Shown here piece after piece: positions 1 through 64,000 of a stretch of 64,000 bases of DNA; the stretch's first letter is position 1; every line of letters begins with the position of its first letter. The notes below the pieces were generated by a model. It was given only the letters and a program-made list of their open reading frames with translations, was not told the origin of the DNA and searched no databases. The position numbers and the translations under genes are program-made. Origin of the DNA: Ranitomeya imitator (Eukaryota). The stretch is from positions 167,586,001 through 167,650,000 of the forward strand of contig NC_091283.1 in NCBI RefSeq assembly GCF_032444005.1, given 5' to 3'.

Positions 1-331
1 AACATTTTACAAATGATGCTGATGTAAAGCCGACATGTGGGAAATGTTATTTATTAATGGTTTTCTGTGGTATGACCATCTGAATTAAAGGGATAATCAA
101 AGTTTGAAATTAGCTATTTTTTTTTTTTTTTATATTTTTGTCAAATTTCTGATTTTTTTTTTTATAAATAAACACAAAGCATATCAACCTAAATTTACTA
201 TTACCATAAAGTACAATGTGTCACGAAAAAACAGTCTCAAAATCACTAGAATTTGTTGAAGCATTCCAGAGTTATTACCACATAAAGTGAGACTGTGCAG
301 ATATTTAAAATTTGGCTCCGTCATTAAGGGG
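1..331 (-). mobile_element. Terminal fragment of an older, diverged relative of the TTAA piggyBac-like element
   Basis: Ends in ...GTCATTAAGGGG followed by TTAG (degenerate TTAA). The reverse complement resembles the first ~330 bp of the copies starting at 5749, 15269 and 36308, with many substitutions. Confidence 0.6.
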
Positions 332-439
332 TTAGAATGGAGCCAAGCTGCAATACCAGATACAGCCTATGGCCTGGGGGGGCTGCCATGAAATAAGAGA
401 AAGCAGACCCTTTTATCTTGTCATATACCACCCCTTTAA

Positions 440-4518
<4,079 letters not shown>

Positions 4519-4882
4519 GAACTGAAGAACTGCCCGAATGCAACAGCCCAAGTAAAAGTGTCCGTTTCTAGAAACATTTCTTCTTCGTTGCCCTGTAATG
4601 GGAATTGTATGAGGGATTCTTACTGGACAAAAGAGAATAAACAGAATTAATGTGTCCATCAGAAAACATGCCAAACACCCCCATTCTCCTGCACGCTAGG
4701 GGTGATCGTACAATACACACGTTGAGGGTCACACGTTATACAATGAACACTGTTTATTTCTATACAGAAGGATAAGAACGCTTCACTTATACAAATCCCA
4801 TATTCTTCCTTAACCTGTATCGCAAGTCTTCTACATCACCACCATTGAAATAACAAGCCCGAGCAGACGTCGCTTTCCAGCG

Positions 4883-7800
4883 TCAGTGCGGTATATTGCT
4901 TGGCCCCTCTGCAAATGGACTGGCTGCAAAATAAACCAACAAAGACTAGTAAAGGAGCTGCATGCTTATCCCTCAATGATGCCCCCCTCGAAATGTGGAC
5001 AGATCGGGGGTAGCTACAGACTGGGTCCCTGTCACACAATATTGGAGTGGAGATGGCACCAGAAAGAAGTGGTACAGAGCTGATGGAGGCAAAATCATGA
5101 CATGGCAGGGTGAATAAAGACTGGGCGACTCTGGGACCCCTCCATCAACCACAACAGAGCTGTAGAATACTATATGCCCCCTTCAATGGCAGCCTGTAGC
5201 ATTCTCAGATAATAATCAACAGCTGGACATAAAGGCCCCCATACACATTAGATGAAAGGCAGCCAAATTGACAATTTGGGTTGAACCAGTTGACCGTCTG
5301 ATATGTATGGCGGCCTCCCAACTCTTTCCCACGAGATGAAGTCTGGGGAGAAAAGGGTTTCTCCAGCAATGGGACCACCAAGTGTCACTTTACAAGAGGC
5401 TTAAGTTGTGTGACCCTTTAAAATAAAAGTTGTTTGTACTCTATAAAGCTATAAATAACCACAATGACGCTGTTACCTGTGTCTGTTTCACGAGCCGCAA
5501 ATAAATAGCAAAAATCCACCATTTGCAAAATTAATTGGAAACTAAAAATCAAAAGAGAATTTGTGCTGAAGTGAAATGGATTATTAGAACAATCGTGTGG
5601 ACGGAATGAATAAGCCAAATAGAATACATTTCACATTTATATAATAGATCCGATTGACAAGTACTCTGAGATAATGGCCCGGGTGTAACCATGGGGTTTA
5701 AACAAATGGTTATATCGCCTGCACAGGGATTTGCCCAAATGCAATTAACCCCTTTACCCCCAAGGGTGGTTTGCACGTTAATGACCGGGCCAATTTTTAC
5801 AATTCTGACCACTGTCCCTTTATGAGGTTATCACTCTAGAACGCTTCAACGGATCCCAGTGATTCTGACACATTGTTTTCTCGTGACATATTGTACTTCA
5901 TGACAATGGTAAAAATGATTTGATAGTACCTGCGTTTATTTGTGAAAAAAACGGAAATTTGGCGAAAATTATGAAAATTTCGCAATTTTCCAACTTTGAA
6001 TTTTTGTGCAATTAAATCACAGAGATATGTCACACAAAATACTTAATAAGTAACATTTCCCACATGTCTACTTTACATCAGCACAATTTTGGAACCAAAA
6101 TTTTTTTTTGTTAGGGAGTTATAAGGGTGAAAAGTTGACCAGCAATTTCTCATTTCTACAACACCATTTTATTTTAGGGACCACATCTCATTTGAAGTCA
6201 TTTTGAGGGGTCTATATGATAGAAAATACCCAAGTGTGACACCATTCTAAAAACTGCACCCCTCAAGGTGCTCAAAACCATATTCAAGGAGTTTATTAAC
6301 CCTTCTGGTGCTTCACAGGAATTTTTTGAATGTTTAAATAAAAATGAACATTTAACTTTTTTTCACAAAAAATTTAATTCAGCTCCAATTTGTTTTATTT
6401 TACCAAGGGTAACAGGAGAAAATGGACCCCAAACATTGTTGTACAATTTGTCCTGAGTACGCCAATACCCCACATGTGGGGGTAAACTACTGTTTGGGCG
6501 CATGGCAGAGCTCGGAAGGGAAGGAGCGCCATTTGACTTTTCAATGCAAAATTGACAGGAATTGAGATGGGACGCCATGTTTCGTTTGGAGAGCCCCTGA
6601 TGTGGCTAAACATTGAAACCCCCCACAAGTGACACCATTTTGGAAAGTAGACCCCCTAAGGAACTTATCTAGAGGTGTGGTGAGCACTTTGACCCACCAA
6701 GTGCTTCACAGAAGTTTATAATGTAGAACCGTAAAAATAAAAAAATCATATTTTTTCACAAAAATTATCTTTTCGCCCCCAATTTTTTATTTTCCCAAGG
6801 GTAAGAGAAAAAATTGGACCCCAAAAGTTGTTGTACAATTTGTCCTGAGGACGCCGATACCCCATATGTGGGGGTAAACCACTGTTTGGGCAGATGGGAG
6901 AGCTCGGAAGGGAAGGAGCGCCGTTTGACTTTTCAATGCAAAATTGACAGGAATTGAGATGGGACGCTGTTATGATCTGGTGGTCTTGGAGCAGCATGAG
7001 ACGTACTCTGGAGAAGGTGGTCCCTGTACTGACCGCAAACCCTGAACCTAGCAGCGCAACTAGAAGTAGCCGTGGGGGATACCTAACACTCCCTAGACCC
7101 CTCGGGACAGCCTAAGATCTAACTACCCCTAAAGACAGAAACAGGAAACCTATCTTGCCTCAGAGAAAATCCCCAAAGGATAGACAGCCCCCCACAAATA
7201 TTGACTGTGAGAGGAGAGGGAAATAACATACGCAGATATGAAATCAGATTTTAGCATAGGAGGCCATACTAGCTAAAAAGAAAGAATAGAACAGAGTACT
7301 ATGCGGTCAGTATAAAAACACTAGAAAATATCCACTGCAGAAAACACGGATCACGACATCTGACTAAAGACATGGGGGGTATATCTGCATCTCCAGAGAA
7401 ATAGCTAGGTTGCAAAAAATCCTTCACAGACCAAGCTGGACAAGACAAAAACATGAAAATGCACAGAACTATAAGGTCCACCGCAGGTGGACAGCAAAAA
7501 CAAAGCCAGGACTTATCTTTGTAGAAGCACACAGCAAACTGGAGAGACCAGCAGGGAAGTGAATCCTTCAAGAACAATGGGCAACTGGCACTGACTAAAG
7601 GATCCAGCAAAGCTATATACCCCAGTCAGTTTTGCAATTAGTAGATACACCTGTCCACTCCTGCAGTCCAGGCACAACTGCATTACCCTCTACGACCACC
7701 GGAGGGAGCCCAAAAGCTGAATTCACAACAGGACGCCATTTTGCATTTGGAGAGCCACTGATGTGCCTAAACATTGAACCCCCCCCACAAGTGACACCAT

Positions 7801-10800
7801 TTTGGAAAGTAGACCCCCTAAGGAACTTATCTGGATGTGTGGTGAGCACTTTGACCCACCAAGTGCTTCACAGAAGTTTATACTGCAGAACCGTAAAAAT
7901 AAAAAATCATATTTTTTCACAAAAATTATCTTTTCGCCCCCAATTTTTTATTTTCCCAAGGGTAAGAGAAGAAATTGGACCCCAAAAGTTGTTGTACAAT
8001 TTGTCCTGAGTACGCCGATTCCCCATATGTGGGGGTAAACCACTGTTTTGGCGGATGGGAGAGCTCGGAAAGGACGGAGCGCCGTTTGACTTTTCAATGC
8101 AAAACTGACAGGAATTGAGATGGGATGCCATGTTGCGTTTGGAGAGCCACTGATGTGCCTAAACATTGAAACCCCCCTCAAGTGACACCATTTTGGAAAG
8201 TAGACCCCCTAAGGAACTTATCTAGAGGTGTGGTGAGCACTTTGACCCACCAAGTGCTTCACAGAAGTTTATAATGCAGAGCCGTAAAAATAAAACAAAA
8301 ATTTTTTCCCACAAAAATTATTTTTTTAGCCCCCAGTTTTGTATTTTCCCGAGGAGAAATTGGACCCCAAAATTTGTTGCCCAATTTGTCCTGAGTGCGA
8401 TGATACACCATATGTGGGGGGGGGAACCACTGTTTGGGCGCATGGGAGGGCTCGGAAGGGAAGGAGTGCCATTTGAATGCAGACTTAGATGGAATGATCT
8501 GCAGGTGTCACATTGCATTTGCAGAGCCCCTAAACAGTAGAAACCCCCCACAAGTGACCCCATATTGGAAACTAGACCCCCCAGGGAACTTATCTAGATG
8601 TGTTGTGAGAACTTTGAACCCCCAAGTGTTTCACTACAGTTTATAACGCAGAGCCGTGAAAATAAAAAATCTTTTTTTTTCCCCCCACAAAAATTATTTT
8701 TTTAGCCCCCAGTTTTGTATTTTCCCAAGGGTAACAGGAGAAATTGGACCCCAAAAGTTGTTGTCCTATTTGTCCTGAGTATGCTGATACCCCATATGTT
8801 GGGGTAAACCCCTGTTTGGGCACACGGGAGAGCTTGGAAGGGAAGAAGCACTGCTTTACTTTTTCAACGCCGAATTGGCTGGAATTGAGATCGGACGCCA
8901 TGTCGCGTTTGGAGAGCCCCTGATGTGCCTAAACAGTGGAAACCCCCCAATTATAACTGAAACCCTAATCCAAACACACCCCTAACCCTAATTCCAACGG
9001 TAACCCTAACCACACCTCTAACCCAGACACACCCCTAACCCTAATCCCAACCCTATTCCCAACTGTAAATGTAATCTAAACCCTAACTGTAACTTTAGCC
9101 CCAACCCTAACCCTAACTTTAGCCCCAACCCAAACTGTAGCCCTAACCCTAACCCTAGCCCTAATGGGAAAATGGAAATAAATACATTTTTTTAATTTTT
9201 CCCTAACTAAGGGGGTGATGAAGGGGGGTTTGATTTACTTTTATGGTGGGTTTTTTAGCGGATTTTTATGATTGGCAGCCGTCACACACTGAAAGACGCT
9301 TTTTATTGCAAAAAATATTTTTTGCGTTACCACATTTTGAGAGCTATAATTTTTCCTTATTTTGGTCCACAGAGTCATGTGAGGTCTTGTTTTTTGCGGG
9401 ACGAGTTGACGTTTTTATTGGTAACATTTTCGGGCACGTGACATTTTTTGATCGCTTTTTATTCCGATTTTTGTGAGGCAGAATGACCAAAAACCAGCTA
9501 TTCATGAATTTCTTTTGGGGGAGGCGTTTATACCGTTCCGCGTTTGGTAAAATTGATAAAGCAATTTTATTCTTAGGGTCAGTACGATTACAGCGACACC
9601 TCATTTATATCATTTTTTTACGTTTTGGCGCTTTTATACGATAAAAACTATTTTATAGAAAAAATAATTATTTTTGCATCGCTTTATTCTCAGGACTATA
9701 ACTTTTTTATTTTTTTGCTGATGATGCTGTATGGCGGCTCGTTTTTTGCGGGACAAGATGTCGCTTTCAGCGGTTCCATGGTTATTTATATCTGTCTTTT
9801 TGATCGCGTGTTATTCCACTTTTTGTTCGGAGGTATGATAATAAAGCGTTGTTTTTTGCCTCTTTTTTTTTTTTTTTTTCTTATGGTGTTTACTGAAGGG
9901 GTTAACTAGTGGGCCAGTTTTATAGGTCGGGCCGTTACGGACGCGGCGATACTAAATATATGTACTTTTATTGTTTGTTTTTTTTTTATTTAGATAAAGA
10001 AATGTATTTATGGGAATAATATATATATTTTTTTCATTATTTAGGAATATTTTTTTTTTAGTTTTATTTTTTTACACATTTGGAAAAATTTTTTTTAACT
10101 TTTTTACTTTGTCCCAGGGGGAGACATCACAGATCGGTGATCTGACAGTTTGCACAGCACTCTGTCAGATCCCCGATCTCACTTACAGCACTGCAGGCTT
10201 CACAGTGCCTGCTCTGAGCATGCTTCACAGTGCCTGCTCTGAGCAGGCTCTGTGAAGCCACCTCCCTCCCTGCAGGACCCGGATCTGCGGCCATCTTGGA
10301 TCCGGGGCTGGAGCAGGCAGGGAGGGAGGTAAGACCCTCGCAGCAACGCTATCACATCGCGTTGCTGCGGGGGGCTCAGGGAAGCCCGCAGGGAGCCCCC
10401 TCCCTGCGCGATGCTTCCCTGCACCGCCGGCACATCGCGATCATGTTTGATCGCGGTATGCCAGGGGTTAATGTGCCGGGGGCGGTCCGTAACCGCTCCT
10501 GGCACATAGTGCCGGATGTCAGCTGCAATGGGCAGCTGACACCCGGCCGCGATCGGCCGCGCTCCCCCCGTGAGCGCCGCCAATCGCGCTGGACGTACTA
10601 TCCCGTCGGTGGTCATAGGGGCCCACCCCACCTCGACGGGATAGTACGTCCGATGTCAGAAAGGTGTTAAAGGGACTCTGTCACCTGAATTTGGAGGGAA
10701 CAATCTTCAGCCATAGGGGCGGGGTTTTCGGGTGTTTGATTCACCCTTTCCTTACCCGCTGGCTGCATGCTGGCTGCAATATTGAAGTTCATTCTCTGTC

Positions 10801-13800
10801 CTCCATAGTACACGCCTGCGCAAGGCAAGATTGCCTTGTGCAGGCATGTACTACGGAGGACAGAAAATGAACTTCAATCCAATAATGCAGCCAGCGGGTA
10901 AGGAAAGGGTGAATCAAACACCCGAAAACTCCGCCCCTATGGCTGAAGATTGTTCCCTCCAAATCCAGGTGACACTGTCCCTTTAAAAGGCATCAAGTAC
11001 AAATGGCGCAGACAGCAGACTGCAACCATGTATGTAGGATCCACGTATATAGTGGGAGGATGGATGGCATGCAGTATGTATAATTATAGAATAACTACGG
11101 ACTAACAGGCATCTACATTACTATCATTATACATACCACACATCCATCCTCCCACTATATACGTGGATCCTACATGCATGGTTGCATTCTGCTGTATGTG
11201 CCGTTTACACTTGATGCCTTTAATTGCATTCAGGCAAATCCCTGTGCAGGCGATATATCCATTTGTTTACACCCCATATGGTTACACCCGGGCCATCATC
11301 TCAGAATACTTGTCTATCGGATCTATTCTATAAGGCTATGTTCACACCTTGCGTCGGGTCCCTGCGGGTTCTCCCGCAGCGGATTTGATAAATCTGCAGG
11401 GCAAAACAACTGCGGTTCTTCCTGCAGATTTATCGCGGTTTGTTCCGCGTTTTCCGCTGCGGGTTTCCGCCTATACTATTGATGCTGCATATGCAGCAAT
11501 ATGCAGCATCAATAGTAATGTTAAAAATAATAAAAATTGGTTATACTCACCCTCTGATGTCCGGATCTCCTGGGCGCTGCACCCGGCGGTCCGGTTCCTA
11601 AGATGCTGTGGGAGAAGGACCCTTCGTGACGTCACGGTCATGTGACCGCGACGTCACCGCAGGTCCTGGTCGCACAGCAACTCTGACCGGACAGCCGCGT
11701 GCAGCGCCCAGGAGCTCCGGACATCAGAGGGTGAGTATAACCAGATTTTTTATTTTTTAACCCCAAATATGGTTCCCAGGGCCTGGAGGAGAGTCTCCTC
11801 TCCTCCACCCCGGGTACCACCCGCACATTATCCGCTTACTTCCCGCAACGTGGGCACAGCCCCATGCGGGAAGTAAGCGGTTCAATGCATTCCTATGGGT
11901 GCAGAATCGTAGCGATTCTGCACAAAGAAGTGACATGCTGCGGGTTGTAAACCGCTGCGTTCCCGCGCGGTTTTTCCCGCAGCATGTGCACAGCGGTTTG
12001 CGGTTTCCATAGGGTTTACATGTTACTGTAAACGCTATGGAAACTGCTGCGGACCCGCAGCATCAAAATCGCGGCGGTTCCGCGGTAAAAACCGCTAAGT
12101 GTGAATATAGCCTAAAGGTGAAATATATTTCTATTTAGCTTATTCATTCAGTCCACACGATTGTTCTAATAATTCATTCATTTTAGCACAAATGCTATTT
12201 TGCTTGTTCGCACTCTATAGTTTAGAGAACTTACGGTTTTGAAATTGCTGTGACGTGTAGCGGGTGAGGAGGATGCCGACACCTTCTATGAGCGCCAATA
12301 ATATCCCCCCCATCAGCGCTGAGCCCACCATAGCCAGTGGTCCACCTAAGGAATGAAGCACAGCAGTGCTGACGATTATTCAGGCAGACTCGTAATGAGC
12401 AGATCCCTACAGAGTCTTCGTTCAGGACAGTGACCGTCAGAGTGGTCGTGTAAGTTTATTATCCAAGGATTTCTGCTACTTTTCCCCATTTTAATTTATG
12501 CGGGTCCAAGAAGTGACTGTCTGTGGGGGCCTAAGGCATTCACCGCCTCACTGAGCCAACTGCAAAGATTCAGTGAGACGCCCTGTTCCCATCATTTTTC
12601 CCTTAACCTTTGAATATTAAGAGGTACAAATATCCCCCGCTCAAGACTTCCATTGCCAAAAGAGATCATCTCTCTCGTAGGCTGAGGCCATCTCTAGATT
12701 ACATAGTTGGTCATTGACTGGCTGATAACGCCATATCCCATGCATTGGCCCCAAGAATGCCCCCTCATAGTAAAAGCCTCCATCCTGTGGTCAGGGGCCA
12801 CATCTCACTGTATTAGTGTAACATGTAATTAGAAAATCTTCTATCATGCGTCTTCTACAGGAATTTAGAAATGTCCACAAGTATGAAGAATCGAAAAGGG
12901 GCGAGAGGTTTCTTACTGCGAGACGCCAGCACGGCCCCGGTAAGAGCTCCGCTGGTGATGGAATTCCAGGGGTCCTCCTTCCCACGAAGCTTCACCAGAC
13001 CACAGTCAATAGTGGAGAACAAGCCCCCCCACACCGCGAAGCTGCCTGTACAATAGAGAGACAGTGAGGGGGCGTAATTGAGTGGGGGGATAGCATCAAA
13101 ACAGGCCCCCCAATCACAGACCTCACCTCCTATCTGTGGAGCGCGGATTTTAACAGCATTCATACTGCCCCGCAGACGGTGCTTGTACCCCTGCGAAGAA
13201 AGAACAGGAGTTAATGTAATGGACCCAACGATGCCGGATCCTTCTTCACCAGCAGCGGGCAGCGCAGGAGCGAGGGCCAAGGCTCTGCAGTCAGGGAATG
13301 AAGTGGTGGTCACACAGGTTATACATCGGAGTACCCCTGTAAGAGGAACACGACAGGATATACTCACCACCGGAGCATTTCTGAACCCTTTAATTGACTG
13401 AAATACCCCTCCCCCGATGAGTCCCATTGTAAAGGCTCCGCCGCAGTCATCGACAATCCTCCAGGGGCTGGAAAAGGAAAATGGCAGCTGTTACTCTGCG
13501 AAAGATTCAAAGGACAAGTCCACTTTTTACAATATTTCATCTCGCCACTGGATAGAGTTGGTGAAAGCGAAAAATTAACACCAAGACGTCACCACAGAGG
13601 TCAGACATGTCCCCGTGCCATCACTACAGATAGTACCTCTGCTTGCTGACGCGTTAGCAAAACTCCTACCGCATCTATCACTTCTGACCAGCGCAAAAGG
13701 CCATCAGGTAGCAAAACTACAAGTCCCATGATGTCAGTCCCATTACCAGACTGTCAGAGCATGCTGGGAGCTGTAGTTCGCAAGCTATGGGGGTCTCCTC

Positions 13801-14468
13801 TATTGCCTACCTCCATATAGGCCTTTATGTATAGGAAGGAGGCTGTAGAGAGATAAAACACTTGTGCTGAGAATGTCAGCACATATTGTGCCATCAAGGA
13901 ATGGAAACACTTTCTGGCGGATTATCTGAGAAAGGAGAAGGCGCCCTCAGCTAGGTCCTGCTCCTGCGTCAGCCAGATGTGGCCATCTTCAGGGCAGGAG
14001 GATTGCCATTCCCTGACAGCACGCAGAGATCGTGAACGGGCAAGAAGCTGGAGTCCGTCTGATCTCATTCCGCGCAGGGTCACAGGCGGTGCGGGACAAG
14101 AATGGTCGAAATTGTGTTCCAAGCGATGTGAGGTGCATGAGATGGCCCTAATTAGTGAGCAGGGCCAAGTATCCAAAGCGTTGCTAAGGAGAAGCCTCCA
14201 TGCTTCCCATAGCAACCAATCATAGTCCTCTTTTCATTTTCTCATGGAAGGTTAGAAAATACAAGCTAAGCTCTGATTGGTTGCCACTGACAAGAGTCTG
14301 GGAAACCAAATTTCCCGGCAACCTCTGCGCAGCTGTACATGCTGGCGCCCAGAATGCACTGGGGTGTTGACATCCCCTAAAGTGCCAACACTTTGCCACA
14401 TAGCTACAGGCAGCAATACATTCCCGTCATGCCCTGCGTTACCATGGTTCCCGCACATATTCCTCCAT
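4883..14468 (-). CDS. TIMM17B: Mitochondrial import inner membrane translocase subunit Tim17-B (156 aa)
   Basis: Exons 14468-14443 (26 nt), 13467-13368 (100), 13190-13127 (64), 13045-12917 (129), 12345-12235 (111), 4923-4883 (41); total 471 nt, all GT-AG. Protein [24 protein letters not shown]...[31 protein letters not shown]...[14 protein letters not shown]. Head-to-head with PQBP1 as in mammals. Minus-strand AATAAA at 4758-4753. Confidence 0.95.
6968..7730. mobile_element. Solo LTR (763 bp) inserted in piggyBac-like copy 1
   Basis: TGTTATGA...TCACAACA termini (TG...CA, imperfect 8-bp inverted repeat). Flanking duplication GGACGC at 6962-6967 and 7731-7736. Absent from the equivalent module in copies 2 and 3. 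Confidence 0.8.
8961..9164. repeat. Degenerate telomere-like (CCCTAA)n tract inside copy 1
   Basis: Mixed CCCTAA, CCCTAG and CCCCAA units; same position in copies 2 and 3. Confidence 0.8.
10671..10982. mobile_element. T2/Kolobok-type MITE
   Basis: TTAA|AGGGAC...GTCCCT|TTAA termini with long (>100 bp) near-perfect TIRs. Shares the TTAA at 10667-10670 with piggyBac-like copy 1. Confidence 0.85.
11334..12112. mobile_element. PIF/Harbinger-type non-autonomous element
   Basis: TAA duplication at 11331-11333 and 12113-12115. TIR GGCTATGTTCACAC / GTGTGAATATAGCC. Internal inverted sub-repeats. Confidence 0.8.
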
Positions 14469-14909
14469 TCTTTGGGGCCAGCAGTGGAAGTGACGTCGGC
14501 CGCTTTAAGAGCATTAGATCACGTGGGAAAATAAAGCACTTCCTATTGGCAACAGATCGGAAGCGAGACGTGGAACGCACAACCTTGCGTATCAGTGACG
14601 CCATCAGCCTGCGACCTCCACAAACGGGAGGGGAACACTGAGAGGAGAGCGGCGGCGCACGCAGAGCTGGGTTTGTATATTTGCTCTCAGCTTTACCCTG
14701 GGAGGGGTCACGTGTTTGTAACTGGTGCAAAACTGCAAGTATCAGCTTCCCCTAGCAGTCCGGTGTACCACAAGTACCAGCAGAGTGTGGAGCAGTAGTG
14801 GCGCTAGAGTTCTGGGGGTCACCACTCAGCGGTGCCTTTGGGAGCAGTGGGCACATTTTGGGGCTGGCACCTCTCACCAGTGTCTATACCTGCAGGTTGG
14901 GGACTCGCA
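14469..14909. promoter_or_regulatory. TIMM17B/PQBP1 bidirectional promoter and 5' UTR region
   Basis: 441 bp between divergent ATGs, CpG-rich. ETS-CRE-like GGAAGTGACGTC at 14486-14497, CACGTG near 14520, ATTGG near 14545. PQBP1 acceptor precedes 14896. Confidence 0.7.
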
Positions 14910-27753
<12,844 letters not shown>

Positions 27754-27956
27754 GGATGCTTTTCTCCAGGAGAATCCATGTCTTTCAGCTTTGTACAGTT
27801 TCCCTTGCTCAGTGTGATGTGTTGTGTATGAAATAAAGTGTTGTAAAAACGTGAGCCTCTGAGTGACTAATGCGGACAAGATGGATGATTTCAGCTAGCG
27901 TCAGTGTGTCAAGTTTAGGGTATCGCTGTTGTATTGAGCCACCCATGGGAGACCAC

Positions 27957-28253
27957 TAGTGATGAGCGAATATGCTCCTTACTCGAGCATGCTCGGGCGT
28001 TCTCCGAGTATTATTTAGTGCTCAGACTTAGTTTTCATCGCCACAGCTGAATGATTTACATCTGTTAGCCAGCATAAGTACATGTGGGGGTTGCCTGGTT
28101 GCTAGGGAATCCCCACATGTACTTATGCTGGCTGACAGATGTAAATCATTCAGCTGCGGCGATGAAAACTAAATCTCCGAGCACTAAATACTCAGAGGAC
28201 CCCCCGAGCGTGCTCGAGAAATCTCAAGTAAGGAGTATATTCGCTCATCCCTA
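27957..28253. mobile_element. hAT-type palindromic MITE
   Basis: TAGTGATGAGCGAATAT...ATATTCGCTCATCCCTA termini, 8-bp duplication GAGACCAC / AAGACCAC, almost fully self-complementary body. Confidence 0.8.
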
Positions 28254-28528
28254 AAGACCACCGCTCTAAATCTTGCAGACTGTTTTTACAAAGTATTATG
28301 GAAAATAAGGCGACTACTGACGAGTGTATTTTACTACTTCCCCCATCTCAGGAGATGCTCAATGTATCCAAAGCTATGGGATGGCAGCCAGCCCCTCCAC
28401 CCGTCTTACCTTACATACACTGTGCACTGACTGCTAGGGCACGAGAGAGGAAGCTGCACGTAGACTTGTAGACCCACTGTGCCACAGGACCTGGCCTGGT
28501 TAGGAAGGACGTAGCTACGCGGCTACAT

Positions 28529-28774
28529 GGGCAGCACGGTGGCTCCCTGGTTAGCACTGTTGCTCTGCGGTCCTGGGGCCGAATCCCACCTAGGACAACA
28601 TCTGCAAGTGGTTTGTATGTTTTCCCAGTGTTTGTGTGGATTCTCTCCGGTTTCCAAAGTCATGATGATAGGGAATCTAGATTGTGAGCCCCAATGGGGA
28701 CAGTGTACGAGTGCATGGGGATAATGTCTAAAGTGCTGCAGAATATGATGGTCGTATATAAGCAAAGCATAATA
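28529..28774 (+). mobile_element. tRNA-derived SINE (V-SINE-like) with L2-like tail
   Basis: GGGCAGCACGGTGGCTC..GGTTAGCACTGTTGC head, TTTGTGTGGATTCTCTCCGGTTTCC core, TAGATTGTGAGCCCC..AAAGTGCTGCAGAATATG tail. Confidence 0.65.
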
Positions 28775-30522
28775 CCTGGTGTTCACTGAAGCTTCTGATG
28801 GTGGAGACAGACTGGGCTGCAGGTAGCCTCCAGGTACTACTCCTAGGCAGCTCCTGGTACTCTGGCTGTTGCTGACACGGACTGCTTTCGGGTACATCGG
28901 TCTAGGATACTGACTCAGGGACAGCCTGCACATGGACCAGGGGATACTGTTCAGGTACTGACCACACTGGGACCTCAACTCACTAGTAGGAGAAACTACA
29001 CAGTAATATTGTTGCTTCAGTGATTTCCTAGGGGTCTGGGAACCATCTTGTAGGTGTATTCTGATACTAAATACCTTAGTTTGTGCTCACGCTGCTCCTT
29101 TAAGAATGGGGGAGCCATTGTGTGCACATACTAGGGATGCCACAAGGAAATGCAGTGTGGCTGGAGCAGTGAGTATGCCAGCGTCCCTGCATGTAGGTGG
29201 AAGGAAAACCATGCAGGAACGCTGGCCATAGTGTTACGGCTGCATTGCAGGGGGATGTATCGGGTCCTGCTTCTGCATAAAGTATCTTTAGGCCCGGAGG
29301 TTTAATTAAGATAGGTTTTTATCAGGTTCCAGTCCTGGAAGTAAGAGTTTTTTTTTTTTTTTTGGGGGGGGGGGGGTATCTTTTGTAGATAAAACACAAA
29401 CCACATATGTAAAAATCAGAAACAAAAACACTTTAATGGAGTAAAGCAGAAACAGAAATCATAATAACTACACGCATCCATGTACCACCAGATGGAGATG
29501 GCCTGAACATTAGATCGGGCAGGACCGCCATTGAAGGTCAGGGCTACACAGGGGCTTTAAAAGAAGTCCATTAAAATCAGAACAGAACACAAACAATGCA
29601 TGGAACCAAACGTGGCGAAGGAAGGATGGATGGCTGCCAGCGACCAGAGGTGATCGGGGAATACTCAGCTCCAGCCCATGAGGAACGGACAGTGATGGGA
29701 GAGGGGCCGGCCCCATAACTGCAATATACAAGAAAGAGTAAACCAAGACCCTTATTATAGCAGGGTCGGACCCCCATGAGTTGTAGGGCGAGCCAGACAG
29801 CACAGCATTAGGATATGTCATTTTTTTTCAGATGGAATCCACCTTAAAAAGCACTAAAAATAATGACCATGTGCATGAAATGACTCGCTGTGCATATTTC
29901 ATCTTCTGTCACTTTTTAACCGCCTCAAGCTTCAAAAGCAGTGCGGGGATTAAAAGACGTGACCGCTCTGTTATTCTGGGGGCTTCTGCTTAGAAATCGA
30001 CACATATAAGGAATAAAAAGAAAAAAAGACAGCTGCAGAAGACGCCAGAAAGGGCACTGCCAGCGGTCTCCTGAAGCATCTACTGCTGGAAATACAGAGC
30101 CGGCGTCTTAGATGCCACGTGCACATATACCCTTAGGGGCTCAGCATAGATCTCTGCCCTGGATGGCAAGGAGGGTCCACAAGGGATGATGTCAGCAAGG
30201 ATGTCACACATTGCAAGAGGGGAAGCCTGCAGAATCCACCACCATGGGGATCTCCTGCACCCCCTCACACATAATGTCAGAGGACATAGGGAGACACATG
30301 CTGAATTTTAAAGCCCAATAACTCCCACCCGCAGGATAACTGGCCACCAGATGTGTCTGCGGCAGCTCCACCACCCATCCCCCGCATCTGGCCATTTGCT
30401 AGCGTACGTGTGCATGGGGCGGACAGAATAGCTGTAGGGAAACCGGTGCGCTGATGACAGCCATTAAAAGTTGGCACCCTTAAAGGGATTTTCCTCCCTA
30501 AGACCAAATGTTAGTCCATATA

Positions 30523-32103
<1,581 letters not shown>

Positions 32104-32605
32104 TACATAAGATTGTTGCAGAGTGTCCGATCACTGAGACCCCCAACAATCCTGGACATGGTGGTCGAATATGCGCACTCCATTCATTGTCTATGGTACC
32201 AGGTATGGCCGTTCTGTGCTCCCCCATCTCCGGCAGCCCATAGACAATGAATCCCTATTTTCAGGATTAGTGAAAGTCCCAGCGGTCAGACCAACAGGAA
32301 TCAGCAAGTTGTCCTCTAACCTATGGCTTTGTGTGGACCCACAGGGGTGGCCGCAGTGTTTTGGGCCACCTCAGTCTTGACCGACAACTTTTCAGCCGGG
32401 TCATAATCGGTGGAGTGTGGGCTTTACTACAATTCCCATCATGCCCTGCCAGCCACCAGGAAAGGCTGGAGAGGTCGGTCAGCTTGGGATCGGCGATAAG
32501 TAGAAGTCTCTACACGGGGATCATTTCTATACTATGGTCATTGACGTGATGACCCACACAAGAACGGTCGGGGCCATTGGTCGCACTGTTCGGTCACGGC
32601 CCGGC

Positions 32606-33502
32606 TCAGTCTTCGGGCTCATACTTGCCCAATCTCCGGCGCAGCTCCTTGATCTGCTCGTTCTTGCGGCTCAGGATGTCCTTCATGTTGCGGTAGGCCG
32701 CGGTCTCCTGGAACTTCTTGTCCAGCTCCTTCTCCGCCATCAGCAGCTGCTCATTGACTCGCAGCAGCTCGTGCTTGGTCGTGGTCAGGTTCTCCTCCAG
32801 ACCCCTCTGGTTGGCTGTGTGGTCGCCCAGGGTCTTCTGGAACTCCAGCCTGAGGCTGGCCATGGTGTCCTCCAGGTGGCGGGGGTCCTCCAGGTGGCGG
32901 GGGTCCTCCAGGGAGTTGTGCTGGGCCTGGTCCTGCAGGTCTTGGAGGGCCCGCTCGGCGCTGCGCTTGTGGTCCAGGGCGGTGGTGGCCTGGCTCTCCA
33001 GGGTGCGCAGTCTGGCGCGTAGCTTGTCGTTCTCCTCCTGCAGTCGGCCGATCTGATTGTGGAGGAGGTCTGCGGAGCCGCCATCGCTCAGGGGGGCCAG
33101 TCTGGGCTTGCTGCTCTGGGGGCCCTTGGCTGAGGGCCCCAGCTCCTGGCTCTTCTCCAGCTCGGCCACCTGCTCCAGCAGCTGGCGGTTCTCCAGCTCG
33201 GAGATGTCGGTGTGCAGCCGCAAGTGCCAGTGCTGGGCCTGGGAGAAGAGCTGCTGCAGCAGCAGCACATTGGTGTGCGCAGAGTTGATGAGCTCCAGCT
33301 CCAGCTCGCTCAGCACCACCGCCTGCAGGCCGCTCAGCAGCTCGGACACCTCCTCCGCCGTGTACGTGTCCTCCACCAGCCGGCTCTCCCGCACGTCCTG
33401 GAAGCAGGACGCCACACTCTTCAGCCGCAGCAGCCGCTTACACTGCGCGAACCGCATGTAGCTGAGAACCTCTCCGCGGTGGTGCTCACCCAGCTCCGCC
33501 AT
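32606..33502 (-). CDS. LZTFL1: Leucine zipper transcription factor-like 1 (BBS17) homolog, single exon, 298 aa
   Basis: Uninterrupted ORF MAELGEHH..YMRF..SCFQD..SRLVEDT..DISELENR..LQEENDKL..KELDKKFQETAAYRNMKDIL..KYEPED*, collinear with vertebrate LZTFL1 as recalled. No introns, stops or frameshifts. Confidence 0.93.
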   Translation of the reverse strand: MAELGEHHRGEVLSYMRFAQCKRLLRLKSVASCFQDVRESRLVEDTYTAEEVSELLSGLQAVVLSELELELINSAHTNVLLLQQLFSQAQHWHLRLHTDISELENRQLLEQVAELEKSQELGPSAKGPQSSKPRLAPLSDGGSADLLHNQIGRLQEENDKLRARLRTLESQATTALDHKRSAERALQDLQDQAQHNSLEDPRHLEDPRHLEDTMASLRLEFQKTLGDHTANQRGLEENLTTTKHELLRVNEQLLMAEKELDKKFQETAAYRNMKDILSRKNEQIKELRRRLGKYEPED

Positions 33503-33800
33503 CTTCGCCTGCCCCGCAACGTTTCCATAGTTACCTATGCTGTCACTCGCCTTTTATAGAAACTGCTGCCCAAAGTAAAGATGGCGCCTAAAGTTACTAA
33601 TCTGATTGGCTAAGCAGTCACGGTGGGCGTGGATTGGTCTAGCGAGTTGTAAGTCCCGCCCCTTTAAGCGACTCTCTATACAGCTTTTTATTGGTTAACA
33701 TTTGCCAACGGTAAGAGCCTCCGTAATGCTGATTGGTAGATTATGACAAGAGCCCGCCTCTTCCGGTGTTTTCGGAGTCTCCTCTCGGGGCAGAACCAAT
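33503..33800. promoter_or_regulatory. LZTFL1/NDUFB11 bidirectional promoter
   Basis: 298 bp between divergent ATGs. X-box at 33521-33534, YY1-like AAGATGGCG at 33578-33586, ATTGG at 33605, 33633, 33690 and 33732, CCAAT at 33796. Confidence 0.75.
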
Positions 33801-36188
33801 ATGGCGATGCCCTTGTGTCTGCGGGCGCTGAGGCTGTCCGGGGCTACGCGGCTCCTGAGGACGGCCCCGGTATACAGACTTCATACTGGTCCTCGGGCTG
33901 AGGCCACAACCCCGGTCACGGTCAGTCATGGCAGCCAGTCCAAACACGAGCACGACGACCATGACGAGTTCAATATGTACGACAAGGTAACGTCGCTGCG
34001 CCCCCTACTGGTGGTCATAGGGAGTCATAGTAGTGACCAATCAGATTTCAGCTTTCATCTGTATCGCCCAACCTGAGAAATCGAAGCTGAAATGTGATTG
34101 GTGGCTGCTGGGATAGCGCCTCCTTGTGTCAGTGTGTGGTATTATGGATGAGGCTGGGAGTGAGGCGCCTGCAGGAGTATTACAGGATCATGGCTGTTCA
34201 CATCTCACAGTGCCACAATATCGACGTTTGTTACAAGAAGTGGAAATATGTCCATAGAATATGTTTAAATACTCTTCAATGGGAGAAAAAAAAGCCCAAG
34301 CCGCCACGTCCTTAAAATGCTACACAGCAAGGACAAAAATGTCCCCATCAATAAGGGGTGGTCAGGTAGTGGAAAATTCCTTCCAGGGGTTAAAATGTGT
34401 CCACTAATAAATGTCCTGAGGGTCATTCACATGTCCTGTTATTTCCGGTACCGGAGATGACCATGTGTTTCATACATGTGGCAACTGTGTGACGCATACG
34501 TTTAGCACATGTACCAGCGCCTGAGAAAAGCCCACAGTTTCCACTGACAATCAATGATACTGTTTGCGCTGTTCCCCGGCGCCGGGTGCTGAAGACCGCT
34601 CAGATCATTGTCGCCTGCTCTCCCTACAATCTGCGCTAGCAGGGGATGATGTTGAGTTGTAGTCAAGTGTAAGAATAAAATAAAAAAAAAATCACATTAT
34701 ACTCACTTTAACACCTAATCCTTTGAAGCCAATGTCCTCTGTAAAATAAAAAATTACCCATATCCCTCACCTGTCCGAAGTTGAAAGAATCCACAGTGTT
34801 CACGCGAACATTTGTTCATCAGCATGAGTGGTAGCCAGAGTCAACTGCTCACGCTGAGGAGGATGATTTGCTGCAGTAAGTGTGGACCTCATGGTGAACT
34901 GTGATGATTTCACTGAGGTCACCGCTACCACAATGAGAAAGTCTCACGGTGCAGCTCTGAGTTCACCGTGAGATATTCTCACTGAGGTCACTGCAGTTCA
35001 GCAGCCCAGCTGGGAACTCAGCCTCAGTGACCTGCGGTAACCTCAATGACATCACAGCTGCTCACTAATGCTGCACTCGCAGCATCTTGTTCACCAGTAG
35101 TTTTCCGCCTGGACAGTCGCATCTTGGCACCGTCCAGGTTGAAAATCATTTATCGCAGACATGGATTACAGCGTGGGACAGAACGACTGACAGGTGAGGG
35201 GTATTGTTGTTTTTTTATTTGTTTGAAGGACAATGGCTTCAGAGAATTAGGTGTCGAGTTGAGATGTGACTATTTTATTTCTTTTTTTCTTAATGTTACA
35301 CTTGAATATACCTCTCATCATTCTCCCCTGCTAGCGCTGATCGCAGGGGAGAATGATGAGAGCCGTCTTCAGCACCCGGCGCCGGGGAACAGCAGTAACA
35401 GTACCACTGATTTCCAGGCGCTGGTTTGTGTTACACTGATGACATCAATGTGCATGTATGCGGGACACTTTGCGGCTCATGCTGCTGTTTAAAAACGGGC
35501 GTGTCAGCGTGTTCTGCCCACAGACACACAGTCAGTGGAAACACTGCCATGTGCACAGACCCATTCACTTGAGTGGATCTACATGTGTAAGTGTCTCCGG
35601 AACGTGAGAAAACTGTCATTATACGTACTGGAGACATGGACATATGGAAGAGGCCTGAGAAACAATTTACGCTGCCATAATAAAGCCTATATGGATCCTA
35701 CAGACGACTGGCCTAGAGGAATCGTGAGAACATTCCTTTTCTGTGCTGCGTATTTGGTCATGTGATCTTTCTTAACCAATTAGCTGAGTATTATTTTACA
35801 TGGCTTTCCTTTAAAGGGATTTTTCGGGACTTAGCCATAGTATAAGGATTATTATAATAAACCTTTGAATCCCTCTATGCTCTAGTGAGGCTAAAAGTGA
35901 TCATAATTTATAAGCCACCTGACCCACTAGGGCAAAATTAATGAGGTCCTAATTTACAAACTGTAATATAGGCCATACAGGCAGATCAAAGATGCATGAC
36001 CTGGAATGAAAATTATAAAATGTTTTCCTCCAGCCACTACGGGGAGCTTAGTATATACAGATTTATACAGCCACTACTAGGGGGCACTAACTTCATATGG
36101 ATTTATGCAGCCACCACTATTGAAAACTCACTACATATGGATTTATACTGTTACCACTAGGAGGAGCTCGCTACAAATAATATTATTA

Positions 36189-36219
<31 letters not shown>

Positions 36220-38995
36220 TAGCGCCAACATATTCCGCAGCGCTTTACAGTTTTACAGCTTCAATCACAACACTCATAAGTAACAATGTTAACAATACAA
36301 TAATTAACCCCTTTACCCCCAAGGGTGGTTTGCACGTCAATGACCAGGCCAATTTTTACAATTCTGACCACTGTCCCTTTATGAGGTTATAACTCTGGAA
36401 CGCTTCAACGGATCCCGGTGATTCTGACACTGTTTTCTCGTGACATATTGTACTTCATGATAGTGGTAAAATTTCTTTGATAATACCTGCTTTATTTGTG
36501 AAAAAAACGGAAATTTGGCGAAAATTTTGAAAATTTCGCAATTTTCCAACTTTTAATTTTTGTGCAATTAAATCAGAGATATGTCAAACAAAATACTTAA
36601 CAAGTAACATTTCCCACATGTCTCCTTTACATCAGCACAATATTGTAACCAAAAAATTTTTTTGTTAGGGAGTTGTAAGGGTTAAACGTTGACCAGCAAT
36701 TTCTCATTTTTACAACACCATTTTTTTTTAGGGACCACATCTCATTTGAAGTCATTTTGAGGGGTCTATATGATAGAAAATACCCAAGTGTGACACCATT
36801 CTAAAAACTGCACCCTTCAAGATGCTCAAAACCACATTCAAGAAGTTTATTAACCCTTCAGGTGTCACAGGAATTTTTGGAATGTTTAAATAAAAATGAA
36901 CATTTAACTTTTTTTCACAAAAAATTTACTTCAGCTCCAATTTGTTTTATTTTACCAAGGGTAACAGGAGAAAATGGACCCTAAAAGTTGTTGTACAATT
37001 TGTCCTGAGTACACCGATACCCCCTATGTGGGGGTAAACAACTGTTTGGGCGCATGGTAGAGCTCGGAAAGGAAGGAGCACTGTTTGACTTTTCAATGCA
37101 AAATTGACAGGAATTGAGATGGGACGCCATGTTGCGTTTGGAGAGCCACTGATGTGCCTAAACATTGAAACCCCCTACAAGTGACACCATTTTGGAAAGT
37201 AGACCCCCCAAGGAACTTATCTGGATGTGTGGTGAGCACTTTGACCCACCAAGGGCTTCACAGAAGTTTATAATGCAGAGCCATAAAAATAAAACAACAT
37301 TTTTTTCCCACAAAAATTATTTTTTAGCTCCAGTTTTGTATTTTCCCAAGGGTAACAGGAGAAACTGGACCCCAAAAGTTGTTGTCCAATTTGTCCTGAG
37401 TACGTTGATACCCCATATGTGGGGGGGGAACCACCGTTTGGGCGCATGGGAGGGCTCGGAAGGGAAGGAGCGCCATTTGGAATGCAGACTTAGATGGATT
37501 GGTCTGCAGGCGTCACATTGCGTTTGCAGAACCCCTAATGTACCTAAACAGTAGAAACACCCCACAAGTGACCCCATATTGGAAACTAGACCCCCCAGGG
37601 AACTTATCTAGATGTGTTGTGAGAACTTTGAACCCCCAAGTGTTTCACTACAGTTTATAACGCAGAGCCGTGAAAATAAAAAATCCTTTTTTTTCCCTCA
37701 AAAATAATTTTTTAGGCCCCAGTTTTGTATTTTCCCAAGGGTAACAGGAGAAATTGGACCCCAAAATTTGTTGTCCAATTTGTCCTGAGTACGCTGATAC
37801 CCGATATGTTGGGGTAAACCCCTGTTTGGGCACACGAGAGAGCCCAAACAAGGGAAGGAGCACTGTTTTACTTTTTCAACGCAGAATTGGCTGGAATTGA
37901 GATTGGACACCATGTCGCGTTTGGAGAGCCCCTGATGTGCTTAAACAGTGGAAACCCCCTAATTATAACTGAAACCCTAATCCAAACACACCCCTAACCC
38001 TAATCCCAACGGTAACCCTAACCACACCTCTAACCCAGACACACCCCTAACCCTAATCCCAACCCTATTCCCAACCGTAAATGTAATCCTAACCCTAACT
38101 TTAGCCCCAACCCTAACCCTAACTTTAGCCCCAACCCTAACCCTAGCCCTAGTCCTAATGGGAAAATGGAAATAAATACATTTTTTTTAATTTTTCCCTA
38201 ACTAAGGGGGTGATGAAGGGGGGTTTGATTTACTTTTATAGCGGGTTTTTTAGCGGATTTTTATGATTAGCAGCCGTCACACACTGAAAGACGCTTTTTA
38301 TTGCAAAAAATATTTTTTGCGTTACCACATTTTGAGAGCTATAATTTTTCCATATTTGAGTCCACAGAGTCATGTGAGGTCTTGTTTTTTGCGTGATGAG
38401 TTGACGTTTTTATTGGTAACATTTTCGGGCAGATGACATTTTTTGATCGCTTTTTATTCCGATTTTTGTGAGGCAGAATGACCGAAAACCAGCTATTCAT
38501 GAATTTCTTTTGGGTGAGGCGTTTATACCGTTCCGCGTTTGGTAAAATTGATAAAGCAGTTTTATTCTTCGGGTCAGTACGATTACAGCGACACCTCATT
38601 TATATTATTTTTTTATGTTTTGGCGCTTTTATACAATAAAAACTATTTTATAGAAAAAAAATTATTTTGACATCGCTTTATTCTGAGGACTATAACTTTT
38701 TTATTTTTTTGCTGATGATGCTGTATGGCGGCTCTTCTTTTGCGGGACAAGATGACGCTTTCAGCGGTATCATGGTTATTTATATCTGTCTTTTTGATCG
38801 CATGTTATTCCACTTTTTGTTCGGCGGTATGATAAAGCGTTGTTTTTTGCCTCGTTTTTTTTTTTCTTACAGTGTTTACTGAAGGGGTTAATTAGTGGGC
38901 CAGTTTTATAGGTTGGGTCGTGACGGACGCGGCGATACTAAATATGTGTACTTTTATTGTTTTGTTTTTTTTATTTAAAGAAATGTATTTATGGG

Positions 38996-39056
<61 letters not shown>

Positions 39057-42000
39057 CATTATGTAGAATTTTTCATTTTTATTTTTTTACACATTTGGAA
39101 TTTTTTTTTTTTTACTTTGTCCCAGGGGGGACATCACAGATCGGTGATCTGACAGTTTGCACAGCACTCTGTCAGATCACCGATCTGACTTGCAGCACTG
39201 CAGGCTTCACAGTGCCTGCTCTAAGCAGGCTCTGTGAAGCCACCTCCCTCCCTGCAGGACCCGGATGCCGCGGCCATCTTGGATCCGGGCCTGGAGCAGG
39301 GAGGGAGGTAGGAGACCCTCGCAGCAACGCGATCACATCGCGTTGCTGTGGGGGGCTCAGGGAAGCCCCCTCCCTGCGCGACGCTTCCCTGCACCGTCGG
39401 CACACCGCGATCATGTTTGATCGTGGTGTTCCGGGGGTTAATGTTGCGGGGACGGTCCGTGACCGCTCCTGGCACATTGTGCCGGATGTCAGCTGCGATA
39501 GGCAGCTGACACCCGGCCGCGCTCCCCCCGTGAGTGCGGCCGATCGCTATGACGTACTATCCCGTCGAGGGTCAGATAGGCCCAGGGCACCTCGATGGGA
39601 TAGTACGTCTAAGGTCAGAGAGGGGTTAAAGTAACACAAGACGACCCTGCTTGTGAGAGCTTACAATCTACAATGAGGTGGGGAAATACAAAGTACAGGT
39701 GTGTATTTACAATGATGTATTTACAATGATGGTCCAGCCATCGTCAGGGAGTGGGGGATAGGTGGAGATAGTCAATGGGCTACACACAAACAAAATAACT
39801 GATTAGGGAACATGATAGGCCGCTCTGAACAAATGTGTTTTGAGGAAGCGCCTAAAACTATGCAAATTGTGGATGGTCCTAATATCTTGGGGTAGAGCAT
39901 TCCAGAGGATTGGTGCAGCACGGGAGAAGTCTTGGAGTCGGGAGTGGGAGGTACGGATTAGTGCAGAGGTTAGTCGAAAGTCATTTGCAGAGCGCAGCAG
40001 TCGGCTAGGCCGATAGACCAAAATGAGGGAGGAGATGTAAGGGGGTGCTACACTCTGGAGAGCTTTGTGGGTGAGAACAAGTACTTTGAATTGTATCCTG
40101 TAATGAATGGGCAGCCAGTGTAATGACTGGCGAAGAGCGGACGCGTCCAAGTAACGATTAGCCAGATGGACAACCCTGACTGCCGCATTAAGGATGGACT
40201 GGAGAGGGGAAAGTCGAGTGAGGGGGAGGCCAATTAGTAGAGCATTACAGTAGTCCAGACGGGAGTTGATCAGGGCGACAGTGAGGGTTTTTGTTGTGTT
40301 CATGGTGAGAAAAGGGCGGATTCTAGAGATGTTCTTTAGGTGTAAGCGGCAGGAGCGGGCAAGAGATTGTATATGGGATGTGAAGGAGAGATCGGAGTCA
40401 AACATAACACCCAGACAGCGCGCCTGCTGCCGCGGTTTTATTATGGTGCCACCCACGGAGAGGGAAATGTCAGATTTAGGGAGGTTAGTAGATGGCGGGA
40501 GCAGAAGAAGTTCAGTTTTGGAGAGGTTGAGTTTCAGAGCAGACATGATGTTGGAGACTGCAGACAGTCAGTGGCGTTCTGTAGTACAGCGGGGGTAAGG
40601 TCAGGGGCTGACGTGTATAGTTGTGTGTCATCAGCATAAAGATGGTACTGAAAGCCAAATCTGCTGATGGTCTGTCCAATTGGGGCTGTGTAGAGGGAGA
40701 AGAGAAGGGGGCCAAGGACTGAGCCCTGAGGTACCCCGACAGCGAGAGGAAGAGGAGATGAAGTGGAGCCAGAGAACAGAACACTGAAGGAGCGGTCAGA
40801 AAGGTAGGAGGAGAACCAGGACAGAGCAGTGCCCTTAATGCCTAGTGACTGGAGCCTAGAGAGTAGGAGAGGGTGGTCAACAGTGTCAAAAGCTGCAGAA
40901 AGGTCGAGAAGAATGAGCAGAGAGTGGTCACCGTTACATTTTGCTGTCAGAAGGTCATTGGTCACTTTGATGAGTGCAGTTTCTGTCGAATGTAGGGGGC
41001 GGAAACCGGACTGTGAAGGGTCTAGGAGGGAGTGAATGGAGAGGTAACGGGTAAGGCGGGAGTAGATCAGGCGCTCCAAGAGTTTAGAGATGAAGGGGAG
41101 ATTGGAGACTGGTCTGTAGTTGTTTGTGCAGGATGGGTCGAGGGTGGGTTTCTTTAGTAACGGAGTAATGATAGAGTGTTTGAAGGAGGACGGGAAAATG
41201 CCTGAGGAGAGTGAGAGATTAAAGATTGTAGTTAGGTGAGTAGTGACGACTGGAGAGAGAGACTGGAGGAGATGAGAGGGAATGGGGTCGGTAGAGTATG
41301 TAGTCGGACGAGAAGAAGAGAGGAGCCTGGAGACTTCTTCTGTGATAGGATCGAATATGGAGAGTGAGCCAGGGGAAATGCAGGGAGGGATGGGAGTCAC
41401 TGAACTTGGTGATTGGGAGTGGATTTCCTGACGGATATTGTCTATTTACTGTATAAAGTGGGAAGCCAGGTCATCAGCACAAATGTCTGTGATAGGGTCT
41501 TGAGCTTTTGGCCTGAGGAGGGAGTGAAAGGTGTCAAAAAGTTTCTTGGGGTTATTGGATAGTGAGGAGATCAGGATGGTGAAGTAGGTCTGTTTGGCGA
41601 GGTGAAGGGAAGAGTTATAGGTGCTTAACATAAATTTGAAGTGTATGAAGTCTTCTGGTGTGTGAATTTTCCTCCATAAGCGTTCAGCACACCTAGAGCA
41701 TCACTGGAGAAATCGGGTTTGCGAGGTGAGCCAAGGCTGTTTTACTCTGTGTTTGGGGGTTCTGAGGGTGAGGGGAGCTACTTGGTCTAGGGTGCTTCCA
41801 AGAGTGTCATTGAGGTGATGTACGGCCAGATCAGGACAGGAAAAAGAAGAGATTGGGGACAATGATGAGTGTAAGGAGTCTGAAAGTGTATGAGGGCTAA
41901 TGGCATGTAGATTTCTGACTGAATGGTAGGTAGGAGGGTGCTGGGGTGAGCAAGGATTTGTGAGTGTGAAAGAGAGAATGTTGTGGTCAGAGAGGGGAAG

Positions 42001-52900: not shown

Positions 52901-54605
52901 CCACTCCAATCAGACTATTTCTCTTTACACACCAACAACTTTCTCCTGTGCCCCCTCCCCGCTGACCACTCACCTGCATAGGTGTGTGTACTTGTATACC
53001 CCCACATCTGACACTCTTCCATGTACCAAGCTGCTGTGTGTCTTGCCCCTCACCCGCTCTCGTTTCTTGGTTGCCGTCTCGCTGTCCCTCGCTTTCCGCT
53101 GTCTTCTAGTAATAATGGGCACCCTCATGTCTCTGCTGGCTTCTAGTAATGGGCGCCCTCATGTCTCTGCTGGCTTCTAGTAATGGGCGCCCTCATGTCT
53201 CCACTATCTTCTAGTAATGGGCGCCCTCATGTCTCTGCTGGCTTCCAGTAATGGGCGCCCTCATGTCTCTGCTGGCTTCCAGTAATGGGCGCCCTCCTGT
53301 CTCCGCTGTCTTCTAGTAATGGGCGCCCTCATGTCTCTGCTGGCTTCCAGTAATGGGCGCCCTCATGTCTCTGCTGGCTTCTAGTAATGGGCGCCCTCAT
53401 GTCTCTGCTGGCTTCCAGTAATGGGCGCCCTCATGTCTCTGCTGGCTTCCAGTAATGGGCGCCCTCCTGTCTCCGCTGTCTTCTAGTAATGGGCGCCCTC
53501 ATGTCTCTGCTGGCTTCTAGTAATGGGCGCCCTCATGTCTCTGCTGGCTTCTAGTAATGGATGCCCTCTTGTCTCTGCTGGCTTCTAGTAATGGGCACCC
53601 TCATGTCTCTGCTGGCTTCTAGTAATGGGCACCCTCATGTCTCTGCTGGCTTCTAGTAATGGGCGCCCTCATGTCTCTGCTGGCTTCTAGTAATGGGAGC
53701 CCTCATGTCTCTGCTGGCTTCTAGTAATGGGAGCCCTCATGTCTCTGCTGGCTTCTAGTAATGGGCGCCCTCATGTCTCTGCTGGCTTCTAGTAATGGGC
53801 GCCCTCATGTCTCTGCTGGCTTCCAGTATTGGGCGCCCTCATGTCTCTGCTGTCTTCTAGTAATGGGAGCCCTCATGTCTCTGCTGGCTTCTAGTAATGG
53901 GAGCCCTCATGTCTCTGCTGGCTTCTAGTAATGGGCGCCCTCATGTCTCTGCTGGCTTCTAGTAATGGGCGCCCTCATGTCTCTGCTGGCTTCTAGTAAT
54001 GGGCGCCCTCATGTCTCTGCTGGCTTCTAGTAATGGGCGCCCTCATGTCTCTGCTGGCTTCCAGTATTGGGCGCCCTCATGTCTCTGCTGTCTTCTAGTA
54101 ATGGGCACCCTCATGTCTCTGCTGGCTTCTAGTAATGGGCACCCTCATGTCTCTGCTGGCTTCTAGTAATGGGCACCCTCATGTCTCTGCTGTCTTCTAG
54201 TAATGGGCACCCTCATGTCTCTGCTGGCTTCTAGTAATGGGCACCCTCATGTCTCTGCTGGCTTCTAGTAATGGGCACCCTCATGTCTCTGCTGGCTTCT
54301 AGTAATGGGCGCCCTCATGTCTCTGCTGGCTTCTAGTAATGGGCACCCTCATGTCTCTGCTGGCTTCTAGTAATGGGCACCCTCATGTCTCTGCTGTCTT
54401 CTAGTAATGGGCACCCTCATGTCTCTGCTGGCTTCTAGTAATGGATGCCCTCATGTCTCTGATGTTTTTCTCTTGCAGGATGAAGGACTGGGTTCGTAGA
54501 GAAGCCGAGCGGCAGATAAAGAGGAAAGAGGCGCTGGGTCTGCCTCTCATCGAAATGAACTACTATGACCCGAAGAGCCTGGTGTTTCCCCCCGAAGATA
54601 AATAG
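33801..54605 (+). CDS. NDUFB11: NADH:ubiquinone oxidoreductase subunit B11 (147 aa)
   Basis: Exons 33801-33986 (186 nt), 51291-51421 (131), 54479-54605 (127); total 444 nt, GT-AG. Arg/Leu-rich presequence, [61 protein letters not shown] at 54632-54637. Confidence 0.93.
34410..35660. mobile_element. Degenerate inverted-repeat non-autonomous element
   Basis: GCTGTTCCCCGGCGCCGGGTGCTGAAGAC (~34570) is mirrored by GTCTTCAGCACCCGGCGCCGGGGAACAGC (~35365). Boundaries are approximate. Confidence 0.5.
36045..36180. repeat. Left remnant of the 40-bp minisatellite split by the L2 insertion
   Basis: CCACTAGGAGGAGCTCGCTAC and ATGGATTTATAC units matching the array at 43081-44232. Confidence 0.75.
36176..43076 (-). 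mobile_element. L2-clade LINE (APE endonuclease + RT), frameshifted, 3' UTR interrupted by piggyBac-like copy 3
   Basis: ORF2 fragments 42955-42398, 42453-41701, 41631-41446, 41400-40534 and 40546-39803 (LALTETW, LILGDFN, LDLVF, LSDHN; [20 protein letters not shown]). 3' UTR at 39802-39630 continues at 36303-36176 with GTAAAGCGCTGCGGAATATGTTGGCGCTATATAAATAAA and a (TAT)n tail. Confidence 0.9.
36308..39625 (+). mobile_element. Non-autonomous piggyBac-like element, copy 3
   Basis: TTAA at 36304-36307 and 39626-39629, three ~390-bp modules, telomere-like tract ~37973-38158, (TA)n expansion near 39000. Confidence 0.85.
43081..44232. repeat. 40-bp minisatellite, ~29 copies, two variant domains
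   Basis: CTGTCACCACTAGGAGGAGCTCGCTACATATGGATTTATA switches near 43400 to CAGCTACCACTAGAGG(G/A)AGCTCACTACATACAGATTTATA. Confidence 0.95.
44235..44615 (+). mobile_element. 5' part of a Harbinger-type MITE
   Basis: TTA|GGCCGGCGTCACACT start; second TIR not found. Confidence 0.5.
44628..45400 (+). mobile_element. Non-autonomous Helitron-like element
   Basis: Starts TC within a (TA)n run. Ends with the hairpin-like CCCGGGCGTAGAACGGG-TTCAATAG before (TA)n; the terminal CTAG is missing. Internal ~34-bp tandem repeats at ~45100-45320. Confidence 0.55.
45699..45885 (+). mobile_element. Short L2-type 3' tail fragment
   Basis: TAGAATGTAAGCCCGCAAGGGCAGGGTCCTC...GTACAGCACCATGGAATCAATGATGCTATATAAATAAA(TAA)n. 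Confidence 0.7.
46371..47710 (+). mobile_element. Tandem non-autonomous Helitrons (at least 3 copies) plus a back-to-back inverted relative ending near 46320
   Basis: Copy A 46371-46822 runs from TCTATATATATAATTGTCTAAGGG to hairpin CCCGAT..ATCGGG-CCACAAT-CTAG|T. Copy B starts at 46833. Copy C lies between N-runs. CCCTTAGACAATTATATATATAGA at ~46295-46320 is the reverse complement of the 5' end. Confidence 0.75.
47919..49934 (+). CDS. Non-LTR retrotransposon RT ORF (RTE-X/RTE-like clade suspected), 5' end lost in an N-run
   Basis: 671 uninterrupted codons: [41 protein letters not shown], and C-terminal [17 protein letters not shown]. 3' UTR to ~50135 with a tandem duplication and AATAAA. Confidence 0.9.
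   Translation: MAKLKAMEEKIKNFQNSVDTPITLQEVTERLSSIRCRKASGLDGILPEMLKYSPPEIQAAMVKLFNIVLSAGYFPRTWNQGLITPIHKSGDRYDPANYRGICVSSNLGKLFNSILNKRILTFLTEHNVLSKSQAGFMPNHRTTDHIYTLHSLIQRHVYNTKNGKIYACFVDFKKAFDSVWHPGLFLKLLESGIGGKTYDVIKSSYTENSCSVSVSGKRTAFFQQSRGVRQGCSLSPTLFNIYINELATALESSSAPGLTLHDAQVKFLLYADDLLLLSPTEKGLQDNLKILEKFSSTWALPVNLKKTNTMVFQRRKRRSDQHPSFILNNCDLTGTDKYTYLGLEIHRSGSFKQIIETLKDKACKTFYAIRRTLYHLKPPVRVWLKIFDSIIAPILLYGSEVWGPHTYPDWSKWDSSPTEIFHLEFCKHLLQVHRSTSNSACRAELGRFPLHLTVLKRALSFRAHLHRSNPSSHHHKALIHEGETEKPEPPVQPSQTQPEQNTNHNNLTKAGIRKMADEGQERYVSDWKNDIISSQKLTMYRSLQRDYRLAPYLEKLPDPRDRQILSRYRLSAHSLAIECGRHRQSYKPREERLCQHCDQEAIEDETHFLLHCSKYSAVRDTHFRRLSHLFPDFITMKEEEKTYILLGEEERAVEIAARYGSECHRLREREL
52017..52262. 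repeat. 33-bp GC-rich minisatellite, ~7.5 copies
   Basis: CACGGCTGTGCCCCCTGGCCCGCGCTCTCCATT units. Confidence 0.95.
53101..54462. repeat. 34-bp minisatellite, ~40 copies, abutting the NDUFB11 exon 3 acceptor
   Basis: CTAGTAATGGGCGCCCTCATGTCTCTGCTGGCTT units. Confidence 0.97.
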
Positions 54606-55839
54606 TCGCACTCCTGTCCCTCTGCCGATTCAATAAAGTATGTGTCACCTCCAGTCTGCTGTTTCTTTTAGAGACCACCAATATGGCTCCTGTTGGAGGG
54701 GTCATCTGGTTTTCCTGGTGTTTGCGCTTTCCTGTTTCACACTTTTTTCCTCTTTGCCTGTTTTTGAAGCCATGAAACAACTCCATTGATCGCGGTCTGA
54801 TGCGGTAATTGGCGTCCTGCTCGGCTTCTAATAGTCATGACCGGACGCCACCTCATTACCTGCGGAGACGGCATGGCCCAATGATGGATGGAGAGCCGTG
54901 CGCTGCGGGGGCTGGCACATGATACATCAGCCGCAGATAATAGAGGGATTAGAGCGGCCCCTCGGCCTGTGCTCAGCGGGGGCACAGCTATGGCCTGGGC
55001 GCAAGATCAGTCGACAATTCCTCTAAGTGCAGCGTCCTATGTGTAGACTGTAGCTACTCGGGAGTGTGGAGATGATGGAGGGCGATGACGGGTGACTGAG
55101 CCCTGACTGCTGGGTCACCGCTCCGTCAGACACCTGCTGGGACTACTCCCCTCCACCATCAGCACCGTGCCAGCTTCTAGCTATATCATAATCTACAATG
55201 CATTGCTGGAACTTGTAGTTCTGGGCCAGAATTTAACTAAAGCAAACCATTTGGGCCTAGTTGTTGTAGACCCACAAGTCTCAGCAGGTTTCCATAGGTC
55301 AGTGTGAATGCTGTGTCCTTGGTGACGCTGGGAGTAGTAGTTATGTAAGAGCCAGGTGGTTTTCCCCTGTTATATAATGTGATCTGCACCTTTCTCTGCA
55401 GCTGGAAGGACATTGCATAAGTGGTCACGTCCTTCAAGCAGGAGGCTGGCGAGGAAAGGGTTACTGAGCTGCGGGGATTTGGGTTTAAATCTGCGGGTTA
55501 AACTGGCTAAGAGCTGGTGTAATCCAGGCAGGAGGGGGCTGCGGCTGCAGAAGTCTCAGCACCATGCCTCCTACTCCCTCACCACACCTGACCATGACCT
55601 CAGCCCACCCTGCCGCTGGGTGCTGCCCGGCCCTGACCCGGGGGGTGGCTCTGCTCTGTAGGATGTGGCTGCATCAAATTCTCAAGGACGAGCGCGGTGA
55701 CGGGTGCTGGACTGGGGAGATGGTCGGGGTGTTACCATGGGAACGTTGCTAACCATTCTGCAGCTCCACAGTACTTAACCCCTCCCATGCCAGACATGAT
55801 TAGCGCAGCACCCAAACATTGCTGCTCCCAACAGCTGTG

Positions 55840-56285
55840 GAATGTAACCCTGTGTGTGCTGGGGCCGCTGCGGCGGAATGTAACCCCGTGTGCTGGGGCC
55901 GCTGCGGCAGAACGTAACCTCGTGTGCTGGGGCCGGTGCGGCGGAACGTAACCTCGTGTGCTGGGGCCGGTGCGGCGGAACGTAACCTCGTGTGCTGGGG
56001 CCGGTGCGGCGGAACGTAACACCGTGTGCTGGGGCCGGTGTGGTGCGGTGGAATGTAACCCCGTGTGCTGGGGTCGGTGCGGCGGAGTGTAACCCCGTGT
56101 GCTGGGGTCGGTGCGGCGGAGTGTAACCCCGGGTGGTGGGGCGGAATGTAACCCCGGGTGCTGGGGCTGGTGGGGCGGAATGTAACCCCGGGTGCTGGGG
56201 CCGGTGGGGCGGAATGTAACCCCGGGTGCTGGGGCCGGTGGGGCGGAATGTAACCCCGGGTGCTGGGGGCGGAATGTAACCTTGT
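55840..56285. repeat. ~34-bp G-rich minisatellite, ~13 copies
   Basis: GTGTGCTGGGGCCGGTGCGGCGGAACGTAACCTC units, drifting to GGTGCTGGGGCCGGTGGGGCGGAATGTAACCCCG. Confidence 0.9.
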
Positions 56286-56509
56286 ACACTGGGGCTGCTG
56301 TGGTGCGGCGTACCAACTATTAACCCTCACAGTGAGGGCCCTGCTGGCATACATGAATTAACTCCTTACCAGCCAATATGCAAAAAATTGTTACCTGCCC
56401 CGAGTGCTGGATTTAACCCCTTATTGGCACTAATATGTAAATTGAATCTGTAAGCAGGATTGTGCACAGTAACCTACACAGTGTCATGTTGGCACCGTTA
56501 TACTGATTA

Positions 56510-56680
56510 GGGCTAGATCTGACATGCGAGAAACTCGGATGAGTGTCTCACGTCAATACCCCGCACTCGCATCGCAGCGTGTGGCCGCATAGCAATACAT
56601 GGAGCTGCACGCTCCGCTCCTGAGTTCCGGGTATTGACATGCGCGACTCATCCGAGTTTCCCGCAGTTGAGAATGAGCCC
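56510..56680. mobile_element. Harbinger-type MITE (171 bp)
   Basis: TTA duplication at 56507-56509 and 56681-56683. GGGCT...AGCCC termini, palindromic body (GAAACTCGGATGAGT / ACTCATCCGAGTTTC). Confidence 0.75.
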
Positions 56681-57813
56681 TTACAATGATACCTGGTGAT
56701 AAAATCCGTCTTGTGGTTGTTTAATCTTTACTTTCAGTTCTGAGTTAATGATATGCTCATGCTTCGGGGCGGCCTGTGGGGGTCTTCATGTGGTGTTCTG
56801 ATTAGTTATTCACCAGAATGGCCTCTACCAGGTCTCTGATCCCTCACTGACCTGCCCCCTAGCTTACATACTTTATATCTTGTTTGGGGGAAAAAAATTA
56901 CATTCAGAAAATGGTGGCTGTGCTGCAGCATGTATCGCATATTGCATATAATGTTGCGTAAAAAAATATTTCACTTCATCAAAATGGCGCATGTGCAGTA
57001 ACCTCACGTTCCAATAGGTGCTATTGCGCATGCGCCTCAGCCATTTTGCTGGAGATAAGAGGTGACAGCAACATGTTGGCGGCACTTGTGTAGTAGCATC
57101 TGGCAGAGTGCGATGCAGGCGCCATTTTGATGAAGTTAAATTTATTTTTTTACACCACAATATTCTATAACCACATGCAACCCATTCTATTAGAATTATA
57201 GAAAGAGGTCCGAGAGGTTTTTTTTTTTTTTAAACTTACATAGTTTTTTAATCCAAAATGTGTTAAAATAAAGTCATATCAGAGTAACACTAGCAGATAG
57301 AATATTGGGGGATAATAGAAAAAGTATTTTATCTACTCCATAAAGTGGAATACCATGTGTATACTAGTGAAAAAAATACATATTACACCCTATAGAAATC
57401 ATATATATGTCAATATTATGGCTGCATCTAATTATCAAATGGTCCCATCAGGGGTCCTATAGTACTGACCAGATGCAACAGCAGTATGGCGGATATAGGT
57501 TTGTAAGGAAAAATAGGAAATAAAGTGCAAAAGTGTGTGCTAGATCGTTAACTATATGTATAAATATCACTAATAAGAGCGTAACTTACATGGAGTAAGA
57601 GCTGCTGCCTCATTCTATGCAGTATGTAAACCGGGGGGCCGGTCCGTGAGGGATCAGTGACTGTCAGCGGGCTGCATTATGAATATCTAATCAGGACACC
57701 AAACGAAGACCCCCACAGGCGCCCCACCGCACGGGCAGGTGATTAACTCAAAACTGGAAATAAAGATTACACAACAACCACAAGACGGATTTCATCACCA
57801 GGTATCGGTGTTA

Positions 57814-58120
57814 GGCTACGTTCACATTAGCGTTATGCATGTTTGCGTCAGGCGACGCATGCGTCATGCGCCCCTATATTTAACATGGGGGACGCATGCG
57901 TCTTTTTGTGCTGCGTTGTGCGACGCATGCGTTTTTTTTGCCGCAAGCGTTGGGCCAAGAAAACGCAACAAGTTGCATTTTTCTTGCGTCCAAATTTCGG
58001 CAAAAAACGACGCATGCGTCGCAAAACGCAGCGTTTTTGCGTGCGTTTTGTTGCATTTTTGTTTGCGTTGTGCGTTGCGTCGCCGACGCAGCGGCGCACA
58101 ACGCAAATGTGAACGTAGCC
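57814..58120. mobile_element. Harbinger-type MITE (307 bp)
   Basis: TTA|GGCTACGTTCACAT...ATGTGAACGTAGCC|TAA; body of GACGCA/TGCGTT motifs. Confidence 0.8.
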
Positions 58121-58443
58121 TAATCAGTATAACGGCGCTGACCTGACACTGCCTGTAGGTCACGGAGCACAATCCTGCTGACAAGGGCACTTTAAAGCTG
58201 TTATAGTAAAATGTGCTGTAGAGATGAGGACTATCTTCTCAGTCATCAGGATCCATGCTTTACGCTGCAGGCATAAGTGTCTCTGCACCCTTGCCTTGCC
58301 AGAATGGACTCCAGCAGGACTGTGGACACCAGTATGTAGCCAGCCTCACCAGTCAGAGGGGCCTAGAGCACCTGCAGCCTGCCAGGGTTATGTGTGACGT
58401 GTGGTGCCCCCACTAATAGGGGCCAATACACAGGTTCATTCAC

Positions 58444-59287
58444 CTGCCGGGGTCCTGGACGTCACACTTAACCCTTGTGCTGCCGGGGTCCTGGACGTTG
58501 CCCTTAACCCTCGCGCTGCCGGAGTCATGGACGTCGCCCTTAACCCTCGTGCTGCCGGGGTCCTGGACGTCGCTCTTAACCCTTGCACTGCCGGGGTCCT
58601 GGACGTCGCCCTTAACCCTCGTGCTTCCGGAGTCATGGACGTCGCCCTTAACCCTTGCACTGCCGGGGTCCTGGACGTCGCCCTTAACTCTCGTGCTGCC
58701 GGAGTCCTGGACGTCGCCCTTAACCCTTGTGCTGCCGGGGTCCTGGACATCGCCCTTAACCCTCGTGCTGCCGGGGTCCTGGACGTCGCCCTTCTCCCTC
58801 GTGCTGCCGGGGTCCTGGACGTCGCTCTTAACCCTCGCGCTGCTGGAGTCCTGGACATCACCCTTAACCCTCGTGCTGCCGGAGTCCTGGACGTCGCCCT
58901 TAACCCTCGTGCTGCCGGGGTCCTGGACGTCGCCCTTAAACCTTGTGCTGCCGGGGTCCTGGACGTCGCCCTTAACCCTCGCGCTGCCGGGGTCCTGGAC
59001 GTCGCCCTTAACCCTCGCGCTGCCGGGGTCCTGGACATCGCCCTTAACCCTCGCTCTGCCGGGGTCCTGGATGTAACCCTTAACCCTCGCCCTGCCGGGC
59101 TCCTGGACGTAACCCTTAACCCTCGCCCTGCCAGGCTCCTGGGCGTAACCCTTAACCCTCGCCCTGCTCCTGGACGTAACCCTTAACCCTCGCCCTGCTC
59201 CTGGACGTAACCCTTAACCCTCGCCCTGCCGGGCTCCTGGACGTAACCCTTAACCCTCGCCCTGCCGGGGTCCTGGACGTAACCCTT
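58444..59287. repeat. 36-bp minisatellite, ~23 copies
   Basis: CCCTTAACCCTCGTGCTGCCGGGGTCCTGGACGTCG units. Confidence 0.95.
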
Positions 59288-60289
59288 GCACCACCTGTGT
59301 CATATATGACGTCTGGTCCCCATGCCTGGATCATGCACATACTGTAGCACACATACACATACAGAGCTTTCCTTAACCCTTTGCTTGCATTCGCGTACAT
59401 CGTTATGATTTAACCCTTCCTGCTAATATCATGTGCCTGGTCACTTTACCCTTTCATTGCCACGTCTTTGTGGCCTGAGCCATAAGCCTTTCCGCCGTAT
59501 AGTACATCCTGTAACCCCTTCCATGCCATGACCAGGTGTGCCTTCGGTTAACCCCTCGCCTGCCTTGGGTGGAGTCGTTGCACATTTCTGGGTGACAGCT
59601 GTAGTGCAGCACGTCCCCTGCATCAGGCGAGTGTGCAGCACACACGTGTTCCCGGCTCGGCAGCACTTAACCCTCGCGTTGCGGGGCTCAGCACTCCGGA
59701 CAGCGCCTCTGGCAGCCGGTGCCTTCCCCGGCTCGCTGCTGCCGCTCTGTGGGGAGCGGCGGGTACTGCAGGCGCTGTAGGGGGCAGCCTCCCGTGGGTT
59801 AGAGCCGAGTGCACGCATCCTCTCACTCTCCTCCCTCCCGCCTTCTCTCCGGCATCTCTTACCTTTGTCTCGGCGGCTCTCCCTCCACCTGCACTTTGCT
59901 GCTGCTGCTGCTAACATGCGGCTGTGCTCCTGCCGGCTGCTCTGACACCTGTGCTGCCGCCTCACCTGTTCCTCCTGGTGCCCCCTGCCTGTCTCTGCTT
60001 CACCCTCAGCCTCCAGGCTGGCACCTTCACTTGCCAGGACCCGGGCACAGGTAGGTCACCTGTCCGCTTGGAAGGAGGGTCTTTGAAGTCTCCCCGGGGT
60101 GCTGTGCTCGGCAGAGCTGGTGACTTTTCCCGTGTTTCAGTGAGTGCTCTGCACTGGGGATGGGTCTGCGCTGCCCCTCAGGGTGGTACACAAGGGTCTC
60201 AGAACATATTGCAGATGTGACTGCAGGGCCAGGAGGGCTGCAGAAGCGGCAGGGCTGACAGAGCCATGCTGAGGGATCGAATCAACACT

Positions 60290-61510
60290 AAAATGCTCTG
60301 CAGGTTCTGTATCTACACAGTATACACAGTGCTCTGCGTCTGAACTAGACTGAAAATGCTCTGCAAAATCTGTATCCACCCATTATCTGAACTAGATAGA
60401 AAATGCTCTGCAAGTTATGTATCCACTTATTACAGACGGTGCTCTGCATCTGAACTAGACAGAAAATGCTACGCAAGTTCTGTGTCCATCTATTGGAGAC
60501 AGTGCTCTCCACCTGAACTCGAGAGAAAATGCTCTGCAAGTTCTGTGTCCATCTATTAGAGACAGTGCTGTGCACCTGAACTCCATAGAAAATGCTCTGC
60601 AATGTCTGTATCCATCTATTAGAGATTGTTCTCTGCACCTGAACTCAATAGAAAATGCTCTGCAAGTTCTGTGTCCATCTATTAGAGATGGTGCTCTGCA
60701 CCTGAACTTGATAGAAAATGCTCTGTAAGTCCTGTATCCAGTTCTTACAGACTTCTCTGCGTCTGAGCTAGATAGAAAAGTGCTCAATCTATATTGTCTG
60801 GATACAGAACTTGCAGAGCATTTTCTATCTACTTCAGATGCAGGGCACTGTCTATCTTGTATAGATACAGAACTTGCAGAGCATTTTCTATCTACTTCAG
60901 ATGCAGGGCACTGTCTATCTTGTATGGATACAGAACTTGCAGAGCATTTTCTATCTACTTCAGATGCAGGGCACTGTCTATCTTGTATGGATACAGAACT
61001 TGCAGAGCATTTTCTATCTACTTCAGATGCAGGGCAGTGTCTATCTTGTATATATACAGAACTTGCAGAGCATTTTCTATCTACTTCAGATGCAGGGCAC
61101 TGTCTATCTTGTATAGATACAGAACTTGCAGAGCTTTGCATTGTAACCACACCGAAATTGCTCTACACGTTCTGTATCCACGCAATACAGTCAGTGCTCT
61201 GCAGGTGAACAAGATAGAAAATGCTCTGCAAGTTGTGTATCCAGGTATTATAGAGCCTTGAACTAGGTAGAGTGCGCTGCAAGTTTCTGATTTGCACCAG
61301 AGGCTGCTGTGCAAAGTGTAGCCACACGCTAGATAATGTTCTGCATCTAAAAACTAGACAGAAGATCCTCTACACGCTCCGCATCCATCCCAGACGGACC
61401 ACTCTGGGGAAGGTAGGGATCCAAACTAGATGGAAAATGCTCTGAACGTTTCCACTCTACACTTGGTAAGACAATACTCTGCTAGAGGGAAAATGCTCTC
61501 CTGCAAGATA
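60290..61510. repeat. ~63-bp minisatellite with an internal inverted block
   Basis: Diverged GATAGAAAATGCTCTGCAAGTTCTGT.TCC units flank a reverse-complement block at ~60796-61134 with an exact 63-bp period (60801, 60864, 60927, 60990, 61053, 61116). Confidence 0.9.
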
Positions 61511-61982
61511 TAAATCCACACTACGCAACTAATGTTCTGCACGGCTTTTGCTCATGGGTTACAAAATGCTCTGCACCTTCTGTCTTGATACTTCATAGAT
61601 ATCCTGTATAAATTGTGTCCACAGCAGGAAAGTAACGAGCTGTGAGTGATCCTGTTATAGGAGTTCCCAACACCTATCTCCCCCAACAGATAATGCTCCG
61701 CGGGATCTGCACCTTTCTTGGGTGAGGTATCCGCACTGATCACTGCAGCCAGGGAACAGCTACTGTACTGGATCCGTGCACCATATGTCATGTGAAGTCT
61801 GGACCTGGTCTGAGGATTTGCTGCTCTTCATGTTCTAGATCCACATTAAATAAGAAATTCCCTGAAAAGTCTGAATCAACCCTGGTTGGATAAATTCTAA
61901 AAATGCTGAATCCACATGTATATAATGTTCTGCTACTGGACCAAAGCAAAAAATGCAATAAATATATCATCTCTGGATGCAC

Positions 61983-64000
61983 AGCTCTGCGGGCTCTAGT
62001 CTCTCATTGCTAATGCTCTGCAGGCTCTAGTCTCCCATTGCCTAGCTCTGCGGGCTCTAGTCTCCCATTGCTAATGCTCTGCAGGCTCTAGTCTCCCATT
62101 GCCTAGCTCTGCGGGCTCTAGTCTCCCATTGCCTAGCTCTGCGGGCTCTAGTCTCTCATTGCTAAAGCTCTGCGGGCTCTAGTCCCCATTGCTAATGCTC
62201 TGCAGGCTCTAGTCTCCCATTGCTAATGCTCTGCAGGCTCTAGTCTCCCATTGCCTAGCTCTGCGGGCTCTAGTCCCCCATTGCCTAGCTCTGCGGGCTC
62301 TAGTCTCTCATTGCTAAAGCTCTGCGGGCTCTAGTCCCCATTGCTAATGCTCTGCGGGCTTTAGTCTCCCATTGCTAATGCTCTGCGCGCTCTAGTCTCT
62401 CATTGCTAATGCTCTGCGGGCTCTAGTCCCCATTGCTAATGCTCTGCGGGCTCTAGTCTCTCATTGCTAATGCTCTGCGGGCTCTAGTCCCCATTGCTAA
62501 TGCTCTGCAGGCTCTAGTCTCCCATTGCTAATGCTCTGCAGACTCTAGTCTCCCATTGCTAATGCTCTGCAGACACTAGTCTCCCATTGCTAATGCTCTG
62601 CAGGCTCTAGTCTCCCATTGCTAATGCTCTGCGGGCTCTAGTCTCCCATTGCCTAGCTCTGCGGGCTCTAGTCTCTCATTGCTAATGCTCTGCAGGCTCT
62701 AGTCTCCCATTGCTAATGCTCTGCGGGCTCTAGTCTCCCATTGCTAATGCTCTGCAGGCTCTAGTCTCCCATTGCTAATGCTCTGCAGACTCTAGTCTCC
62801 CATTGCTAATGCTCTGCAGACACTAGTCTCCCATTGCTAATGCTCTGCAGGCTCTAGTCTCCCATTGCTAATGCTCTGCGGGCTCTAGTCTCCCATTGCC
62901 TAGCTCTGTGGGCTCTAGTCTCTCATTGCTAATGCTCTGCGGGCTCTAGTCCCCATTGCTAATGCTCTGCGGGCTCTAGCCTCCTATTGCTAATGCTCTG
63001 CGGGCTCTAGTCTCCCATTGCTAATGCTCTGCGGGCTCTAGTCTCCCATTGCTTATGATCTGCATGCTCTAGTCTCCCATTGCCTAGCTCTGTGGGCTCT
63101 AGTCTCCCATTGCTAATGCTCTGCGGGCTGTAGTCTCCCATTGCTAATGCTCTGCCGGCTCTAGTCCCCATTGCTAATGTCCTGCGGGCTCTAGTCTCCT
63201 ATTGCTAATGCTCTGCGGGCTCTAGTCACTCATTGCTAATGCTCTGCGGGCTCTAGTCTCTCATGGCTAATGCTCTGCGGGCTCTAGTCTCCCATTGCTA
63301 ATGCTCTGCGGGCTCTAGTCCCCATTGCCTAGCTCTGCGGGCTCTAGTCTCTCATTGCTAATGCTCTGCGGGCTCTAGTCCCCATTGCCTAGCTCTGCGG
63401 GCTCTAGTCTCTCATTGCTAATGCCCTGCGGGCTCTAGTCTCCCATTGCTAATGCTCTGCGGGCTCTAGTCCCCATTGCTAATGCTCTGCGGGCTCTAGT
63501 CTCTCATTGCTAATGCTCTGCGGGCTCTAGTCCCCATTGCTAATGCTCTGCGGGCTCTAGTCCCCATTGCTAATGCTCTGCGGGCTCTAGTCTCTCATTG
63601 CTAATGCTCTGCGGGCTCTAGTCTCCCATTGCTAATGCTCTGCGGGCTCTAGTCTCTCATTGCTAATGCTCTGCGGGCTCTAGTCTCCCATTGCTAATGC
63701 TCTGCGGGCTCTAGTCTCTCATTGCTAATGCTCTGCGGGCTCTAGTCCCCATTGCTAATGCTCTGCGGGCTCTAGTCCCCATTGCTAATGCTCTGCGGGC
63801 TCTAGTCTCCCATTGCTAATGCTCTGCGGGCTCTAGTCCCCATTGCTAATGCTCTGCGGGCTCTAGTCTCTCATTGCTAATGCTCTGCGGGCTCTAGTCT
63901 CCCATTGCTAATGCTCTGCGGGCTCTAGTCCCCATTGCCTAGCTCTGTGGGCTATAGTCTCCCATTGCTAATGCTCTGCGGGCTCTAGTCTCTCATTGCT
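61983..64000. repeat. 30-31-bp minisatellite/satellite, ~66 copies, runs off the window end
   Basis: CTCTGCGGGCTCTAGTCTCCCATTGCTAATG with 30-bp variants. Confidence 0.97.

What the first reader, a model, noticed from the sequence alone, without database searches (positions are those of the whole stretch)
32606..33800. Intact intronless LZTFL1 (BBS17) sharing a 298-bp bidirectional promoter with NDUFB11
Seen: a complete 298-codon single-exon ORF, clearly diverged from recalled LZTFL1 yet without disablements, starting 298 bp from the NDUFB11 ATG across a CCAAT/YY1-rich promoter. Recalled: vertebrate LZTFL1 is multi-exon at 3p21, and mammalian NDUFB11 is head-to-head with RBM10. Inference: a retrocopy captured a housekeeping mitochondrial promoter and became a functional retrogene, either a second BBSome-trafficking regulator or a replacement for the parent. 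This would couple a ciliary gene to a complex I subunit.
Basis: partly seen in the sequence, partly recalled or inferred. Interest (0 to 1): 0.8.

Follow-up and report, generated by a model that had tools for sequence, protein, structure and literature searches.

The report
Frog LZTFL1 orphan retrogene beside NDUFB11
In this poison frog the cilium-trafficking gene LZTFL1 (BBS17) is an intact, intron-free copy made from its own mRNA; the same copy appears to be the only LZTFL1 of all sampled "modern" frogs, and in the hyloid branch it sits head-to-head with the mitochondrial gene NDUFB11 while keeping its own ciliary (RFX) control motif.

Summary
Window 32606-33502 (-) is an uninterrupted 298-codon ORF and a full-length Pfam Leu_zip/LZTFL1 match (E 1.7e-105). 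Its ATG lies 298 bp from the ATG of NDUFB11 exon 1 (33801, +).

It is a retrogene: Spea and Pelobates keep a multi-exon gene of 28-98 kb. It is selectively maintained, with codon-model omega 0.066. It is old, not a recent poison-frog or hyloid novelty. Eighteen neobatrachian LZTFL1 proteins form one clade on a very long stem of 0.65 substitutions per site. No parent-type protein was found in any neobatrachian proteome, so it looks like an orphan retrogene that replaced its parent.

NDUFB11 adjacency is seen only in hyloids (Ranitomeya, Anomaloglossus, Hyla, Eleutherodactylus, one unnamed hyloid). It is absent in Rana, Mantella and Mixophyes, so the shared promoter is not what made the gene viable.

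An RFX X-box sits 7-18 nt upstream of the ATG in all three neobatrachian lineages. One also lies 53-66 nt upstream in the multi-exon Spea gene, so the motif was probably inherited.

GC3 is 0.90-0.94, against 0.42-0.51 in parent-type genes.

This is a new member of a known kind. The scan noted similar intronless replacements (MARCHF6, UHRF1) elsewhere in this genome.

The parts
32606..33502 (-). LZTFL1 (BBS17) retrogene, single-exon CDS of 298 codons plus stop; GC3 0.92
32873..32908 (-). 18-bp tandem duplication (two copies, encoding LEDPRH twice) with C5 runs. This is where the other R. imitator assembly reads a frameshift.
33503..33800 (.). 298-bp divergent (bidirectional-type) promoter region between the LZTFL1 and NDUFB11 ATGs, conserved in three hyloid lineages; CpG o/e 0.90
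33521..33534 (-). RFX X-box GTAACTATGGAAAC, 18 nt upstream of the LZTFL1 ATG. Orthologous motifs occur in the unnamed hyloid, E. coqui, Mixophyes and Mantella.
33552..33558 (-). TATAAAA box about 50 nt upstream of the LZTFL1 ATG, present in Ranitomeya and the unnamed hyloid but not in E. coqui
33578..33586 (+). YY1-type core AAGATGGCG inside an invariant GCGCCATCTTTAC block. A second copy overlaps the LZTFL1 start codon at 33497-33505.
33605..33736 (-). four CCAAT boxes (at 33605, 33633, 33690, 33732, all oriented on the minus strand) plus a GGGGCGG at 33655-33661. A fifth CCAAT lies at 33796 (+).
33801..33986 (+). NDUFB11 (complex I ESSS subunit) exon 1, with a 5' splice site after YDK
51291..51419 (+). 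NDUFB11 exon 2 (Pfam ESSS, E 8.8e-15). Intron 1 is about 17.3 kb and holds N runs and a 40-bp satellite.
26738..27763 (+). 3' exons of the PQBP1-like gene (WW-domain exon 26738-26854, last exon about 27556-27763), tail-to-tail with LZTFL1. The order is the same in E. coqui, Hyla and Anomaloglossus. The name rests on my reading of the WW-type peptide, on an earlier scan note and on position; Pfam did not confirm the WW exon.
30869..31898 (+). Tc1/mariner-like transposase ORFs in the 3' flank of LZTFL1. The identification comes from reading the ORF translations and a TIR-like end near 32100, not from a family search. The element inserted after the gene arrived and is not part of the gene.

Best explanation
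The ORF is the frog's working LZTFL1 gene, and it is an ancient 'orphan' retrogene. I infer the following history. In the stem lineage of Neobatrachia, after the split from Pelobatoidea, a spliced LZTFL1 mRNA was reverse-transcribed and inserted. The copy stayed expressed, the ~10-exon parent was lost, and the copy took over the role of BBS9-binding regulator of BBSome traffic. Before ranoids and hyloids diverged it underwent a burst of change: GC3 rose to about 0.9 and amino-acid content moved from FYMINK-type toward GARP-type residues. It has evolved under strong purifying selection since. Its proximal control element is an RFX X-box just upstream of the ATG. The motif was probably carried over from the parent, whose X-box lies near its own transcription start. 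In hyloid frogs the gene lies between the 3' end of PQBP1 and the 5' end of NDUFB11. There its ATG is about 250-320 bp from the NDUFB11 ATG, and a conserved CCAAT/YY1/Sp1/ETS-rich spacer probably supplies basal, divergent transcription while the X-box adds ciliary input. Shown: gene structure, family membership, distribution, selection, composition, motif conservation. Inferred: retroposition as the mechanism, parent loss, promoter sharing, RFX control, BBS9 binding.
For: Identity: full-length Leu_zip match, E 1.7e-105. Intronless in Ranitomeya, Anomaloglossus (894 bp), Hyla, E. coqui, Rana, Mantella and Mixophyes. Multi-exon in Pelobates (97.6 kb) and Spea (10 coding exons over 28.5 kb). Single origin: the 18 neobatrachian proteins form one clade (100/100) on a 0.65 subs/site stem, against 0.01-0.09 for the other inner branches outside that clade. 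They share a 2-residue N-terminal deletion and 15 fixed differences from parent-type proteins. AU tests do not reject placing the clade with other frogs (p 0.43) or with Pelobatoidea (p 0.35). Parent loss: a Pelobates query returns every archaeobatrachian frog at 76-88% identity and then other vertebrates at 69-78%, but no neobatrachian among the 120 hits listed. Selection: GY+F3X4+G4 omega 0.066 on six retro CDSs; 116 positions are conserved in both types. Composition: GC3 0.90-0.94 against 0.42-0.51, GARP 0.21-0.28 against 0.14-0.15. Hyloid synteny TIMM17B-PQBP1-LZTFL1-NDUFB11. Promoter conservation across three hyloid lineages. X-box in all retro lineages and in the Spea parent promoter. 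Transcription: Logan contig L003 is cDNA-derived, because NDUFB11 exon 1 is joined exactly to exon 2, yet it runs on through the spacer and the whole LZTFL1 ORF.
Against: No poly(A) remnant or target-site duplication was looked for successfully; none is expected after more than 100 My. Parent loss rests on annotated proteomes, not on a whole-genome tblastn of this species. The transcript evidence comes from a related, unnamed hyloid, and could reflect read-through or DNA carry-over. A second R. imitator assembly reads a frameshift at codon 201. Which genomic site is ancestral (the NDUFB11 site or the ranoid/myobatrachid site) is unresolved. The flanks of Mantella and Mixophyes share nothing recognisable with each other or with the window beyond the CDS plus about 25-40 nt of leader. 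The retro clade attaches to caecilians in the free tree, which is probably long-branch attraction.
Confidence: 0.8

Rival explanations
1. Independent retropositions. The hyloid copy beside NDUFB11 and the ranoid/myobatrachid copies elsewhere arose from separate retroposition events of the parental mRNA, each followed by loss of the parent.
For: The genomic contexts differ. There is no NDUFB11 exon 1 within 6.9-10 kb upstream in Mantella or Mixophyes, and no gene within 10 kb in Rana. DNA similarity stops at the CDS plus a short leader.
Against: The 0.65 subs/site burst, the 2-residue deletion, the 15 fixed differences, the extreme GC3 and the X-box-plus-leader arrangement are all shared by hyloid, myobatrachid and ranoid copies. 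Independent copies would have had to acquire all of these in parallel. Otherwise the parent would have had to change first, and no multi-exon frog shows that.
Confidence: 0.08
2. Additional copy, not a replacement. The multi-exon parent persists in neobatrachians but is unannotated or in assembly gaps, so the retrogene is a second, diverged BBSome regulator.
For: I could not run tblastn on whole frog genomes, and large repeat-rich genomes have annotation gaps.
Against: Neobatrachian species from both Hyloidea and Ranoidea contribute retro-type proteins to the database, mostly from NCBI records. None contributes a parent-type protein, while every sampled archaeobatrachian, salamander and caecilian does.
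Confidence: 0.07
3. Not a retrocopy at all. It is either an ancient intronless paralogue (or ohnolog) kept only in neobatrachians, or the result of wholesale in-situ intron loss at the ancestral locus.
For: The free tree does not nest the clade inside frogs. No poly(A) remnant or TSD is visible. The ranoid and myobatrachid sites have no called neighbours that would show they differ from the ancestral locus.
Against: The clade sits inside tetrapods, and frog monophyly is not rejected. No other vertebrate shows a second LZTFL1 lineage among the 120 best hits listed in each of two searches. The hyloid site between PQBP1 and NDUFB11 is clearly not where the multi-exon gene lies: no ESSS gene is called within 10 kb of the Pelobates or Spea gene.
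Confidence: 0.04
4. Decaying in this species. The Ranitomeya copy is becoming a pseudogene, and the intact ORF in the window is one allele or an assembly accident.
For: The other R. imitator assembly gives a 244-aa frameshifted product.
Against: The shift is a single extra C in a C5 run next to an 18-bp repeat, which is a typical assembly error. The first 201 residues are identical. The window ORF is intact and the clade-wide omega is 0.066.
Confidence: 0.03

Closest known systems
Canonical vertebrate LZTFL1/BBS17 (BBS9-binding regulator of BBSome ciliary traffic; Seo et al. 2011, PMC3207910)
   Same: Same family and same length, with a full-length Pfam Leu_zip match. 116 of 298 positions are conserved in both types. 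The C-terminal half, mapped as the BBS9-binding part (aa 145-299 in the paper), has only 2 of the 15 fixed differences.
   Different: It is intronless, against 10 coding exons. It is 56-63% identical to the aligned parent-type proteins, whereas shark and frog parent types are about 74% identical to each other. GC3 is 0.92. A 2-residue N-terminal deletion and 13 fixed changes lie in the N-terminal (regulatory) half. The genomic site is different.
Mammalian orphan retrogenes that replaced their parents (e.g. RNF113A, MARS2, TRMT12; Ciomborowska et al. 2013, PMC3548309; Carelli et al. 2016, PMC4772013)
   Same: Retroposition was followed by loss of the multi-exon parent, with purifying selection afterwards. 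The promoter is rich in unmethylated-type CpG (o/e about 0.9) and rich in Sp1, YY1 and CCAAT sites.
   Different: The clade is different (Neobatrachia). The gene is a ciliopathy gene. There is an unusually large compositional and protein-rate burst, and a tissue-specific motif (X-box) is retained at the new gene.
Retrocopies driven by a neighbour's bidirectional promoter (11 human and 12 mouse cases within 2 kb head-to-head; Carelli et al. 2016, PMC4772013)
   Same: Head-to-head with a housekeeping gene at about 300 bp, with a conserved shared spacer.
   Different: Here the arrangement is not needed for function, because the same retrogene works elsewhere in ranoids and myobatrachids. Co-expression with NDUFB11 is untested.
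Other intronless replacements noted by this scan in the same genome (MARCHF6 in hyloids, UHRF1 in modern frogs; also TIPRL and SRPK1 candidates)
   Same: A single-exon copy that appears to be the only gene, shared across frogs, with GC-enriched silent sites reported for MARCHF6 (AI notes that I did not re-test).
   Different: Different genes and loci. LZTFL1 dates to the neobatrachian stem, whereas the MARCHF6 note speaks of hyloids.

Membership tests
LZTFL1 / Pfam PF15294 Leu_zip | Full-length match to the family profile above the curated cut-off | tested here: met
   352.9 bits against a 28.2 cut-off, profile positions 1-275 of 275. The best database hits are all named LZTFL1.
LZTFL1 / Pfam PF15294 Leu_zip | C-terminal coiled-coil half that binds BBS9 (aa 145-299 in human; PMC3207910) | not testable with these tools
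   The sequence of residues 231-298 is well kept: 33 positions are conserved in both types and there is 1 fixed difference. Binding itself needs a co-IP.
Retrogene (processed, mRNA-derived gene copy) | All parental introns are absent while orthologues in outgroups are multi-exon | tested here: met
   The ORF is continuous. Spea has 10 coding exons over 28.5 kb and Pelobates spans 97.6 kb.
Retrogene (processed, mRNA-derived gene copy) | Located away from the parental locus | tested here: inconclusive
   The hyloid site lies between PQBP1 and NDUFB11. No ESSS gene is called within 10 kb of the multi-exon gene in Pelobates or Spea. The wider neighbourhood of the parent could not be compared.
Retrogene (processed, mRNA-derived gene copy) | Poly(A) tract and target-site duplications | tested here: not met
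   There is no A-rich tract or canonical AATAAA/ATTAAA signal in the 700 nt after the stop codon. No dedicated TSD search was run. Decay of these marks is expected for an insertion older than the ranoid-hyloid split, so this is weak evidence against.
Orphan retrogene (parent lost) | No intact parental gene in the same genomes | tested here: inconclusive
   No parent-type protein from any neobatrachian appears among the 120 hits listed for a parent-type query (69-100% identity). Whole-genome tblastn was not possible.
Orphan retrogene (parent lost) | Purifying selection on the copy | tested here: met
   Omega is 0.066 under GY+F3X4+G4 on six CDSs from five species. NG86 gives 0.29-0.37, but it underestimates dS at GC3 of about 0.9.
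Orphan retrogene (parent lost) | Transcription | tested here: inconclusive
   The cDNA-derived contig L003, from a related hyloid, covers the ORF. There are no data for this species and no strand information.
Bidirectional promoter pair | Head-to-head genes with starts less than 1 kb apart and a conserved spacer | tested here: met
   The ATGs are 298 bp apart here and about 250-320 bp apart in Hyla, Anomaloglossus, E. coqui and the unnamed hyloid. Mean column identity is 79% across three lineages.
Bidirectional promoter pair | Both genes actually initiate from the shared region and are co-regulated | not testable with these tools
   This needs CAGE or RNA-seq. L003 spanning both genes is only suggestive.
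RFX (X-box) regulated ciliary gene | Conserved X-box close to the start site | tested here: met
   GTAACTATGGAAAC lies 18 nt upstream of the ATG. It is invariant apart from one base in three hyloids, with orthologous motifs in Mixophyes and Mantella, and GTCCCCATGACAAC lies 53-66 nt upstream in Spea.
RFX (X-box) regulated ciliary gene | RFX binding and dependence | not testable with these tools
   This needs ChIP or a reporter assay.

The most novel reading that the evidence does not exclude
LZTFL1 is one visible case of a wave of parent-replacing retrogenes in the stem of modern frogs; MARCHF6, UHRF1, TIPRL and SRPK1 were noted elsewhere in this genome. In that reading, replacement succeeded here because the retrocopy carried its own RFX X-box (and perhaps an E-box) in its 5' leader, which made ciliary regulation portable. 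That portability also allowed a later move next to NDUFB11 in hyloids. The extreme GC3, and the GC-driven protein change concentrated in the regulatory N-terminal half, would then result from promoter-centred recombination and biased gene conversion in PRDM9-less amphibians acting on a gene whose whole CDS lies within 1 kb of its start site.
Probability: 0.3. Interest if true: 0.6.

Novelty: new member of a known kind. Interest (0 to 1): 0.42.

Why it matters
A Bardet-Biedl syndrome gene has been swapped for a processed copy in the clade that holds most living frog species. The copy is so changed in composition and sequence that it is less like its frog parent type (about 60% identical) than a shark's gene is (about 74%). 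This has three practical consequences. Neobatrachian 'LZTFL1' should not be treated as a plain one-to-one orthologue in rate, synteny or dN/dS studies. Xenopus, which keeps the multi-exon gene, is not a regulatory model for this gene in other frogs. At least one public model starts at a false ATG inside the X-box (Mixophyes). It also offers a natural experiment on how a retrocopy keeps tissue-specific (RFX) control, and on how far GC-biased processes can push a constrained protein. Together with the other intronless replacements noted in this genome, it hints at a lineage-wide phenomenon worth a systematic count.

Tried and rejected
1. A PDB sequence search with the protein found no hits.
2. 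YN00 pairwise dN/dS failed or was unstable at GC3 of about 0.9, returning nan or dS 1.8. NG86 dS was saturated against parent types. I replaced both with an ML codon model.
3. blastn and tblastx of the Mantella and Mixophyes flanks against each other and against the window found only the CDS plus a short leader, along with TE-like weak hits. The ancestral site could therefore not be determined.
4. tblastn of the NDUFB11 exon 1 peptide against the Mantella and Mixophyes loci found nothing credible.
6. Literature searches for an LZTFL1 retrogene, for frog retrogenes and for an LZTFL1 X-box found no prior description. One search returned one paper, which I did not open.
7. I looked for a GC3 gradient with distance from the promoter in NDUFB11. 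Exon 1 is 0.74 and exon 2 is 0.70, so there is no clear gradient and the biased-conversion idea stays an inference.
8. Pfam on the putative PQBP1 WW exon alone gave no hit. The name 'PQBP1' rests on the motif as read, on the earlier scan note and on position next to the Tim17 gene.
9. I considered an RBM10 remnant between LZTFL1 and PQBP1. No RBM10 search was run. The stretch between the two genes held only Tc1-like ORFs and no called gene in the orthologous loci.
Full report
**Observation.** The window holds an uninterrupted 298-codon ORF at 32606-33502 on the minus strand. It matches Pfam PF15294 (Leu_zip, the LZTFL1 family) end to end at E 1.7e-105. On the plus strand an ORF starting at 33801 codes for a mitochondrial-presequence-like peptide and ends at a 5' splice site (YDK|gtaacg, 33986). 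Its continuation lies at 51291-51419 and hits Pfam ESSS (NDUFB11) at E 8.8e-15. The two ATGs are exactly 298 bp apart. The spacer has 5 CCAAT boxes against 0.68 expected from window density, a GGGCGG and a TATAAAA; the YY1-type core AAGATGGCG occurs once in the spacer and once overlapping the LZTFL1 ATG, 2 of its 3 window occurrences. It also has a strict X-box at 33521-33534.

**Whose genome and whose gene.** The best protein hits are all annotated LZTFL1 from neobatrachian frogs. Anomaloglossus is 88% identical, other hyloids are 80-84%, Mixophyes is 72% and ranoids are 67-73%. Multi-exon vertebrate LZTFL1 proteins are only 59-67% identical. A Ranitomeya imitator entry is 100% identical over residues 1-201, so the window is Ranitomeya imitator or a very close relative.

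**Gene structure across frogs.** Gene tables and DNA from public assemblies show a single-exon gene in seven species:
- Anomaloglossus (894 bp)
- Hyla sarda
- Eleutherodactylus coqui
- Rana temporaria
- Mantella
- Mixophyes
- this window

The gene spans 97.6 kb in Pelobates. In Spea it has 10 coding exons over 28.5 kb, with the ATG alone at the end of exon 1. The intronless state is therefore derived, and it is shared by all sampled Neobatrachia.

**One origin, and replacement of the parent.**
- In a maximum-likelihood tree of 42 proteins, the 18 neobatrachian sequences form one clade (100/100). Its stem is 0.65 substitutions per site, while inner branches outside that clade are 0.01-0.09.
- All of them share a two-residue N-terminal deletion. 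Fifteen positions are at least 90% conserved from sharks to mammals and at least 90% conserved, but with a different residue, in neobatrachians. Thirteen of the fifteen fall in the N-terminal half.
- The free tree attaches the clade to caecilians, which is a likely long-branch effect. AU tests do not reject placing it with the other frogs (p 0.43) or as sister to Pelobatoidea (p 0.35).
- With the Pelobates protein as query, the 120 hits listed are archaeobatrachian frogs (76-88% identical) followed by other vertebrates (69-78%). Not one neobatrachian protein is among them. Many neobatrachian genomes contribute the retro-type protein to the same database.

The simplest reading is a single retroposition in the neobatrachian stem followed by loss of the parent. 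That makes it an 'orphan retrogene' in the sense of Ciomborowska et al. 2013 (PMC3548309) and Carelli et al. 2016 (PMC4772013). Parent loss is inferred from annotation.

**Selection and composition.** An ML codon model (GY+F3X4+G4) on six retro-type CDSs from five species gives omega 0.066. NG86 gives 0.29-0.37, but it underestimates dS when GC3 is about 0.9. GC3 is 0.90-0.94 in Ranitomeya, the unnamed hyloid, E. coqui, Mantella and Mixophyes, against 0.42-0.51 in two parent-type mRNAs. GARP residues rise from about 0.15 to 0.21-0.28, and FYMINK residues fall from about 0.25 to 0.11-0.15. GC3 is uniform along the CDS and higher than in the NDUFB11 exons (0.70-0.74). So the stem burst is at least partly compositional. 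Published work states that amphibians lack PRDM9 (PMC10794172). It therefore seems plausible to me that promoter-centred recombination and GC-biased gene conversion act on a gene lying wholly within 1 kb of its start. This is an inference and I did not test it.

**The NDUFB11 arrangement.** Head-to-head adjacency with the ESSS gene is present in this window, Anomaloglossus, Hyla, E. coqui and an unnamed hyloid (genomic Logan contig L002). The ATGs lie about 250-320 bp apart. The order TIMM17B, PQBP1-like, LZTFL1, NDUFB11 is the same in E. coqui and in the window.

The spacer aligns across three hyloid lineages at 79% mean column identity. The invariant blocks are listed below.
- The X-box with three flanking bases (GTAACCATGGAAACGTT), with one base changed in the window.
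- A GCGCCATCTTTACTT block (YY1 type).
- Four CCAAT boxes.
- GGGGCGG.
- An ETS-like CACCGGAAGAGGCGGG next to NDUFB11.

Adjacency is absent outside hyloids. No gene is called within 10 kb in Rana. No NDUFB11 exon 1 is detectable within 10 kb upstream in Mixophyes or 6.9 kb upstream in Mantella. Similarity to the window stops at the CDS plus about 25-40 nt of leader in those two species. The gene therefore functions without the NDUFB11 promoter in two other lineages. Taking Myobatrachoidea as closer to Hyloidea than Ranoidea is (my own knowledge), the hyloid position would be the derived one if the ranoid and myobatrachid sites are the same. I could not establish that they are.

**The X-box.** Every retro-type locus with DNA has an X-box just upstream of the true ATG.

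| Species | Motif | Spacing to ATG |
|---|---|---|
| Ranitomeya (window) | GTAACTATGGAAAC | 18 nt |
| Unnamed hyloid and E. coqui | GTAACCATGGAAAC | 18 nt |
| Mixophyes | GTGTCCATGGTAAC | 16 nt |
| Mantella | GTGTCCATGGTGAC | 7 nt |

In Mixophyes the annotated start codon is the ATG inside this motif, which adds 8 spurious residues. Mantella and Mixophyes also share a GTCACATGAC E-box-like motif immediately upstream.

The multi-exon Spea gene has a strict X-box (GTCCCCATGACAAC) 53-66 nt upstream of its ATG, preceded by TCATGTGAC. Parent-type mRNA contigs from another vertebrate begin at ...TGGCAAC about 70 nt before the ATG, which looks like an X-box half-site at the transcription start. The strict pattern is expected 0.37 times per 64 kb on both strands, so these placements are not chance. 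I infer that the motif came with the retrocopy, through a transcript initiated slightly upstream. That would explain how a ciliary gene could be replaced by a processed copy.

**Expression.** Logan contig L003, from a hyloid whose protein is 83% identical, joins NDUFB11 exon 1 exactly to exon 2, so it derives from RNA. It then continues through the spacer and the whole LZTFL1 ORF. This suggests that LZTFL1 is transcribed and that the two transcription units overlap or abut. It is unstranded, comes from another species, and could include read-through.

**Caveat on intactness.** A second R. imitator assembly gives a 244-aa product that leaves the frame at residue 201. There the window has two copies of an 18-bp unit (32873-32908). 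The other assembly has one copy and C6 instead of C5. A homopolymer error is the likeliest cause. Read-level data would settle it.

**Comparison with the known.** Functionally this should be LZTFL1, the BBS9-binding regulator of BBSome and Smoothened ciliary traffic (PMC3207910). The BBS9-binding C-terminal half is the better conserved half, and the fixed changes cluster in the N-terminal regulatory half. Mechanistically it belongs with orphan retrogenes, and in hyloids with retrocopies sitting on a neighbour's bidirectional promoter. Both are described classes. I found no paper describing this case. The scan's notes list other intronless replacements in this genome (MARCHF6, UHRF1, TIPRL, SRPK1, not re-tested). 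This suggests a lineage-wide pattern.

**Verdict.** The 'replacement' branch of that idea is favoured. The promoter-capture story is demoted, because the gene is older than the arrangement, or at least independent of it, and brings its own ciliary element. It is a new member of a known kind, of moderate interest.

Noticed in passing
window 43076-44234 (also 35976-36186); L012:1-9280: A 40-bp satellite (29 copies, 90% matches) lies inside NDUFB11 intron 1. E. coqui has kilobases of a related 40-bp array in the same intron. It is either a conserved intronic minisatellite or a widespread hyloid satellite.
   Followed up: partly
window 40001-43000: There is a very strong G-over-C skew (0.38-0.56 per kb) in NDUFB11 intron 1, next to a LINE-like ORF at 39803-40546 (-). 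I did not examine it.
   Followed up: no
window 46670, 47162, 47575 (-) and 55731: Three identical strict X-boxes (GTCGCCATGGCAAC) are spaced about 410-490 bp apart in a repeat next to the N runs. A palindromic X-box (GTTACCATGGGAAC) lies at 55731. Together they account for the window's excess of X-box matches (6 against 0.37 expected).
   Followed up: no
L005:10001-10024 (Mixophyes fleayi, protein P0013): The public gene model starts at the ATG inside the X-box (GTGTCCATGGTAAC). The conserved MAELSE start is 24 nt downstream, so the model carries 8 spurious residues.
   Followed up: yes
L001:6480-6881 (Mantella aurantiaca): The 5' end of the gene (E-box, X-box-like motif, AAGATGGCGGA) appears duplicated about 210 bp upstream. 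Two further X-box-like GTTGCCGGGGAGAC motifs are present.
   Followed up: partly
L005:9600-9990 (Mixophyes): The upstream region is a run of about 8 repeated GACAGCCAATAG units, i.e. a tandem array of CCAAT boxes.
   Followed up: no
window 32873-32908; protein P0012: The other R. imitator assembly has one copy of the 18-bp unit and an extra C, giving a frameshifted 244-aa model. Bufo gargarizans LZTFL1 is flagged 'LOW QUALITY PROTEIN' by NCBI. GC-rich homopolymers in this gene seem error-prone.
   Followed up: partly
window 19300-23097 (+) and 24400-26400 (-): A DIRS-like retroelement, identified from the ORF translations only (reverse-transcriptase-like and tyrosine-recombinase-like ORFs of 692 and 478 aa), and a tandem array of about 170-190-bp units with repeated 77-98-aa ORFs. 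Both lie inside what seems to be a PQBP1 intron.
   Followed up: no
window 27200-27515; L012:14640-16465: A short tandem repeat just upstream of the last PQBP1 exon is shared with, and much expanded in, E. coqui.
   Followed up: no
L012:10844-11260 (E. coqui): The 3' flank of E. coqui LZTFL1 is a tandem array of GAGACCCTCCCCCGAAGACTGA-like units. No 3' UTR similarity to the window is left.
   Followed up: no
proteins P0018-P0020 (Hyaena, Panthera, Lynx): Feliform LZTFL1 proteins are the closest parent-type hits to the frog retrogene (67%, against 63-65% for other mammals). This may be a compositional coincidence.
   Followed up: no
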